Below are positions 1-64,000 of a DNA stretch of 64,000 nucleotides, piece after piece. The position numbers and the translations under genes are program-made. The stretch spans positions 22,955 through 86,954 of the forward strand of contig CACFYZ010000001.1 of assembly GCA_902570675.1 (NCBI GenBank), read 5' to 3'. The DNA is from an uncultured Pelagibacteraceae bacterium. GTDB taxonomy: Bacteria > Pseudomonadota > Alphaproteobacteria > Pelagibacterales > AG-422-B15. Under the pieces are notes generated by a model. That model saw nothing but the letters and a program-made list of their open reading frames with translations. It searched no databases and was not told the DNA's origin. Position 1 is the first letter of the stretch; the number at the start of each line of letters is the position of its first letter.

Positions 1-240
1 GTTAAGTTGATTTCAGGAATTCCAGCAAAAATTAATCTTATTCCCTTTAACCCATGGCCTAATTCCCCATATGAATGCTCAGATAAAGAGCAAATTAAGA
101 AATTTAGTGACATCATTAAAAATGCAGGCTATGCAAGCCCTGTTAGAAAAACAAGGGGACAAGATATTATGGCTGCATGCGGTCAACTAAAGTCCTCAAG
201 TGTTAAAATAAGAAAAAGCGAATTAAGAGCTAATGGATAA
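1..240 (+). CDS. rlmN: Radical-SAM rRNA/tRNA m2A methyltransferase RlmN, C-terminal fragment (5' end outside window)
   Basis: Frame 1 is open from base 1. The tail LIPFNPWP...[15 protein letters not shown] is the conserved RlmN/Cfr C-terminus. Stop at 238-240 overlaps the argG start by 8 nt. Confidence 0.8.
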
Positions 241-1426
241 TATAAAAAAGGTAGTGCTTGCTTATTCAGGGGGGCTAGATACTTCTGTCATTTTAAAATG
301 GTTAAAAGAGACCTATAACTGTGAAGTTGTAACATTTACTGCCGATCTTGGACAGGATGAAGATTTTAACTCTGTTAAACTAAAAGCTGAACAACAAGGT
401 ACAAAGGAAATTTTCATTGAAGATTTAAAAGAGGAGTTTGTTAGTGATTATGTCTTTCCTATGTTTAGAGCAAATCCATTATACGAGGGCTACTATCTTT
501 TGGGCACGTCTATAGCGAGACCATTAATTGCCAAAAAGCAAATTGAAATTGCTAATAAAGTGAATGCAGATGCAGTGTCGCACGGCGCAACAGGTAAAGG
601 CAATGATCAAATTAGATTTGAATTAGGTTACTATTACCATAAATCTGATATTAAAATCATCAGTCCGTGGAGGGAATGGGATCTTACCTCAAGGACCTCA
701 CTTGTTGAATATGCTGATAAGCATGGCATTGAAATAGCAAAAGATAAGAGGGGAGAGCAGCCATTTAGTATTGATGAAAATATATTACATTCCTCGGCTG
801 AAGGAAAAGTTTTAGAAGATCCAAATCAAGAGGCGCCTGAATATGTGTATTCAAGATCAGTTTCGCCATATGACGCTCCTGATAAGCCAGAAGAATTATC
901 GATTGAATTTAAATCTGGAGATGCATGCTCAGTGAATAACTTAACTATGAGCCCATTTGAAATTTTAAGAAAACTCAATGAATTAGGTGGAAAACATGGT
1001 GTAGGCAGAATTGATTTAGTTGAAAATAGATATATTGGAATGAAATCCAGAGGAGTTTATGAAACTCCAGGGGGTACAATTTTATATCATGCTCACCGAG
1101 CTATTGAGAGCCTTACACTTGATAAGGAAGCCGCTCACATGAAAGATAGCGCCAGTCCTAAATATGCAGAACTAATTTACAATGGCTATTGGTTTTCTCC
1201 AGAAAGAGATATGCTTCAATCAATGATTGATCAAAGTCAAAAAAATGTTGAGGGAACAGTCAATCTTAAACTCTATAAAGGAAATGTTATTATTACTGGA
1301 CGACAATCAGACAAAAGTTTGTACAACCCTGATCTAGCAACATTTGAGTCAGATAACATCTACAGTCAAAAAGATTCTGAGGGATTTATTAAGCTGAATG
1401 CTCTTAGACTAAGAGACAAAAAATAA
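233..1426 (+). CDS. argG: Argininosuccinate synthase
   Basis: 397-aa ORF with the N-terminal ATP motif AYSGGLDTS, plus [13 protein letters not shown] and [19 protein letters not shown] blocks typical of type-1 ArgG. Confidence 0.95.
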
Positions 1427-1466
1427 GTTACGAAGCAAAAGCTACAAGGTAATAAAGATTCAGTAA

Positions 1467-2732
1467 TTAGTTAAAATAAATTATTGTGCATAATAGTATT
1501 GCAATCAAATAAATACTGATATGTGAAAATGCTAACCTTATATGGTTAAGTTGAAAAATTTTGTATACAAAAATTTTAATGAAAACAAAAATACCAATTG
1601 AAATATAACTTATGAAATATAAAGCATCATAAAAAGTTATATAAGGCGTTACGGGTAGAGAATCATTTACTACGAGACTAAAAATAGTCATTGTTACTAG
1701 AAGAGTAATTGAGTCTCCTACAACTCGATCATTAATGAAACCGTATAATGAAAATGATACCAATGTTATAAAAAATAGAGGCAATATAAATTTAAAAACA
1801 AAAGAATAACTGACTCTTGAAGCAACAAAATCCATTCTAATAGCTTGTGATCCACCCACCGAACCAAAATTTATATTCACATTATCAATTGAAAATTCAG
1901 GAGTATTAATAAATTGGAAATTATTTTGATTCAAAAAATTAAATTTTTTCACATAATAACTGGATGGAAAAATTTTTGCAGAGTCATCCATGTTCAATCT
2001 TATGACTGTTTGAATATTATGAGAGTCAAAAGGAAATTTAGATAAGTCAAAATTAGATTTGTCAAATTGATACGTATAATTTTTAAAGAAGTATTCAACT
2101 GTGCCGTCATAATAAACGTTTATCTTTGAACTTATGCTGCCAATATCGATAATCTGAGCATTTTCAAAGTTGATTGAAAGGTCTGGAAACTTATTAGTCT
2201 CTATATTTTCTAATAAATTATATTCACAAATAATTGCACTTTCACTGTTTGCTGATTGGTTTTCTTCAATATTTTTTTTTACCTCATTCATTTCTTTCAA
2301 AATATTCATATCGAATGATTGAAACTGAAATAGAGCTGTATTCATCTCCTTAGCTTGAAATTTAAATGACTGCTCTAAAAAATTGATATTATATTTGAAC
2401 TCTTTGGGCCTAAGGATTATTGATTTTATGATATTGTCATATTGAACATTTAAATTTTGGGTGTTGAAACGACTAAAATCAATTTCATTGTAGAGAACAT
2501 CACAGTTTTCTGCAGAGAGTAATTGATAGAATCTAGGGTCAGATGAATATTCATTAGAAGTAATAGTTTCATCATTTTCAATTAGTGATTCAGTAAATAA
2601 CAAATCACTATTATCTGTGATTGTCCCCACAGAATGAGAAATGGAAGGAATTAATAAAAAAAATAGGAATAAAAACTTATTTAAGTGAGTCTGCATAAGC
2701 TTTTCCAAGTTTTGCATTGGAAAGTTGTGCAT
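1467..2732 (-). CDS. Prokaryotic pentameric ligand-gated ion channel (Cys-loop receptor superfamily) homologue with extended extracellular domain
   Basis: Signal peptide (MQTHLNKFLFLFFLLIPSISHS; start may be Met13 at 2696). Beta-rich N-terminal domain containing DGTVEY...FDLSKFPFDSHNIQTVI, the FPFD Cys-loop core without cysteines (nt 2025-2036). Pre-M1 Arg, M1 with conserved Pro (YSFVFKFILPLFF), M2-M3 signature ITLLVTMTIFSLVVNDSLPVTPYITFYDALYF. Very short M3-M4 loop and a C-terminal M4. Confidence 0.8.
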   Translation of the reverse strand: MHNFPMQNLEKLMQTHLNKFLFLFFLLIPSISHSVGTITDNSDLLFTESLIENDETITSNEYSSDPRFYQLLSAENCDVLYNEIDFSRFNTQNLNVQYDNIIKSIILRPKEFKYNINFLEQSFKFQAKEMNTALFQFQSFDMNILKEMNEVKKNIEENQSANSESAIICEYNLLENIETNKFPDLSINFENAQIIDIGSISSKINVYYDGTVEYFFKNYTYQFDKSNFDLSKFPFDSHNIQTVIRLNMDDSAKIFPSSYYVKKFNFLNQNNFQFINTPEFSIDNVNINFGSVGGSQAIRMDFVASRVSYSFVFKFILPLFFITLVSFSLYGFINDRVVGDSITLLVTMTIFSLVVNDSLPVTPYITFYDALYFISYISIGIFVFIKIFVYKIFQLNHIRLAFSHISIYLIAILLCTIIYFN

Positions 2733-3774
2733 TACTCCAATACGGAACAGCTACTTCAGCAAATTCTTCCATAGAGTTAAAAACTTCTGCGAAAAAGGTA
2801 TCTGTTTCTTTTAGTTCTTGTATATTTTTGTATGCCGCAGCTGAGAACTCAGTAAAGTAGTCATCTGGTGTATCATGCAAGATGACTCCCTCATCTTCTG
2901 TTAAAATTTTTAATGCCTTACCATTATTCATAATTCTCCTAGCAACAAACTTCATGAGAGACGCGTTGGCAGCAGTTTCAATAGCTTGTTTTTGCTGTTT
3001 TGAAAATTCTTTATATATATCCTTATTGATATATAAATCTCCATTCACTACAACTTGATGTAAACCCTGAAGATAATAATTTTTTAATACTTCGCTTATT
3101 CCATATTGTCTATCTGGAGCAGGACAACACCACTCCGCTGCATCAATAATGCCCTGCTCAAGGGCAGGCAATAAGTCTTTAGCGCCAAGCGACATTGCGT
3201 TAACCCCAACGTCTTTGTACGTTTTACCTGGAAGTCCTGGAGGCGCTCTATACGCACTTACATTATTTCTAAAATCATCCATAGACTCTATTGGGGTGGT
3301 AAACCATCCAAGTGCCTCAGGACCAAATGGAGCCACATGAAATCCAACGATGTCTTTTTCCATTTCTCTCCACAATCTTTTATAAAGTTTTTTTCCACCA
3401 CCATTTAAATACCAAGAGTAGTAAGAAATATTATCAATACCTAAACCAGCACCTGCCATGGGTGAACCAAAAAGCATAGCAGCTGGATGAAATTTATCCC
3501 AATAATGAGTATAGGAAACGCCACAAGCAATTTCATTGGTATGAACAGCCTCTAATATTTGATTTGTTTGTACAAGTGCTCCCGCTTCAACAAATTCAAA
3601 CTCAACTTCTCCATCTGTTAAATCAGATATTTCTTCTGCGAAATCATTTAAATAATCGAGATAACCACCTTCAGGGTCTGATGCCTGACATTCATAAGTT
3701 TCTGCCTGAGTAATGTTTGGAAAAAAAAATAATACTATTAGAAGAGATAAAGTTTTTTTTAAAAAGAAACTCAT
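2677..3774 (-). CDS. TRAP-type (DctP-family) periplasmic solute-binding protein, orphan (no DctQ/DctM nearby)
   Basis: ORF track gives 2677..3855 from a TTG. The ATG at 3774 gives a clean signal peptide MSFFLKKTLSLLIVLFFFPNITQA. Blocks YWDKFHPAAMLFG, FGPEALGWF, LPALEQGIIDAAEW..PA.D and YYLQGLHQ match the DctP-like TRAP binding-protein family as I recall it. Confidence 0.8.
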   Translation of the reverse strand: MSFFLKKTLSLLIVLFFFPNITQAETYECQASDPEGGYLDYLNDFAEEISDLTDGEVEFEFVEAGALVQTNQILEAVHTNEIACGVSYTHYWDKFHPAAMLFGSPMAGAGLGIDNISYYSWYLNGGGKKLYKRLWREMEKDIVGFHVAPFGPEALGWFTTPIESMDDFRNNVSAYRAPPGLPGKTYKDVGVNAMSLGAKDLLPALEQGIIDAAEWCCPAPDRQYGISEVLKNYYLQGLHQVVVNGDLYINKDIYKEFSKQQKQAIETAANASLMKFVARRIMNNGKALKILTEDEGVILHDTPDDYFTEFSAAAYKNIQELKETDTFFAEVFNSMEEFAEVAVPYWSNAQLSNAKLGKAYADSLK

Positions 3775-3979
3775 AGATATAGTATAATTAACCCTTGTAT
3801 TATTAATTGTATAAATTTTAGTTCTATATCTTAACAAGAATGATGGCGATATCAAATATAGAAAAAATCATTCTTATTTTGACACTCTAAAAAATGATAA
3901 CAACATCAAAATTCTTATATGAGTTATTTATGAGAGTATTTATGATTAATTAACTTAATTTATGATGCTATTTCTCAAT

Positions 3980-4873
3980 TTACTTGGATTTTTCTTGTCT
4001 CAATGCAGCATCTAAGGTGTTTTTTAACAAACACGCTATAGTCATTGGTCCAACACCCCCGGGGACAGGTGTAATAGCTGAAGCCACTTCTGCAACACCA
4101 TCATAATCAACATCACCTACCAGTTTGTTTTTGCCTGTATTGGGGTTGTCAACCCTATTGATACCAACATCAATCACAACTGCTCCAGGTTTAATCCAAT
4201 CTTTTTTTACCATTAAAGGTCGTCCAACAGCAGCAACCACAATATCTCCCTGTCTGGTCATCTCTTCAATGTTTTTAGTTTTAGAATGGACAATGCTGAC
4301 AGTGCAAGACTCTTCTAACAGCAACTGAGCCATTGGCTTGCCCACAATATTTGATCGACCAATAATAACGGCATGCAAACCTTTCATATCAGAAATATGC
4401 TTCTTCAGCATTAAGTAGCAACCCAATGGTGTGCATGGTGTAAATGTCTTATTAAGTAAGTCACCACCTATTGAATTTCGTCCGACGTTGATGGCGTGAA
4501 AACCATCTGCATCTTTAATGGGATCAATGGCATCAATAATTAGCCGAGAGTCTATATGTGAAGGCAAAGGCAGTTGAACTAATATCCCATTCACTTTTTG
4601 ATCATTGTTAAGCATATTCACGACTTCAAGTAATTTTTCTTCTGATACAGTTACATCCAAATAATGGTCTTCAACATCCATGCCTATTTCTTTTGCCATT
4701 TTTGACTTGGTGCTAACGTAAACTTGACTTGCGGGATCTTCACCTACGAGCACAACAGCTAATGTAGGAACTTTGCTAAATTTCTTTTTGAAATTCTCTA
4801 TTTTGACGGCAGTTTCAGCTCTAAGCTCGGCCGCTATGAGTTTCCCATCAATAACCTTTGCAACCTTTATCAT
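3980..4873 (-). CDS. folD: Bifunctional methylenetetrahydrofolate dehydrogenase/cyclohydrolase
   Basis: 297 aa with [23 protein letters not shown] and C-terminal [11 protein letters not shown] motifs. Confidence 0.95.
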
Positions 4874-5167
4874 TTAAATGGAAACTCCAATATAAAAATA
4901 CTCATAAAGAAGATTTCTTATAAAATATAAAATTAAAATCAGGATTACTGGTGATATATCAATACCCCCTAAATTTGGTAAGGAATTTCGAATGGGATTC
5001 AGTAGGGGATCAGTCAATCTTTTCGTACCAAAATAAATCGCAATAATAATTCCGTTTTGTGTATTAAAAATATTCATTGCGATCAACCAACTGAATATAA
5101 CATTGATTATAAGAACCCAGGTGTAAAGATTAATAATCTGGTCAACAAGTATAATTAATGAATTCAT
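4874..5167 (-). CDS. YggT family membrane protein
   Basis: 97-aa small membrane protein with a YggT/Ycf19-like pattern (..TDPLLNPIR..LPNLGGIDISP..). Abuts folD with no gap. Confidence 0.7.
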   Translation of the reverse strand: MNSLIILVDQIINLYTWVLIINVIFSWLIAMNIFNTQNGIIIAIYFGTKRLTDPLLNPIRNSLPNLGGIDISPVILILILYFIRNLLYEYFYIGVSI

Positions 5168-5862
5168 TTGTGATCTCTTAATAAATAGTTATCTAAAAAA
5201 GAGTCTAACCACATATTTATTTTTTTTCCATGACTAAGTCTCAAGTTCATTTGTTGTTGACGGTTTTGTGCACCTTTCTCCCTCAACATATATCCTGCAA
5301 AATAGAGCCACCGTAAATGCATTTTGAGGTTTACCTCAGGATGAAACTGAATACCTACAGCATTCTTGTAACGAAAAGCTTGTTGAGGAAATGTTTCACC
5401 GTGAGCAAAGACTTGGCAAGAGGAGGGAACCGTAAATCCTTCTTTATGCCATTGAAAAAATGTTTTTTGACTTTGAAAAATTTTATGGCCATCACCAGCC
5501 GGCTTAACATCATAAAAACCTATTTCAAATAAATGATCTTTTGCACGTTGAACAGTTCCACCTAAGTTTTTTGCTAACATCTGCGCACCAAGACAAATAC
5601 CTAAAAACGGTTTATCGGACCCCAGAACTGTTGATATCCAATCAATTTCATACTTTATATAATCCAGATTATCATTCGCGCTTGGTGGACCTCCGTAAAT
5701 GACGGCCATATCATGATCATTCATTGTTTTTGGCAGCTTCTCTCCCATGACTGGTCGCCTAACATCTAAATCGTAACCGCGTTCAATTAATTTAAGGCCA
5801 ACGTCCCCTGTACTTGATCGAGGTTGATGAACAACCATTAGTGCTTTTTTATTTTGAGTCAT
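5164..5862 (-). CDS. Class I glutamine amidotransferase (stand-alone GATase1, GuaA-N-like)
   Basis: Nucleophile elbow GICLGAQ and the His-Glu pair in QFHPE. 232 aa. 4-nt overlap with the yggT-like gene. Confidence 0.8.
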   Translation of the reverse strand: MTQNKKALMVVHQPRSSTGDVGLKLIERGYDLDVRRPVMGEKLPKTMNDHDMAVIYGGPPSANDNLDYIKYEIDWISTVLGSDKPFLGICLGAQMLAKNLGGTVQRAKDHLFEIGFYDVKPAGDGHKIFQSQKTFFQWHKEGFTVPSSCQVFAHGETFPQQAFRYKNAVGIQFHPEVNLKMHLRWLYFAGYMLREKGAQNRQQQMNLRLSHGKKINMWLDSFLDNYLLRDHK

Positions 5863-5878
5863 AGTTTCATTTAAGAAA

Positions 5879-6649
5879 CTACATTGCGCTTAAGCCGCCA
5901 TCAAGAACAATCTCTGTTCCTGTCATAAATTTGGATTCATCAGAAGCTAAATATAATATGGCATACGAGACATCATCAGTATCACCTATTTTATTCATCG
6001 GTATCTGTCTGGCCAGTTTTGCAACCGCCTCATCTGCACCAAAAGCCTGTTTGAGTGGATCTAAAATGGGCGTATTAACAAAAGCAGGATGAAGAGAGTT
6101 ACAACGAACATCGTAACCTTTTTTTGCACAATACAATGCAACCGATTTACTTAGTAATCGAACACCCGCTTTTGATGAATTATATGCTGCTGTATTCCAA
6201 CCAGCTACAATTCCTGAAATTGAGGAAATATTGATAATAGATCCATGTCCATGAGCACTCATCTTTGGGATGGCATATTTACACCCCAAAAATACACTAT
6301 CTAAGTTAACCTCGTGAACTTTTTTCCAGATTTCAAAATCAGTCGAGACTATATCGGCGCCCAAACTAATGCCTGCACTGTTAACAAGAATATTAATTTT
6401 ACCAAAATCTTTTTCGGTCTTATCTATCAACTCAATCCATGAGTCTTCATTGGTGACATCGTGAATACAGGTACTGAATTGTGTTTGACTAAATTGGCTG
6501 AGCCGCTCAGACATTGAATTGATCACTTCTTCATTAATGTCGGACAGCATTACCTTTGCCCCTTCTTCAAGAAGTTTTTGAGCAGCGGCAAAACCTAATC
6601 CTGAAGCTGCTCCTGTAATGATTGCTACTTTGCCCTCAACTCTTGACAT
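5879..6649 (-). CDS. Classical short-chain dehydrogenase/reductase (hydroxysteroid/3-oxoacyl reductase-like)
   Basis: TGAASGLG cofactor motif, NSAG, and catalytic YNSSK (Tyr-x3-Lys). 256 aa. Confidence 0.9.
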   Translation of the reverse strand: MSRVEGKVAIITGAASGLGFAAAQKLLEEGAKVMLSDINEEVINSMSERLSQFSQTQFSTCIHDVTNEDSWIELIDKTEKDFGKINILVNSAGISLGADIVSTDFEIWKKVHEVNLDSVFLGCKYAIPKMSAHGHGSIINISSISGIVAGWNTAAYNSSKAGVRLLSKSVALYCAKKGYDVRCNSLHPAFVNTPILDPLKQAFGADEAVAKLARQIPMNKIGDTDDVSYAILYLASDESKFMTGTEIVLDGGLSAM

Positions 6650-6651
6650 GA

Positions 6652-7794
6652 CTAGCTTAAATCGACTGTGTAATAAGAGTCTTGTAGCGATGGATCATCA
6701 GAGACAAAGTTTTCATAGCATTGTGACATGCTGTGTTTTCTAACTCCTTTTTGCCCAGCAATGAGAAATTCATCGTTACCTAAATTAACAATTGATGTAT
6801 TGCTTAATCGATCAGACCGTACACATGTTTCAATATTTTTTTTGTTATATAAGTCAACAATTGACACCGTTCCACTATTTCCACTTATAGCAATTCTTCC
6901 ATCATCAAGAATAATCGCATTGGTTAAACTATTTTTGACCCCAATATTTTGGTATTCGAATGTAAACACTTTACAATCTCCATCATACATTCCTCCCTCA
7001 AAACATCCCAGTCCGGTAAACTTGTCAGCAGATGGCTCTTCAGCATTCGGATCTAATTCTTTAGCAATAATGATATTGCCTGACATACCCAATAATAGAT
7101 AGATCCCTACATCAGCTTTGATACCTGACCACAAAGAACCTGGGTAGCCAGTATCAATCGTCATCCATGTCAATCCTTTGTCTGGAGACAAATAAAACTT
7201 ACCTAGCTCGCCTACTGCAAAACCCTCGTTAGCAGCTGATACTCGCCACAACTGGGGATCACTAAAGGCATAGTTAAGATGAGGCTGGTAATCATCATCA
7301 CTAATGAATAAATATCCCCACGAGTTACCACCATCATTTGTTCTAAGTGATAGTGCAAAAGCTCCAAGTGCAATGCCATTTTTATCATCATACATATGAA
7401 TGGATAACAAAGGTGCATCAAAATCGATGTCTTGGAACTGTATGGTCCAGTTCATGCCATTATCACTACTGTGTAAAATCGTTGAATCATGCCCTGTTGC
7501 CCAACAAAGCTCAATCGTTGGACAGCTGATATCTGTAAGCGTATTTGTGTACGGAACATTTTCAGATTGTGTCCAATTTTCCCCATCATCGTCTGAAAAG
7601 ATAATAATGCCGTGCACTCCTACAGCATAGATTCTTCCTGAAACATGCTCCATTGCTGTGATTAGTGCATTCGATGCATACTTGGAAAGCGCTGCTTTTC
7701 CTGATCCAAAATTAAAGTCTGAGGAATACGTCACTGAACTCAAGACGAAAAATATAAGTATTATTTTGAAGAAATTTTTCATCAACTTAGTCAA
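6652..7794 (-). CDS. Secreted BNR/Asp-box repeat beta-propeller protein (Ycf48 / photosystem II stability factor-like family)
   Basis: Signal peptide plus repeated Asp-box motifs SDDDGENW, SSDNGMNW, TNDGGNSW and SPDKGLTW. Stop lies 2 nt from the SDR start. Confidence 0.75.
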   Translation of the reverse strand: MTKLMKNFFKIILIFFVLSSVTYSSDFNFGSGKAALSKYASNALITAMEHVSGRIYAVGVHGIIIFSDDDGENWTQSENVPYTNTLTDISCPTIELCWATGHDSTILHSSDNGMNWTIQFQDIDFDAPLLSIHMYDDKNGIALGAFALSLRTNDGGNSWGYLFISDDDYQPHLNYAFSDPQLWRVSAANEGFAVGELGKFYLSPDKGLTWMTIDTGYPGSLWSGIKADVGIYLLLGMSGNIIIAKELDPNAEEPSADKFTGLGCFEGGMYDGDCKVFTFEYQNIGVKNSLTNAIILDDGRIAISGNSGTVSIVDLYNKKNIETCVRSDRLSNTSIVNLGNDEFLIAGQKGVRKHSMSQCYENFVSDDPSLQDSYYTVDLS

Positions 7795-7813
7795 GCCTGT
7801 TTTTAATAAATTA

Positions 7814-7844
7814 AAACCCGACTTAAAAATATCAAGTCGGGTTT
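7814..7844 (-). terminator. Candidate intrinsic terminator/attenuator between the DUF1329 and BNR genes
   Basis: Perfect 11-bp inverted repeat AAACCCGACTT / AAGTCGGGTTT with a 9-nt loop. On the minus-strand transcript it is followed by UAAUUUAUU. Confidence 0.5.
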
Positions 7845-7866
7845 AATTATAAGTTTATTAAGATTA

Positions 7867-9087
7867 TTATCTTGCGTATCTTCTTAAACCGTCAGGCGTA
7901 TAGAAGCTTGCAGGTTTTTCTTCAGTGCCATTGTAAACAGGAAGCTGTGAATAGAATGCTTCACCAAATACATTGTTTCCTGAGTAAGATCGTGTCGCTA
8001 AATCAAAAGTGAATTCTCCTTGAGAGAAACACTCAGTGGCTTTTGATGCACCAAATTGTCCAGCTATGACTGTGCCAATATATGTTCTCATCAAATCACC
8101 ATTACCATCATACATGTCATGAAGCGCTAAATGATAGTATTCATCATCCATGAAGTAGAATGTACGAGACTCGTATAAGTGCCTTTGGCCCGGTTTTAAT
8201 TGAGCGTGAACAACATGAACATCTCTTTCTTCAAAGCGAACATGATCAGGGTTTAAGTGATGACGTGTGTGCGATTCTTCAACTGGCGTATTCATCAGCA
8301 CATCATTATACATTGGTACTAAAGCTTTTTTCATGCCTTCATAACTCCAATCGTATTTGTCCTGTGCTCCATTAAAGCCATTGTACTGGTCGATTGTGAT
8401 AATACCACCGCCCGCATTAAGAACTGTATCATAAGAAATATTTGGTGCTCTTCTAACACGTCTGGTTGCTGGCGCATAACCCCAAGCTTTTCGCGGTTGA
8501 ATATAACTGTCAATATAGTCATGAACAAGTGTAACTACCCCAGCTGTTCTTGGTGGTCCAAGGTTTTTCTGCATGAACATCGCATAAATGTTTGGATCCG
8601 CATATTGAGATATTGTGTTTGGATTTCTTGGGAAGACAATGTCTGTTACTTGCTGACCAATCACGATTGATCCATCCGCTGCAACGTTTGTTGACGTTCC
8701 TACTCGAGCCACGTTTGAAACATAGCTTGAATTCATTCTGAAATTCCAGACGAAATGTTGAGGATGCGTTGGATTTGGGAAAGGTATTTGTCCAACGTTT
8801 GGCGCCTCAAAACCTTCGTTATCATTCACTAATGTTCCATTAGTTTGAGACATTGCTTTGATATCATCTGGCGCTTCACACGCTGGAGAATTTTCATACA
8901 CATCGATTCGAAACGTATCAGGATATGCAATGAATAAAGCTTTTTGTCCTGGTGTTAACATATCCGCATATTCAATGAAATTTGCGGATGTCACAGAATA
9001 CTTAACCTCCGCAAATACTGCAGTCGAAGAAAATGCTAAAGAAGCAATCAGAGCTGTAATTAATTTTTTAATTTTAGATTTCATCAT
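7867..9087 (-). CDS. DUF1329 family protein (LolA-like, outer-membrane lipoprotein-sorting-like)
   Basis: Signal peptide. N-terminal block YADMLTPGQKALFIAYPDTFRIDVY matches the DUF1329 family pattern as I recall it. Lies 17 nt downstream of a DUF1302 gene, the canonical pairing. Confidence 0.7.
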   Translation of the reverse strand: MMKSKIKKLITALIASLAFSSTAVFAEVKYSVTSANFIEYADMLTPGQKALFIAYPDTFRIDVYENSPACEAPDDIKAMSQTNGTLVNDNEGFEAPNVGQIPFPNPTHPQHFVWNFRMNSSYVSNVARVGTSTNVAADGSIVIGQQVTDIVFPRNPNTISQYADPNIYAMFMQKNLGPPRTAGVVTLVHDYIDSYIQPRKAWGYAPATRRVRRAPNISYDTVLNAGGGIITIDQYNGFNGAQDKYDWSYEGMKKALVPMYNDVLMNTPVEESHTRHHLNPDHVRFEERDVHVVHAQLKPGQRHLYESRTFYFMDDEYYHLALHDMYDGNGDLMRTYIGTVIAGQFGASKATECFSQGEFTFDLATRSYSGNNVFGEAFYSQLPVYNGTEEKPASFYTPDGLRRYAR

Positions 9088-9104
9088 TTTTTACCTTTCC
9101 CTAA

Positions 9105-12100
9105 TTAAAATGATTGAGATATTGATAGAGATAAGTAGTCCTGATCTTCAAGGCTTTGTACATACTTATCGCCCAAATCCATGAAGTCTACATAAGTTCC
9201 AGTGATGTTCATATCTCCCTTGGAGAAAGATACGCTCGCAGAAAATGATAGTCTATCTTCTGCAAAACCACCAATTGATGATGGTGCAAAACCGTGGAAA
9301 TCATGAGAGACCACAACTGTTGGTGTCAGTGTCCATGGTGAATTGTTAAAGTTTTGATATGTTGCTGTTCCTAACAATCTATAAGTTGCAGCAAAATCAT
9401 CAGCCCCCGGCTTATCACCACAATAACCTCCATTACCAAACAATCCATCCACTAGACCTGAACCAATATTGGTCATAGATCGTGTAGAAGTATGAAGGTT
9501 GGTATAGCCAGCCGCAAGAGCTGCAATGGCTGGTGTTGAGTTAGCTGCTATGACGGAAGCTATGGATTCAAAAGCACCCAGACATTTATTTGTTGAGGCG
9601 GCAACACCTTCGTTGAAACCATTTCTTGCAAGATAACCGTTAGCGTTATCATCCATATCCATAACAGAGACAAAACCAACTTCAGTGACTAAGGCACTTG
9701 AGTCAGCGCCTAATGCCGCCGTTACTGGGTGAGTTGCAGTAAAGGCTGTTGTTGTGCCCAGTGTTCCACTGAGGACATCATATTCAATAAATGGTTTTGA
9801 ATAGTACCAATTACCTGAATAAGCGGCTAAAGACGAAATTGTATTGCCGTTATCATCAACGACATTACCTAGTGATGATCGTTCGTATGCATCGATTGCA
9901 TCAAAGAAATCAGTACCTAGTGATGAACTAGTGGCGGCGAGTGTGCCTTCTACTACAGAAATAAAACTAGCTAAACCAGCTGAACCAGCTGCACTAGATA
10001 CATCAATACCAGCAACTGCAAACATGTTCAGAAGGTCTGTAGAGCCATTTTTGTCAAAAATTTGGTTCAACTGATCACCAGCGCCCGTTGCCAAAGGAAA
10101 ATCAGGACGATAAGCAAGCTCACCCTGAAGTGTTGTACCATTAACATTGGTATTGAAACTCAAACCCAATACTTGATTATCTTCTGGAAAGATAGCTCTG
10201 TAAGTGGTTGCATTCATTGGCACTAAGGCTGATGCCAGTCTGATTCCATATAGTGCGCTACCTCCAAGTGCTGTTGCTCCACTAGATAGATTTGTTGCGG
10301 CACACAGAGATGAGTCATGAACTATCTCACCATTGATTACTAAGCCATGTAAGGCTTGTTGAACCGCACGGTCAACTGGACTTCGTGTATTTCCACTATA
10401 ACCATAAAGTGGTCTTAAACCTGTCCCTAGAACGATGTCACATAGACCTTGGGCAAAAGCAATATCATCCATACCTTTTTTCAAATTTTGAAAACCTGTG
10501 TTTACAGATGCAGTCGCGCTTGCATCAAATACTCCGGTGGAATGACTGGAGATACCGACACCAGTTAAATCACTTGTCGCCCAGTCACCATGAGCCAATG
10601 CAATTGCTCCAAGTATATCTTGCGCAAATACACCATTTGGCATTACGGCTTGGAAATAAGGTACTTTTGATGTGTAATTAGCATAGTACATACCAATATC
10701 TAAACCTGTTCCGATAGTATCAAAGTATTTACCCCATCTTAAACCGTAGTCAGAGCCATCAGGGTCTTTAAATTTTCCATTTGGATTAGCAAAAATTGAT
10801 ACATTTGCGCCTTTTCGATAATCCGGTGTAAACAAATTAGAATAGCCAGTCATCGCTTTGGCTACAGAACTGGCAGCTGCAATGTTACCTTTACTATCAT
10901 CAGAATCACCTGAGTTAGAAGCACTAGGAGCTGCTGAAGTTGCCGATCCAAGGAATTCGTGAGCTGCTCCAAGACCCATTGACTGAGTTACTGCTGTTGC
11001 ATCTAAGGCCTTAAGACCAGCCACAATAAAACTTGTTGCATCATAATCTGACCAATTCGTTGCGTGACGCGAGTAAGCTGCAATATTGGCTGCCGTGCAT
11101 GCATGACCGGCCCCAGCTGTGAAAAGTCCACCCGTCCCTGCTGCTGCTAACGTAGCACCACCTACCATTGAATATGGACAGGCCGCAGGTGAATTTCTTT
11201 CAAGGTCATTTGTGCCAGATGCATCAAGTTGACCATAACCATCGCCAAATAATTCACTTCCAAAATATGATCCTTTTGGACCCAACTTAACTTGTTCATG
11301 GTTGAACTGATAATATCCTTCAAGCGTTGAGCCATCAGATAATGCTGTTGTTATTGTTACTTGTTCCGTTGGTATCAAAGCTTCTTTAATTGAAGAACTT
11401 GGTGATAGTAATTTTGGAAGGTCTAAAGCGTTTGTAACAAAACCGTTAAGACCTATTGGAATAAATGTTGACTCACCCCAACTCGTTACATAACGACCAA
11501 ATTGAACATCAACAAAACTATCCGCCACATCAAAGCTGGTGACGGCATAAGCATCGAGAATATCTATTGCTGATTCAAAATCATCTTGGGCCGGCGCTTC
11601 AAAAGTTTTAAACTGGGGAGCGTTTATATCTAATGCCGGGTTAACCGAAGCCACGAATGATAAATTTAAACTTGTGCCATTATCAGTGACCCCACTGATT
11701 TCAGAATAGAGTGATTGAGTCGCATCAAAAATATCACCACGTTGGAAGTTTAATGGACCATCAGTAGCGTTGTCATTACCGTATGAGAAAAGGGTATCGG
11801 TAGTATTTCCGTAAGAGTCTGAGGTTGCTTGACCACAACCTTGACCTGATCCATCAATAACTGTCAAGAGTGTTGCTGCATCAGCAGCAGATAAACCTCG
11901 AGTTGCTGTCATGTAGCCACCCAAAGCTTGAGCTGTTGTTAAAGATTGGCCGTTTGATGTTACCGTTACTGTATCTTCACCAAGAAGAGTTTGATGGTTT
12001 TGTCCTACAGTATATTTCCAACCTGCAAGCAGTCGACAATCTTGTGACTGAACACGTGCAGAAAATCCTGAAGTGAATGTCGTGTTCGCTGTACCAGTAA

Positions 12101-12203
12101 AACCTGGTATGTTAATTTCGGCAGCATGTGATGATATCCACGCACCTGATGTAAGTGACAAGAATAATGTACTTACTGAAATAAATTTTAAAAATTTATT
12201 CAT
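9105..12203 (-). CDS. DUF1302 family outer-membrane protein, unusually large (1032 aa)
   Basis: Signal peptide MNKFLKFISVSTLFLSLTSGAWISSHA. DUF1302 hallmark DILDAYAV....FGRYVTSWGESTFI (GRYVTSWGESTF = nt 11463-11498). Gly/Ala/Ser/Thr-rich with alternating beta-strand-like segments. C-terminal ...SLSISQSF ends in the terminal Phe typical of beta-barrel OMPs. Strong SD AAGGGGGG upstream. Confidence 0.75.
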   Translation of the reverse strand: MNKFLKFISVSTLFLSLTSGAWISSHAAEINIPGFTGTANTTFTSGFSARVQSQDCRLLAGWKYTVGQNHQTLLGEDTVTVTSNGQSLTTAQALGGYMTATRGLSAADAATLLTVIDGSGQGCGQATSDSYGNTTDTLFSYGNDNATDGPLNFQRGDIFDATQSLYSEISGVTDNGTSLNLSFVASVNPALDINAPQFKTFEAPAQDDFESAIDILDAYAVTSFDVADSFVDVQFGRYVTSWGESTFIPIGLNGFVTNALDLPKLLSPSSSIKEALIPTEQVTITTALSDGSTLEGYYQFNHEQVKLGPKGSYFGSELFGDGYGQLDASGTNDLERNSPAACPYSMVGGATLAAAGTGGLFTAGAGHACTAANIAAYSRHATNWSDYDATSFIVAGLKALDATAVTQSMGLGAAHEFLGSATSAAPSASNSGDSDDSKGNIAAASSVAKAMTGYSNLFTPDYRKGANVSIFANPNGKFKDPDGSDYGLRWGKYFDTIGTGLDIGMYYANYTSKVPYFQAVMPNGVFAQDILGAIALAHGDWATSDLTGVGISSHSTGVFDASATASVNTGFQNLKKGMDDIAFAQGLCDIVLGTGLRPLYGYSGNTRSPVDRAVQQALHGLVINGEIVHDSSLCAATNLSSGATALGGSALYGIRLASALVPMNATTYRAIFPEDNQVLGLSFNTNVNGTTLQGELAYRPDFPLATGAGDQLNQIFDKNGSTDLLNMFAVAGIDVSSAAGSAGLASFISVVEGTLAATSSSLGTDFFDAIDAYERSSLGNVVDDNGNTISSLAAYSGNWYYSKPFIEYDVLSGTLGTTTAFTATHPVTAALGADSSALVTEVGFVSVMDMDDNANGYLARNGFNEGVAASTNKCLGAFESIASVIAANSTPAIAALAAGYTNLHTSTRSMTNIGSGLVDGLFGNGGYCGDKPGADDFAATYRLLGTATYQNFNNSPWTLTPTVVVSHDFHGFAPSSIGGFAEDRLSFSASVSFSKGDMNITGTYVDFMDLGDKYVQSLEDQDYLSLSISQSF

Positions 12204-12218
12204 AATAGTTTTCCCCCC

Positions 12219-12264
12219 TTAAACATAGAAAGCTTCTAACTTTAAACTTAGAAAGCTTCTAAAC
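12219..12264 (-). repeat. Two tandem 23-bp direct repeats in the leader/promoter region of the DUF1302 gene
   Basis: TTAAACATAGAAAGCTTCTAACT (12219-12241) and TTAAACTTAGAAAGCTTCTAAAC (12242-12264). The 14-nt core TAGAAAGCTTCTAA is identical at 12226-12239 and 12249-12262. They start 16 nt upstream of the start codon at 12203. Confidence 0.7.
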
Positions 12265-12501
12265 TGTTTCTCATAGTAATAATAAAAAATTATTAAAACT
12301 TATAACAATCTACGTATTCAACTAGAAATCACAAATTAGTCAAGTACTTAAAAGGCTTAATTCATTATAAATAATATCTCAAAATCATAGCTTTAATGAG
12401 AGAAAATAAGCAATTTTTACAGTTAAGCTTACGAATATTAAGACACAATATACTGAATAAAACTTAGCGTCATAGTGAGTACTAGTCTTTTTTTCTATTT
12501 T

Positions 12502-13227
12502 TTATCGCTTAGCCATGAACTCAGCTACAGATTGAATTAAGGAGTATTCTAAGGGACTTTTAGATGCAATGGCTTTTTTATAACCCTTTCTTTTCATAAA
12601 AGTTGCAATATCGTCACTTAAACAGATGTATGCTAATTTTTTTGCACTCTTTGATAGATTAGCTAAATGCACTGAATTGATATACGTTTGCGCAGTATAC
12701 AATGAAAATAAAGTGACCACATGAATGCGTTCTGCTCTTAAATCGTTCACCGTTTTAAGAGTTAATTTGGCTTTGGGCTGAACTGAGTAAATAATTTCTC
12801 TTTTATAATTTATTCTGAGTGTGTCTAATTTTTTGAGCAGCTTTGTATTGTTGACATTACTCGATAAATAACACAATTTTTTTATTCGATGAGAAGACGT
12901 ACTTAAGTAATTTAGTAACTCATCTGAATTATGAAAAACTTTTTTTATTTTTGTAATTCTCAGTGCCCTTAGTGCTTTTGCTGCTTCGTCACCAATTACA
13001 TAGTGATTGCATTTTTTTAAGTGCTTAATTTCTTTTCTGTGTTTTTGTTTAATTGCATTAACTGCTTGCACACTCGCTATGAGACAGTCACTGTAAGGTT
13101 CAAAATTAATTTTAATATTTTTTAAATAAAACGAAATTAGAGAGTCGGTACGACTGTTAATATTTTTTTTCTTGAGTTGAGCCGCTAATTGTTTTGCTTT
13201 TTCACGCGGGCGTGTAATTAAAATCAT
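12502..13227 (-). CDS. hemD: Uroporphyrinogen-III synthase
   Basis: ORF track gives 12502..13299. Met25 (13227) gives the typical MILITRP... start. CLIASVQAVNAI and VIGDEAAKAL blocks resemble HemD. Lies directly downstream of hemC. The protein is divergent. Confidence 0.65.
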   Translation of the reverse strand: MILITRPREKAKQLAAQLKKKNINSRTDSLISFYLKNIKINFEPYSDCLIASVQAVNAIKQKHRKEIKHLKKCNHYVIGDEAAKALRALRITKIKKVFHNSDELLNYLSTSSHRIKKLCYLSSNVNNTKLLKKLDTLRINYKREIIYSVQPKAKLTLKTVNDLRAERIHVVTLFSLYTAQTYINSVHLANLSKSAKKLAYICLSDDIATFMKRKGYKKAIASKSPLEYSLIQSVAEFMAKR

Positions 13228-14167
13228 CTTCAAAATTATCCAAAGCGTTAATATGTTCTTGTCCCACAGCAGAGATAATATTTTCTCCAAGAGTTGCACT
13301 TAATTGTTTAAAATTTATTTTGTCATCTGTGACCGATTGTGCAAATAATTTTTCACCATTGTGTGCATACAGCACACACTCAACTGTGATTTTGTCCGTG
13401 TTGATTTTTGCATAAACTGAAACCGGACTATTACAATTGGCATTAATGGTTTTTAACACCAGTCTCTCAGCAGTGCTTTCAATCTGTGTCGTCTCATCAT
13501 TAATATTTATTAGTACATTTTTTAACGGACTATTTTGTTTAGCTTGTACAGCCACAGTACCTTGACAAGCGGCTGGTAAAAAAAGGTCTAAGGGCAGTGT
13601 TTCGGTTACCAAATCCTCTAGACCCAACCGTTCAAGCCCCGCTAAGCTGAGAAGAATGGCATCGTACTCTTTATTATGTAATTTATTTACACGCGTATCG
13701 ACATTACCTCGCAGTAGTTTTATTGAAAGATCTGGCCTTAAACTCAGTATTTGGGCCCGCCGTCTTATAGAACTGGTCCCAATAATTGAGCCAGCAGGCA
13801 GTTCACTGAAGGTTTTACCAGAGTTGGAAAGTAGTGAGTCCTGGGGGCTTTGTCTGCGCATCCAGCAAATAAGCTCTAATTCACCGAGTTCAGTCGTCGC
13901 TGGTAAATCTTTGAGCGAGTGGATGCCAAGATCCACAGTGCCTTTGATAATGTGTTCCTCTATTTCCTTGATGAACAACCCCTTGCCGCCAATCCGATCA
14001 AGCCGATGGGTTGGATTTTTATCGCCGGTGGTTTGAATAAATTCTATTTGAATATCGTCTTCATTGAGATTTGGCGTGGTCGCTATAAGTGCTTGAATTA
14101 GTTGATTGGTCTGTGCTTTTGAAAGTTTACTATTTCTAATCCCAATCGTGATCGTTTTATCCGGCAT
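13202..14167 (-). CDS. hemC: Porphobilinogen deaminase (hydroxymethylbilane synthase)
   Basis: 321 aa with IGIRNSKLSKAQT, IHSLKDLP, GTSSIRRRAQ and the dipyrromethane cofactor Cys region (NANCNSPV). Confidence 0.9.
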   Translation of the reverse strand: MPDKTITIGIRNSKLSKAQTNQLIQALIATTPNLNEDDIQIEFIQTTGDKNPTHRLDRIGGKGLFIKEIEEHIIKGTVDLGIHSLKDLPATTELGELELICWMRRQSPQDSLLSNSGKTFSELPAGSIIGTSSIRRRAQILSLRPDLSIKLLRGNVDTRVNKLHNKEYDAILLSLAGLERLGLEDLVTETLPLDLFLPAACQGTVAVQAKQNSPLKNVLININDETTQIESTAERLVLKTINANCNSPVSVYAKINTDKITVECVLYAHNGEKLFAQSVTDDKINFKQLSATLGENIISAVGQEHINALDNFEDDFNYTPA

Positions 14168-14270
14168 TAAGTCTATTTTTCAAATTTAAATAAGGTTCTT
14201 TAAAAATTAAATATATAATGATTTAAGTATACTTTATTTAGTCCATAAATATTGATTATTATTAAAGAAA

Positions 14271-15347
14271 ATGAAAAAAATAAGAATTCTTGGCATTGAA
14301 TCTAGTTGTGATGAAACTTCTGTATCGGTCGTTGAAAAAACCAATGGTCAAATCAATATTTTATCCAACATCGTAAAATCTCAGCTGGACATTCACCAAG
14401 ACTTCGGAGGAGTTGTTCCTGAACTAGCAGCCCGAGCTCATTCTGATGTGATTGATAAATTGATTAAAATGGCAATGGATAAATCACGATTATCATTTCG
14501 TGATATCGATGCTATTGCTTCAACCGCTGGACCTGGTTTAATGGGTGGTCTTTTAGTGGGTGTGGTCGCCGCAAAAACATTATCGTCTTCGCTAAAGAAA
14601 CCATTTATTGCAGTAAATCATTTAGAAGGCCATGCGCTGTCTATTAGATTAGAAACAGACATTGACTTCCCTTATTTGTTGTTGTTGGTTTCAGGGGGTC
14701 ATACAGAATTTACGATGATCAATAAATTTAATTCATACAAAAGGATTGGTACGACAATTGACGATGCTCTGGGTGAAGCCTTTGATAAAACTGCACGCTT
14801 GTTGAAATTAGGATATCCAGGCGGTCCTGAAATAGAAAAGTACGCACTCAAAGGTAATGAATTACGTTTTAAATTGCCGAAGCCACTGATCCACGAAAAA
14901 AATTGCCACTTTTCATTTGCTGGTCTGAAATCGGCTGTAGCAACTGTCGTGGCCCAACACAAGTGCACAGAAAAATTTAAAAAAGATATGGCAGCTTCTT
15001 TTCAAAAAACGATTAATGAAATTTTGTACACAAAAACATCTCACGCAATTGATATATTCCAAGCTCGTCAAAGGAAGAATAAGACAGTCAGGATCGTTGT
15101 CGCTGGTGGCGTTGCGGCTAATAAAAGTTTACGTAAGTCCCTTGAAAAAATTGAAAAAGAAAGGGACTGTGAGTTTTTATTTCCCTCCATTAAATACTGT
15201 ACTGACAATGGTGCAATGATTGCGCTAGCAGGAATTGAACGCTTTGAACGTAAGCTATTCAATAAACTTAATTTTAAACCAAAACCACGGTGGCCTCTAG
15301 ATAAGAAGGCCATCTTCATGAAAGGTAAAAGAGCAGTTGGTCACTAA
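14271..15347 (+). CDS. tsaD: tRNA N6-adenosine threonylcarbamoyltransferase
   Basis: ILGIESSCDETS, NHLEGH and VSGGHT motifs of Kae1/TsaD. 358 aa. Confidence 0.95.
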   Translation: MKKIRILGIESSCDETSVSVVEKTNGQINILSNIVKSQLDIHQDFGGVVPELAARAHSDVIDKLIKMAMDKSRLSFRDIDAIASTAGPGLMGGLLVGVVAAKTLSSSLKKPFIAVNHLEGHALSIRLETDIDFPYLLLLVSGGHTEFTMINKFNSYKRIGTTIDDALGEAFDKTARLLKLGYPGGPEIEKYALKGNELRFKLPKPLIHEKNCHFSFAGLKSAVATVVAQHKCTEKFKKDMAASFQKTINEILYTKTSHAIDIFQARQRKNKTVRIVVAGGVAANKSLRKSLEKIEKERDCEFLFPSIKYCTDNGAMIALAGIERFERKLFNKLNFKPKPRWPLDKKAIFMKGKRAVGH

Positions 15348-16335
15348 AAAGAAAAAACAAATTGGTGTCATTGGCGCCGGTGCCTGGGGGACGGCACTAT
15401 CAAATATTATTGCTAAAAAACAAAATATTTTGTTGTGGGCAAAAGAACAAAATGTTGCTGAGAATATAAATAAAAAACATGAAAATAAAAAATTTTTGCC
15501 TCACATCAAATTAAGCAAAAAAATCTCCTGTACCACGGAGATAAGTGATCTCTCCAGTTGTGAAATTTTATTTTTAGTATCGCCTGTTCAATATCTATCA
15601 AGCGTCTTGTCAAAACTTAAAGATCATTTAGAGCACAATACGATTTTTATTTGCTGCTCCAAAGGTCTTGAAATGAGCAGTCTTCGTTTACCGAGCCAGA
15701 TAGTATCATCGGTTTTTCCTAAAAATAAAATTGCCATTATCTCTGGACCAAATTTTGCTAGTGAGATTGCACAAGGTTTGCCAGCAGCCACAGTCGTATC
15801 ATCAAAAAACGACGACGTCTCAAGTGAAATTGCTGAACTGATAAAATCACCTACCTTAAGACCATATTTATCAAACGATATTATTGGCACTCAAATTGCA
15901 GGTGCCCTTAAAAATATTTATGCCATTGCCAGTGGTATTGTGGTTGGTAAAAAGTTTGGTGACAATGCTGTGGCCTCAATTATTTCACGAAGCTTTGCGG
16001 AAATATCAATTGTTGGCAAATCCATGGGAGCAAAAAGATCAACTCTTTCCGGTCTGTCTGGTATGGGTGATTTATTTTTAACCTGCTCATCAAAAGAGTC
16101 TCGAAACTTTTCTTTGGGCATTGATTTAGCCAAAGGCAAAACACTCAGTGAAATCATGCAGAAAAAACTGTCTGTCGCCGAAGGCGTTTTTACCGTTAGG
16201 GCTTTAAAGAAACTTGCTGCTCAGCAAAAATTGGATCTTCCTCTCAACGAGGCTGTTTATCGTGTTTTATATCGAAAAAAAAATATTGATTCTACAATTC
16301 AAGAACTTTTAAATAGACCTCTAACAAAAGAGTAG
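15337..16335 (+). CDS. gpsA: NAD(P)H-dependent glycerol-3-phosphate dehydrogenase
   Basis: GVIGAGAWGTAL Rossmann motif with GpsA-like ISGPNFA.EIA and LKNIYAIA.G blocks. TTG start overlaps the tsaD end by 11 nt. Confidence 0.9.
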   Translation: MVTKKKKQIGVIGAGAWGTALSNIIAKKQNILLWAKEQNVAENINKKHENKKFLPHIKLSKKISCTTEISDLSSCEILFLVSPVQYLSSVLSKLKDHLEHNTIFICCSKGLEMSSLRLPSQIVSSVFPKNKIAIISGPNFASEIAQGLPAATVVSSKNDDVSSEIAELIKSPTLRPYLSNDIIGTQIAGALKNIYAIASGIVVGKKFGDNAVASIISRSFAEISIVGKSMGAKRSTLSGLSGMGDLFLTCSSKESRNFSLGIDLAKGKTLSEIMQKKLSVAEGVFTVRALKKLAAQQKLDLPLNEAVYRVLYRKKNIDSTIQELLNRPLTKE

Positions 16336-16337
16336 GC

Positions 16338-16754
16338 ATGAATTATTGGTTAATGAAATCTGAACCCGAAACGTGGTCGTGGGAGCAACAAGTCAAGGCA
16401 GGCTCTAAAGGTGAAGGCTGGGATGGTGTCCGGAATTATCAAGCCTCAAATAATATGAAGAAAATGAAAAAAGGAGATCTGTGTTTTTTTTATCATTCTG
16501 TAAAAGAAAGAGATGTCGTCGGCATTGTTAAAGTCATTAGAGAATATCACCCGGATCCAACTGATAAGTCTAATCGTTTTGGTATGGTTCGCATCAGTGC
16601 CGTGAAAGCCCTTAAAAAAAGAGTAAACCTCTCTCAAATTAAAGAAGATAAAAGACTTAATCACCTCGCTTTAGTGAAACAAGCAAGATTATCTGTCTTG
16701 CCCATCGATAAGAAGTCCTGGACAATTATTTGCAATCTAGGAGGTATCAAATAA
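16338..16754 (+). CDS. EVE (PUA-like) domain protein
   Basis: YWLMKSEPETWS...WDGVRNYQA.N.M..MKKGD.CFFYHS is the characteristic EVE-domain N-terminus. Confidence 0.85.
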   Translation: MNYWLMKSEPETWSWEQQVKAGSKGEGWDGVRNYQASNNMKKMKKGDLCFFYHSVKERDVVGIVKVIREYHPDPTDKSNRFGMVRISAVKALKKRVNLSQIKEDKRLNHLALVKQARLSVLPIDKKSWTIICNLGGIK

Positions 16755-16766
16755 GATATTTGGTTT

Positions 16767-18707
16767 ATGAGTGATAATGAAAAATTTGAAGTCAGTGCTG
16801 ATTGGTCTGCCAACGCCCAAATTAATCATGATAAATACACTAAGTGGTATGATAAATCATTCAACGATAATGAAGATTTTTGGAATGAACACGGTAAAAG
16901 AATAAAATGGGTGAAACCGTATTCAAAAGTGAAAAATGTATCATTTAAGAAAGATAGTTTCTCAATCAAATGGTATGAAGATGGCTCTCTTAATGCTTCC
17001 GCTAATTGTATCGATCGACATTTAAAAGATAAAGGTGATCAGACAGCCATCATTTGGGAAGGTGATGATCCAAAGGACTCAAAACACATTACTTATAATG
17101 AGTTGCATAAAGAAGTTTCAAAATTAGCGAACGGCCTAAAAAATCTGGGTGTAAAAAAAGGGGACCGAGTCACGATCTATATGCCAATGATACCTGAAGC
17201 TGCTTATTCTATGCTGGCCTGCACACGGATTGGAGCTATTCATTCAGTTGTCTTTGGTGGCTTCTCTCCTGACTCACTTGCAGGTCGTATCAGTGATTGC
17301 AAATCAGATATTGTTATTACAGCTGATGAAGGTTTGAGAGGTGGCAAAACAATTCCTTTAAAACAAAATACAGATGATGCAATAAATATCTCTGGTGGAG
17401 TAAGAAATTGTATTGTCGTTAAACGGACCGGCGGCTCAATTGATTGGCATGATGACAGAGATGTTTGGTATCATGAATTATTAAGTAACGTTTCAGAGGA
17501 ATGTCCTCCGGAAGAAATGAATGCTGAAGACCCGTTATTTATACTTTACACATCGGGATCGACAGGAAAGCCCAAAGGTGTAATGCACACTACTGGCGGT
17601 TATATGGTATATGCATCAATGACACACCAGTATGTATTTGATTACAAACCAGGGGATGTTTATTGGTGCACAGCTGATGTGGGCTGGGTTACTGGACATA
17701 GTTATATTGTCTACGGACCACTTGCGAACGGTGCAATCACTGTCATGTTTGAGGGAGTTCCAAATTATCCAAGTGCTTCTCGTTTTTGGGAAGTGGTTGA
17801 TAAACATAAAGTCAATATTTTCTACACAGCGCCCACAGCTATTCGCGCGCTAATGCGTGAAGGAGAAAAACCTGTAACAAAAACAAGTCGATCTTCGCTT
17901 AAACTGTTAGGGACTGTTGGAGAGCCCATTAATCCTGAAGCTTGGATGTGGTATTATAATATTGTTGGTGAACAGAACTGTCCGATCGTTGATACATGGT
18001 GGCAAACGGAAACAGGTGGTATCTTAATCACCCCACTTCCAGGAGCAATAGCTCAAAAACCTGGATCAGCAACAAAACCTTTTTTTGGTATAAAGCCTCA
18101 AATTTTAGACTCTGAAGGTAATATTCTTGAAGGAGCATGTGAAGGATCACTCTGTCTTGCAGACTCATGGCCAGGCCAAATGAGGACAGTATACGGCGAT
18201 CATAAAAGATTTATTGAAACTTATTTTTCTCAATTTGATGGAAAGTATTTTACAGGTGATGGATGCAAGCGTGATAAAGATGGTTATTATTGGATCACTG
18301 GGCGTGTTGATGATGTGATTAATGTATCTGGTCACCGTATGGGAACAGCCGAGGTTGAATCTGCTTTAGTTGCTCATCCAAAAGTTAGTGAAGCAGCCGT
18401 AGTTGGCTATCCTCATGACATCAAAGGTCAGGGAATTTATGCTTACGTAACTTTAAACGCCGGCGAAGAAACCTCTGATGAATTGTATAAAGAATTAGTT
18501 ACCTGGGTTAGAAAAGAAATTGGTCCAATTGCATCTCCAGATCTCATTCAATGGGCACCCGGTCTTCCAAAGACACGTTCTGGAAAAATCATGAGAAGAA
18601 TTTTAAGAAAGATTGCAGAAAATGAATACAGCAATCTTGGTGATACATCTACTTTAGCTGAACCAGCAGTAGTCGATGATTTAATCGACAATCGAATGAA
18701 CAAATAG
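16767..18707 (+). CDS. acs: Acetyl-CoA synthetase
   Basis: 646 aa. AMP-binding motif [19 protein letters not shown], and C-terminal [11 protein letters not shown] with the acetylatable Lys. Confidence 0.95.
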
Positions 18708-18721
18708 GTAAACATCAATTC

Positions 18722-19138
18722 ATGAGTGATAAAGAACTTATTAAGAGTTTAATAGAAGAACACAAAATGGAACCTCATCCTGAGGGTGGACATTATGTTG
18801 AGATTTTTAGAAATGACGATGTCACTCATATATATTTTTTATTAGAAGAACATGAAAACTCTCACTGGCACAGAATAACAAAAACGGAAACGTTACACTT
18901 TTACTCTGGCAGTCCTCTCAACATTTACACGTCAAGAGATGGGGTAGAATTTCAAATTGATGAGATAGGATCAAATAATAATTTTATGTATACTGTAGAA
19001 AAAGGTACTTGGTTTGCTCTAAAATCTACTGGTTCTTATAGCTTGATTGGTTGTACGGTCGCGCCTGCCTTTCAATTTGAAGACTTAGAACTTGCTCCAA
19101 AGGATTGGAAACCGTCTACATTTAATCAGCAGCTTTAA
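18722..19138 (+). CDS. Cupin superfamily protein (DUF985)
   Basis: MEPHPEGGHYVEIFR N-terminal motif and a size typical of the DUF985 cupin family. Confidence 0.7.
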   Translation: MSDKELIKSLIEEHKMEPHPEGGHYVEIFRNDDVTHIYFLLEEHENSHWHRITKTETLHFYSGSPLNIYTSRDGVEFQIDEIGSNNNFMYTVEKGTWFALKSTGSYSLIGCTVAPAFQFEDLELAPKDWKPSTFNQQL

Positions 19139-19193
19139 ATAGTTCGTAAGAAATCTTCTTGATGTTGAATTGGATCAAATTATTTAATTTGAA

Positions 19194-19649
19194 GTGACTA
19201 AAAAGAATTCGCTCTACATATTGATAATTGGTTTATTCATCTTTGGCTTATATTTTATGATGATGCCCAACAACAATAATACACTGAATAGAGTTGATAT
19301 TGTAAATGCTGAGGCATCTGCAGCTGTAGTGTCTCTCTATCAAAATAATTGTGCCTCGTGCCATGGCAAAAATTTACAAGGACAGATTGGTTGGCAGAAT
19401 AAACTTGATGATGACGGACATCGACTTGCGCCTCCGCTAAATGGCACGGCTCATACCTGGCATCATTCACCAGAATATTTATATAGAGTAATAAAGTATG
19501 GCTTCACGAGTTTTGATCCAAATTATGAAGGAAAAATGCTAGGTAATTCAAGTCTTTCTGATGAGGAGGTTTGGCAGTTGGTAACTTATATGAAAGAAAT
19601 ATGGCCTAGTGAAATCCAGGAAGTTTATGAGAATAGATTTGGCCTGTAG
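19194..19649 (+). CDS. Membrane-anchored mono-haem c-type cytochrome
   Basis: N-terminal TM helix and a single CASCH haem-binding motif. GTG start. Confidence 0.8.
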   Translation: MTKKNSLYILIIGLFIFGLYFMMMPNNNNTLNRVDIVNAEASAAVVSLYQNNCASCHGKNLQGQIGWQNKLDDDGHRLAPPLNGTAHTWHHSPEYLYRVIKYGFTSFDPNYEGKMLGNSSLSDEEVWQLVTYMKEIWPSEIQEVYENRFGL

Positions 19650-19661
19650 GAAACTCAATTA

Positions 19662-19817
19662 TTAGAAATCTGATGTAATTCCCTTTTTTTCCCAATCACC
19701 AAAGCGTGTTGGCTCAGGACCGTCAGCCCCACCTATTTCCTTTTTCTTTTTAGGGAGTTTCGAAGCAGTTTTCTTATCTTTTATAACCTCAGCAGTATCA
19801 GATTTTTTATCATTCAT
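19662..19817 (-). CDS. DUF1674 family protein (SDHAF4-like)
   Basis: C-terminal EIGGADGPEPTRFGDWEKKGITSDF is the DUF1674 signature. ORF track starts at 19874, but Met20 (19817) is the likely start. Confidence 0.75.
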   Translation of the reverse strand: MNDKKSDTAEVIKDKKTASKLPKKKKEIGGADGPEPTRFGDWEKKGITSDF

Positions 19818-19914
19818 AATAATTAAATTAATCTTAAATTTTGAATTTTCAAAGCATGAAAACTGTGGAAACAAATAAGGTTTCTGTTATACAGAGAAAT
19901 AATGCTTCTTAAAC

Positions 19915-20571
19915 ATGTCGGTTAAAATATCACCTTCTATTCTAGCATCTGATTTTTCATCATTAGGCGAAGAAGTCGTTAATATTACAAAAGCAGGTGC
20001 TGACTATATTCACGTTGATGTGATGGATGGACACTTCGTTCCAAACTTAACCATTGGCCCTGATATTGTAAAATCAATTAGAGATAAATCCACACTTCCA
20101 TTTGATGTACATTTAATGATTGATCCTGTTCAACCGTATATTGAAAAATTTATCGACTCAGGTGCTGATATTGTCTCGGTTCACCCTGAAGCTAATGACG
20201 ATACGCAAGCCTGTATAGATAAAATTAAGTCACTAAATGTGAAGGCGGGGCTTGCAATCAATCCTGATACAGAATGGGAAGTAGTTAAACCCTATCTGGA
20301 TCAATTAGATCTCATTCTCGTGATGAGCGTACACCCAGGTTTTGGCGGACAGAAATTTATTCCAACCGCACTTGATAAACTTGAAAAGCTTCGAAAGGAA
20401 ATTGATCAGTCAGGCAGAGAGATTGATTTAGAAATCGATGGTGGAATCAATTTTGAGAATATTCAATCTGTCATTGACGCTGGAGCAAATATGATTGTCG
20501 CGGGCACAACAACCTTCAAAGGTGGTCCTAGTGAATACGCAAATAATATTGAAAGGTTAAGAGGCCATTAA
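19915..20571 (+). CDS. rpe: Ribulose-phosphate 3-epimerase
   Basis: 218 aa with ISPSILASDF, HVDVMDGHFVPNLT and VMSVHPGFGGQKFI motifs. Confidence 0.95.
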   Translation: MSVKISPSILASDFSSLGEEVVNITKAGADYIHVDVMDGHFVPNLTIGPDIVKSIRDKSTLPFDVHLMIDPVQPYIEKFIDSGADIVSVHPEANDDTQACIDKIKSLNVKAGLAINPDTEWEVVKPYLDQLDLILVMSVHPGFGGQKFIPTALDKLEKLRKEIDQSGREIDLEIDGGINFENIQSVIDAGANMIVAGTTTFKGGPSEYANNIERLRGH

Positions 20572-20572
20572 G

Positions 20573-22138
20573 TTGGATATAAAAATAAAAACTGCCTTAA
20601 TATCTGTTTCTGATAAATCAAATTTAGAGAAAATTGTTCAGTTTCTGAAAGAGCATAAAGTTAAAATTATTTCAACAGGAGGTACAGCAAAGTCAATTGC
20701 TGATCTGGGGATTGAAGTCACCGACGTTGCCTCTATAACTAATTTTCCTGAAATGATGGATGGACGTGTTAAAACTTTACACCCAAATGTGCACGGTGGA
20801 TTACTGTCTAAAAGAGACGATAAAGGTCATGTCCAATCACAAGAGGACCATGGGATTGAAGATATCGATTTGATAATTGTGAATCTATACCCCTTCGAGG
20901 AAACAATAAAATCGACAGAAAACGAGGATATTTGTATTGAAAATATAGATATCGGCGGACCTGCGATGTTGCGGTCAGCAGCAAAAAATCACAATTTTGT
21001 AACAGTTGTTACTGAGACAAATGATTATGACAACCTGATTGATGAAATGAAAAAGAACAATGGCTCGACAACTCTAGCTTTTAGAAAAAAACTAGCTGCA
21101 AAGACGTTCTCAACTACGGCGTACTATGACTCCCTGATTAGTAATTGGTTTTATCAAAATTCAAACGATCAATCAGAAAAATTTTCTACTGCTGGACAGT
21201 TATCATCAGTCCTTCGCTATGGTGAGAACCCGCATCAGGAAGCCAGTCTGTATAAGTCAGCTCTGCAATCATCAGGTATTCCTCACGCAACTTTGTTACA
21301 AGGAAAAGAACTAAGTTATAACAATATTAATGATGCTGATGCTGCCCTTCAATTAATAAAAGAGTTTGATGAAACAATCCCAACCGTTGCGATTATCAAA
21401 CATGCAAATCCATGTGGAGTTGCAAGTGGGGCTTCATTGCATGATGCCTATGCGAGAGCTTTGTCGTGTGATACTACTAGTGCTTTTGGTGGTATTGTTG
21501 CACTCAATCAAACAATTGATAGAAAAACTGCAAGTGAAATAATAAAAATATTTACGGAAGTTATTATCGCGCCCGAAATATCAGATGAAGCTAAAGAAAT
21601 CTTTAAAACAAAAAATAATTTACGTCTTTTGGTTTTGTCAGCAATGCATGAAGTCAATAAATCTCGAAATTATAAGAGTATTGAGGGAGGCATTTTGATC
21701 CAAACAAACGATAATAAAGAAACAAATTCTGCTGATTTAAAGACTGTTACAGAAAAAATACCTACCCCTAGCCAGATTGAAGATATGTTGTTTGCCTTTA
21801 AAGTTTGCAAGCATGTAAAGTCGAATGCGATTATTTATGTTAAAAACAAAAAAACTATTGGCATTGGTGCTGGCCAAATGAGTCGAATTGATAGTGCTAA
21901 AATTGCCTCACAAAAAAATAATGAAATGGATCCATCAGATGAGAACTCACTTGAAAGTTCAGTGGTCGCGTCAGATGCTTTTTTTCCATTTGCCGACGGC
22001 TTGTTGGTAGCAATTTCATACGGGGCCAAGGCTGTTATTCAGCCAGGGGGCTCGGTCAAAGACGATGAGGTCATTAAAGCGGCAAATGAGGCTGGTATAT
22101 CAATGGTCTTTACAGGAACCCGTCATTTCAGGCATTAG
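20573..22138 (+). CDS. purH: Bifunctional AICAR transformylase / IMP cyclohydrolase
   Basis: 521 aa. MGS-like N-domain (ALISVSDK..., GRVKTLHP) and DIGGPAMLRSAAKNH. TTG start 1 nt after the rpe stop. Confidence 0.95.
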   Translation: MDIKIKTALISVSDKSNLEKIVQFLKEHKVKIISTGGTAKSIADLGIEVTDVASITNFPEMMDGRVKTLHPNVHGGLLSKRDDKGHVQSQEDHGIEDIDLIIVNLYPFEETIKSTENEDICIENIDIGGPAMLRSAAKNHNFVTVVTETNDYDNLIDEMKKNNGSTTLAFRKKLAAKTFSTTAYYDSLISNWFYQNSNDQSEKFSTAGQLSSVLRYGENPHQEASLYKSALQSSGIPHATLLQGKELSYNNINDADAALQLIKEFDETIPTVAIIKHANPCGVASGASLHDAYARALSCDTTSAFGGIVALNQTIDRKTASEIIKIFTEVIIAPEISDEAKEIFKTKNNLRLLVLSAMHEVNKSRNYKSIEGGILIQTNDNKETNSADLKTVTEKIPTPSQIEDMLFAFKVCKHVKSNAIIYVKNKKTIGIGAGQMSRIDSAKIASQKNNEMDPSDENSLESSVVASDAFFPFADGLLVAISYGAKAVIQPGGSVKDDEVIKAANEAGISMVFTGTRHFRH

Positions 22139-22727
22139 CTTTTCCCAATAAATAGGAGAATACTGGAAAAAATAAAAATATTAAAAGTGCAAAATTCCAT
22201 TCTATAATATTCTCATATTTTGCATTGTCTAAAGGCAGAATGAACAAATAAGAGACCAAGCAAACCAAATACAAGAAGATAAGTATATACAAAATATTTT
22301 TAGCTTTAATCTTTTCGTTTGAAATAGAAATTGCTAGCCAGACCTGACACACTGGGGTGAGTATAAAAAATACAAATATTCCTATCTCCCTCATAAACCT
22401 ATAGATATTGCCATCAAAGCCAAGAGCAATCAGGTAAACAATTAAAAAGACACTGGAAACTATAGCAAGACTAAAAAGAAAATTACTTTTGTGTATATAA
22501 ATATTTATTTGATACCAAAAAATAATTAACAGGATTACAGATGGAATAATAAATAGTTTATATAAATAAAAAGAAATACCGTATCTACCAACCTTACTGA
22601 TTGATGTGCAACCGTCTAGTAACGGCATACACCAATCAACGAACCCTCCAAAAGAAGAAATAAAATATGAAATAATAACTGTTAATACAGGGACTAAAAA
22701 AACAAACTGAGGTATAATTTTGTTCAA
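22128..22727 (-). CDS. Hypothetical polytopic membrane protein
   Basis: 199 aa, about 6 predicted hydrophobic helices, no motif I can name. 3' end overlaps the purH stop by 11 nt (convergent). Confidence 0.5.
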   Translation of the reverse strand: MNKIIPQFVFLVPVLTVIISYFISSFGGFVDWCMPLLDGCTSISKVGRYGISFYLYKLFIIPSVILLIIFWYQINIYIHKSNFLFSLAIVSSVFLIVYLIALGFDGNIYRFMREIGIFVFFILTPVCQVWLAISISNEKIKAKNILYILIFLYLVCLVSYLFILPLDNAKYENIIEWNFALLIFLFFPVFSYLLGKANA

Positions 22728-22730
22728 TTT

Positions 22731-23231
22731 TTAATTGTTACTTTTTTGCTTTTTAATAATTCCATAAATTAGTATTACAGTGGAAATTCCAATCGCGAGC
22801 CACTTCAAGGAAGTCGATGTACTCGTATAAAAAATATTTTGTACAGAGATTGATGGAAAGTTAGAAAGATGAAAACTGATTTGAATATTTTCCATAATAT
22901 CAAAAATAGCTGCAGCTATCGGAAAAATATAAGTATAAGAATTATTTTTGAATAATTTTACATAAGCACCCAAAAAGAGAGAAACATACAATAATGGATA
23001 GACCGTATCTAAAATTAATGCTGAAAAATAATATACTCGTCTACCCTCATCTCCAATGGCGTTAAAACTTTTAAGTAATATTTCCTCATTATAAGAAAAT
23101 TTCAAATCAAGCATATTCCAAAAAATATTGTGAGGCAGTATAAAAAAAAGTAGACCGCAAATATTAAGCAAAACAAAAATGATTATTTGAGATTTGGTTA
23201 AAGAAACTAAATTAAGATATCTCCTAATCAT
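22731..23231 (-). CDS. Hypothetical membrane protein
   Basis: 166 aa, 4-5 hydrophobic segments. Lies 3 nt upstream of the previous ORF and overlaps the MFS gene stop by 4 nt. Confidence 0.5.
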   Translation of the reverse strand: MIRRYLNLVSLTKSQIIIFVLLNICGLLFFILPHNIFWNMLDLKFSYNEEILLKSFNAIGDEGRRVYYFSALILDTVYPLLYVSLFLGAYVKLFKNNSYTYIFPIAAAIFDIMENIQISFHLSNFPSISVQNIFYTSTSTSLKWLAIGISTVILIYGIIKKQKSNN

Positions 23232-24571
23232 TTTTCTGAAACAAAATACATACCGATAATGCCGATCAAATTAAAAAACATAATTGAAATCATTGCGTAT
23301 TGAAGGCTGTCTGTGAAAGCAAGAATTAATGACATTATTCCAGGAACAAGCCAAGCGGTTGATTTACCAGCAAAGGCATAGAGACCAAAAAATTCTGTCA
23401 TTTTTTCTTGTGGAGCAAGTTTAATCATTAATGCACGTGAAGCAGTTTGAGCAGGACCATAAAAAATTGAAATACCAATAACAACACAAATATAAGTGAC
23501 CTGACTTACGGAATTAAATATTCCAAAAGTGAATTCTTCTACACTTGATGAATATTCATTAACTGTGAAGAAAAAAAATATTGTGTCTTTATCAATTGAT
23601 ATTCCTAAAACTCCTGAGAGAAATAACCCCCACAGAGATAAGTTTATCACATTTTTTGATCCGATTAGGTCGTTTAAATAACCCCCATAAATTGAACTTG
23701 GTCCTGATAATACATTTAAGATAATGCCAAGTATTAAAACCTGTGTGAGCGACATTCCAACAACAAGGCTTGCGTAAACACCTCCGACTACAAATAGAGC
23801 ATTAAGGGCATCTTGATAAAACATTCTGGTGATCAAAAATATAAATATATTTTTGTACTTTCTAGCTTCCTTAAATGTTTTAATAAAATTTGTAAGTCCA
23901 ATCTTAATTGAATTAATTACAGTAACATTATTTTTTTTCAAATCAGGGGTAAAAAGAAATAACGGAATAATAAAGACCGCGTACCAAATAGCGCTTAGGG
24001 GTCCGACAATTCTTATGTGTTCATATTCACTCGTATTCAAACCATAGAGACTTTCAGTTTCACCACCCGGCCATACAAATATTATTAAAAATAAAATTAA
24101 TGCGATGAGACCTGCTATGTAACCAACCCCATAACCCATACCGCTTAGCCAACCAGAATTCTCAGGAGTTTCGATAGTTGATAAAACTGAGTTATTGAAT
24201 ACCTCAGAAAATCCAACCATAGAAGATGCAAGTATTAAACCAAACATGACTAACCAAATACCATCCGGTGCACCTGGGGGTGAGTACCAAAGCAATGCCA
24301 TACCAAGTACAAATAATGCAGATGTTATTCCCATTAATATTTTTCGATTTCCCTTTATGTCTGTAATGGATCCAAGAACAGGGCTTAGGACGGCAATAGC
24401 TAAGCCTGAAATTGTTTGTGTAAGTGTTAATTTTTGAGCACCATCTGCACCAACGATAAACACATCGGTAAAGTAAACAGAAAAAACGAACGTCATGATT
24501 AATGTATAGAAAGGCTGATTTGCAAAATCAAACATGGTCCATGAATATCTAGCCAATCCTGAAGCTTTCAT
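23228..24571 (-). CDS. MFS transporter, UMF1/Atg22-like family
   Basis: About 12 TM helices. The N-terminus ...YSWTMFDFANQPFYTLIMTFVFSVYF resembles the Atg22/UMF1 signature (W..YD.AN..F). ORF track starts at 24589; Met7 at 24571 is equally possible. Confidence 0.7.
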   Translation of the reverse strand: MKASGLARYSWTMFDFANQPFYTLIMTFVFSVYFTDVFIVGADGAQKLTLTQTISGLAIAVLSPVLGSITDIKGNRKILMGITSALFVLGMALLWYSPPGAPDGIWLVMFGLILASSMVGFSEVFNNSVLSTIETPENSGWLSGMGYGVGYIAGLIALILFLIIFVWPGGETESLYGLNTSEYEHIRIVGPLSAIWYAVFIIPLFLFTPDLKKNNVTVINSIKIGLTNFIKTFKEARKYKNIFIFLITRMFYQDALNALFVVGGVYASLVVGMSLTQVLILGIILNVLSGPSSIYGGYLNDLIGSKNVINLSLWGLFLSGVLGISIDKDTIFFFFTVNEYSSSVEEFTFGIFNSVSQVTYICVVIGISIFYGPAQTASRALMIKLAPQEKMTEFFGLYAFAGKSTAWLVPGIMSLILAFTDSLQYAMISIMFFNLIGIIGMYFVSEK

Positions 24572-24627
24572 AGAAATCACTCTATACAATTGCGAGAGAT
24601 AAGTATTTGAAATTTTAATTGATGTAC

Positions 24628-24702
24628 TGGAGCGAGTGAAGGGAGTCGAACCCTCGACCTAAACGTTGGCAACGTTTCGCTCTACCACTGAGCTACACTC
24701 GC
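24628..24702 (-). tRNA. tRNA-Gly (anticodon GCC), CCA encoded
   Basis: Reverse complement GCGAGTGTAGCTCAGTGGTAGAGCGAAACGTTGCCAACGTTTAGGTCGAGGGTTCGACTCCCTTCACTCGCTCCA folds as a cloverleaf. It has a 7-bp acceptor, GCTC/GAGC D stem, AAACG/CGTTT anticodon stem, loop TTGCCAA, and a T arm with TTCGACT. Confidence 0.95.
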
Positions 24703-24795
24703 GTAAAAGGAGTCTTCTAATAGAAAAACCCTTGTTTTTCAAGATAAGCAGATTATTTAACTTATAGATAAAATATAGTATTATTAGATACACAA

Positions 24796-25452
24796 ATGAA
24801 AAATTTAAATATTCAGGATCTGTCAAAAAAAATCCCTATTTTTCCGCTAACAGGCGCAGTTTTATTTCCAGGAACTCAGCTTCCCCTTAATATTTTTGAG
24901 CCCCGATATGTCCAAATGATAGATGATGCACTTGCTTCACCATCTAGATTACTAGGCATGATACAACCTGGTAAGCCAAATCAGTCATCTGATAACAAAG
25001 TATTGAAAAAAGTTGGATGTCTTGGTCGTATTTCCTCATTCAATGAGGCTGAGGATAGCCGCTATCTCATCACATTATCTGGAGTTGTACGATTTGAAGT
25101 TGAAGAAGAATTAGATGTTACAACTCCCTATAGACAGATTATAGCAAACTATGATGGATATAAATTAGATATGGAGAAACAAAATGTTGAGAGCATTGAC
25201 CGATCAAAACTCTTAGCTCTTGTTAAACGTTATTTAGAACATAGAAAAATTTTAGCTGACTGGGAAATTATCCAACAAACACCAACTGAACAGTTAATCA
25301 ATTATTCTGGAATACTAGTGCCTTTTACCCCGGAAGAAAAACAGCTTCTACTCGAAGCAAAAAGTATAACTACCCGAAGCCACGCACTTGAAGCTCTATA
25401 TCAATCATACATTTTTGATATGTCTGGTGAAAAAAGTGATCAACTTCATTAA
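24796..25452 (+). CDS. LON substrate-binding (Lon N-terminal) domain protein
   Basis: IPIFPLTGAVLFPGTQLPLNIFEPRY is the classic Lon-N domain start. 218 aa with no ATPase or protease part. Confidence 0.85.
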   Translation: MKNLNIQDLSKKIPIFPLTGAVLFPGTQLPLNIFEPRYVQMIDDALASPSRLLGMIQPGKPNQSSDNKVLKKVGCLGRISSFNEAEDSRYLITLSGVVRFEVEEELDVTTPYRQIIANYDGYKLDMEKQNVESIDRSKLLALVKRYLEHRKILADWEIIQQTPTEQLINYSGILVPFTPEEKQLLLEAKSITTRSHALEALYQSYIFDMSGEKSDQLH

Positions 25453-26618
25453 AGGGAGTTAAAATATTTTTTTCCTGTAGCACTACCAACAAACAATTTC
25501 TTTATAAAGTTATTTTTTTGCAAATAACTTATTCCTTTTCGAGAAACTGCATTTACTAATTTATTTTGCGTTGATAAAATTTCTTCTAAAGCAAGTGTAC
25601 CAAATGAATAAACAGTATTATCAACTTTCCTTTCAACATCATAGTCTTCAAATATAAGACTACTATTTATTTCATATCCAATAGATTTGTAATTCTTCAC
25701 AAGTTTTACAAATAAAGAAATATCTTTGATGCTTAAATTTAATCCTTGGCCAGCAATAGGGTGAATATTGTGTGCAATGTTACCTATCAAAACAGTTTTA
25801 TTAGAGTATAATTTTCTCGAAAAACTAAATTTGAGTTTGTGTTTTTCTACATCAACTATCTCGAGTGGTTGGCAAAAATTATTAAGTTTTTTGTTTATTA
25901 TTTTTTCAAGGTCAGACTTATTCATAGAAACAAACGGAGAGTCATCTCTTACAGACCAAACAATTGACGCTTCATTTTTTTCATACGGCAGAAAAGCGAT
26001 CGGACCATCCGATGAAAATTTTTGGTAGGCACATCCCTCACTTTGACCTTGACCTATCACTCTAACAGATAAGGCTATTTGATTAAAATCATGACTAACA
26101 AATTTAATATTTAAATTTCTGTTCATTTCGTGGTTATTTGATGACGATAATATGAATACTTTGGCTCGAATAGAATTCTTGCTTTCCATAAAAATTTCTA
26201 CATTCATGGAAGCATCATTAATTTTAATAGGAGTTTCATCTTTGATAATTGTAATATTTTTTAATTTCGATAATTCTTCATCAAACATACCTTCCAGAAT
26301 ATTATTAGGTATAATTTTTCCAAGAGAATTTGATTTATTATCGGTAAATTCAATAAATTCCTCTTTAGAACCCGTTGAGTTAGTCAAGGAACAGTTTAGT
26401 TTTTGGATCGCGGTATAATTATTAATATTAGCGGGATTTGATACCAGTGTTGTTAAATAGTTAATTGAGCCTTCTGACAAAAAAGTCACAAGATTTGAAT
26501 TTTTTGAGAATTTTTTTTTGTCCTGAATAATACAAACCTTAAACCCTTCTTTTAAAAGGGAGACTGCTGCAATTTTCGCAGAAATTCCTGCGCCATAGAA
26601 AACAAAGTCAAAATCCAT
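25449..26618 (-). CDS. FAD-dependent monooxygenase, UbiH/UbiF/Coq6-like
   Basis: N-terminal dinucleotide fold (FVFYGAGISAKIAA) and the LIGNIAHNIHPIAGQGLNLSIKDI motif of ubiquinone-biosynthesis hydroxylases. Confidence 0.75.
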   Translation of the reverse strand: MDFDFVFYGAGISAKIAAVSLLKEGFKVCIIQDKKKFSKNSNLVTFLSEGSINYLTTLVSNPANINNYTAIQKLNCSLTNSTGSKEEFIEFTDNKSNSLGKIIPNNILEGMFDEELSKLKNITIIKDETPIKINDASMNVEIFMESKNSIRAKVFILSSSNNHEMNRNLNIKFVSHDFNQIALSVRVIGQGQSEGCAYQKFSSDGPIAFLPYEKNEASIVWSVRDDSPFVSMNKSDLEKIINKKLNNFCQPLEIVDVEKHKLKFSFSRKLYSNKTVLIGNIAHNIHPIAGQGLNLSIKDISLFVKLVKNYKSIGYEINSSLIFEDYDVERKVDNTVYSFGTLALEEILSTQNKLVNAVSRKGISYLQKNNFIKKLFVGSATGKKYFNSL

Positions 26619-26722
26619 AATGTTTATATCAATTATTTAGTCAGTTAATTTATTAAGTAGTTATATAATAAGAAGATGAATCAATTGCTAATAAAAATTA
26701 CCTAAATTTAAATATATAAAAA

Positions 26723-29002
26723 ATGAAGCTTTTACCAGATTCAGTTAGATATTTTTTAATTAATAGACTTTTTGAAGTCGGTGGAGTTCTGTCAATTGTT
26801 TGTGGTTTATTTGTATTTGTATCAATTTTAACTTATTCACCTTATGATCCTAACTTTAATAACTTAACTTCATATGAAGTTTCTAATTTTGGTGGGATGA
26901 TTGGAGCTAATATCTCAGAGATATTACTTCAAGTATTCGGCTATAGTAGTCTTATCATCTGTATTGTCTTAGTTAGTTGGTCTTACAAACTGATTTTTGT
27001 TAAAAATTTAAGATTCTTTGGTTTGAACTTTTTATTCTTACCAATATCGATACTAATTTTATCAATTTTCTTTGAAACACTAAATTTGTTTAGGACAAAT
27101 GGTTTTGTTGCCGAGTCCATTATTAATTACCTGTACTCTAATGGACTCTCTTCGGATAGTTATATTTTTTATATTTTAATCTTTTCTGTACTAGTATTCT
27201 TATTGCTTTCAATCTTTCTAACTATGGGACTAAGCATAACTGAATGGAAAAATATTTTTAATTTAATTGGTCGCACCTTTTTTATTGGGATAAGATTCTT
27301 AGGAAGAATAACAAATTTAAAAACACCATCCTTTAATTTTTTAAAATATCGACCGGGGTCGCACAAATATAAAAGTGAAGTCAAAAACATTGAACCGAAG
27401 ATCGATTTTGATGTTTTAAAAGACCAGCCTGTTAATTCTTTTGCTGAGAACAATAAAGTAGAAGAAAATATTGTCACTCAGCAAGATGAGATATTTATTG
27501 ATGAAGATGTCTACAGGACACCAGAAATTGATATTCTCTCAAAGCCCGATGGAAGTAGTACAAAATTTATCAACCAAGAAGAGTTAAACTTAAATGCTGA
27601 AAAATTAAAAAATGTGCTGACAGATTTTAAAATCGATGGCGAAATTATAAAAGTTTCACCCGGACCAATAGTTACAATGTATGAACTTCAACCAGCGCCT
27701 GGCATAAAAGCCTCTAAAATTATTACATTGTCTGATGATATTGCCCGAAATATGAGTGCGATGTCAGCCAGAGTTGCTATCATTCCTGGCAAAAATGTTA
27801 TTGGAATCGAAATTCCAAATTCAGTAAAAAACCCAGTTTATTTAAGTGAACTTTTTAGAAATGAAAAATTTATTGCGAATGACAAAAATTTAATACTAGC
27901 TCTTGGTAAAGATATTAGTGGTAATGCTATTTTTGCTAATCTTGAAAATATGCCACATCTTTTAATCGCTGGAACAACTGGATCAGGAAAATCAGTCGGT
28001 ATTAATGTAATGATTACTTCAATATTGTATAAACATTCTCCTGACGACTGTAAGTTTATTCTCATAGACCCTAAAATGTTAGAGCTTTCAGTCTACGAGG
28101 GTGTACCCCACCTCATCACACCTGTTGTCACTGATCCAAAAAAAGCAATCGTCGCTTTAAAGTGGGTCGTAAGAGAAATGGAGTCTCGATATAAAAAGAT
28201 GTCTTTGTTAGGAGTTCGAAATATAGAAAATTACAATCTTAGAATAGCAGAGGCGATAAGAAAATCTGAAAAAATTATACGCTCTATTCCCTCTGGAATT
28301 AATCCTGAGACAGGGCAACCGCAAACACAGCAAATAGAAATTGAAAATAAAAAGATGCCTTTTATCGTGGTCGTGGTTGATGAAATGGCAGACCTGATGA
28401 TGGTTGCTGGCAAGGAAATTGAACACACAATTCAGAGATTATCACAAATGGCAAGAGCTGCAGGTATACACTTAATCATGGCAACCCAAAGACCAAGCGT
28501 GGATGTTATAACGGGAACTATAAAAGCAAATTTTCCAAGCAGAATTAGTTTTCAAGTCAGTTCAAAGTTTGATAGCAGAACAATTCTGGGTGATGAAGGA
28601 GCAGAACGACTTCTTGGTAAAGGAGATATGTTGATGATGACAGCAGGTGGTATAACAACAAGAATTCATGGGCCATTTATATCAGATAATGAAATTGAAA
28701 ATATTGTGAAATCCTTGCAGAAACAAGGTCGACCAGAATACGATGAGGAAATTTTAAAAGAAGATGAAGAAAATAATGATGTCTCAATTTTAAATGAAAA
28801 TGATAAGGATGCATTATTACAAGACTCACTTGAAATTATTAAAAAAGAAGGAAAGGCATCTACCAGCTTACTTCAAAGAAAATTACAAATAGGCTATAAC
28901 AGGGCTGCGAGGATTATGGATCAATTAGAAGAAGAAGGGTACATTGGTTCCGCAAACCACGTTGGTAAAAGAGAAATAAATTTTGATAAACTTAGCTCTT
29001 AA
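26723..29002 (+). CDS. ftsK: DNA translocase FtsK
   Basis: N-terminal TM helices, Walker A GTTGSGKS, Walker B VVVDEMADLM, and a C-terminal gamma winged helix LLQRKLQIGYNRAARIMDQLE. Confidence 0.95.
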   Translation: MKLLPDSVRYFLINRLFEVGGVLSIVCGLFVFVSILTYSPYDPNFNNLTSYEVSNFGGMIGANISEILLQVFGYSSLIICIVLVSWSYKLIFVKNLRFFGLNFLFLPISILILSIFFETLNLFRTNGFVAESIINYLYSNGLSSDSYIFYILIFSVLVFLLLSIFLTMGLSITEWKNIFNLIGRTFFIGIRFLGRITNLKTPSFNFLKYRPGSHKYKSEVKNIEPKIDFDVLKDQPVNSFAENNKVEENIVTQQDEIFIDEDVYRTPEIDILSKPDGSSTKFINQEELNLNAEKLKNVLTDFKIDGEIIKVSPGPIVTMYELQPAPGIKASKIITLSDDIARNMSAMSARVAIIPGKNVIGIEIPNSVKNPVYLSELFRNEKFIANDKNLILALGKDISGNAIFANLENMPHLLIAGTTGSGKSVGINVMITSILYKHSPDDCKFILIDPKMLELSVYEGVPHLITPVVTDPKKAIVALKWVVREMESRYKKMSLLGVRNIENYNLRIAEAIRKSEKIIRSIPSGINPETGQPQTQQIEIENKKMPFIVVVVDEMADLMMVAGKEIEHTIQRLSQMARAAGIHLIMATQRPSVDVITGTIKANFPSRISFQVSSKFDSRTILGDEGAERLLGKGDMLMMTAGGITTRIHGPFISDNEIENIVKSLQKQGRPEYDEEILKEDEENNDVSILNENDKDALLQDSLEIIKKEGKASTSLLQRKLQIGYNRAARIMDQLEEEGYIGSANHVGKREINFDKLSS

Positions 29003-29576
29003 TAAGTCAAATTGCATTGCTTGTTTTATATTGTTCTTTCTCATAACAAACACTGTAGCAGAAGAATCTATTCTTAATAAAATACAAGACAACTGGAACA
29101 ATACAAAATCGATGTCTGGCAGCTTTATTCAAATTGTTGATGATAATGAAATGAGAAATGGTAACTTCTATTTTCTTAAGCCGTATTTAGCAAAATTTGT
29201 TTATGATAATCGAAATGAAGATATCATCACAAATGAACGATTATTAAGAATAGTAGATAAAGAAGGTTATCAAATTGATAGTTATTTAATTGGAAACCAT
29301 ATAATGAAGAGCCTCTTATCTGATAAGACTAATATTATTGATAATCTTGATGTATCAAATGTTACTCAAAAAAATGGAAATTATCAAATAGCTGTTCTTT
29401 TTGATAAGGGTCAAACCAATGCTCATGTTGTGCTCAGCTTTGATAATCAAACCCTCGACTTAAAAAAATGGGAAATAACTGATGAATTCATGAGTAAAAC
29501 TGTTTTAGAGTTTACAAAAATTAAAAAAAATATATTTATTAGTGAAAATTTATTCGATGTTAAGTATAGAAACTAA
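28983..29576 (+). CDS. lolA: Outer-membrane lipoprotein carrier protein LolA-like
   Basis: Signal peptide. SMSGSFIQ.....GNFYFLKPYLAKFVY resembles the LolA pattern. Conserved ftsK-lolA synteny. TTG start overlaps ftsK by 20 nt (start uncertain). Confidence 0.65.
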   Translation: MINLALNKSNCIACFILFFLITNTVAEESILNKIQDNWNNTKSMSGSFIQIVDDNEMRNGNFYFLKPYLAKFVYDNRNEDIITNERLLRIVDKEGYQIDSYLIGNHIMKSLLSDKTNIIDNLDVSNVTQKNGNYQIAVLFDKGQTNAHVVLSFDNQTLDLKKWEITDEFMSKTVLEFTKIKKNIFISENLFDVKYRN

Positions 29577-29616
29577 TTCTATAGCAAGGTTAAAATAGAA
29601 ATATTTTTCAGTAATT

Positions 29617-30975
29617 ATGACGGTCAGTTCAATCAGTGAGCTCAAGCAATGGCTCGCCGCAAATAAAATATCTGAAGTAGAATGTATCTTTCCAGATATG
29701 GCAGGTTCATCAAAAGGTAAAATTTTACCGGTACAGAGGTTTATTAAATCTGTTGAAGACAATAATCTAAAACTTGCAGACTCAGTCTTTGGGCAAACTG
29801 TTTCTGGTAAGTGGGTTTATGAAAGTGAGGTTATCAATTACGTTGAAGAAGATTTATTTATGACTCCTGACTTGTCTACCCTGAGGCGAATTCCATGGAA
29901 TAAAGAGCCAACAGCTCAAATTATTTGTGATTTAAAATATGGATCAGGTGAACCCTCAGAAATAGCCCCACGACAAGTTTTGATAAATATTATTAAACAA
30001 CTGCATGAAGAAAAGTTAAGTGCCATTGTGGCTCCTGAATTAGAATTTTATTTATGTGAACAAAATCTTGATCCTGATCTACCTTTGAAGACACCCGTTG
30101 GAAAATCAGGACGGCGAGAAACAGGAAGTAGAGTATTTGGTATTGATGCCGTGAATGAATTTGATGCTCTCACAGATGATATTTATGATTATTGCGAGAT
30201 GATGAATATTGGAGTGGATACATTAGTGCATGAATCCGGTCCATCACAAATAGAAATTAATTTAAATCACGGTGACCCACTAGCGTTGGCGGATCAGGCA
30301 TTCATGTTCAAAAGGGCCGTGAGACAAGTCGCTCTTAAACATGGAATCCATGCCACATTTATGGCAAAGCCCTATCAAGGGCAACCTGGCAGCTCAATGC
30401 ATATTCATCAAAATCTATTATCTATGGATAGTGGCAAAAATTTATTTTGTGATAAAGAAGGGAGTAACTCACCTCAATTTCTGAATTATATAGGAGGTTT
30501 ACAAACGTATTTACCCGATGCAATGCTATTATTTGCACCATATGTAAACTCATATAGACGCTTTGTGATTGACGCTTCCGCTCCAATCAATACGCACTGG
30601 GGTATAGAAAATAGAACAGTTGCCTTCAGAGTACCAACGTCATCTGGTGACTCAAGAAGGATAGAGAACAGAATACCCGGGGCAGACACTAATCCTTATC
30701 TTGCAATTGCAGCTTCATTAGCGTGCGGCTTACTTGGTTTACGCGAGAAAATTGAACCAGAAAAACCAACCGCAGGAGATGCTTTTGAACGAAGACATAA
30801 TATTCCAAAATATCTTCCAGATGCGCTAAAGAGATTAAAAGTCAGCAATGAATTGGCAGAAACTTTGGGTAAAGAGTTTATTACTTTGTTTACCGAAGTT
30901 AAACAAACTGAACACGATGCTTATCAAAATGTTATCAGTGCATGGGAACGAGAACATTTACTGCTAAATGTTTAA
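29617..30975 (+). CDS. Glutamine synthetase family protein (PuuA/GmaS/GlnT-like gamma-glutamyl ligase, substrate unknown)
   Basis: 452 aa. GS catalytic blocks FMAKPYQGQPGSSMHIHQNL, NSYRR and ENRIPGADTNPYLA. Confidence 0.8.
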   Translation: MTVSSISELKQWLAANKISEVECIFPDMAGSSKGKILPVQRFIKSVEDNNLKLADSVFGQTVSGKWVYESEVINYVEEDLFMTPDLSTLRRIPWNKEPTAQIICDLKYGSGEPSEIAPRQVLINIIKQLHEEKLSAIVAPELEFYLCEQNLDPDLPLKTPVGKSGRRETGSRVFGIDAVNEFDALTDDIYDYCEMMNIGVDTLVHESGPSQIEINLNHGDPLALADQAFMFKRAVRQVALKHGIHATFMAKPYQGQPGSSMHIHQNLLSMDSGKNLFCDKEGSNSPQFLNYIGGLQTYLPDAMLLFAPYVNSYRRFVIDASAPINTHWGIENRTVAFRVPTSSGDSRRIENRIPGADTNPYLAIAASLACGLLGLREKIEPEKPTAGDAFERRHNIPKYLPDALKRLKVSNELAETLGKEFITLFTEVKQTEHDAYQNVISAWEREHLLLNV

Positions 30976-30978
30976 CGG

Positions 30979-31638
30979 TCAAAGAATTTCTTTATTTAAA
31001 TAATATCCTTTTTTTTCACTAAAATTGATTAAATTCTGAAGGTCTAATTGATTTTCGATTTTTTTTCTTAATGAGTAAATATGTGTTTCGAGAGTATGGG
31101 TATCGATATCTTGGCTATAATTCCATACTTGTTCTAGCAAATCTTTTTTCATTATAAAATTCTCTTTGCTACTAAAAAGGCATTGAAATATCTTTGCCTC
31201 TTTTTCTGTAAACCTAATTGATTTTTCCTTATCTGATAGAATTCTTGTCGTTGGATCATAAATGAATTTTGTAAAAGCAATCTTTCTTTTATTTTGAGTA
31301 TCTCTTTGGAAATCAAATTTTTCTACTTGTTCTAAAATATCTTTTACTTTAAATGGAACAAATATGGTTGAGATATTTGTTTCATTAGTTCCCTGACTTT
31401 TGATGCTGTCTGAAAATTTTATAACGTAAATTTGCTCATAGTTTTGTTTTAGATCTTCTAATTTTAAAATAGCCAACTCATCTGTCATCAGTATTTCATT
31501 ACTGTACTTTTTTAATTCAGAATAATTTACCAGCTTAAATTTAAATGTTTTAAGTAAATTATTTGTGTTAATTAATTCGCTAAATATTTTTATTAGTTGT
31601 TCACTTACAAATACAACGGCAATAATTCTTTTTTCCAT
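30979..31638 (-). CDS. OmpR/PhoB-type winged-helix transcriptional regulator with degenerate receiver-like N-domain
   Basis: The C-terminus FTEKEAKIFQCLF....MKKDLLEQVWNYSQDIDTHTLETHIYSLRKKI...GYYL is the trans_reg_C fold. The N-domain keeps an ILMTD(53)E-like site but has VVFVSEQ instead of the acidic DD pair. Confidence 0.7.
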   Translation of the reverse strand: MEKRIIAVVFVSEQLIKIFSELINTNNLLKTFKFKLVNYSELKKYSNEILMTDELAILKLEDLKQNYEQIYVIKFSDSIKSQGTNETNISTIFVPFKVKDILEQVEKFDFQRDTQNKRKIAFTKFIYDPTTRILSDKEKSIRFTEKEAKIFQCLFSSKENFIMKKDLLEQVWNYSQDIDTHTLETHIYSLRKKIENQLDLQNLINFSEKKGYYLNKEIL

Positions 31639-31663
31639 AACAAATTATTATTATAATATAAAA

Positions 31664-32158
31664 ATGAAATTGGTAGTAACAAATAAGACAATAGCAGTTA
31701 ATGATAGTAATTTTCAATGTGCTATTGGGAAAAATGGAGTTTCAAGAAATAAAGTTGAGGGAGACTTGTGCACCCCTGTCGGCATATTTAAATTCAACAA
31801 AATTTATTACCGGAAAGATAAACTTGGTGAGATTGATTTTAAGTTACCGTTTGAAGCAATTAATAAAAAGAGTGGATGGTGCGATGATAAAAATAGCCAC
31901 TTATATAATCAGTATATTGAGTTTCCATTTAAGGAAAGTGCTGAGCAACTTCACCGAACAGATGATTTATATGATATCGTCTGTGTCATAAACTATAATA
32001 CCGATCCCATTGTTGCCGGTAAAGGTAGCGCAATTTTTTTACATGTCTGTAGATATGGTTTTCCAGGTACTGAGGGCTGTATTGCAATGGAAAAAAGCCA
32101 ACTGCTGGATATAGCAAAAAATATTAGTATGAGTAGCACAATCGAGATTAAGAATTAA
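31664..32158 (+). CDS. L,D-transpeptidase catalytic-domain (YkuD-like) protein without signal peptide
   Basis: GSAIFLHV...GTEGCIAM matches the His ... (S/T)xGCI(R/A)M active-site motif. ORF track starts at 31565; the ATG at 31664 (MKLVVTNK) is the plausible start. Confidence 0.65.
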   Translation: MKLVVTNKTIAVNDSNFQCAIGKNGVSRNKVEGDLCTPVGIFKFNKIYYRKDKLGEIDFKLPFEAINKKSGWCDDKNSHLYNQYIEFPFKESAEQLHRTDDLYDIVCVINYNTDPIVAGKGSAIFLHVCRYGFPGTEGCIAMEKSQLLDIAKNISMSSTIEIKN

Positions 32159-32802
32159 TTTCTTGCCCCAAATATTTGGGTACCCACGCGAATATGTGTT
32201 GCCCCACAAGCTATAGCCACATCATAATCATTAGACATGCCCATACTTAATTTCTGTAAGTTAAAATTATTTGCGAGACTCTTTAAATTTAAAAAGTGCT
32301 CTCTTGGATCTTCATCAACTGGCGGGATGCACATCAGTCCAATAATTTTTAATTTATAATCTTTTAAGCACTTTGATATGAACTCTTCTGCCTGACTCAT
32401 TAAGACTCCGGACTTTTGAGGTTCATTTCCAGTATTGATTTGAATAAAGTATTCTCTGATGATATTTTTTGATTTTTCTAATTTATCAAAAATTTTAACT
32501 ATTTTTATGCGATCAAGCGAATGTATGACCTCACAATGTTCATGAATTGACTCTGCTTTCCTGCTTTGTATATTACCGATAAAATTGAGCTTCAAATCTG
32601 ATTGATTTGATTTTAAGAGAGGCCATTTACTTTCAAGTTCTTGAATTTGGTTTTCACCAAAAGAAATATGCCCCTGATCAATAACAGTTTGAATTTCATC
32701 TATTGATTTTTTTTTTGATACTGCAACGAGCTCAACATCTTCAATTTCACGCTTTGAAGAGAGGATGACGTTTTCAAAAGCTGATAAAAATTGTTTATAC
32801 AT
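32155..32802 (-). CDS. yggS: YggS family pyridoxal-phosphate homeostasis protein
   Basis: LVAVSKKK (PLP Lys), FGENQIQE, LSMGMSNDY and THIRVGTQIFG motifs. The ATG at 32802 is preferred over the GTG at 32820, which lies inside the porin terminator. Confidence 0.9.
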   Translation of the reverse strand: MYKQFLSAFENVILSSKREIEDVELVAVSKKKSIDEIQTVIDQGHISFGENQIQELESKWPLLKSNQSDLKLNFIGNIQSRKAESIHEHCEVIHSLDRIKIVKIFDKLEKSKNIIREYFIQINTGNEPQKSGVLMSQAEEFISKCLKDYKLKIIGLMCIPPVDEDPREHFLNLKSLANNFNLQKLSMGMSNDYDVAIACGATHIRVGTQIFGARN

Positions 32803-32808
32803 AACGAT

Positions 32809-32842
32809 AAAAAAAAGCACCTCACAAACTAATGTGAGGCGC
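32809..32842 (-). terminator. Strong rho-independent terminator downstream of the porin gene
   Basis: Stem GCACCTCACA / TGTGAGGCGC (one A-C mismatch) with loop AACTAA at 32817-32842. On the minus strand it is followed by eight U (A-run 32809-32816). Confidence 0.75.
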
Positions 32843-32868
32843 TTTTAAAGAAAAATTCTAATGACTAA

Positions 32869-33744
32869 TTAGAATCCAACTACGTAAGTGAATGCCCATG
32901 TATCAGTACCATCAGCATTACTTGCATCAGTTTCTAGGTAATCTACACCAAAAGAAGCTGCACCCATGCCTTTAGTCAATGAGACCAGCATGTAATCAGT
33001 ATCAACTCCAGTTGTGTCGTTGGTAGCAAATGTAATACCTGCATCCATACCCATCAATGATGTTCCAACACCAAATTGTGTTTCTTCACCTGTTGACGCT
33101 ACATCTGTGTCATACATAGCATAACCAAGACTTAATCCCGCCATAGAGTAACTAACTGTTACAAATGATGGATCAGCTGAAGTACCAGAAGTTGGATCTA
33201 GTTGAGTTAAACCAGCTTTGATTGAAGCACCCATGATTGATGTTGATGCTGCCATAGAGATTACGTTATCTCCAGCATAGTCGTCATCAAAACCATAAGT
33301 AACTTTTGCTGTCACACCACCTAGTGAAGGTGTTGTGAATGCAATTGACTCACCTGAAGCTGTGTCACCATCGGTAAATGATGATCCAAATCTAGGCCCA
33401 TATGGGTTAATTGAGAAAATTGCAGGTGAACCGTCCATAGTGTCAACAGCAGAGTCTTGACCATCACCAAGACCTAGTGTTCCAAAACCTGTGTCAATGT
33501 TCACATCTGTTTTAATTGCGCCAGCATCAGAAACAGACATTGCAACAGAAACGCCCATACCGTTATCCATAGAGTCACTATAAGATACATATATAGAGTT
33601 TGTTGATACTGCTTGTGATGTAGCTGCACCTGGTGCGTCGTAAATCGTACCAGCGTACAATCCGCCGATTGACATTTCAGCTTGAGCTGCGCCTGCAGCC
33701 ATAACTGTTGCCAAAGCAGAAGTTGCTATAATTGATCTTTTCAT
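32869..33744 (-). CDS. Small Gram-negative porin-like outer-membrane beta-barrel protein
   Basis: Signal peptide MKRSIIATSALATVMAAGAAQA (start at 33744; ORF track gives 33774). G/A/S/T/D-rich alternating strands. C-terminal ...WAFTYVVGF ends in a terminal Phe. Confidence 0.75.
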   Translation of the reverse strand: MKRSIIATSALATVMAAGAAQAEMSIGGLYAGTIYDAPGAATSQAVSTNSIYVSYSDSMDNGMGVSVAMSVSDAGAIKTDVNIDTGFGTLGLGDGQDSAVDTMDGSPAIFSINPYGPRFGSSFTDGDTASGESIAFTTPSLGGVTAKVTYGFDDDYAGDNVISMAASTSIMGASIKAGLTQLDPTSGTSADPSFVTVSYSMAGLSLGYAMYDTDVASTGEETQFGVGTSLMGMDAGITFATNDTTGVDTDYMLVSLTKGMGAASFGVDYLETDASNADGTDTWAFTYVVGF

Positions 33745-33995
33745 AATAATTCCTTTCATATGATAATTGATCATAGTTAAATTTAACTGTCGGTGATTAT
33801 CACTATTTAAGCCAAAAAATCAAAAAAATTGCCTTTGATGTCACACTTTTTTGTGAAAGTGTTGTATTTATATCACATATATATAATACTGGTTTTTCAA
33901 CGTTTTCTGAAGAAGTTCTTTATTTATTATGAGTAAATGTATATTTCTAAGAAATTCTATATTTAAATCATTTTTGTGAGATATTTGAATTATTT

Positions 33996-34505
33996 ATGAA
34001 AAATAGAATTCTAGCGGTCTTGTTAGGTTTGGTTGTATTAAGTCATTGCGGGCAAATTGAAGTTGTTCAAAATCCTGTGGATCCAGTAATGGAAAATAGA
34101 ATAGCAAATGATTTACCTCTTGTCGGACTAGGTGAGGATAAAATGAGTTTATCTGAATTGATCCTCGGAGAAGGCAACAATGATCTAACTTTCGCATCAT
34201 CAATTGTATTTGAAACTGCACTCGATAAACTCAGCTTTATGCCATTGGCCTCAGTTGATTCAAACGCAGGTGTTATCATAACGGACTGGTATGGGATCAA
34301 TGATAATCAAGATCGCATTAAAATTAATATTAGAGTTATTAATCAAACATTAGAAGATAACTCAATCAATGTTACAATGTTTCAACAAAAGTTTGATGGA
34401 TCTAAATGGGTTGATACTAAAACTGATGGAATACAATCAGAAAAAATTAAAAATAGCATACTAGAGGATGCTCGAAAACTCCAAGCTACAATCGATCTGT
34501 CGTAA
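33996..34505 (+). CDS. DUF3576-like lipoprotein
   Basis: Lipobox-like LVVLSHCG. 169 aa. Position immediately upstream of leuS, as commonly seen for DUF3576 in Alphaproteobacteria (assignment from memory of that synteny). Confidence 0.55.
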   Translation: MKNRILAVLLGLVVLSHCGQIEVVQNPVDPVMENRIANDLPLVGLGEDKMSLSELILGEGNNDLTFASSIVFETALDKLSFMPLASVDSNAGVIITDWYGINDNQDRIKINIRVINQTLEDNSINVTMFQQKFDGSKWVDTKTDGIQSEKIKNSILEDARKLQATIDLS

Positions 34506-34529
34506 TAAGACGTTATCAGTTTGATTTTT

Positions 34530-37082
34530 ATGTCAGAGAAATACAATCCAAGAGTAATTGAAAAAAAATGGCAGCAACACTGGGCTGAACTTCAGTCATT
34601 TAAAAGTGAGGTTAATCCCAAAAAAGAAAAATATTATATTCTTGAAATGTTTCCATACCCATCTGGAAAAATTCATATGGGGCATGTGCGTAACTATACA
34701 CTTGGTGATGTAATTGCTCGTTTCAAAAGAGCTCAAAATTTTAATGTTATGCACCCTATGGGTTGGGATGCGTTTGGTTTGCCTGCAGAAAATGCTGCAA
34801 TAGAAAATAAAACATCACCAAAAGATTGGACATATGAAAATATAAATACAATGAAAGAACAACTTCAACGGATGGGCTTTTCCATTGATTGGTCGAGGGA
34901 ATTGGCAACATGTGACAAATCATATTACTTGCAACAACAAAAACTTTTTAAATATTTTTTTGAACAAGGTCTAATATATAAAAAAGAATCTCTAGTAAAT
35001 TGGGATCCTTTAGAAAATACCGTTCTTGCAAACGAGCAAGTTATTGATGGTAAAGGTTGGCGATCTGGTGCTGAGGTTGAACAAAAAAAGTTATCTCAAT
35101 GGTTTTTTAAGATTACAGACTTGGCTGAAGATTTAATGAATGGTCTTGAAAAATTAGATGGATGGCCTGAAAAAGTTAAATTAATGCAACAAAACTGGAT
35201 TGGGAAATCTTATGGTTGTGAGATTGATTTTGAAATTTCACAACATGAAGGAACCATCGATACAGATAAAATAAAAATTTTTACAACCCGACCTGATACA
35301 ATTTTTGGTGCAACTTTTTGTGCACTATCTCCTTTTCATCCCTTAGTTGATGAGATTATTTCTAACGACGAGACAGTGAACATGGAAGTTCAAAAACTAA
35401 GAGCTCTTAAGATAAATGAAGAGAGCATTTCAAAAGATGAAAAAATAGGAATAAAGACAAAACTATCAATAAAGCATCCGTTTATTAAAGATAAGAATTT
35501 ACCAGTTTATATTGCAAACTTTATTTTGATGGACTACGGGAGTGGCGCAATTTACGGATGTCCAGCTCATGATCAAAGAGACTTAGATTTTGCTAATAAA
35601 TATAATCTTGAAGTGATTCAAGTAGTCGATGGCGATCGTGATTTTGATGGTCAAACTGCATATACAGAAGATGGAAAAATTATTAACTCTGATTTTTTAA
35701 ATGGTATGCAAATAGAAGAAGCAAAAGAAAAAGCTATTTCAGAAATTGAAAAATTAGAAATTGGAAAAAGGACAATAAACTATCGACTAAGAGACTGGGG
35801 TATTTCAAGACAACGTTACTGGGGTTGTCCGATCCCAATAATGTACCGTGAAGATGGAGAAATCATTTTGGTTCCTGATGAAAACTTACCTGTAGAATTA
35901 CCTGAGGATGTTGATCTTCAAAAAACAGGGAACCCGTTAGAAAATCATTCTTCTTGGAAAAATACAAAATGTCCTGAGACTGGAATGAATGCAATTAGAG
36001 AAACTGATACCCTTGACACGTTTGTAGACTCAGCTTGGTATTTTTTACGATTTTGCTCACCTACATTAGAGACTGAAGCGTTTAGGAAATCTGATATTGA
36101 TTATTGGATGCCTGTAGACCAGTATGTAGGAGGTATTGAACATGCCATTTTGCATTTGCTCTATTCAAGATTTTTTACTCGAGCCCTTAAATTAAAAGAC
36201 ATTGATGAGCCTTTTCAAAGTTTGTTTACCCAAGGAATGGTATGCCATAATACATATAAGAATACGTCTGGAGAGTGGGTATATCCTGATGATGTAAAAT
36301 TTGAAAATTCAAAGTTGATTCAGATTTCTAAAGAACTTGAAGTTACGGAAGGCCCGATTGAGTCAATGTCAAAATCAAAAAAGAATGTTATTGATCCACA
36401 GTCTATTATAACCAATTATGGAGCTGATTCGGCTCGATGGTTCATGTTGTCAGACAGCCCACCGGAAAGAGACATAAACTGGTCAGAGTCTGGAATACAA
36501 GGCTCATGGAAATTTTGCCAAAAAATATGGACTTTAGTATATCAAAATAAACACATATTTAAAAAAAAAAGTCAGGTAAGTGACTATTCTGGGGAAACAA
36601 AAAGATTTATAGGGCAAATTCATGAACAGTTAGATGTAATCACCCGAAGTATTGAAAAATTCCAAATGAATGTTGCTGTAGCTAAGATTTATGAGATGGT
36701 GAATTTAATTAGTAAGTTCAAATGTGATCAGGAAGAGAAGGAAGAAGCATTAAGAGAGTCTTTAGTAATTTTGATTAGGGTGATTGAGCCGATGATACCT
36801 CATTTAGCAGAGGAGTGCTGGGAATTAACATATAATAAAAAAGCGCTTATTGATGAACCATGGCCAAGAGTAAAAAAAGAATTGTTAGTAAAGGAGAATG
36901 TGGTTGTTGTTATTCAAGTAAATGGCAAAAGACGTGGTGAAGTAACAATAAAAAAAGATGCAGACGAAAATGCCGTAACAGAAAAAATAAATGAAGTTCA
37001 AAATATAAAAGATTTACTTGAAGAACAAAATATTAAAAAAACAATATTTGTTCCTAACAAAATATTGAATATAGTTTTATAG
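34530..37082 (+). CDS. leuS: Leucine--tRNA ligase
   Basis: Class I motifs PSGKIHMGH (HIGH) and SMSKSKKN (KMSKS). MSEKYNP..IEKKWQ..W is the canonical LeuS start (ORF track TTG at 34521). Confidence 0.95.
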
Positions 37083-37086
37083 TAAA

Positions 37087-38796
37087 GTGAATAGACACCA
37101 AAGACGAAAAGAAGAAAAAAATAAATCAGCACAATTAGCATTTAAAAGAAAACTAATTGACGCAATCAATATTCATCAAAATAAACATTACGACCAGGCA
37201 AGAAATGCTTACGAAGAGTTATATCGTATAAATCCCAATGACTACGATTTAGTAAGACACATTGGAATTCTTCATCAGGATATGGAAGAATATGAAGAAG
37301 CTTATAATAAATTTTTATACGCAATTAAAATTAATCCTAATGGATTTGAAGCAATAAATAATTTAGGTACAATTCATGTATTAAATAAAAATGATACGTT
37401 AGCTTTGAAATGTTTTAAAAAATCTAACGCGATTAAACCCGATTACATACCTACAATAAATAACCTTGCAGGAATATATCATAGACTTCAAAATGCTGAG
37501 CTTGCACTTAAATATGCAAAAAATGCATTCTCACTCCAGAAAAATAATATATTTACAATAAATCAATATGCAAAGGCATTGATCATTAATAACAGGATAG
37601 ACGAAGGAATAAATTTACTCGAGGAATTGTGTAAAAATAATCCTGAAAGGCTTGATTTTAAAGCTAACCTAGCAACTGCTTTTAAAGAAATTGGTGATTT
37701 TAAAAAATCTAAAAAAATAATTGATGAAGTTTTTCCTCAGAATTTTAAAAGATTAGATTTTTTTGCGCCCTTTGCGTCTGATAAAGAAAATACTTTGAGC
37801 ACAGACCAGCTTGAATATTATGAAAATCAATTAGACAATAAAAGCTTACATATTGATGATAAAGTACTGATTTCACATGCACTTTTTGAGTACTTTAGAA
37901 ACAAGAAAAATTACCTAAAATCTGGGGAGTTTTTAAATTTATCTAATGCTCTTCAATATTCTCGAAAAGAATTTGAAATAGAAAAAGACATAAAGTTTTT
38001 TGATCTTTTAAAAACTATCTTCTCATCACAATTGTCATTTGAAGTAAGTAAACCGTCAAAAGTGAAACCAATTTTTATTTGCGGGATGCCAAGATCAGGT
38101 ACAACTCTTTGTGAACAAATTTTATCTAGCCACTCCAAAGTAAAAGGTGGTGGAGAACTTAGTGATTTGAGTAGGTTTCTAGGATTTAATCATATAATTC
38201 AACCTGATAAACAAAGTTTGAAGGAATTTAATAAGAATATCCAAGACAAAAGTTTTTTAAATAAAGTTCGAAAGAATTACATTGATAAAATTTTAAGCCT
38301 TAACGATAAAAAGGCTGAGTATGTTACGGACAAATTACCACATAATTTTATTTTGATTGGTATAATTAAGTTAATTTTACCAGAGGCTAAAATTATTTAC
38401 TGTAAAAGAGATCCAATTGATAATTGTTTTTCTCTTTACACACATAAGTTCGTTGAAAACTCACATCAATATTCATACGACCAAAAAAAATTAGCTGAAT
38501 ATTATCATCTTCATAACGATTTAATGAATTTTTGGTTAGAAGAATTCAATGATGGAATATATGTTTTAGATAATGAGGAACTTGTGAAGAATCAAGAATT
38601 AGTTTCAAGAAGCCTAGTTGCATTTTGTGATCTAAAATGGGAGGAGCAATGTCTTGACTTTCACAAAACAAGAAGGCAGGTTAGAACGGCAAGTATTCAT
38701 CAAGTAAGACAACCAATGAATAACAAATCTATAGGTGCCTGGAAAAATTATGATCAATTTTTAGGAAACCTTATTACTACCTTAAAAGCAAAATAA
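37087..38796 (+). CDS. TPR-repeat protein fused to a PAPS-dependent sulfotransferase domain
   Basis: N-terminal ~200 aa of TPR-like repeats (A..Y...L.INPN...A.NNLG). The C-terminal domain opens with the 5'-PSB loop CGMPRSGTT (nt 38083-38106 for GMPRSGTT). GTG start 4 nt after the leuS stop. Confidence 0.8.
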   Translation: MNRHQRRKEEKNKSAQLAFKRKLIDAINIHQNKHYDQARNAYEELYRINPNDYDLVRHIGILHQDMEEYEEAYNKFLYAIKINPNGFEAINNLGTIHVLNKNDTLALKCFKKSNAIKPDYIPTINNLAGIYHRLQNAELALKYAKNAFSLQKNNIFTINQYAKALIINNRIDEGINLLEELCKNNPERLDFKANLATAFKEIGDFKKSKKIIDEVFPQNFKRLDFFAPFASDKENTLSTDQLEYYENQLDNKSLHIDDKVLISHALFEYFRNKKNYLKSGEFLNLSNALQYSRKEFEIEKDIKFFDLLKTIFSSQLSFEVSKPSKVKPIFICGMPRSGTTLCEQILSSHSKVKGGGELSDLSRFLGFNHIIQPDKQSLKEFNKNIQDKSFLNKVRKNYIDKILSLNDKKAEYVTDKLPHNFILIGIIKLILPEAKIIYCKRDPIDNCFSLYTHKFVENSHQYSYDQKKLAEYYHLHNDLMNFWLEEFNDGIYVLDNEELVKNQELVSRSLVAFCDLKWEEQCLDFHKTRRQVRTASIHQVRQPMNNKSIGAWKNYDQFLGNLITTLKAK

Positions 38797-39282
38797 ATGA
38801 GAAAAATTATAATTTTTATTTCATTAGGCATTTTGATCACCAGCTGCGGGTTTAAGCCAATTTATAAAATGTCTGCAGATAATATGGATATAAGTAGCTA
38901 TACCATTGAACTTGAAAATAGAGAACAATTGCAGAATGTAATTATTGAAGAACTAGATCAAAATTTTCCACCTAACACTGATAGTGCTCACAGAATAGTC
39001 TTAAATGTTACTGAAGACCTCATACCACTCATTGTAAATACAAACGGTACAGTTGCTAAATATAGAATTGAAATAACTTTTAATTTTAGCTTAGAAAATT
39101 TGGCAGAAAATAAGGTCTCATATGTTGATACAGCAAGGGGATTCGCCCAGTATTCAGTTGTTACATCTGAAATACAAAATGAAGAAACTCGATCATTAAT
39201 GACTAAAAGTGCTGCAAATGAAGCTATTCAAATGATGATCTCAAAAATACGCAGCAATCAATCAATTATTAATGATAGTTAA
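38797..39282 (+). CDS. lptE: LPS-assembly lipoprotein LptE
   Basis: Lipobox LITSCGFKP typical of LptE, 161 aa, conserved leuS-lptE-holA synteny. Confidence 0.75.
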   Translation: MRKIIIFISLGILITSCGFKPIYKMSADNMDISSYTIELENREQLQNVIIEELDQNFPPNTDSAHRIVLNVTEDLIPLIVNTNGTVAKYRIEITFNFSLENLAENKVSYVDTARGFAQYSVVTSEIQNEETRSLMTKSAANEAIQMMISKIRSNQSIINDS

Positions 39283-40294
39283 AAATCAACAACTTGCACA
39301 AATATCTCGTTTTGAGAGTCGATTTCTTGCAACATTAGTTTACGGCCCTAATGAGGGCTTGGTTAGAGAGTGTATCAAAGAAATAAAAAAACTTTATCTA
39401 AAAGAAAACAAATTCGAGGACATTCAGATAAATGCGAAGGATATAGATGATGATCCTTTAATTATTGATCAGTCGATAAATACAATTTCAATGTTTACTG
39501 AATTTAAAGTCGTATTAGTTAATGCAATAAAAGACAAACACGTCAAGATATTAGAAAGTGTCATGCAATCTGCTCCCGATAAAACATTATTTATTATTAA
39601 AGAAAGTAATTTGACAACAGCTTCTAAAATAAGAAAATTTTTTGATAAGGATCCGACCTATTTTTCTATAGCATGTTACGATGATGATGGAAAAGATTTG
39701 ATGAAAAGTATAAATACTTTTGCTGAAAAGAATTCATTAATTTTTAATCGAGATGTTAAAAATTATCTTTTGGAAAATCTTAGTTCAGATCGAATGATCA
39801 ATCAAAATGAGTTAGAAAAAATTCATCTCTATTATTCTAAATCCAAAAATTCCATCGAATTAGATGTTGTAAAATCTTTATTAAATGACTCGAGCTCTCA
39901 AAATTTACTAAAAATGAATCAAACAGTAATGTATGGAAAAATAGGACATAGTTCTGATGTTTTAAATAAACTTTTGACTGAAGGCACTAATCCGATTGCA
40001 GTGATAAGAAGTTTGATAATTTATTTAAAACGCATTCAAGCAACAAAGATACGTATGAAACAAGGTGCTGATTTTGAAGTTGCAATTAAAAACTTAAAAC
40101 CCCCTGTTTTCTGGAAGGAAAAAGATAACTTTAAAATTCATTGCCAAAGATGGCCACTAAAAATCATTGAGAAAAATCTGTCTGATCTTTTGGACGCGGA
40201 AGTACAATGTAAGTCAGATAGTAACTTAGCAAAGATGATTTGTGAGAAATTCATCACTGAAATTTCTCACAGAGGAAGTCAGTATTATCAATAA
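39272..40294 (+). CDS. holA: DNA polymerase III subunit delta
   Basis: 340 aa. Position after lptE plus N-terminal ...LVYGPNEGLV.. and a general delta-subunit layout. The sequence is divergent. Confidence 0.7.
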   Translation: MIVKNQQLAQISRFESRFLATLVYGPNEGLVRECIKEIKKLYLKENKFEDIQINAKDIDDDPLIIDQSINTISMFTEFKVVLVNAIKDKHVKILESVMQSAPDKTLFIIKESNLTTASKIRKFFDKDPTYFSIACYDDDGKDLMKSINTFAEKNSLIFNRDVKNYLLENLSSDRMINQNELEKIHLYYSKSKNSIELDVVKSLLNDSSSQNLLKMNQTVMYGKIGHSSDVLNKLLTEGTNPIAVIRSLIIYLKRIQATKIRMKQGADFEVAIKNLKPPVFWKEKDNFKIHCQRWPLKIIEKNLSDLLDAEVQCKSDSNLAKMICEKFITEISHRGSQYYQ

Positions 40295-41155
40295 CTAATT
40301 TTTCAATCTTTGTGTAACAAGTTCTAGTTGATCAAGACTTTTGTATTCAATTTTTATATAACCACCTTTTTTTCCACGATGATTGATTGAAACATTTAAA
40401 CCAAGTTTTTCAGATATTTTTTCTTCTAAATCAATTGTATCTGGATCCTTTAATTTTATCTTCTGAACAGTACTTTTTTTGCTTTTAGCAAGGCTTTCAG
40501 CCTCTCTTACATTAAGATTTTCGTTTATTATTTTTTCAGCAAGTTGTTCTGGGAAAGCACTATTCATAATAGCTCTTGCATGGCCCGTCGAAATTTTTCC
40601 CTCAGATATCATATCCTGAATTGATTGAGGTAAAGTTAATAATCTTAATATATTGGCAATATGGCTTCTGCTCTTTCCGACAATTTCAGAGAGAACTTCT
40701 TGGGTATGACCGTGATTGTCAATTAATCTTTTATATCCAGCTGCTTCTTCAATAGGTGACAAGTCTGAACGTTGAATATTTTCAATAATTGCTATTTCAA
40801 GCGCTTCAACGTCATCTAAATTTTTGATAACTGCAGGGATTTCGTGTAGCTGTGCTATTTGAGCAGCCCTCCATCTTCTTTCACCTGCAATGATTTCGTA
40901 TGAATTTTCATCTGCCTTTGAAGGTCGAACTAATATTGGTTGAACTAAGCCTTTTGATTTTATTGACTCGGCCAATTCATTAATACTATTTTTATCAAAT
41001 AATCTTCTTGGTTGAGAAGGACTGGGTTTTAATGCAGCTATTGAAATTGTAGCTTCAGAACTTTTAGCTACGTTATCAGTTGAATTAATATTTGTATCGC
41101 CCATTAGAGATGATAATCCTCGACCAAGTCCTTTTTTTGGAATGTTGGTATTCAT
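40295..41155 (-). CDS. parB: Chromosome partitioning protein ParB
   Basis: GLGRGLSSL, LVQPILVRP and IIAGERRWRAA boxes plus an HTH region. Stop abuts the holA stop with zero spacer. Confidence 0.95.
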   Translation of the reverse strand: MNTNIPKKGLGRGLSSLMGDTNINSTDNVAKSSEATISIAALKPSPSQPRRLFDKNSINELAESIKSKGLVQPILVRPSKADENSYEIIAGERRWRAAQIAQLHEIPAVIKNLDDVEALEIAIIENIQRSDLSPIEEAAGYKRLIDNHGHTQEVLSEIVGKSRSHIANILRLLTLPQSIQDMISEGKISTGHARAIMNSAFPEQLAEKIINENLNVREAESLAKSKKSTVQKIKLKDPDTIDLEEKISEKLGLNVSINHRGKKGGYIKIEYKSLDQLELVTQRLKN

Positions 41156-41940
41156 TAAGCGGCCTCTTTTTCTTTATTTTGTTTTATTATTTCGTTAGCT
41201 AAATTTAAATAAGCCTGACTACCTGATGCGTTTTGATCATAAATTAATGCAGGCATACCAAATGACGGTGCTTCAGATACTCTTACATTTCTTGGAATAA
41301 TTGTTTGGTAAACTTGTTCTTTCAGATGGGACCTAACATCATTTGCAACCTGAGAAGATAATTTATTTCTTCCATCAAACATTGTTAGAACTATTCCATC
41401 AATAGAAAGACCCGGGTTTAAGTTTTGTTTAACCCTATCTATTGTTTTAATTAATTGACTTAAACCTTCGAGAGCAAAAAATTCACACTGCAAAGGAACA
41501 ATAATAGAATTAGCTGCAGTCATGGCCATGACAGTTAATAAACTTAAAGCAGGAGGACAATCTAAAAAAATATAATTAAAATTATTAATGTCTTCTTTCT
41601 CTAATATTTTTTTTAAAGTGAAAGCTCTATCACTAACATCAGCTAATTCAGGTTCGATTCCTGAGAGATCAACAGTTGATGGGATAATAAATAAATTATC
41701 GATAGATGTATTTTTTATAGATTGGTCAATTGAAGTATTTCCTGACAGTACGTCATAAATAGAGTTTTGACGATTTTCATAATCAATACCTAAGCCTGTA
41801 CTTGCGTTGCCCTGCGGATCGAGATCAATAAGTAATACTTTTTCCCCAGAAGCAGCTAGGGCTGTGGATAAGTTTATCGCAGTGGTGGTTTTACCTACTC
41901 CTCCCTTCTGATTTGAAATAGCAATTATTTTATTTTTCAT
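41155..41940 (-). CDS. parA: Chromosome partitioning ATPase ParA
   Basis: Deviant Walker A NQKGGVGKTTT. 261 aa. 1-nt overlap with parB. Confidence 0.95.
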   Translation of the reverse strand: MKNKIIAISNQKGGVGKTTTAINLSTALAASGEKVLLIDLDPQGNASTGLGIDYENRQNSIYDVLSGNTSIDQSIKNTSIDNLFIIPSTVDLSGIEPELADVSDRAFTLKKILEKEDINNFNYIFLDCPPALSLLTVMAMTAANSIIVPLQCEFFALEGLSQLIKTIDRVKQNLNPGLSIDGIVLTMFDGRNKLSSQVANDVRSHLKEQVYQTIIPRNVRVSEAPSFGMPALIYDQNASGSQAYLNLANEIIKQNKEKEAA

Positions 41941-42563
41941 TAAGTACTTGATTTTATTATATTTTTTATCTCTATTATATATGATCTCTTGTTTTTTGGA
42001 TTTTCATGTAATGTATATTCAAAATTCCAGTATTTAGTAGCTCTAATTAATTCATTGTCTATATTTACACCTTTATGTAACAGCAATGTAGTATTTTTTT
42101 TACATAGTTTATAACTAATTGATAATAAATGATTTAATTGACTGACTGCCCTTGCTAAAATAAAATCAAATTTTCTATTTTCTATCTTTTCAGCCTTAAT
42201 GGGAATCACTTCTGTATTTATAAGGTCTAAATTAGTGATACATTTTCTCAGAAATTTTGATCTTTTTGTCCTATTTTCGCACAAAAAAACTCTATTTTTC
42301 CCACTATAGACTATTGATATTGGAACACCTGGGAGCCCAGCACCACTCCCGATGTCAATAATGTCATTACCGTTACTTTTAATAAACTTTAATATTCTCA
42401 GAGAGTCATAGATATGCCTTTTCCATAGAGAATTTATATCATTTTTGGATATTAAACTTTGATCTTCAGCAAGAATCATTTCCTTGTATTTGGACAGTTT
42501 TTCGATTGTTTCACGTGAAACATTTGGCAAAAGCTCTTTAAGAGCCTCAGGCGAATCAATCAT
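41940..42563 (-). CDS. rsmG: 16S rRNA (guanine527-N7)-methyltransferase
   Basis: SAM motif DIGSGAGLPGVP. 207 aa. Canonical mnmG-rsmG-parAB order. Confidence 0.9.
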   Translation of the reverse strand: MIDSPEALKELLPNVSRETIEKLSKYKEMILAEDQSLISKNDINSLWKRHIYDSLRILKFIKSNGNDIIDIGSGAGLPGVPISIVYSGKNRVFLCENRTKRSKFLRKCITNLDLINTEVIPIKAEKIENRKFDFILARAVSQLNHLLSISYKLCKKNTTLLLHKGVNIDNELIRATKYWNFEYTLHENPKNKRSYIIEIKNIIKSST

Positions 42564-42572
42564 AAGTTGATA

Positions 42573-44441
42573 TTATGCTAATTTTTGAGATTTTACCTTG
42601 GTTTTTATGTAAGATAAAATAACACTTAGAGCTGCGGGTGTTACACCATCAATTCTTGATGCCTGGGACAAATTCTTAGGTTTAATTTTTGTTAATTTTT
42701 CAACAATTTCTGTTGATAAACTTGGAATTAGTCCATAATTAATACTATTAGGGATTTCAACTTTTTCCTCTTTAGCAAGTGAAATAATCTCAGTTTCCTG
42801 CTTCTTTATATAACCCTTGTAGTGAGCTTCGGTTAATATTTGATCAAGTATTTCTCGACTATATTGTTTTAGATTTAAACTAAAAATTTTATCAATTTTA
42901 TTCATATCAATATTGGGATAAGCTAGTAGATCAAAAGCTGATCTTTTTTTGCCATCTTGGTTAATTTGAATGCCAATCTTTGATAGTGCATTTGGTGTAA
43001 CATATTGATTTTTAACAATATTATTTAATTTGTCCAAATTTTCTTTTTTATCCGAATATTTTTTAAATCGATAGCTACCTACTAGACCTAAATTATGTCC
43101 AGTCTCAGTTAACCTTAGATCAGCATTGTCTGCTCGTAATAAAAGTCTGTATTCTGCCCTTGAAGTAAACATTCTATAGGGTTCTGTAACTCCTTTAAGT
43201 GTTAAATCGTCAATCATCACCCCAATGTATGAGTCATTTCTTGAAAAAACATATTCCTTATTATTGAGCGAAATTGCTGCATTCAAACCTGCTACAAGTC
43301 CTTGCCCTGCAGCTTCCTCGTAACCTGTAGTTCCATTAATTTGACCAGCAAGGTAAAGACCTTTTATTTTTTTTGTTTCTAATGTTTGATAAAGTTCTTG
43401 TGGATCAATAAAATCATATTCGATGGCATAACCATGCCTTACTATTTTAGCATTCTCTAAACCATTGATTTTACTTATAAATTCATTCTGCACTTCTGGT
43501 GGTAGTGATGTTGAGATACCATTTGGATATATTAAATCACTATCAAGTCCTTCCGGTTCTAAAAATATTTGATGTCTCAATTTATCTGCAAATTTAACCA
43601 CTTTGTCCTCTACAGAAGGGCAATATCTAGGCCCTGTTCCACTTATTTTACCAGAGTAAATAGCTGATTTTGTTATATTTTTTTGAATGATGTTATGAAC
43701 GGACACATTTGTATAAGTCATATGACATGGCAGTTGTTCATTATGAGTTTTTTTGGTTAAGAATGAGAAATAAGAATGCTCATCATCGGCATACTGTTTT
43801 TCGAGTTTTGTAAAATCTATTGTATTTTTATCCAGTCTTGCTGGTGTTCCAGTTTTTAGACGTCCAATATTAAAGCCAGTTTTATAGAGTGAGTTTGCAA
43901 GTCCAATTGAAGGTGAATCACCGTGTCTTCCAGCTGGGATAGTTTTGTCGCCTGAGTGGATTAACCCATTCAAAAATGTCCCGGTTGTAATGATTACTTT
44001 TTTAGTCGATATTTTTTTGCCACTCGCACAAGTCACACCAGCAATTTGCTTATCATTGTCAAAAATCAAATCTTCTACTGGATCAAATAAGAGATCGAGA
44101 TTTGTTGTATTTCCAATCTCCTCTTGCATGTGTTTTTTATAGAGCTTTCTATCCGACTGAGCTCTTGGTCCTCTTACCGCAGGGCCTTTCGTTCTATTAA
44201 GCAATCTGTACTGAATACTTGATAGATCAGCTATTCGCCCCATTATTCCATCAAGTGCATCGATTTCCCTTACTAAATGACCCTTACCAAGACCGCCAAT
44301 GGCAGGATTACAGGACATTTCTCCAATAGTATCAAATTTATGGCTGATCAAGAGGGTTTTTGCACCAACACGTGCAGATGTAGTTGCAGCTTCACAGCCG
44401 GCATGACCTCCCCCAACTATTACAACATCATAACTAGACAT
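42573..44441 (-). CDS. mnmG: tRNA uridine 5-carboxymethylaminomethyl modification enzyme MnmG
   Basis: YDVVIVGGGHAGCEAA FAD motif. 622 aa. GTTGYEEAA.QGL block. Confidence 0.95.
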   Translation of the reverse strand: MSSYDVVIVGGGHAGCEAATTSARVGAKTLLISHKFDTIGEMSCNPAIGGLGKGHLVREIDALDGIMGRIADLSSIQYRLLNRTKGPAVRGPRAQSDRKLYKKHMQEEIGNTTNLDLLFDPVEDLIFDNDKQIAGVTCASGKKISTKKVIITTGTFLNGLIHSGDKTIPAGRHGDSPSIGLANSLYKTGFNIGRLKTGTPARLDKNTIDFTKLEKQYADDEHSYFSFLTKKTHNEQLPCHMTYTNVSVHNIIQKNITKSAIYSGKISGTGPRYCPSVEDKVVKFADKLRHQIFLEPEGLDSDLIYPNGISTSLPPEVQNEFISKINGLENAKIVRHGYAIEYDFIDPQELYQTLETKKIKGLYLAGQINGTTGYEEAAGQGLVAGLNAAISLNNKEYVFSRNDSYIGVMIDDLTLKGVTEPYRMFTSRAEYRLLLRADNADLRLTETGHNLGLVGSYRFKKYSDKKENLDKLNNIVKNQYVTPNALSKIGIQINQDGKKRSAFDLLAYPNIDMNKIDKIFSLNLKQYSREILDQILTEAHYKGYIKKQETEIISLAKEEKVEIPNSINYGLIPSLSTEIVEKLTKIKPKNLSQASRIDGVTPAALSVILSYIKTKVKSQKLA

Positions 44442-44489
44442 GAATAAGTTAATTAAATTAACTTAGACTAATTGCAATCAATTATTTTT

Positions 44490-45785
44490 TTATTTACCGA
44501 TACAAAAATCTTTAAAGATAACTTCCAAATATTCTTCAACATCTACATGGCCAGTTATTTTTCCAATTTCTTGAATAGCTAATCTTAGCTCCTCAACCAT
44601 AAGTTCAGAATTAACTTTCAAATCGATGCTTCTTGCACTTAGTAAACTTTGCACAGAATTTTGAACGCCTAATATATATCGTGTCTTTGTAGGTATGGTG
44701 TCTGTATAACCTATAAATTTATTTGATACCTGCTCAGCAATTTTATCGATTAAATTATCAATACCTCTGCCTCCTAAAACTGAGATATTTATACAGCCTT
44801 CTTGTTTAAAATTATTATGCAAGTCGCATTTATTTAAAACTGTAAGACGATCCTCGTATAATTTAACATTATTTGGATCATCAAATAACTCTAAGACTAA
44901 ATTTGCCTCTTTAATTTTGTTTTGAGTTATCTCAATTCCTTTTTTTTCAATTTCATCTTCTGTGTCTCTTAAACCTGCCGTATCTGTAAAAATGACTGGA
45001 AATCCAGCAATATTTAGCCGAACTTCAATAGCGTCCCTTGTTGTTCCCTCCCTATCAGACACAATGGCAACGTCACGATTTGCAAGTGAGTTAATCAAAC
45101 TTGATTTACCAACATTTGGAGACCCAATGATAGCAACTTTATAACCATCCCTTAATATCTCTCCTTGATTACGTTGTTTCAAATGTTCATTCATTTCATC
45201 TAAAAGTTTTTCAATTTTTAAATTAATATTATTGAGAACATTTTCAGGAATGTCTTCTTCGGCAAAATCTATATCAGCTTCAAGATACGCTACTAATTCT
45301 ATTAAAGATTTTCTCCACGATAAATATAGTTTGTTTAGTGAACCATTCATTTGAGACAGTGCTTGGTTATGTTGTATTTCAGTTTGGGCATTTATTAAAT
45401 CACCCATTGCCTCAATTGCTGTTAAATCCATCTTATTATTGATGAATGCTATTTTTGAAAATTCACCCGGTTGCGCTAGTCTCAACTGGTCAATATTTGA
45501 AAGTGCTTTGAGTAAAAGTTGAACTGTAGTGCTTCCACCGTGTACATGAAACTCAACAACATCTTCACCTGTAAAACTTTTAGGCTTAGAAAAAAACACA
45601 GCAAGACCCTTGTCAATTAAGTTGCCAGTTTCGGGATCATAAAATTCTGATTTTGTTAAAACATTTGGATCGAAGTGACTCTTTCTAGAAATAGTTTTAA
45701 GAGCTGTAAGCGCTAAGTGTCCTGAAACTCTTACTACTGCTAATCCAGCAATTCCGCTTGCGGTAGATAGAGCAAAAATTGTCAT
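44490..45785 (-). CDS. mnmE: tRNA modification GTPase MnmE
   Basis: TIFALST..G.A.LAVVRVSG N-domain, G-domain GSPNVGKSSL / DTAGLR / NKCD, and C-terminal FCIGK. Confidence 0.95.
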   Translation of the reverse strand: MTIFALSTASGIAGLAVVRVSGHLALTALKTISRKSHFDPNVLTKSEFYDPETGNLIDKGLAVFFSKPKSFTGEDVVEFHVHGGSTTVQLLLKALSNIDQLRLAQPGEFSKIAFINNKMDLTAIEAMGDLINAQTEIQHNQALSQMNGSLNKLYLSWRKSLIELVAYLEADIDFAEEDIPENVLNNINLKIEKLLDEMNEHLKQRNQGEILRDGYKVAIIGSPNVGKSSLINSLANRDVAIVSDREGTTRDAIEVRLNIAGFPVIFTDTAGLRDTEDEIEKKGIEITQNKIKEANLVLELFDDPNNVKLYEDRLTVLNKCDLHNNFKQEGCINISVLGGRGIDNLIDKIAEQVSNKFIGYTDTIPTKTRYILGVQNSVQSLLSARSIDLKVNSELMVEELRLAIQEIGKITGHVDVEEYLEVIFKDFCIGK

Positions 45786-46102
45786 TTTTTTATTTCGAGA
45801 TTTTTAGCAATGCGATCATGAATAAGATGTTCTTTTATTACTTGATCTACGTCCTCTTCATTTTTGCACGAATACCAAACATTATCTGGATAGACGACAA
45901 GAGTTGGGCCAAATTCACAATGATCTAGGCAGCCTGAAGTATTAATTCTTATTTTTTTATCAGATGCCAATTCTTTTGTTTTTTTCTTCATGTATGCTCG
46001 AAGGACTGTTGAATTTTTACTAGCACAACAACCTTTAGGATGTCCGTCAGGTCTCTGGTTTGTGCAAAAAAATACGTGTCTTTCAAAAAATTTATTAGTC
46101 AT
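45782..46102 (-). CDS. Thioredoxin-like [2Fe-2S] ferredoxin
   Basis: HVFFCTNQR...GCC...SGCLDHCEFGP cysteine pattern. 106 aa. Confidence 0.8.
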   Translation of the reverse strand: MTNKFFERHVFFCTNQRPDGHPKGCCASKNSTVLRAYMKKKTKELASDKKIRINTSGCLDHCEFGPTLVVYPDNVWYSCKNEEDVDQVIKEHLIHDRIAKNLEIKK

Positions 46103-46132
46103 AAAGTCAGAAAATTATAATATCTTATATAT

Positions 46133-46588
46133 ATGACCAATTACGTTTTCAAATCAATCATTGGCAATATTGAGCTTGTCTCAAGCAAAAATAGAATAAC
46201 CGCAGTTCTGAGAACAAGAAAAAAGCCAAACAAAACAAAGGATAAGCTCTTACGAGGATCTGCGCTTCAGATTAAAATGTATCTTGCAAGCAGAAGACGG
46301 TCTCTTAATTTCCCTACAAAACAAATTGGCACAAAATTTCAAAAACGAGTATGGGATTATTTACAAAAGATACCTTACGGCAAAACTACTACTTATGGAG
46401 ATATTGCAAAAAAGTTAAGAACTTCTCCTAGAGCAGTTGGGGGTGCCTTAGGACGAAATAGTCTCATGATTTCTGTTCCTTGTCACAGAGTTGTGGGAAG
46501 TGACGGCACACTCACAGGATTTACATCAGTGGGTGGATTAAATACAAAGAAAAATTTATTAAGCATTGAACAAAAAACTATCAAATAA
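46133..46588 (+). CDS. ogt: Methylated-DNA--protein-cysteine methyltransferase
   Basis: IPYGKTTTYGDIA...RAVGGALGRN...PCHRVV active-site motif. Confidence 0.9.
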   Translation: MTNYVFKSIIGNIELVSSKNRITAVLRTRKKPNKTKDKLLRGSALQIKMYLASRRRSLNFPTKQIGTKFQKRVWDYLQKIPYGKTTTYGDIAKKLRTSPRAVGGALGRNSLMISVPCHRVVGSDGTLTGFTSVGGLNTKKNLLSIEQKTIK

Positions 46589-47105
46589 AATAAAAAAAAA
46601 AATTAGGGTCATTCCTGATTTCCCCAAGAAGGGCATCCTGTTTCAAGACATAACATCTATTACAGATAATAAGACACTTTTCAGAGATGTGATTCTTGAA
46701 ATTTCAAAATACGTAAAGAAAAACAAATTTACAAAAATTGCTGCTGTAGAGGCGCGGGGATTTATTTTTGGATCTGCAGTATCATTTAAAACTAAAGTGC
46801 CGTTTGTTCCCATTAGAAAAAGTGGAAAGCTTCCTGGAAAAGTTCTGCGGCAAAAATATTCGCTTGAGTATGGTAATGACGAAATTCAAATTCATAGTGA
46901 CTCAATCACTTCACGAGATAGGGTTTTAATAATTGATGACATTATAGCAACCGGCGGTACTGCTTTAGCTTCAGCAAAACTTATCTCCAAGTGCAAAGTA
47001 AAAAAAATCGAATTTTATTTTATAATCGATCTCAAAAATGTTGGGGGTTCACAAAAATTAGGAAAAAAATTTAAACTATCTTCAATTTTAGAGGCTGAAG
47101 GGTAA
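46566..47105 (+). CDS. apt: Adenine phosphoribosyltransferase
   Basis: IPDFPKKGILFQDIT and the PRPP motif VLIIDDIIATGGT. TTG start overlaps ogt by 23 nt. Confidence 0.9.
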   Translation: MNKKLSNKIKKKIRVIPDFPKKGILFQDITSITDNKTLFRDVILEISKYVKKNKFTKIAAVEARGFIFGSAVSFKTKVPFVPIRKSGKLPGKVLRQKYSLEYGNDEIQIHSDSITSRDRVLIIDDIIATGGTALASAKLISKCKVKKIEFYFIIDLKNVGGSQKLGKKFKLSSILEAEG

Positions 47106-47117
47106 TTGTTGTTTCGA

Positions 47118-48377
47118 TTACTTATTCATTGATTGAAAGAAATCAGCGTTATCTTTGGTTTCTTTCAGTTTTCCGAGCAAGAATTCGATAGAGTCCATAG
47201 TGCCCATTGGGTTAAGAATACGTCTCAGAACATACATTTTTTGTAGTTCGTCTTTATCAAGAAGAATCTCCTCTTTTCTAGTACCAGATTTAGTTATATC
47301 AATCGCAGGATAAATCCTCTTATCGGCAACTTTTCTGTCCAATATAATTTCTGAGTTACCTGTACCTTTAAATTCCTCAAAAATAACTTCGTCCATTCTA
47401 CTTCCCGTATCAATTAGAGCAGTGGATATAATGGTTAAAGAACCACCATCTTCGATATTCCTTGCAGCTCCAAAGAATCTCTTCGGTCTTTGCAGTGCAT
47501 TGGCATCAACACCACCCGTTAAAACTTTTCCTGAACTTGGAACAACGGTGTTGTATGCACGACCTAATCTCGTGATAGAGTCGAGTAAGATCACAACATC
47601 TTTTTTGTGCTCTACTAATCTTTTGGCTTTGTTAATAACCATTTCAGCAACTTGTACGTGACGTGATGCCGGTTCATCAAATGTTGAACTGACTACTTCA
47701 CCCTTCACAGAACGTTGCATGTCTGTTACTTCCTCAGGTCGTTCATCAATTAATAATACCATTAAATAACATTCAGGGTGATTATCTGTAATGGAGTGTG
47801 CAATATTTTGCAGCAACACTGTTTTACCTGTTCTTGGAGGTGAAACTATGAGAGCTCTTTGACCTTTACCAATTGGTGAAACCAAATCAATCACTCGTGC
47901 GCTTTGGTCTTTGTCAGGTTTTTCTGTTTCAAGCTTAATTTGTTCATCAGGATATAGGGGTGTTAAGTTGTCAAAATTAATTTTGTTTCTACTTTTGTCA
48001 GTAGCCTCATAATTGATTGTATCGATCTTTAATAAAGCAAAATATCGTTCACCTTCTTTAGGAGCTCTAATGGGTCCTTCAACTGTATCCCCCGATCTTA
48101 ATCCAAATCTCTTGATCTGACTGGGACTAACATAAATATCATCTGGACCAGGCAAATAATTTGCTTCCATTGATCTAAGGAAACCAAAACCATCTTGTAA
48201 GACCTCAAGGACACCTTCTCCATCGATATCCTTCTTGTTTGCCGCAAGAGATCGAAGTATCTCAAACAACATATCTTGGGTGCGCATAGAGCTAGCGTTT
48301 TCAACGCCAGTTTCTTCAGCGTATTTAAGAAGTTCTTGTGGAGTTTTTTTCTTAAGTTCTCTTAATTTTAAGCTCAT
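47118..48377 (-). CDS. rho: Transcription termination factor Rho
   Basis: 419 aa. N-terminal RNA-binding domain (GFGFLR), Walker A PPRTGKT, and RecA-like core [11 protein letters not shown]. Confidence 0.97.
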
Positions 48378-48460
48378 ACTGTTTTAAATTTTGGATAAGT
48401 TATTTTTGGAAAGTGTAAAAGAAGATGTTTTCTAGCTTTAATTTTTGAGTCTGGCAAGTT

Positions 48461-48904
48461 TTAAATTGGCTTAAATATTACTAAAAATACAATAATTATC
48501 ATCAAAACTGTGGGAAATTCGTTAATTATTCTATAATACCGCTCTGATCTTGCCCGCTTATCTTGCTGAAATTCCTTTGTAATTTTAGCTAAATAACCAT
48601 GTACTCCTGATAAAAGCAGTACAAAAACTACTTTTAACTGAAGCCAAAGCGCACTTAATGACTCCACGCCTAGTGTGGATATAAGGGCTATACCAAATAG
48701 CCAGGAAAATATCATAGCAGGATTCATAATTATTCTGAGCAATCGTATTTCCATTAATTTTAAAGTCTCAGATGTTTCAGATCCTATTTCTTTTGTAAAG
48801 TGATAAACAAAAAGTCTTGGTAAGTATAAAAGTCCAGCCATCCAGGCGATCACACTGATGATGTGCAAACTCAAAAATAAATTATATAAAAATATACTAT
48901 TCAT
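48461..48904 (-). CDS. hemJ: Protoporphyrinogen IX oxidase HemJ
   Basis: LHIISVIAWMAGLLYLPRLFVYH is the HemJ (UPF0093) signature. 147 aa with 4 TM helices. Clustered with hemH and hemE. Confidence 0.85.
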   Translation of the reverse strand: MNSIFLYNLFLSLHIISVIAWMAGLLYLPRLFVYHFTKEIGSETSETLKLMEIRLLRIIMNPAMIFSWLFGIALISTLGVESLSALWLQLKVVFVLLLSGVHGYLAKITKEFQQDKRARSERYYRIINEFPTVLMIIIVFLVIFKPI

Positions 48905-49920
48905 TATATTTGCTGGTAGCAGCGTTTAAATGTCGTTGGGCAAATTTTTTCAGCAATGTTTTCATTGCTCGTCTGATCTGATTCGATAACTATTTCAGCT
49001 AAGCTATCTATAAATACAGAGTCAATGTTTAAAGACTCTGAACGAAAATAATGTTTGTAGCCCATTTCATCTGCCATTTCTTTATACTCAATATCAAGCT
49101 CTACTAGAGTTTCAGAGTGATCTGAAACAAAAGCAATCGGAACAATAATAATAGCAGCATCTTCTTTAATCGCTTTTTCAATTTCACTTGGTGTAGATGG
49201 TTCAAGCCACTTAACAGGTGTCACCTTGCTCTGATAAGCTAATACATGATCGTCGTGTCCTTTAAGTCCTGCCATGACAGCACTTACAGTTTGTTCAACT
49301 TGCCATTGATACGGATCACCACCTTTAATAATTGAGACAGGCAAACTGTGAGCAGAAAATAAAATCCTGATCTTTTTATCTTTAATTTGATCTATTTTCT
49401 TTTGTATTAAACGCTGATGAGACTCAATGAATTTCTTATTCATTGGATAACAGCAAGTGTATTTTGTTGGGGCTAGTAAGTTTTGTTTCTTTGCTTCTTT
49501 AAACCAGAGATCTAAAGAAGATTTAGTGGTTGTAGTTGAGTATTGAGGATAAAGGGGAAGTAAAAAAATATTGTCTGGATTGTAATTTTTCACCTCTTTA
49601 ACGATTTCGGCTGTCATAGGATGCCAGTAACGCATACACACAAACACTTTGGAGGGTATACCTTGTATTGCTAGAGCCCCTTCAAGTGCAGTGGCCTGAT
49701 CGTTTGTGATGTCTAAAATGGGTGATTTACCACCAATTTCAGAATATATTTCAGTTGCTTCCTTTGTCCTCAAAGTCGATATCAGTTTTGCTAATAAGAA
49801 ACGGAACGGATTGGGTAACTTAAAAATATTAGGATCATTAAAGAGATTGAATAGGAAAGGTCTCACGCTTTCTTGTTTGTCGGGTCCACCCAAATTAAAT
49901 AATATTATCGCTGTTTTCAT
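48904..49920 (-). CDS. hemH: Ferrochelatase
   Basis: LFNLGGPD, RYWHP and SAHSLP motifs. 338 aa. Confidence 0.93.
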   Translation of the reverse strand: MKTAIILFNLGGPDKQESVRPFLFNLFNDPNIFKLPNPFRFLLAKLISTLRTKEATEIYSEIGGKSPILDITNDQATALEGALAIQGIPSKVFVCMRYWHPMTAEIVKEVKNYNPDNIFLLPLYPQYSTTTTKSSLDLWFKEAKKQNLLAPTKYTCCYPMNKKFIESHQRLIQKKIDQIKDKKIRILFSAHSLPVSIIKGGDPYQWQVEQTVSAVMAGLKGHDDHVLAYQSKVTPVKWLEPSTPSEIEKAIKEDAAIIIVPIAFVSDHSETLVELDIEYKEMADEMGYKHYFRSESLNIDSVFIDSLAEIVIESDQTSNENIAEKICPTTFKRCYQQI

Positions 49921-50900
49921 TTTGCTCTTATGGTTTTTACCAGTTCTTCTACTTTCTTAATTGATGTATTTGGCAATACGCCGTGACCAAGATTAAAAAT
50001 ATGTGCTCTATCTTTAAAAGCAATTAATATTTTGTCCACTTCATCTTGGAGGATATTGTTCTCAGCCAATAAGGCTGTTGGGTTCAGATTTCCTTGAATG
50101 ACTACGTCTGAGTTAAGTTCATTAATGCGGTCCAAGTCAAAATCATAATCTAAGCTAATACAATCAAGCTTTTCTATATTTGAATATTTCTTATATCCCT
50201 CATTACTTGTTCTTCTTGGAAACCCAATAATTGGGGTATCCGTTTTACTTTTTATCGAACTAATGATTTCTTTTGTGGGCTCTAGGCACCATCGGTCAAA
50301 ATGCTCATCTCCTAATTCTTCAGCGGCGGACTCAAATATTTGAAATGCGTCAATCCCCGCGTTTACTTGTTGTATTGCATAATTAGAAATTATATCTGTG
50401 AGTTCATCGATGTGGTCGTCTATTCTTTTTTTGTTTTTATTAATTAGGTCCTCGTTTATTTGTGATCTCTCTTGTTTATCAAATAAACAATACAATAATG
50501 TTGTCCAGGGCCCGCCCACAAAGCCTATTAAAGGGATGTTCGATACCTTTTTTATGTTTTCTATGCCCTTTATAACCGAGTCCAGTTTGTGTGACTTAAA
50601 ATTAAATTTATCATTAAATTTTACCTGAGGTCCAATACCTTCTTTAAAACTTACGTCACATCCAGATGCATAAGGTATCATCAGTATGTCTGAAAATAAT
50701 ATGCAGGCATCAAATCCATACCTTTTCACCGGTTGAAGGGAGATTTCAGTTATCGTGTCAGGATCAAGAAACATTTCCATGAGGTCTGTATGTTTTTGTC
50801 TAATATTAATATATTCTGGTAAATGCCTTCCTGCTTGCCTCATTAACCAAATGGGGGTTTTTGTTTTGTTACCCTTTAGTGTTTCTATAAGAATACTCAT
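49917..50900 (-). CDS. hemE: Uroporphyrinogen decarboxylase
   Basis: PIWLMRQAGRHLPEY N-terminal signature. 327 aa. Confidence 0.93.
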   Translation of the reverse strand: MSILIETLKGNKTKTPIWLMRQAGRHLPEYINIRQKHTDLMEMFLDPDTITEISLQPVKRYGFDACILFSDILMIPYASGCDVSFKEGIGPQVKFNDKFNFKSHKLDSVIKGIENIKKVSNIPLIGFVGGPWTTLLYCLFDKQERSQINEDLINKNKKRIDDHIDELTDIISNYAIQQVNAGIDAFQIFESAAEELGDEHFDRWCLEPTKEIISSIKSKTDTPIIGFPRRTSNEGYKKYSNIEKLDCISLDYDFDLDRINELNSDVVIQGNLNPTALLAENNILQDEVDKILIAFKDRAHIFNLGHGVLPNTSIKKVEELVKTIRAK

Positions 50901-51175
50901 ATAATATATATATAAGGTAGTATTAGTTTATGTACCTGTGATGATGTGTATATATATAAACCTCTTATTTGCCCACAAATCAATACACACATATAACAAG
51001 GATATTTAGATTGTTCCTCATATTGTTCACAGGGTAGAATTAAAGTTTAATTATTATCCACAGGTGGATGAAAAGCTAGAAAATATAGGGTAAAAAGACC
51101 AGAATATTGTAAATGTTTAAATACAGTAAACATATAATATATATCCACACTAATTACCCAGTTTGTTAATAGCTT
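50901..51175. other. Candidate chromosomal replication origin (oriC) between hemE and maf
   Basis: 275-bp non-coding spacer, among the longest in the window. Perfect DnaA box TTATCCACA at 51054-51062, with an inverted partner on the other strand (TCCACAGGTGGA). 8/9 box ATATCCACA at 51141-51149. 7/9 boxes TTGTTCACA at 51023-51031 and TTGCCCACA at 50969-50977. (TA)n-rich stretches at 50901-50960. The hemE-adjacent position matches the conserved alphaproteobacterial origin locus. Confidence 0.6.
51054..51062 (+). promoter_or_regulatory. Consensus DnaA box
   Basis: Exact TTATCCACA read directly from the sequence. It overlaps a 5+5 bp inverted repeat TCCAC-AG-GTGGA (51057-51068). Confidence 0.7.
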
Positions 51176-51778
51176 ATGAACACACAAATTACACTAGCCT
51201 CTAAAAGCCAAACACGCTCAAGACTATTAAAAAATGCAAAAATAAAATTCAAAACAGTTGATCATGGCGTTGACGAGGATGAAATTAAATTATCCATGTT
51301 TGAAAGGTCGCCTGAAGAAATCGTTACAAAACTGGCAGAGATGAAGGCTTTGAAGGCATCCATATCGAATGAAGGTTTGGTTATAGGCTCGGACCAAGGA
51401 CTAGACCTAAACGGAAAACTCCTCAATAAAGCAAGAAACTTTGATGAAGCTTATGAACAACTAAAAAGCATGAGTGGCAAAGAGCATACACTTATAACAA
51501 CCACAGTCGTAGCCAAAGAAAACAACATTATTTGGAAATATGTAGATAGAGGCAAAATGAAAATGAGAACCCTTAATGAAAAAACTATCAAAGAGTACTT
51601 GGAGAGTGTTGATGAAAAAATACTTGGCTTGGTTGGCGTTTATGCAATTGAAGAAGAAGGCATTAAATTATTCGAGCATGTAGGAAGCGATTTGTTCTCA
51701 ATACAAGGATTATCAATGATGCCATTAACTCAATTTTTATGGGACAACGGATTGTTGTTTAAAAATAATGGTCATTGA
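51176..51778 (+). CDS. maf: Maf-like nucleoside triphosphate pyrophosphatase
   Basis: ITLASKSQTRSRLLKNA N-terminus and GAYAIEE-like block (GVYAIEEEG). 200 aa. Confidence 0.88.
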   Translation: MNTQITLASKSQTRSRLLKNAKIKFKTVDHGVDEDEIKLSMFERSPEEIVTKLAEMKALKASISNEGLVIGSDQGLDLNGKLLNKARNFDEAYEQLKSMSGKEHTLITTTVVAKENNIIWKYVDRGKMKMRTLNEKTIKEYLESVDEKILGLVGVYAIEEEGIKLFEHVGSDLFSIQGLSMMPLTQFLWDNGLLFKNNGH

Positions 51779-52595
51779 TAAAACGGCGGTTATAGGATTC
51801 CCGGTCGATCACAGTCTTTCACCGGCTATCCATAATTATTGGATCAAAGAACTAGGACTGGACATAAAGCCATACGAAAAAATAAATGTGAATCCAAATA
51901 CATTTGAAGAGCAGATCAATAGTTTAAAACAAGATGGCTTTGGAGGATTAAACGTTACTGTTCCACTGAAAGAGATTGCTTTTAACATAAGCGATGAAAC
52001 GTCTGGCGTTTCAAAAAAACTTAGGTCGGCTAACACCCTTACTTTAGGTTCAGACAAAATAAACGGAGATAATACTGACGCTGCTGGTTTTATTAATTCT
52101 CTAGATAAAAAAACAATAGAGGAAAACATTGCCAATAAAAAAACACTTGTTTTGGGGGCCGGTGGTTCCGCTAGGTCTGTAGTTTACGCATTAAACCAAT
52201 TGGGAGGCCATGTGAGAATATTTAACAGAACGACTGAAAAAGCTCAGATTTTACTTAATGATTTATCAATAAACTCAAGCCCCATTGGGACAGAAGAGCT
52301 TGATGACTATGCCAACTCTTCTTCGTTCATTGTTAACACAACTAGCCTTGGGCAAAAGGCAGGAGAGCAAAATAACATTTTGAGTTTTGAAAATATAAAA
52401 ACGGAGACATTTATTTATGACTTAATTTATAATCCAAAGCGATCCAGTTTTTTAGAAAAAGCTGAAGCAAAAGGTTTAAAGGTTCAAAACGGATTACGCA
52501 TGCTAATTGAACAAGCGGCTTGCTCTTTTCAGATATGGCACGAAATTAAAGTGGATGTTAGTGATGAATTAATATCACTGTTGGAGAGCATGTAA
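51768..52595 (+). CDS. aroE: Shikimate dehydrogenase
   Basis: VIGFPVDHSLSPAIHN, NVTVPLK and LGAGGSARSV motifs. Confidence 0.92.
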   Translation: MVIDKTAVIGFPVDHSLSPAIHNYWIKELGLDIKPYEKINVNPNTFEEQINSLKQDGFGGLNVTVPLKEIAFNISDETSGVSKKLRSANTLTLGSDKINGDNTDAAGFINSLDKKTIEENIANKKTLVLGAGGSARSVVYALNQLGGHVRIFNRTTEKAQILLNDLSINSSPIGTEELDDYANSSSFIVNTTSLGQKAGEQNNILSFENIKTETFIYDLIYNPKRSSFLEKAEAKGLKVQNGLRMLIEQAACSFQIWHEIKVDVSDELISLLESM

Positions 52596-53218
52596 TGTTG
52601 TTGATTGGCGTAACAGGATCTATTGGTATGGGAAAATCTACGGTGGCTAAGATGTTTACTGAATATGGTTTTGGTCTTTACAATGCAGATGATACTGTTC
52701 ACTATATTTATGAAAATGATGAAGAGGTAATCAATAAAATTGAAGAGGCCTTTCCTGGAACTAAATCAGAAGGGAAAGTAAATCGGATTGCGCTTAGAGA
52801 TATACTCAATAAAGAACCTATGAAGTTTAGAGATCTTGAAAAAATAGTTCATCCGGCTACAAGGCGGTACCAAATTGTATACATTGAGAAATTAATAAGC
52901 GACGGTAGCCCAGGTTGCATACTGGATATTCCCTTATTATTTGAAACGGGTGGTGAAAAATACATCGATGTTTCTGTTGTGGTTACAGCATCAGAGGATA
53001 AACAAAAAGAAAGAGTTGTTTCAGAAAGAAAAGTCCCTCTGGAAATTTTTAATTCTATAAAAAATCAACAAATGCCAGATCGAGAAAAATTAAAGAAAGC
53101 AGACTATATAATTTCAACTGATCAAACATTAGACGAGACAAAACTTGAAGTAAAAGATGTTGTGTCTAAAATAAAATTAATTAATCCTAAGGCATGGAAT
53201 GCCTTTTACAAGAAATGA
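52595..53218 (+). CDS. coaE: Dephospho-CoA kinase
   Basis: P-loop GVTGSIGMGKST. 207 aa. 1-nt overlap with aroE. Confidence 0.92.
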   Translation: MLLIGVTGSIGMGKSTVAKMFTEYGFGLYNADDTVHYIYENDEEVINKIEEAFPGTKSEGKVNRIALRDILNKEPMKFRDLEKIVHPATRRYQIVYIEKLISDGSPGCILDIPLLFETGGEKYIDVSVVVTASEDKQKERVVSERKVPLEIFNSIKNQQMPDREKLKKADYIISTDQTLDETKLEVKDVVSKIKLINPKAWNAFYKK

Positions 53219-53901
53219 GAGAGATTGTTTTAGATACCGAGACAACAGGCCTCAGACCATCAGATGGTCATAGAGTAATTGAGATAGCAGCTATTGAAAT
53301 AATTGACTTTTTACCAACTGGAAAGACTTACCAGCAATATATTAATCCTGAAAGAGATGTACCTGAGACATCTTTTAAGGTCCACGGTTTGAGTTATGAT
53401 TTCCTAAAAGACAAACCACTTTTTGATAAGGTTGCTAACGAATTTATTGAATTTATCGGTAATTCTACAATCATAGCGCATAATGTAGACTTTGATTTAG
53501 GATTTTTAAATTATGAGCTTAATATGTGTGGTAGAGAGTCTATAAAAAATAATAAAATTGATACTGTATCGATAGCAAGGGAAAAATTTCCCGGACAAAG
53601 TGTTTCCTTAGATGCACTGTGTAGACGTTTCTCTATTGATAACAAACAAAGAGAAAAACACTCAGCAACTATAGATACAGAGTTACTAGCAAGAGTTTAT
53701 ATTGAGTTAATGGATGCGCGGGAGCCCAGTCTAAATTTAGACACACAAAAAAAGACTGAGATCGCTGAATCTAAATTTGATATTGCCAAGCTAAAAGATA
53801 GGTCTTTGCCTATACGATTAACTGATGAAGAAAGAATAAAGCATAAGAATTTTATTAAAACACTAGGTGAAAAAGCAATTTGGAAAAAAATAAATATCTA
53901 A
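53215..53901 (+). CDS. dnaQ: DNA polymerase III subunit epsilon (3'-5' exonuclease)
   Basis: Exo I VLDTETTGL, Exo II AHNVDFDLGFL, Exo III HSATIDTELLARVY. The start at 53215 forms an ATGA overlap with the coaE stop (ORF track gives 53194). Confidence 0.92.
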   Translation: MREIVLDTETTGLRPSDGHRVIEIAAIEIIDFLPTGKTYQQYINPERDVPETSFKVHGLSYDFLKDKPLFDKVANEFIEFIGNSTIIAHNVDFDLGFLNYELNMCGRESIKNNKIDTVSIAREKFPGQSVSLDALCRRFSIDNKQREKHSATIDTELLARVYIELMDAREPSLNLDTQKKTEIAESKFDIAKLKDRSLPIRLTDEERIKHKNFIKTLGEKAIWKKINI

Positions 53902-54717
53902 ATGAGTGAATATAAAATTAATCATACTCTTCACAAAAAAGGAGAATCTTATGATGAACCAGTTCCTGCAGCCTCTGTAATGCTGGTTCGTGATCATGAT
54001 AATAAGGTTGAAGTATTTATGATTAAACGGTCAATGAAAACTAATTTTGGTGGTGCCTGGGTTTTTCCAGGAGGAAAAATAGATAAAACCGACGATGCCA
54101 AAAATTATGCTGGATATAGCCACTTACTAGATGATGTAACAGCTTCACAAAGATTGGGAACCAAGTCTAATGGCCTTTCTTACTGGATTGCATGTATAAG
54201 AGAATGTTTTGAAGAAAGTGGAATACTATTAGTAAACGAAATAGATGGAAGCAAGCAAAAAACTACGTTTACACACAATGAGTTAAAAATAATTAACCAA
54301 CATAAAGAAAAGCTTTTAAAGGGCAACAGTGCTTTTAATGAACTTTTAGACAAACTTAATTTTTCTCTCGCTACAAATGAACTTGCATATATTTCACATT
54401 GGATAACCCCAAAAATTGAGAAACGAAGGTATAGTACAAGATTTTTTGTTGCTCGAACTACACATCAAGAAGCAATTCATGACGGTTCAGAGGGAGTTGA
54501 AAGTCAATGGATAAATCCTCAAATAGCTTTAAGCCTATATCATGCTGGAAATTATCCAATGATAATGCCGACGATTAAAAACCTCGAACTCATAAAAGAT
54601 TTTTCTGATACAAATTCATTACTCTTAGAAATGAATAAAAAAGAAGAGAATGAAATTCCTCGAGTAGAGCCTGTTTTTAAAATCAGGAATGGCAAACCTG
54701 AACTGATTAGTTATTAG
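53902..54717 (+). CDS. NUDIX family hydrolase
   Basis: WVFPGGKID ... IRECFEESGILL (Nudix-box REx2EExGU core, with an insertion between the Gly and the RE). Confidence 0.75.
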   Translation: MSEYKINHTLHKKGESYDEPVPAASVMLVRDHDNKVEVFMIKRSMKTNFGGAWVFPGGKIDKTDDAKNYAGYSHLLDDVTASQRLGTKSNGLSYWIACIRECFEESGILLVNEIDGSKQKTTFTHNELKIINQHKEKLLKGNSAFNELLDKLNFSLATNELAYISHWITPKIEKRRYSTRFFVARTTHQEAIHDGSEGVESQWINPQIALSLYHAGNYPMIMPTIKNLELIKDFSDTNSLLLEMNKKEENEIPRVEPVFKIRNGKPELISY

Positions 54718-55135
54718 TTTTTTGCTTTCTATTTTTATAGAGTTCAGCGAAATTAACAGGATCCAACATCAATGGTGGCAATGAACCGTCTGCGTGTAGA
54801 TCATATATAATTCTTCTCGCAAACGGAAATAACTGTCTTGGACATTCAACTAATAGATAAGCTTCTTTAATATCATCGGTCAAACCTTTAATTTCAAAGA
54901 GACCGACGTATTTTAAGTCAATAATATAAAGGTTCTTATCTTTACGCATTGCAGCCACGTTTACATTCAATTCAATTTCATAAACATCAGTATCTTTTCT
55001 GTTTTTTGCTTTGACATCTACATTGGCATTAATAGCCGGGCGTTCACTTCCTGATTGAAATGAGGCAGGACCGTTTGGATTTTCAAAAGATAAATCTCTA
55101 ATGTATTGAGTAATAATTTTAGCACTTACGTCCAT
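54707..55135 (-). CDS. secB: Protein-export chaperone SecB
   Basis: 142 aa. YIRDLSFENP start typical of SecB. Conserved dnaQ-...-secB neighbourhood. Confidence 0.88.
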   Translation of the reverse strand: MDVSAKIITQYIRDLSFENPNGPASFQSGSERPAINANVDVKAKNRKDTDVYEIELNVNVAAMRKDKNLYIIDLKYVGLFEIKGLTDDIKEAYLLVECPRQLFPFARRIIYDLHADGSLPPLMLDPVNFAELYKNRKQKTNN

Positions 55136-55576
55136 CTATTTGTTATCTCCATCAGACTCATCAATTTCAAAATAGTCCGCTTCAATCGTATCGTCTGTTT
55201 TTTTCTTATAAACACCATAACGAGAAAGAATAAATGTAGCTACTAACTTTACAAAAAAAATTCTTGTGAATGGTATCAAACCTAAGAATCCAATTGTGTC
55301 TGTAAAAAAACCAGGAGTGATTAAAAGGATTCCAGACAACAAAATGACAAGTCCCTCACCGACCGTCTGTATTGGAGTTTCTAATTTCTGTATTTGATTT
55401 GCTAGTCGTTGAAAGGTACTTAACCCTTGCTGACGAACAAAATAAACACCGATAATGGCTGTTAAAAATATAAGACAAATGGTGTTAAAGGAGCCAATAT
55501 TACTACCTATTTCGATAAATAGGCTTATCTCAATGATAGGAATGAGTATAAAAACTGTTACTAATAAAAAAAACAA
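55136..55576 (-). CDS. fxsA: FxsA family membrane protein
   Basis: LLITPGFFTDTIGFLGLIPFTR is the FxsA signature. 146 aa. Confidence 0.85.
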   Translation of the reverse strand: MFFLLVTVFILIPIIEISLFIEIGSNIGSFNTICLIFLTAIIGVYFVRQQGLSTFQRLANQIQKLETPIQTVGEGLVILLSGILLITPGFFTDTIGFLGLIPFTRIFFVKLVATFILSRYGVYKKKTDDTIEADYFEIDESDGDNK

Positions 55577-55643
55577 AATAGCTACAAATGTTGAAACTTT
55601 AGTTTAAATACCTACATAAAGTATTCTATAATAAAGTACAGAT

Positions 55644-56258
55644 ATGAGTGAAGCTTTTCAATATATTGACATATTAATCCTTGCGATCATTGCTGGTATC
55701 GTACTCCTAAGGCTGCGTAGTGTATTAGGTAAAAGAACTGGACATGAAAAAACTGATAAAACTTCTTACAATTATGAGGTTCCACGTCAGTCTCAGACTG
55801 AAAAAGTAATTCCAATAGAGCCAGAAAAATCGACAAACTCAACTACTGATAGTTGGTTTGATAACGACGACTTCTTAAGAGGGGCATCAAATGCCTATGA
55901 GACGATTGTGACAAATTTTGAAAACGGCAACAAGGATGCACTAAAATCCCTTCTGTCAGAAGATGTCATGAATAGTTTTTCTTCAGTAATTGACGAGCGA
56001 AATAGTAGAAACGAAACCGTCGAATTTAATTTTATTGGAATTGAAAAATCTGAAATTGTTCATAAAGACTTAAAGAAAAATCCTATGGAGGTAAGTGTGA
56101 GGTTCATATCCGAAATGATCACGTGCATCAAAAATAGTAAAGACGAGGTTATTTCTGGTAGTTTAAATCAAGTGCAAAAAATCACAGATATCTGGACTTT
56201 TGAAAAGTACAGTAATCGCAAAGGTTCAAATTGGTTGTTAGTTGCCACTTCGGATTAA
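55644..56258 (+). CDS. Tim44-like domain protein (TimA family)
   Basis: N-terminal TM helix plus the C-terminal Tim44-like domain pattern (F....A...Y..I..AF..G....L..L.....F; ...DIWTFE). Conserved alphaproteobacterial position near secB. Confidence 0.8.
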   Translation: MSEAFQYIDILILAIIAGIVLLRLRSVLGKRTGHEKTDKTSYNYEVPRQSQTEKVIPIEPEKSTNSTTDSWFDNDDFLRGASNAYETIVTNFENGNKDALKSLLSEDVMNSFSSVIDERNSRNETVEFNFIGIEKSEIVHKDLKKNPMEVSVRFISEMITCIKNSKDEVISGSLNQVQKITDIWTFEKYSNRKGSNWLLVATSD

Positions 56259-56683
56259 TCAATTAAGTAGCTATTTAGCTTGTTTTTAATTTTGTTTGGA
56301 AGTGATGCAGATTTCATAGTGCTTTGATCAGTGTTAACCCAAGTAATATATGCTTCATTTAAAAGATTGTTAGTGCCGGATTTATATATTTCTTGAAAAA
56401 ATTTAATACTGGAATTTCCTATTTTTTTTATTGAAGTATAAACTTCAAGGTTGTCATTTAATTCTGCTGGTTTTTTAAAATTCATTTCAACACCAACTGT
56501 GTGAAAGTCATTATTTGTCTCACTCACGTATCTAGATTGATCAAACAAGCTGTCAAGCATTTCACTGAGCGAAATATCATAATAAGTTAGGTAATGTGAA
56601 TTATAAACAATCTTTTGGCAGTCAACTTCAGAGTAACGGACTTTAATTTTATTAATGTGAGATTTGCTATTTTTTAATGTCAT
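56255..56683 (-). CDS. Acyl-CoA thioesterase, 4HBT/YbgC-like hotdog fold
   Basis: VRYSEVDCQKIVYNSHYLTYYD N-terminal catalytic region typical of the YbgC/4HBT family. Confidence 0.8.
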   Translation of the reverse strand: MTLKNSKSHINKIKVRYSEVDCQKIVYNSHYLTYYDISLSEMLDSLFDQSRYVSETNNDFHTVGVEMNFKKPAELNDNLEVYTSIKKIGNSSIKFFQEIYKSGTNNLLNEAYITWVNTDQSTMKSASLPNKIKNKLNSYLID

Positions 56684-56685
56684 TA

Positions 56686-57990
56686 TTATAGAATATACTT
56701 TGTAAGATCTGTATCTTTTGACAATTCGCTGACATTATTTTTAACATACTCTGCATCAATTGTAATTTTTTCACCACCTTTGTCCGCAGCTGTGAAACTA
56801 ATATCCTCAAGTACTCTCTCTAAAATTGTGTGAAGTCTTCTTGCACCAATATTTTCAATTGTCGAATTAATGTCAACAGCCAGTGTAGCAATTGCATCAA
56901 TTCCGTCTTCACTGAAATTGATCTTTACATCTTCAGTGTTTAGAAGAGCCTCATACTGTTTAATCAAGCTGTACTTTGGTTCCCTTAAAATTCTTTTAAA
57001 ATCTTCTTGTGTCAGCGCTTTGAGGCTGACTCTTATTGGTAATCTGCCCTGTAATTCAGGCAATAAATCTGAAGGCTTTGAGAGTTGAAATGCTCCAGAT
57101 GCTATGAATAAGATATGATCAGTTTTTATAGTACCGTGTTTAGTATTTACAGTAGTTCCTTCAATTAAAGGCAAGAGATCTCTTTGAACTCCTTCTCGAG
57201 AAACATCACCTCCAACACGCTCAGATCTTGCGCAAACTTTATCGATTTCGTCAATAAAAACTATTCCATTATCTTCAACAGATCTTTTAGCTTCATTAAT
57301 AATTTGATCCGTATCTATTAATTTATCTGACTCTTCATTTACCAGGATTTCATAAGACTCACCGACAGTTGTCTTTTTCTTTTTTGTTTTTGGACCCATA
57401 GCTTTTCCCAACATGTCATTAAGGTTGATCATTCCAATGCCTGCCCCTTGTCCACCTTGTAGGTCTATTGTTGGAAAAGATCCGGTATCCTGAACAGCTA
57501 TTTCGATTTCCTTGTCATCAAGTTCGTTGTTCCTTAATTTTTTTCTAAAGCTCTCGCGCGTAGTAGGTCCTGCTCCAGGGCCAACTAAAGCATCTAACAC
57601 TCTTTCTTCTGCAGCTAATTGAGCCTTTGCTTTGACTTCGTTTCTTTTAATTTCCCTAACCATCGTGATCGCTATCTCAATTAAATCACGAACGATTGAC
57701 TCAACATCTCGACCCACATAACCAACTTCTGTAAATTTAGTTGCTTCAACTTTTATGAATGGAGCTTGAGCAAGTTTTGACAGCCTTCTTGAGATCTCTG
57801 TTTTTCCTATACCAGTAGGACCAATCATAAGAATATTTTTTGGTAGAACCTCTTCCTTCATATCGTCAGAAAGTTGCTGTCTTCGCCATCGATTTCTAAG
57901 AGCAATAGCTACAGATTTTTTTGCGTCGTCTTGACCAATTATGTATCTATCAAGTTCGGAAACAATTTCTCTAGGTGAAAATGATTGCAT
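56686..57990 (-). CDS. hslU: ATP-dependent protease ATPase subunit HslU
   Basis: [16 protein letters not shown], Walker A GPTGIGKT, Walker B VFIDEIDK. 434 aa. Confidence 0.97.
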
Positions 57991-57993
57991 TGA

Positions 57994-58545
57994 TTAATAC
58001 TCAATCTTTTCTAAGGTGATATTACTATTAGTGAATACACAAATTTCACCAGCAATTTTAAGTGACTTAAGTGCTATTTCTTCAGCAGACAAATCCGTAT
58101 CGATTAATGCTTTAGCAGCTGACAAAGCATAATTTCCACCACTACCAATACCAATTACAGATCCCTCAGGATCCAGTACGTCTCCCATACCTGTGATTAA
58201 AAGAGAAGTAGAATTGTCGGCAACAGTTAGCAAAGCTTCTAATCTTCTTAAGTACTTATCTGTTCGCCAATCTTTCGCAAGTTCGACGCAAGCTCGCGTC
58301 AATTGTTTAGGGTGTTTTTCCAGTTTTGCTTCAAGTCTTTCAAATAAAGTAAATGCATCAGCTGTAGCGCCGGCAAAACCAGCAATAACACTTCCATCTC
58401 CAATTTTTCGAACTTTTTGGGCGGTGCCTTTTATTACAGTATTACCTAAACTTACTTGACCATCCCCAGCAACAACAACTTGATTTCCTTTTCGGACACT
58501 TATAATAGTGGTTCCATGCCATGATGGATTTTGATTATTATTCAT
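57994..58545 (-). CDS. hslV: ATP-dependent protease subunit HslV
   Basis: [26 protein letters not shown] with the catalytic Thr. 183 aa. Confidence 0.97.
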
Positions 58546-58658
58546 TACGTCTATTATGTGGACATTTATTTATTAACTTCAAGGCCCTAATTTTTTGAAA
58601 AATAATGTTTTTTATAGATAATTCAGATATTTATTGATAGAAACCCAGTTGATTTTGT

Positions 58659-59258
58659 ATGAGAAAAGCTGCTTATAACAGAGAAACGAAAGAAACCTCA
58701 ATAGCTGTCGATATCAATATCGATGGTACAGGTAAATATGACATTGATACAGGTATTGGGTTTCTGGATCATATGTTGGAACAGCTATCTAAACATTCAC
58801 TGATTGATCTTAAAGTAAGAGCAACGGGTGATACCCATATTGATTATCACCACACTACTGAGGATACAGGTATTGCAATTGGAGAATGTATAACCAAGGC
58901 ACTTGGCAATCGCCAGGGAATTACTCGCTACGCACATGCCTATATTCCGATGGATGAAACATTATCACGGGTTGCATTAGACTTATCAAATAGACCCTAT
59001 TTAATTTGGAAAGTGAAATTCAGTGCTCCAAAAATAACTTCAGCTCAAGGTGACTTTGATACTGAATTATTTAAAGAGTGGTTTCAAGCATTTGCACAGG
59101 CCAGTGGAACAACTCTACATGTCGAAAATATTTATGGCGAAAATAATCATCACATTATTGAATCATGTTTTAAAGCTTTAGCAAGAAGCCTTAGGAATGC
59201 TGTTATTATAAGCGATCGCGAAGAAAAGAACATTCCTTCAACAAAAGGAAAATTATAA
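58659..59258 (+). CDS. hisB: Imidazoleglycerol-phosphate dehydratase
   Basis: [22 protein letters not shown] and [12 protein letters not shown] metal-binding motifs. Confidence 0.95.
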
Positions 59259-59260
59259 GA

Positions 59261-59719
59261 ATGATTAAAGAGGGTCAAAAGTTACCATTATTTAAACTCA
59301 AGAATCAGAACGGTGATGAAATCAAACTTCCTACCAAGGAGGACACAGTTATATACTTCTATCCTAAAGCTGATACTCCTGGTTGTACAAAAGAGTCATG
59401 TGACTTTCAGAGCAATTTACGCAAGTTTAATAATTTGAAAGTAAAAGTTTATGGTATTTCAAAAGATCCAGTAAATAAACAAAGTAAATTTGCTGATAAG
59501 TATAAATTAAAGTTTGATCTTCTCTCAGATGAAAATGAAAAAATTTGTGAAAAGTTTGGAACTTGGGTAACTAAGAGTATGTATGGTAAGACCTATAAGG
59601 GAATTGAAAGATCTACATTTCTTATTTCAAAAGGTAAAGTAATTAAAGTGTGGAGAAAAGTAAAAGTTAATAATCATGTTGAGGAAGTTGTTGATACTAT
59701 TAAGCTAATGAATAAATGA
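59261..59719 (+). CDS. bcp: Thiol peroxidase / peroxiredoxin Bcp
   Basis: FYPKADTPGCTKESC peroxidatic-Cys motif. 152 aa. Confidence 0.88.
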   Translation: MIKEGQKLPLFKLKNQNGDEIKLPTKEDTVIYFYPKADTPGCTKESCDFQSNLRKFNNLKVKVYGISKDPVNKQSKFADKYKLKFDLLSDENEKICEKFGTWVTKSMYGKTYKGIERSTFLISKGKVIKVWRKVKVNNHVEEVVDTIKLMNK

Positions 59720-60354
59720 ATTTAGCAATCATTAACTACGGTTCAGGAAACTTACATTCAGTACATAAAGCATTTGAGGTAGTCAATAATGAATTGTCCA
59801 AACCTTTTGAAATTATAGTAACCAATAAATCCAGTGACATTGAGAAAGCTGACAAAATAGTGCTTCCTGGAGTGGGAGCCTTTCAGGATTGTAAAAATGC
59901 AATTTTGAGAATTGACGGTTTATACGAAAGTATTGAAAAAATGGTCATTGAGATGAAAAAACCTTTTATGGGAATTTGTGTTGGTATGCAATTGCTAGCT
60001 GAGAGATCATATGAATTTGGAGAATGTGAGGGATTTGGCTGGATTCCAGGAGAGGTTATTAAATTAGACGCGTTAGACGATTGCAAAATTCCTCATATGG
60101 GATGGAATGAAATCATTTCGCAAAAGCATGTATTATTTAATGATATCTTACAAGGGACAGACTTTTATTTTGTACACAGTTACTACTTTAAAACAAAAAC
60201 TGCTGATCATTGTATTGCTACTACAAGTTATCCAAATTCAATAACAGCCGCCGTATGCAAAGAAAATATATTTGGGACGCAGTTTCATCCAGAAAAAAGT
60301 CATAAAAATGGAAAGAAAATAATAGATAATTTCCTTAAATGGGAAACTGTATGA
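59716..60354 (+). CDS. hisH: Imidazole glycerol phosphate synthase, glutaminase subunit
   Basis: INYGSGNL, GICVGMQ and QFHPEKS triad motifs. Confidence 0.95.
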   Translation: MNLAIINYGSGNLHSVHKAFEVVNNELSKPFEIIVTNKSSDIEKADKIVLPGVGAFQDCKNAILRIDGLYESIEKMVIEMKKPFMGICVGMQLLAERSYEFGECEGFGWIPGEVIKLDALDDCKIPHMGWNEIISQKHVLFNDILQGTDFYFVHSYYFKTKTADHCIATTSYPNSITAAVCKENIFGTQFHPEKSHKNGKKIIDNFLKWETV

Positions 60355-61073
60355 TTTTATTTCCAGCAATCGATTTAAAGGAAGGTAAATGTGTTCGGTT
60401 AAGACAAGGAGATTTTGAAGACTCAACGATTTATAATACATCGCCTCTTGATCAAGCAAAAATATTTGAGGATTTAGGAATTGAATATTTACACTGTGTT
60501 GATTTAGATGGTGCTTTAACCGGAAACTTTGAAAATATTAAATCAGTAGAAGACATTAAAAAAAATACAAATCTTAAAATTCAATTTGGAGGTGGAGTAA
60601 GAGATATTCAGAGTGTTAAAAGATTAATTAACACAGGTATCAGTAACGTGATTCTTGGAACATCAGCTTACGATAATAAAGAATTCTTAGAGGCCTCCGT
60701 AAAAATGTATCCATCACAAATATCAATTGCTCTTGACATAAAAAAAAATCAAATTGCTACAAAAGGATGGAGAGAATTAAAGGAACTAAATGTTTCTGAT
60801 TTTTTGAATAGTTTACAAAACATGAATATTAATTCAATTATATGTACAGATGTTATGAAGGATGGGATGAAAGAAGGGATTAATTTTAAATTGCTTGAGG
60901 ATGTAATGGAACAAACTAATTTTGAATGTGTTGCATCAGGTGGTGTTTCAAATATCTCGGATATAATTCACTTGAAAGAGAAAAATTACTCTAAGATTAA
61001 GGGTGTGATTGTGGGTAAAGCAATCTATGACAATAATATTGATATTACTGAGGCATTAAAAATACTTAATTGA
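60351..61073 (+). CDS. hisA: ProFAR isomerase
   Basis: [17 protein letters not shown] start forming an ATGA overlap with the hisH stop (ORF track gives 60339). GGGVR and GVIVGKA blocks. Confidence 0.93.
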
Positions 61074-61074
61074 A

Positions 61075-61833
61075 ATGTTAAAAAAAAGAATCATACCCTG
61101 TTTAGATGTTGATCAAGGAAGAGTCGTAAAAGGTGTAAACTTCGTTGATTTAATTGATGCTGGCGATCCAGTTGAGCAAGCAAAAATTTATAATGCTGAG
61201 GGGGCTGATGAACTATGTTTTCTTGACATTACTGCTTCTAGTGATGACAGAGAAACGTTGTTTGAGGTCGTAAAAAAAACCGCAGAAAATTGTTTTATTC
61301 CTCTCACAGTTGGGGGTGGGGTAAGGTCTTTAGATGATATTTCCCGTCTGCTACACTATGGAGCAGATAAGGTCTCGATAAATACAGCGGCTGTTGAAAA
61401 TATTAATTTAGTTGCGAAAGCATCAAAAAAATATGGTTCTTCAACAATTGTAATCGCCGTTGACGCAAAAAAAACTGGTGATCATAAGTGGAGTATATTC
61501 ACACATGGAGGCAGAAAACAGACTGAAATTGATGCAATAAAGTATTGTGAAGAAGTGGCTAATCTTGGTGCAGGTGAGATACTGTTAACTTCAATGGATA
61601 GGGACGGAACAAAAATGGGCTTTGACAATGATTTATTAAGCAATGTTACATCAACCGTTGATATACCCGTAATCGCATCAGGCGGTGTAGGTACATTAGA
61701 ACATTTTTTGGATGGCGTAATTGTTGGAGGAGCTAACGCGTTATTAGCTGCTTCTATTTTTCATTTTGGAGAATATAGTATCAATGATGTTAAAAGATAT
61801 CTTGCTGAGCAAAATATAGCAGTTAGGATTTAA
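61075..61833 (+). CDS. hisF: Imidazole glycerol phosphate synthase, cyclase subunit
   Basis: [22 protein letters not shown] and ASGGVG motifs. 252 aa. Confidence 0.96.
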
Positions 61834-61835
61834 TC

Positions 61836-62123
61836 ATGAAGGGGTATTGGATTGTAAAAGTGAATGATTTGCACCTAGATAAGCAAAAGATATACAAAGA
61901 GCTTGCAACTGAGGCAGTTAAAAAATTTAATGGTAGATTCTTAGTTAGAGACGGAAAAAATATTACTATGGAAGGCAGAGAATTTGAGAGAAATGTCATA
62001 GTTGAATATGAAACTTTTGATCTAGCTAAACAAGCTTATAATTCAGATGATTATCAAAATGCAAAAAAAATATTAGGTGAAGATAAAGATAGGTCATTTG
62101 CAATCGTCGAAGGGGTTGAATGA
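61836..62123 (+). CDS. DUF1330 domain protein
   Basis: 95 aa with the pattern Y.IV.V...D...Y.EY......F.GRFLVR.G....EG......VIVEY.....A...Y.S..YQ typical of DUF1330. Confidence 0.7.
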   Translation: MKGYWIVKVNDLHLDKQKIYKELATEAVKKFNGRFLVRDGKNITMEGREFERNVIVEYETFDLAKQAYNSDDYQNAKKILGEDKDRSFAIVEGVE

Positions 62124-62431
62124 GTAGTAAAAAAATTGATGTACTGGTCAGGTTATTTGATACAATTGTATCACGTTCTGGTGATGACCCTTCTAAGTCT
62201 TATACAGCGAGACTAATATCAGAAGGTAAAGAAAAATGTATTGAGAAATTAAAAGAAGAGTCATTAGAAACCGTTGAAGCAGCCGAGCAAGACGATATAA
62301 AACAGATTATTTATGAGTCAGCAGACTTAATTTATCACTTGTTAGTATTACTAAAAAAGTTCGATATTACTCCTGATCAGGTCTATGAAGAGCTGGAAAA
62401 TAGGGAAGGTAAATCAGGTTTTAAAGATTAA
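62120..62431 (+). CDS. hisE: Phosphoribosyl-ATP pyrophosphatase
   Basis: L...I..R......SYTA.L...G......K..EE..E...A......I.ES.DL.YH..VLL pattern. 103 aa. Lies in the his operon. Confidence 0.88.
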   Translation: MSSKKIDVLVRLFDTIVSRSGDDPSKSYTARLISEGKEKCIEKLKEESLETVEAAEQDDIKQIIYESADLIYHLLVLLKKFDITPDQVYEELENREGKSGFKD

Positions 62432-62820
62432 TGGCTTACGATAAAGAAAATATTTTTGCTAAAATATTAAGGGGTGAAATACCTTGCGATAAAATTTATG
62501 AGGATGATTATGTTTTATCATTCAGAGATATTCGACCTCAAGCTCCCTCTCATGCTTTAATAATTCCTAAAGGTGAATATTTAGATATAAATGACTTTAG
62601 CGCAAATGCTTCTGACCATGAAATTGTAGGATTTAACAAAGCTATTTCAAAAGTGGCCGATATGCTGGGCATAAGTGAAACTTCTGGTGGTGGAGGATAC
62701 AGATTAATTGCCAATGTAGGTAAGGATGCCCATCAAGAGGTACCACATTTACATTTTCATTTAATCGCAGGAAGACCTTTGGGACCTATGGTTTTTCCTG
62801 AAAAACAAGAAGATAAATAA
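62431..62820 (+). CDS. HIT family (histidine triad) nucleotide hydrolase
   Basis: IFAKILRGEIPC start and the histidine triad HLHFHLIAG. Confidence 0.9.
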   Translation: MAYDKENIFAKILRGEIPCDKIYEDDYVLSFRDIRPQAPSHALIIPKGEYLDINDFSANASDHEIVGFNKAISKVADMLGISETSGGGGYRLIANVGKDAHQEVPHLHFHLIAGRPLGPMVFPEKQEDK

Positions 62821-62825
62821 TTGAT

Positions 62826-63287
62826 ATGAATGAACAAATATCTGATTCCGATCTCATTAAGCTATTTAATAAGAATAAATTATTTGATTTATTTAATATG
62901 ACTGTGCTGGAGGTTGATACTAAAATTGGTAATATCAAAGTAGAGTTCGATGTTGACAAAAAGTTTTGTAATCCTGCTGGTGATGTTCAAGGAGGAATTG
63001 TGAGCGGAATGGTTGATGACGCAACAGCTTTAGCTTTTATTTTTCAAAACCATTTTAAAAAAAGACCACCTACTATTGAACTAAAAACAAATTTTTTATA
63101 TCCAACTAAGCCAGGAAAGGTAATTGGCTATGGTCATGTTGTTAAGTCGGGAAAAAATATTGTATTTTTAGAGGGAAGGTTAGAACAAAATAATAGGACA
63201 GTAGTAACAGCAACATCAACATGTGTTAGTGTGGATATGCCACAAATAAATTTTAAAAAAATGATGGGAGATGAAAATGAAAAATAA
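62826..63287 (+). CDS. PaaI-family hotdog-fold thioesterase
   Basis: NPAGDVQGGIVSGMVDDATA motif and a 153-aa size. Confidence 0.75.
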   Translation: MNEQISDSDLIKLFNKNKLFDLFNMTVLEVDTKIGNIKVEFDVDKKFCNPAGDVQGGIVSGMVDDATALAFIFQNHFKKRPPTIELKTNFLYPTKPGKVIGYGHVVKSGKNIVFLEGRLEQNNRTVVTATSTCVSVDMPQINFKKMMGDENEK

Positions 63288-64000
63288 ACAATGGATTTTA
63301 AAAAATTTCCCAGTTGGCGATATTAGTGAAGGGGACTTAGTCTTAGAAGAAAATGAAGTATCAGAGCTGTTAGATGACCAAGTCTTAATCAGAAACATAT
63401 ATCTATCTTTAGATCCAGCAAATAGAGGATGGATGAGTGGACAAAAATCGTATGTTGATGCTATGAAGACAGGAGATATTATGAGGGGTGGAACAATTGG
63501 TATTATTGAAGAAAGTAAAAATGATAAATTTAAAAAAGGAGAGATTGTTAACTGCATGGGTGGTTGGCAGGAATACTTTATAAGTGATGGAAAAGGCGTA
63601 AGGCAGATCCCTCAAGGAACAGGATTTCCACTTGACAGTTATATGAGTGTATTAGGTATGACGGGTCTTACCGCATACTTTGGTTTATTGGATGTAACAG
63701 ATCCACAGCAAGGTGAAACATTAGTTGTTTCAGCTGCTGCAGGTGCTGTTGGATCTATAGTTTGCCAAATAGGTAAAATCAAAGGGTGTAAAGTTGTTGG
63801 TATTGCCGGTTCCGATAGTAAATGTGAATGGCTCACTCGTGAATTAGGAATAGATGCCGCAATAAATTATAAAACTGATAATCTTCGTCAACGTCTTAAA
63901 GAAGAATGTCCTGATGGAATAGATATTTATTTCGAAAATGTTGGTGGCTCAATAACTGAAGCAGTTTTAACTCGGATGAATATTAATGGAAGAATAAGTT
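63277..64000 (+). CDS. NADP-dependent oxidoreductase, medium-chain (YncB/CurA, PTGR1-like), 3' end outside window
   Basis: Not in the ORF track because it runs off the window. My translation from the ATG at 63277 is MKNKQWILKNFPVGD...LSLDPANRGWM...MTGLTAYFGLLDV..PQQGETLVVSAAAGAVGSIVCQIGK..GCKVVGIAGS...IDIYFENVGG, with no stop through 63999. The three minus-strand ORFs listed here are antisense artefacts. Confidence 0.85.
   Translation, partial: MKNKQWILKNFPVGDISEGDLVLEENEVSELLDDQVLIRNIYLSLDPANRGWMSGQKSYVDAMKTGDIMRGGTIGIIEESKNDKFKKGEIVNCMGGWQEYFISDGKGVRQIPQGTGFPLDSYMSVLGMTGLTAYFGLLDVTDPQQGETLVVSAAAGAVGSIVCQIGKIKGCKVVGIAGSDSKCEWLTRELGIDAAINYKTDNLRQRLKEECPDGIDIYFENVGGSITEAVLTRMNINGRIS

What the first reader, a model, noticed from the sequence alone, without database searches (positions are those of the whole stretch)
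1467..3855. Orphan TRAP-type binding protein translationally coupled to a pentameric ligand-gated ion channel homologue
Seen in the sequence: a secreted DctP-family binding protein (2677-3774) has its stop codon inside the first 20-56 nt of the next same-strand ORF, so the pair looks co-transcribed and possibly translationally coupled. No DctQ/DctM permease genes occur anywhere in the 64 kb. The downstream ORF carries a full pLGIC signature: FPFD loop core, Pro-containing M1, ITLLVTMTIF...SLPVTPYITFYD M2-M3, and four TM helices. Established: TRAP binding proteins normally hand organic anions to DctQM. Comparative surveys of prokaryotic pLGICs have reported N-terminal fusions to periplasmic-binding-protein-type and other sensor domains. 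Inference: this may be a split, two-gene version of that idea, in which a high-affinity binding protein presents ligand to the channel or gates it. That would give a streamlined oligotroph an ionotropic nutrient sensor. I am not aware of a described TRAP-SBP/pLGIC partnership.
Basis: partly seen in the sequence, partly recalled or inferred. Interest (0 to 1): 0.8.

Follow-up and report, generated by a model that had tools for sequence, protein, structure and literature searches.

The report
SAR11 binding protein paired with pentameric channel
In one lineage of the ocean bacterium SAR11, a nutrient-binding protein that normally feeds a TRAP transporter has lost that transporter and is instead always encoded next to a bacterial relative of neurotransmitter-gated ion channels, which suggests, but does not prove, a two-part ligand-gated channel.

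Summary
On the minus strand, a secreted DctP/TakP-type TRAP binding protein (3774-2677) ends 20 nt (or 56 nt) inside the next ORF (2696/2732-1467). That ORF is a divergent pentameric ligand-gated ion channel (pLGIC). Evidence: GLIC E 4e-9 by sequence; AF2 pLDDT 86 with Foldseek GLIC/sTeLIC/GABA-A E 1e-18; Pfam below threshold. No DctQ/DctM lies in the 64 kb. The host is SAR11 (Pelagibacteraceae).

The overlap itself means little. Half of this genome's neighbouring genes overlap or abut, and one relative has a 99-nt gap instead.

The comparative pattern is informative:
- All 77 loci with the nearest other SBPs (51-60% identity) have DctQ(M) directly downstream.
- Every member of this SBP clade (77-98% identity) has the channel there instead, in two different genomic regions, with channel identity falling to 32%.
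- One variant has a second, canonical pLGIC on the SBP's other side.
- The SBP-linked channels are monophyletic and alone have a truncated loop C.
- Both genes are under purifying selection and are transcribed.

The idea is not new in kind: Tasneem et al. 2005 reported stand-alone PBP-II genes in operons with bacterial pLGICs. A TRAP-type SBP detached from DctQM, in SAR11, appears undescribed. Physical coupling is untested.

The parts
2677..3774 (-). Secreted DctP/TakP-type TRAP-family solute-binding protein, 365 aa. It has no adjacent DctQM.
   Evidence: Pfam PF03480 E 7e-26. Closest solved relatives are 7ug8 ketoacid-binding protein (E 2e-24) and TakP 2hzk. AF2 pLDDT 87; Foldseek 4yzz/7ug8/2hzk E 2e-23, TM 0.80-0.85. 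dN/dS 0.05-0.10. Covered by metatranscriptome contigs.
3703..3774 (-). Predicted signal peptide of the SBP (MSFFLKKTLSLLIVLFFFPNITQA).
   Evidence: Read directly from the sequence. Homologues are 364-365 aa and start at the same Met. AF2 pLDDT is low over residues 1-20.
1467..2696 (-). Divergent pentameric ligand-gated ion channel homologue, 409 aa from ATG 2696 (the ORF extends up to ATG 2732, 421 aa). Layout: signal peptide, about 30 disordered residues, an extracellular beta-sandwich with an inserted helical pair, then four TM helices.
   Evidence: phmmer vs GLIC E 4e-9. TIGR00860 E 8e-9. AF2 pLDDT 86.3. Foldseek GLIC E 8e-19. dN/dS 0.10-0.17.
2677..2732 (-). Junction where the SBP stop codon (TAA 2679-2677) lies inside the channel ORF: a 20-nt overlap if the start is ATG 2696, 56 nt if ATG 2732.
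   Evidence: P0031/L073 lacks a Met at the 2696-equivalent position, so the 56-nt form is used there. RNA contigs X1 2587-3150 and X2 2652-2835 cross the junction.
2025..2036 (-). Pro-loop (Cys-loop equivalent) motif FPFD, residues 221-224 of the 409-aa channel.
   Evidence: P222 is invariant, and F223 and D224 are >=90% conserved, across 64 pLGIC relatives.
1473..1811 (-). Transmembrane domain M1-M4 (helices 296-319, 324-346, 355-380, 385-408), with pre-M1 R294, M1 P306 and M2-M3 P348.
   Evidence: DSSP on the AF2 model. Conserved columns R294, P306, P348. M2 aligned to GLIC M2.
1814..1895 (-). Beta9-beta10 hairpin (loop C region, residues 268-294). It is 8-11 residues shorter than in all non-SBP-linked relatives.
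   Evidence: MAFFT alignment of 24 channels. The AF2 strands 268-280 and 283-294 are joined by a 2-residue turn.

Best explanation
This is a conserved two-gene module of a SAR11 lineage.

Gene 1 is a periplasmic TakP-like TRAP-family binding protein. It keeps the carboxylate/cation-binding core of its family but has a remodelled pocket, and it has been uncoupled from the DctQM permease.

Gene 2 is a divergent pLGIC with intact gating elements: the FPFD Pro-loop, the pre-M1 Arg, the M1 and M2-M3 prolines, and a hydrophobic 9'/13'/16' pore. Its loop C, the lid of the usual agonist site, is truncated.

Most likely mechanism (inferred):
1. The SBP captures a small organic acid in the periplasm.
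2. The SBP acts as the channel's ligand-sensing accessory subunit. Either the closed, liganded SBP docks on the pentamer's periplasmic domain, or the SBP hands over or concentrates the ligand there.
3. This biases channel opening and converts nutrient presence into an ion flux or a change in membrane potential.

Shown here: gene identities, folds, clade-specific linkage, purifying selection, and transcription across the junction.

Inferred: the ligand class, SBP-channel contact, the direction of gating, ion selectivity, and the physiological output.
For: (1) Clean dichotomy among SBP relatives. The SBP scan of metagenome contigs kept 80 loci. The two with >=80% identity (L073, L074) carry the channel downstream. 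Of the other 78 (51-60% identity), one contig ends 66 nt past the SBP, and all 77 with visible downstream sequence carry DctQ(M). Canonical DctPQM operons are also seen in L069, L071 and L072.

(2) The pair persists in different settings:
- folD-SBP-channel-argG in the window, L011 and L001-4.
- The same site with a 460-aa ORF inserted between folD and the SBP in L012.
- A different region in L073/L153-155: bestrophin-like gene, pair, pentapeptide genes, secretin.
- A rearranged variant of that region in L074/L156.

(3) In L074/L156 the SBP is flanked on both sides by pLGICs. The upstream one is a canonical 342-aa form (ELIC E 2e-10).

(4) The SBP-linked channels form one clade despite 32-50% identity. 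They alone share a truncated loop C and lack the GW and SDY aromatic motifs of their relatives.

(5) The SBP clade differs from 85 DctQM-linked relatives at 38 positions that are >=90% conserved in those relatives; 15 of them are invariant there. It keeps R176, H90, E153, E214, W215 and Q240. These align with TakP's ligand and cation ligands, with R176 one residue off next to an indel. Changes fall at positions aligned to TakP cavity residues V97, T153 and V245.

(6) Both genes are under purifying selection (dN/dS 0.05-0.17). The SBP is the most conserved gene of the region.

(7) Seawater metatranscriptome contigs cover both genes and cross the junction.

(8) Precedents exist:
- PBP-II genes in operons with pLGICs, and PBP-I fusions (PMC549065).
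- A TRAP-family (TAXI) SBP that works with a non-TRAP membrane protein, GltS (PMC12344293).
- Stand-alone Peripla_BP_6 or Peripla_BP_4 genes beside pLGICs in Synechococcus and Chloroflexia.
Against: - There is no direct test of contact or gating; everything is gene context.
- The whole pattern comes from one narrow lineage: about 32 channel clusters and 2 SBP clusters.
- There are effectively only two independent genomic regions, because L153 and L156 share flanking genes.
- Tight spacing is the default in this genome, and the overlap is absent in L074/L156.
- Other members of the same extended pLGIC subfamily (25-28% identity) sit beside unrelated genes: ATP-grasp, glutaminase-ankyrin, esterase, amine oxidase and AhpC. 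The subfamily as such therefore does not need an SBP.
- The SBP stays 77-84% identical while the channel drops to 32-50%. This is not what simple interface co-evolution predicts, and it fits an SBP constrained by another conserved partner.
- SAR11 genomes normally hold about three DctPQM sets (PMC11796062). Whether this genome has one outside the 64 kb could not be checked.
- The putative selectivity-filter residues are not conserved within the clade: D-R-V in the window against P-S-R in L074 by my hand alignment.
Confidence: 0.47

Rival explanations
1. Orphan SBP serving a DctQM in trans. The SBP is an extra specificity subunit that delivers a new substrate to a DctQM permease encoded elsewhere in the genome. 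The channel is simply a stable neighbour or co-regulated gene with no physical link to the SBP. It could, for example, respond directly to the same or a related small molecule.
For: - The SBP keeps 144 of the 182 positions that are >=90% conserved in DctQM-linked relatives, including the ligand/cation core.
- Changes at pocket-aligned positions 88, 150 and 245 look like a specificity switch.
- The SBP is far more conserved than the channel, as expected if it must still fit a conserved permease.
- SAR11 genomes carry about three core DctPQM sets, and rearranged or split arrangements are known (PMC11796062).
- Orphan TRAP SBPs are an acknowledged phenomenon (PMC12344293).
- Gene overlap is uninformative here.
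Against: - It does not explain why the pair stays together through relocation, insertion of neighbours and 68% channel divergence.
- It does not explain why one variant adds a second pLGIC on the SBP's other side.
- It does not explain why the linked channels share a truncated loop C.
- Fifteen positions that are invariant in all 85 DctQM-linked relatives are replaced in the clade. This is more than a pocket change would need.
Confidence: 0.28
2. Neutral or historical adjacency. The two genes were brought together once in an ancestor of this lineage and have stayed adjacent through vertical inheritance in a compact genome, without functional connection. Both happen to be flexible-genome or island-type periplasmic and membrane genes.
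For: - The lineage is narrow.
- L153 and L156 are rearranged versions of one region, so truly independent contexts are few.
- pLGIC genes of the sister subclade occupy many different contexts, so they are mobile.
- One of them (L013) sits by chance-like adjacency after a full DctPQM, while its close relatives L018, L019 and L022 do not.
- Flexible TRAP versions are known to lie in SAR11 genomic islands.
Against: - Around the pair the neighbours change while the pair does not.
- Flanking proteins are 61-67% identical between L153 and L156, but the SBP is 86-91% identical.
- Loss of DctQM adjacency coincides exactly with gain of the channel.
- Both genes are under purifying selection.
Confidence: 0.12
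3. Binding-protein-dependent channel-type uptake. The pLGIC pore itself replaces DctQM as the translocation pathway, and the SBP delivers the organic ion to the pore mouth for facilitated diffusion.
For: - The channel gene sits exactly where DctQM sits in all relatives.
- There is a precedent for a TRAP-family SBP adopting a non-TRAP membrane partner (TAXI-GltS, PMC12344293).
Against: - pLGIC pores are ion channels with a hydrophobic 9' gate, which is present here (V9', I13', L16').
- A passive pore cannot concentrate a nutrient in an oligotroph.
- The window channel has an acidic residue at -2' and at 20', which would disfavour a carboxylate.
- No pLGIC is known to transport metabolites (my own knowledge).
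Confidence: 0.05

Closest known systems
Stand-alone PBP-II genes in conserved neighbourhoods or predicted operons with bacterial pLGICs ('ART-LGICs'), and N-terminal PBP-I fusions (Tasneem, Iyer, Jakobsson & Aravind 2005, PMC549065)
   Same: A periplasmic binding-protein gene sits next to, and on the same strand as, a prokaryotic pLGIC, and the arrangement is conserved across genomes. The same functional proposal was made there: the binding protein cooperates with the channel's ligand sensing.
   Different: - Here the binding protein is a DctP/TakP-type TRAP SBP whose relatives are otherwise always tied to DctQM.
- The host is non-motile SAR11 (my own knowledge), so the chemotaxis role proposed in 2005 does not fit.
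- The linked channels have a truncated loop C.
- No paper found combines pLGIC with TRAP, or SAR11 with a ligand-gated channel.
- The 2005 prediction itself has, to my knowledge, never been tested experimentally.
GLIC / ELIC / sTeLIC / DeCLIC (structurally characterised prokaryotic pLGICs)
   Same: The fold and topology match, as do the Pro-loop FPFD, the pre-M1 Arg, the M1 Pro, the very short M3-M4 loop and the hydrophobic mid-pore.
   Different: - Sequence identity is only 15-17%, below Pfam thresholds.
- There are about 95 extra N-terminal residues, including an inserted helical pair (116-149) and a conserved Cys65/Cys157 pair.
- Loop C is truncated.
- The partner is a separate SBP gene rather than a fused NTD as in DeCLIC.
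TakP and the Synechococcus ketoacid-binding protein 7ug8 (cation-dependent alpha-keto/hydroxy-acid TRAP SBPs)
   Same: The fold matches (TM 0.80-0.85), as does the long C-terminal helix. The residues aligned with the ligand and cation ligands are the same as in this SBP's own DctQM-linked relatives, with the Arg, Glu214 and Trp215 identical to TakP.
   Different: - Identity is only 21-24%.
- No DctQM is adjacent.
- Clade-specific replacements fall at pocket-aligned and family-invariant positions.
- The ligand is unknown.
TAXI-GltS system of Bordetella pertussis (PMC12344293)
   Same: A TRAP-family SBP is encoded without TRAP membrane genes and works with a different membrane protein.
   Different: That SBP is an elongated dimeric TAXI type, and its partner is a secondary transporter (GltS). 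Here the SBP is DctP-type, and the candidate partner is an ion channel.
Binding-protein-dependent signalling receptors (MBP-Tar, LuxP-LuxQ, TorT-TorS) and eukaryotic iGluRs built from PBP domains
   Same: Conceptually, a Venus-flytrap binding protein or domain transmits ligand occupancy to a membrane receptor or channel. This rests on my own knowledge and on the discussion in PMC549065.
   Different: The membrane partners are unrelated, so this is an analogy only. No homology test applies.

Membership tests
[quoted passage not shown] | Extracellular beta-sandwich followed by four TM helices | tested here: met
   The AF2 model (pLDDT 86.3) has strands over 83-294 and helices at 296-319, 324-346, 355-380 and 385-408. 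Foldseek matches GLIC at E 8e-19 and sTeLIC/GABA-A at TM 0.72-0.76.
[quoted passage not shown] | Pro-loop motif (aromatic-Pro-x-Asp) in the beta6-beta7 loop, a pre-M1 Arg and an M1 Pro | tested here: met
   FPFD lies at 221-224, with R294 and P306. P222 is invariant, and F223, D224, R294 and P306 are >=90% conserved in a 64-sequence alignment.
[quoted passage not shown] | Curated profile thresholds (Pfam Neur_chan_LBD/Neur_chan_memb; TIGR00860) | tested here: not met
   Neur_chan_memb scores 16.7 bits against a cutoff of 28.1, and there is no LBD hit. TIGR00860 scores 34.7 against 280. Homology is nevertheless significant by phmmer to GLIC (E 4e-9) and through intermediate relatives that pass Pfam.
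[quoted passage not shown] | Orthosteric agonist site capped by loop C with aromatic residues | tested here: inconclusive
   Loop C is 8-11 residues shorter than in all non-SBP-linked relatives, and their GW and SDY aromatics are missing. Whether any agonist pocket remains was not modelled.
[quoted passage not shown] | Pentameric assembly, ion conduction and ligand gating | not testable with these tools
DctP-type TRAP solute-binding proteins | Pfam PF03480 above the gathering score, and a two-lobe Venus-flytrap fold | tested here: met
   91.6 bits against a cutoff of 23.4. AF2 pLDDT 87. Foldseek gives TRAP SBPs at E 2e-23, TM 0.80-0.85.
DctP-type TRAP solute-binding proteins | Conserved Arg that clamps the substrate carboxylate (TakP R177 / SiaP R147) | tested here: inconclusive
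   R176 is invariant in all 85 relatives and in the clade. HMMER places it one residue before TakP R177 and the 7ug8 Arg, next to an indel. Structural equivalence is likely but was not verified in 3D.
DctP-type TRAP solute-binding proteins | Secretion signal | tested here: met
   The N-terminal hydrophobic segment ends in TQA. This is read from the sequence; no predictor was run.
Tripartite TRAP transporter (DctPQM system) | DctQ and DctM membrane genes encoded with the SBP | tested here: not met
   tblastn finds no hit in the 64-kb window. No DctQ/M lies next to any clade member. In contrast, 77 of 77 paralogue loci have them.
PBP + pLGIC gene-pair class (Tasneem et al. 2005) | A stand-alone periplasmic binding-protein gene adjacent to a pLGIC gene, conserved across genomes | tested here: met
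   Same-strand adjacency is seen in the window, L001-4, L011, L012, L005/L073/L153-155 and L074/L156.
PBP + pLGIC gene-pair class (Tasneem et al. 2005) | Functional or physical cooperation of the two proteins | not testable with these tools
   No multimer modelling or experiment is available here. This also remains untested in the literature I could search.

The most novel reading that the evidence does not exclude
This is a binding-protein-gated ionotropic receptor. The liganded TRAP-type SBP is itself the agonist, as an obligate accessory subunit, of a pLGIC whose own loop-C agonist site has become vestigial. Prokaryotes would then have a split equivalent of PBP-domain-gated channels such as iGluRs. 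It would also supply the first physiological role for a bacterial pLGIC, in the most abundant marine bacterium.
Probability: 0.3. Interest if true: 0.85.

Novelty: new variant of a known kind. Interest (0 to 1): 0.66.

Why it matters
No biological role is known for any prokaryotic pLGIC. Jaiteh et al. 2016 say so explicitly (PMC4795631). The 2005 prediction that stand-alone binding proteins cooperate with these channels has, as far as I could find, never been tested.

This module offers a clean test case:
- It consists of two small genes.
- The SBP comes from a family that is easy to express and to screen for ligands.
- It has a natural control, the 51-60% identical paralogue that works with DctQM.
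- The channels have a distinctive loop-C truncation.

If the SBP gates the channel, there would be three consequences. TRAP binding proteins would be shown to be recruited to signalling or ion flux rather than transport. SAR11, which has very few classical regulators (my own knowledge), would be shown to sense a nutrient ionotropically. Structural biologists would gain a minimal model for accessory-subunit gating of pLGICs.

If the SBP does not gate the channel, the locus is still a well-defined case of an orphan TRAP SBP whose true membrane partner needs to be found.

Tried and rejected
1. The DctQM-sized gene pair at 56686-58545 was checked and is HslU/HslV.

2. Promoter and terminator scans of 1300-4100 gave counts equal to shuffled controls, so they are uninformative in this AT-rich DNA.

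3. I tested whether the whole extended SAR11 pLGIC subfamily is TRAP-linked.
- L013 has DctP-DctQ-DctM-channel with a 14-nt overlap, and L014, L017 and L024 have a DctPQM 7-8 kb away.
- However, the L013 channel clusters tightly with L018, L019 and L022, which have other neighbours.
- The upstream genes elsewhere are ATP-grasp, glutaminase-ankyrin, esterase, amine oxidase and AhpC.
- I therefore treat this as incidental or island co-location and do not count it as support.

4. I asked whether the long (630-690 aa) pLGICs recovered here carry fused PBP domains. Pfam sees only the LBD and memb parts, so the fusion claim could not be reproduced on this sample.

5. A profile search of the word-indexed protein database added few distant relatives. 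The exhaustive representative search was the one that linked the protein to the superfamily.

6. I looked for an empty folD-argG site in other SAR11 loci to show insertion of the pair as a cassette. None of the fetched loci contains those genes without the pair.

7. Ion selectivity was left uncalled. The window reads D(-2') R(-1') V(0'), while L074 reads P-S-R at the same place by hand alignment. No call is justified.


Full report
**1. What is in the sequence**

Both ORFs of the finding lie on the minus strand.

The upstream one runs from ATG 3774 to TAA 2679-2677 and encodes 365 aa. It begins with a hydrophobic signal-like segment, MSFFLKKTLSLLIVLFFFPNITQA. Homologues are 364-365 aa long and start at the same Met, so ATG 3774 is the likely start rather than the TTG at 3855.

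The downstream ORF ends at 1467. It can start at ATG 2732, 2717 or 2696. The last of these gives MQTHLNKFLFLFFLLIPSISHS, again signal-like.

**2. Identity of the two proteins**

The first protein is a DctP-family TRAP solute-binding protein.
- Pfam PF03480 scores E 7e-26, well above threshold.
- Sources label its relatives 'TRAP-type mannitol/chloroaromatic compound transport system substrate-binding protein'.
- Its nearest solved relatives are the cation-dependent keto/hydroxy-acid binders 7ug8, TakP (2hzk/2hzl) and 2zzv.
- An AF2 model (pLDDT 87) superposes on them at TM 0.80-0.85.

The second protein fails the curated profile thresholds. Neur_chan_memb reaches E 0.009, there is no LBD hit, and TIGR00860 gives E 8e-9, far below its cutoff. 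It is nevertheless a pLGIC.
- phmmer against PDB sequences gives GLIC at E 4e-9 over residues 174-375.
- An exhaustive search of 1.84 billion representatives gives 188 hits, and most of those tested pass Pfam Neur_chan_LBD and/or Neur_chan_memb.
- An AF2 model built on a 64-sequence alignment (pLDDT 86.3, pTM 0.78) has the beta-sandwich plus four TM helices. It matches GLIC, sTeLIC and GABA-A receptors at Foldseek E 1e-18 to 1e-17.
- The gating landmarks are present and conserved: FPFD (221-224), pre-M1 R294, M1 P306 and M2-M3 P348.
- Aligned to GLIC M2, the pore reads D(-2') R(-1') G2' T6' V9' I13' L16' D20'.

Three features are unusual:
- About 95 extra N-terminal residues, with a disordered linker (21-51) and an inserted helical pair (116-149).
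- A Cys65/Cys157 pair that is invariant in the subfamily.
- A very short beta9-beta10 turn.

NCBI annotates the protein as 'hypothetical protein' in a Pelagibacteraceae bacterium.

**3. Host and the 'orphan' claim**

The window comes from SAR11. The channel is 95% and 82% identical to genes on Pelagibacteraceae single-cell genomes AG-337-G05 and AG-333-D21, with full synteny.

tblastn with three DctQ and three DctM proteins taken from relatives' operons finds nothing in the 64 kb. A suspicious 183-aa and 434-aa gene pair at 56686-58545 is HslVU. The rest of the genome could not be examined.

**4. Is the overlap meaningful?**

No. Using longest-ORF starts, 20 of 50 same-strand neighbouring ORF pairs in this window overlap. 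Thirty-six of 50 lie no more than 10 nt apart, and the median spacer is 1 nt. In one divergent version of the pair (L074/L156) the genes are 99 nt apart. 'Translational coupling' is therefore neither special nor conserved.

**5. The comparative signal**

This is the substantive result.

*(a) SBP relatives.* A scan of metagenome contigs with the SBP kept 80 loci.
- The two with >=80% identity (L073, L074) have the channel directly downstream.
- Of the other 78 (51-60% identity), one contig ends 66 nt past the SBP. All 77 with visible downstream sequence have DctQ, and DctM where the contig is long enough, directly downstream.
- Canonical DctPQM operons were also seen for P0150 (a Pelagibacter isolate), P0042 and P0063.
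- In the protein database only two clusters exceed 60% identity to the SBP, at 92% and 77%, with 157 and 96 members.

*(b) Settings of the pair.* The pair occurs in different settings:
- folD-SBP-channel-argG in the window, L011 and L001-4.
- The same site with a 460-aa ORF inserted between folD and the SBP in L012.
- A different region in L005/L073/L153-155, where it is flanked by a bestrophin-like gene, pentapeptide-repeat genes and a secretin.
- L074/L156, where the order is canonical 342-aa pLGIC, SBP, extended pLGIC, NMT1_3 (TAXI-like), TPR/secretin.

L153 and L156 share NMT1_3, secretin and YHYH genes at 61-67% identity in rearranged order. I therefore count two independent regions, one of them in two variants.

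*(c) Monophyly and loop C.* In a neighbour-joining tree the SBP-linked channels (window, L012, L073, L074) form one clade within a SAR11 'extended' pLGIC subfamily. They are only 32-50% identical to each other. They alone have loop C shortened by 8-11 residues and lack the GW and SDY aromatic motifs of their relatives.

*(d) Divergence of the SBP clade.* The clade keeps 144 of the 182 positions that are >=90% conserved in 85 DctQM-linked relatives, and has replaced 38 in all four representatives. Fifteen of those 38 are invariant in the relatives.

TakP's ligand and cation ligands are R177, Y100, Q156, E214, W215 and E240 (PMC1839085). By alignment they correspond to R176, H90, E153, E214, W215 and Q240. 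R176 is one residue off in the alignment, next to an indel. All six are unchanged between the clade and its relatives. Positions aligned to TakP cavity residues V97, T153 and V245 are changed: W88Y, V150F and A245G.

*(e) Selection.* Both genes are under purifying selection: dN/dS is 0.05-0.10 for the SBP and 0.10-0.17 for the channel in unsaturated comparisons. Against L001/L012 the identities are SBP 92-93%, argG 90%, folD 83%, channel 81-82% and SDR 71%. The SBP is unusually conserved, while the channel evolves at an ordinary rate.

*(f) Transcription.* Seawater metatranscriptome contigs cover the SBP at depth about 5-9 and the 5' half of the channel at about 2-3. Two contigs (2587-3150 and 2652-2835) cross the junction. 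This is consistent with co-transcription. These are assembled contigs without strand information.

**6. What argues for caution**

- Other members of the extended subfamily (25-28% identity) in other SAR11 genomes have unrelated neighbours: circularly permuted ATP-grasp, glutaminase-ankyrin, esterase, amine oxidase and AhpC.
- One of them (L013) follows a complete DctPQM with a 14-nt overlap. Its close relatives do not, so I do not count it as support.
- The strong conservation of the SBP alongside a fast-diverging channel is not what a co-evolving interface predicts. It fits an SBP that must still satisfy another conserved partner.
- SAR11 genomes typically carry about three core DctPQM sets plus flexible ones in genomic islands (PMC11796062).
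- The residues at the putative selectivity filter differ within the clade, so even the sign of the conducted ion is unclear.

**7. Mechanism**

I rank the explanations as follows.

*SBP as ligand-sensing accessory of the channel, about 0.47.* The SBP binds a small organic acid, and its liganded form either docks on the pentamer or delivers the ligand to it, biasing gating. The truncated loop C would then mark a channel that no longer relies on a classical agonist pocket. This reading accounts for four observations: the DctQM-for-channel swap, persistence of the pair through relocation, the double-pLGIC variant, and the shared loop-C change.

*Orphan SBP feeding a DctQM in trans, with the channel merely co-located or co-regulated, about 0.28.*

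*Neutral inherited adjacency, about 0.12.*

*Channel as SBP-dependent translocation pore, about 0.05.*

Shown: identities, folds, linkage pattern, selection and transcription. Inferred: everything about contact, gating, ligand and physiological output.

**8. Relation to what is known**

The split PBP + pLGIC idea is not new. Tasneem et al. 2005 described N-terminal PBP-I fusions and stand-alone PBP-II genes in conserved neighbourhoods or predicted operons with bacterial pLGICs. They proposed cooperation, in a chemotaxis frame (PMC549065).

My own sample shows the theme recurring with other PBP families. Peripla_BP_6 lies divergently next to a pLGIC in four marine Synechococcus genomes, and Peripla_BP_4 lies next to one in a Chloroflexia MAG.

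Pelagibacter was already listed among pLGIC-bearing taxa (PMC4795631). The same paper stresses that no biological role is known for any unicellular pLGIC.

TAXI-GltS shows that a TRAP-family SBP can adopt a non-TRAP membrane partner (PMC12344293).

Full-text searches found no paper combining pLGIC with TRAP transporter, or SAR11 with ligand-gated ion channel.

I therefore rate this a new variant of a known kind: a DctP/TakP-type SBP detached from DctQM and locked to a loop-C-truncated pLGIC in SAR11.

**9. Verdict**

Interest is 0.66.

The decisive work is a DctQM census in complete genomes of this lineage, multimer modelling, an SBP ligand screen, binding assays and electrophysiology with and without liganded SBP.

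Noticed in passing
L074:231-1259 (+) and L156:1281-2309 (+): A second, canonical-length (342 aa) pLGIC gene lies immediately upstream of the clade SBP, so the SBP is flanked by two different pLGICs. It hits ELIC at E 2e-10, and also DeCLIC and GLIC. The arrangement is seen on two independent metagenome contigs.
   Followed up: partly
L156:4814-5749 (+); L153:14876-15817 (-); L074:3812-4381: An NMT1_3 (PF16868, TAXI-like binding-protein family) gene followed by a TPR-secretin gene lies right after, or near, the SBP-channel pair in the second genomic region. No TRAP membrane genes are visible there either.
   Followed up: partly
L013:3301-7699 (+): In another SAR11 single-cell genome (AG-325-L02), a complete DctP-DctQ-DctM operon of a different TRAP subfamily (25% identity to the window SBP) is followed by an extended-subfamily pLGIC that overlaps the end of DctM by 14 nt. 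Close relatives of that channel in other genomes have unrelated neighbours.
   Followed up: partly
L034, L045, L052, L058 (marine Synechococcus); L067:11040-12260: Four Synechococcus genomes have a pLGIC homologue (409-412 aa) with a divergently oriented Peripla_BP_6 (type I PBP, E about 1e-52) as its immediate neighbour. A Chloroflexia MAG has a Peripla_BP_4 gene next to a 652-aa pLGIC. Stand-alone PBP plus pLGIC neighbourhoods therefore recur with different PBP families.
   Followed up: partly
L013-L025, L028, L032, L039, L047, L050, L051, L054, L056, L060, L065 (Pelagibacteraceae): SAR11 genomes carry several distinct pLGIC types: an extended form of 402-428 aa, forms of 460-550 aa, and a 692-aa form with N-terminal regions unassigned by Pfam. 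They sit in many different gene contexts, which suggests a mobile, flexible-genome gene family that is largely annotated as hypothetical.
   Followed up: partly
window 1467-2696 (-), residues C65 and C157: A cysteine pair is invariant across the extended pLGIC subfamily. It lies in the N-terminal helix (62-71) and a beta-strand (154-160). It is not the eukaryotic Cys-loop pair, and it may form a periplasmic disulfide that pins the N-terminal extension.
   Followed up: no
window 2677-3774 vs 233-1426 and 3980-4873: Between this genome and the L001/L012 lineage, the SBP (92-93% aa identity) is more conserved than the core genes argG (90%) and folD (83%). That is unusually strong constraint for a periplasmic binding protein.
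   Followed up: partly
window 6652-12203 (-): A gene cluster encodes a BNR/PSII_BNR-like protein, DUF1329 and DUF1302 (a 1032-aa ORF). It lies upstream of the SDR-GATase-YggT-FolD genes and is syntenic in L001/L002. Its function was not examined.
   Followed up: no
window 56686-58545 (-): This is an HslV/HslU protease pair whose sizes (183 and 434 aa) mimic DctQ and DctM. It could be mistaken for a TRAP permease by length alone.
   Followed up: yes
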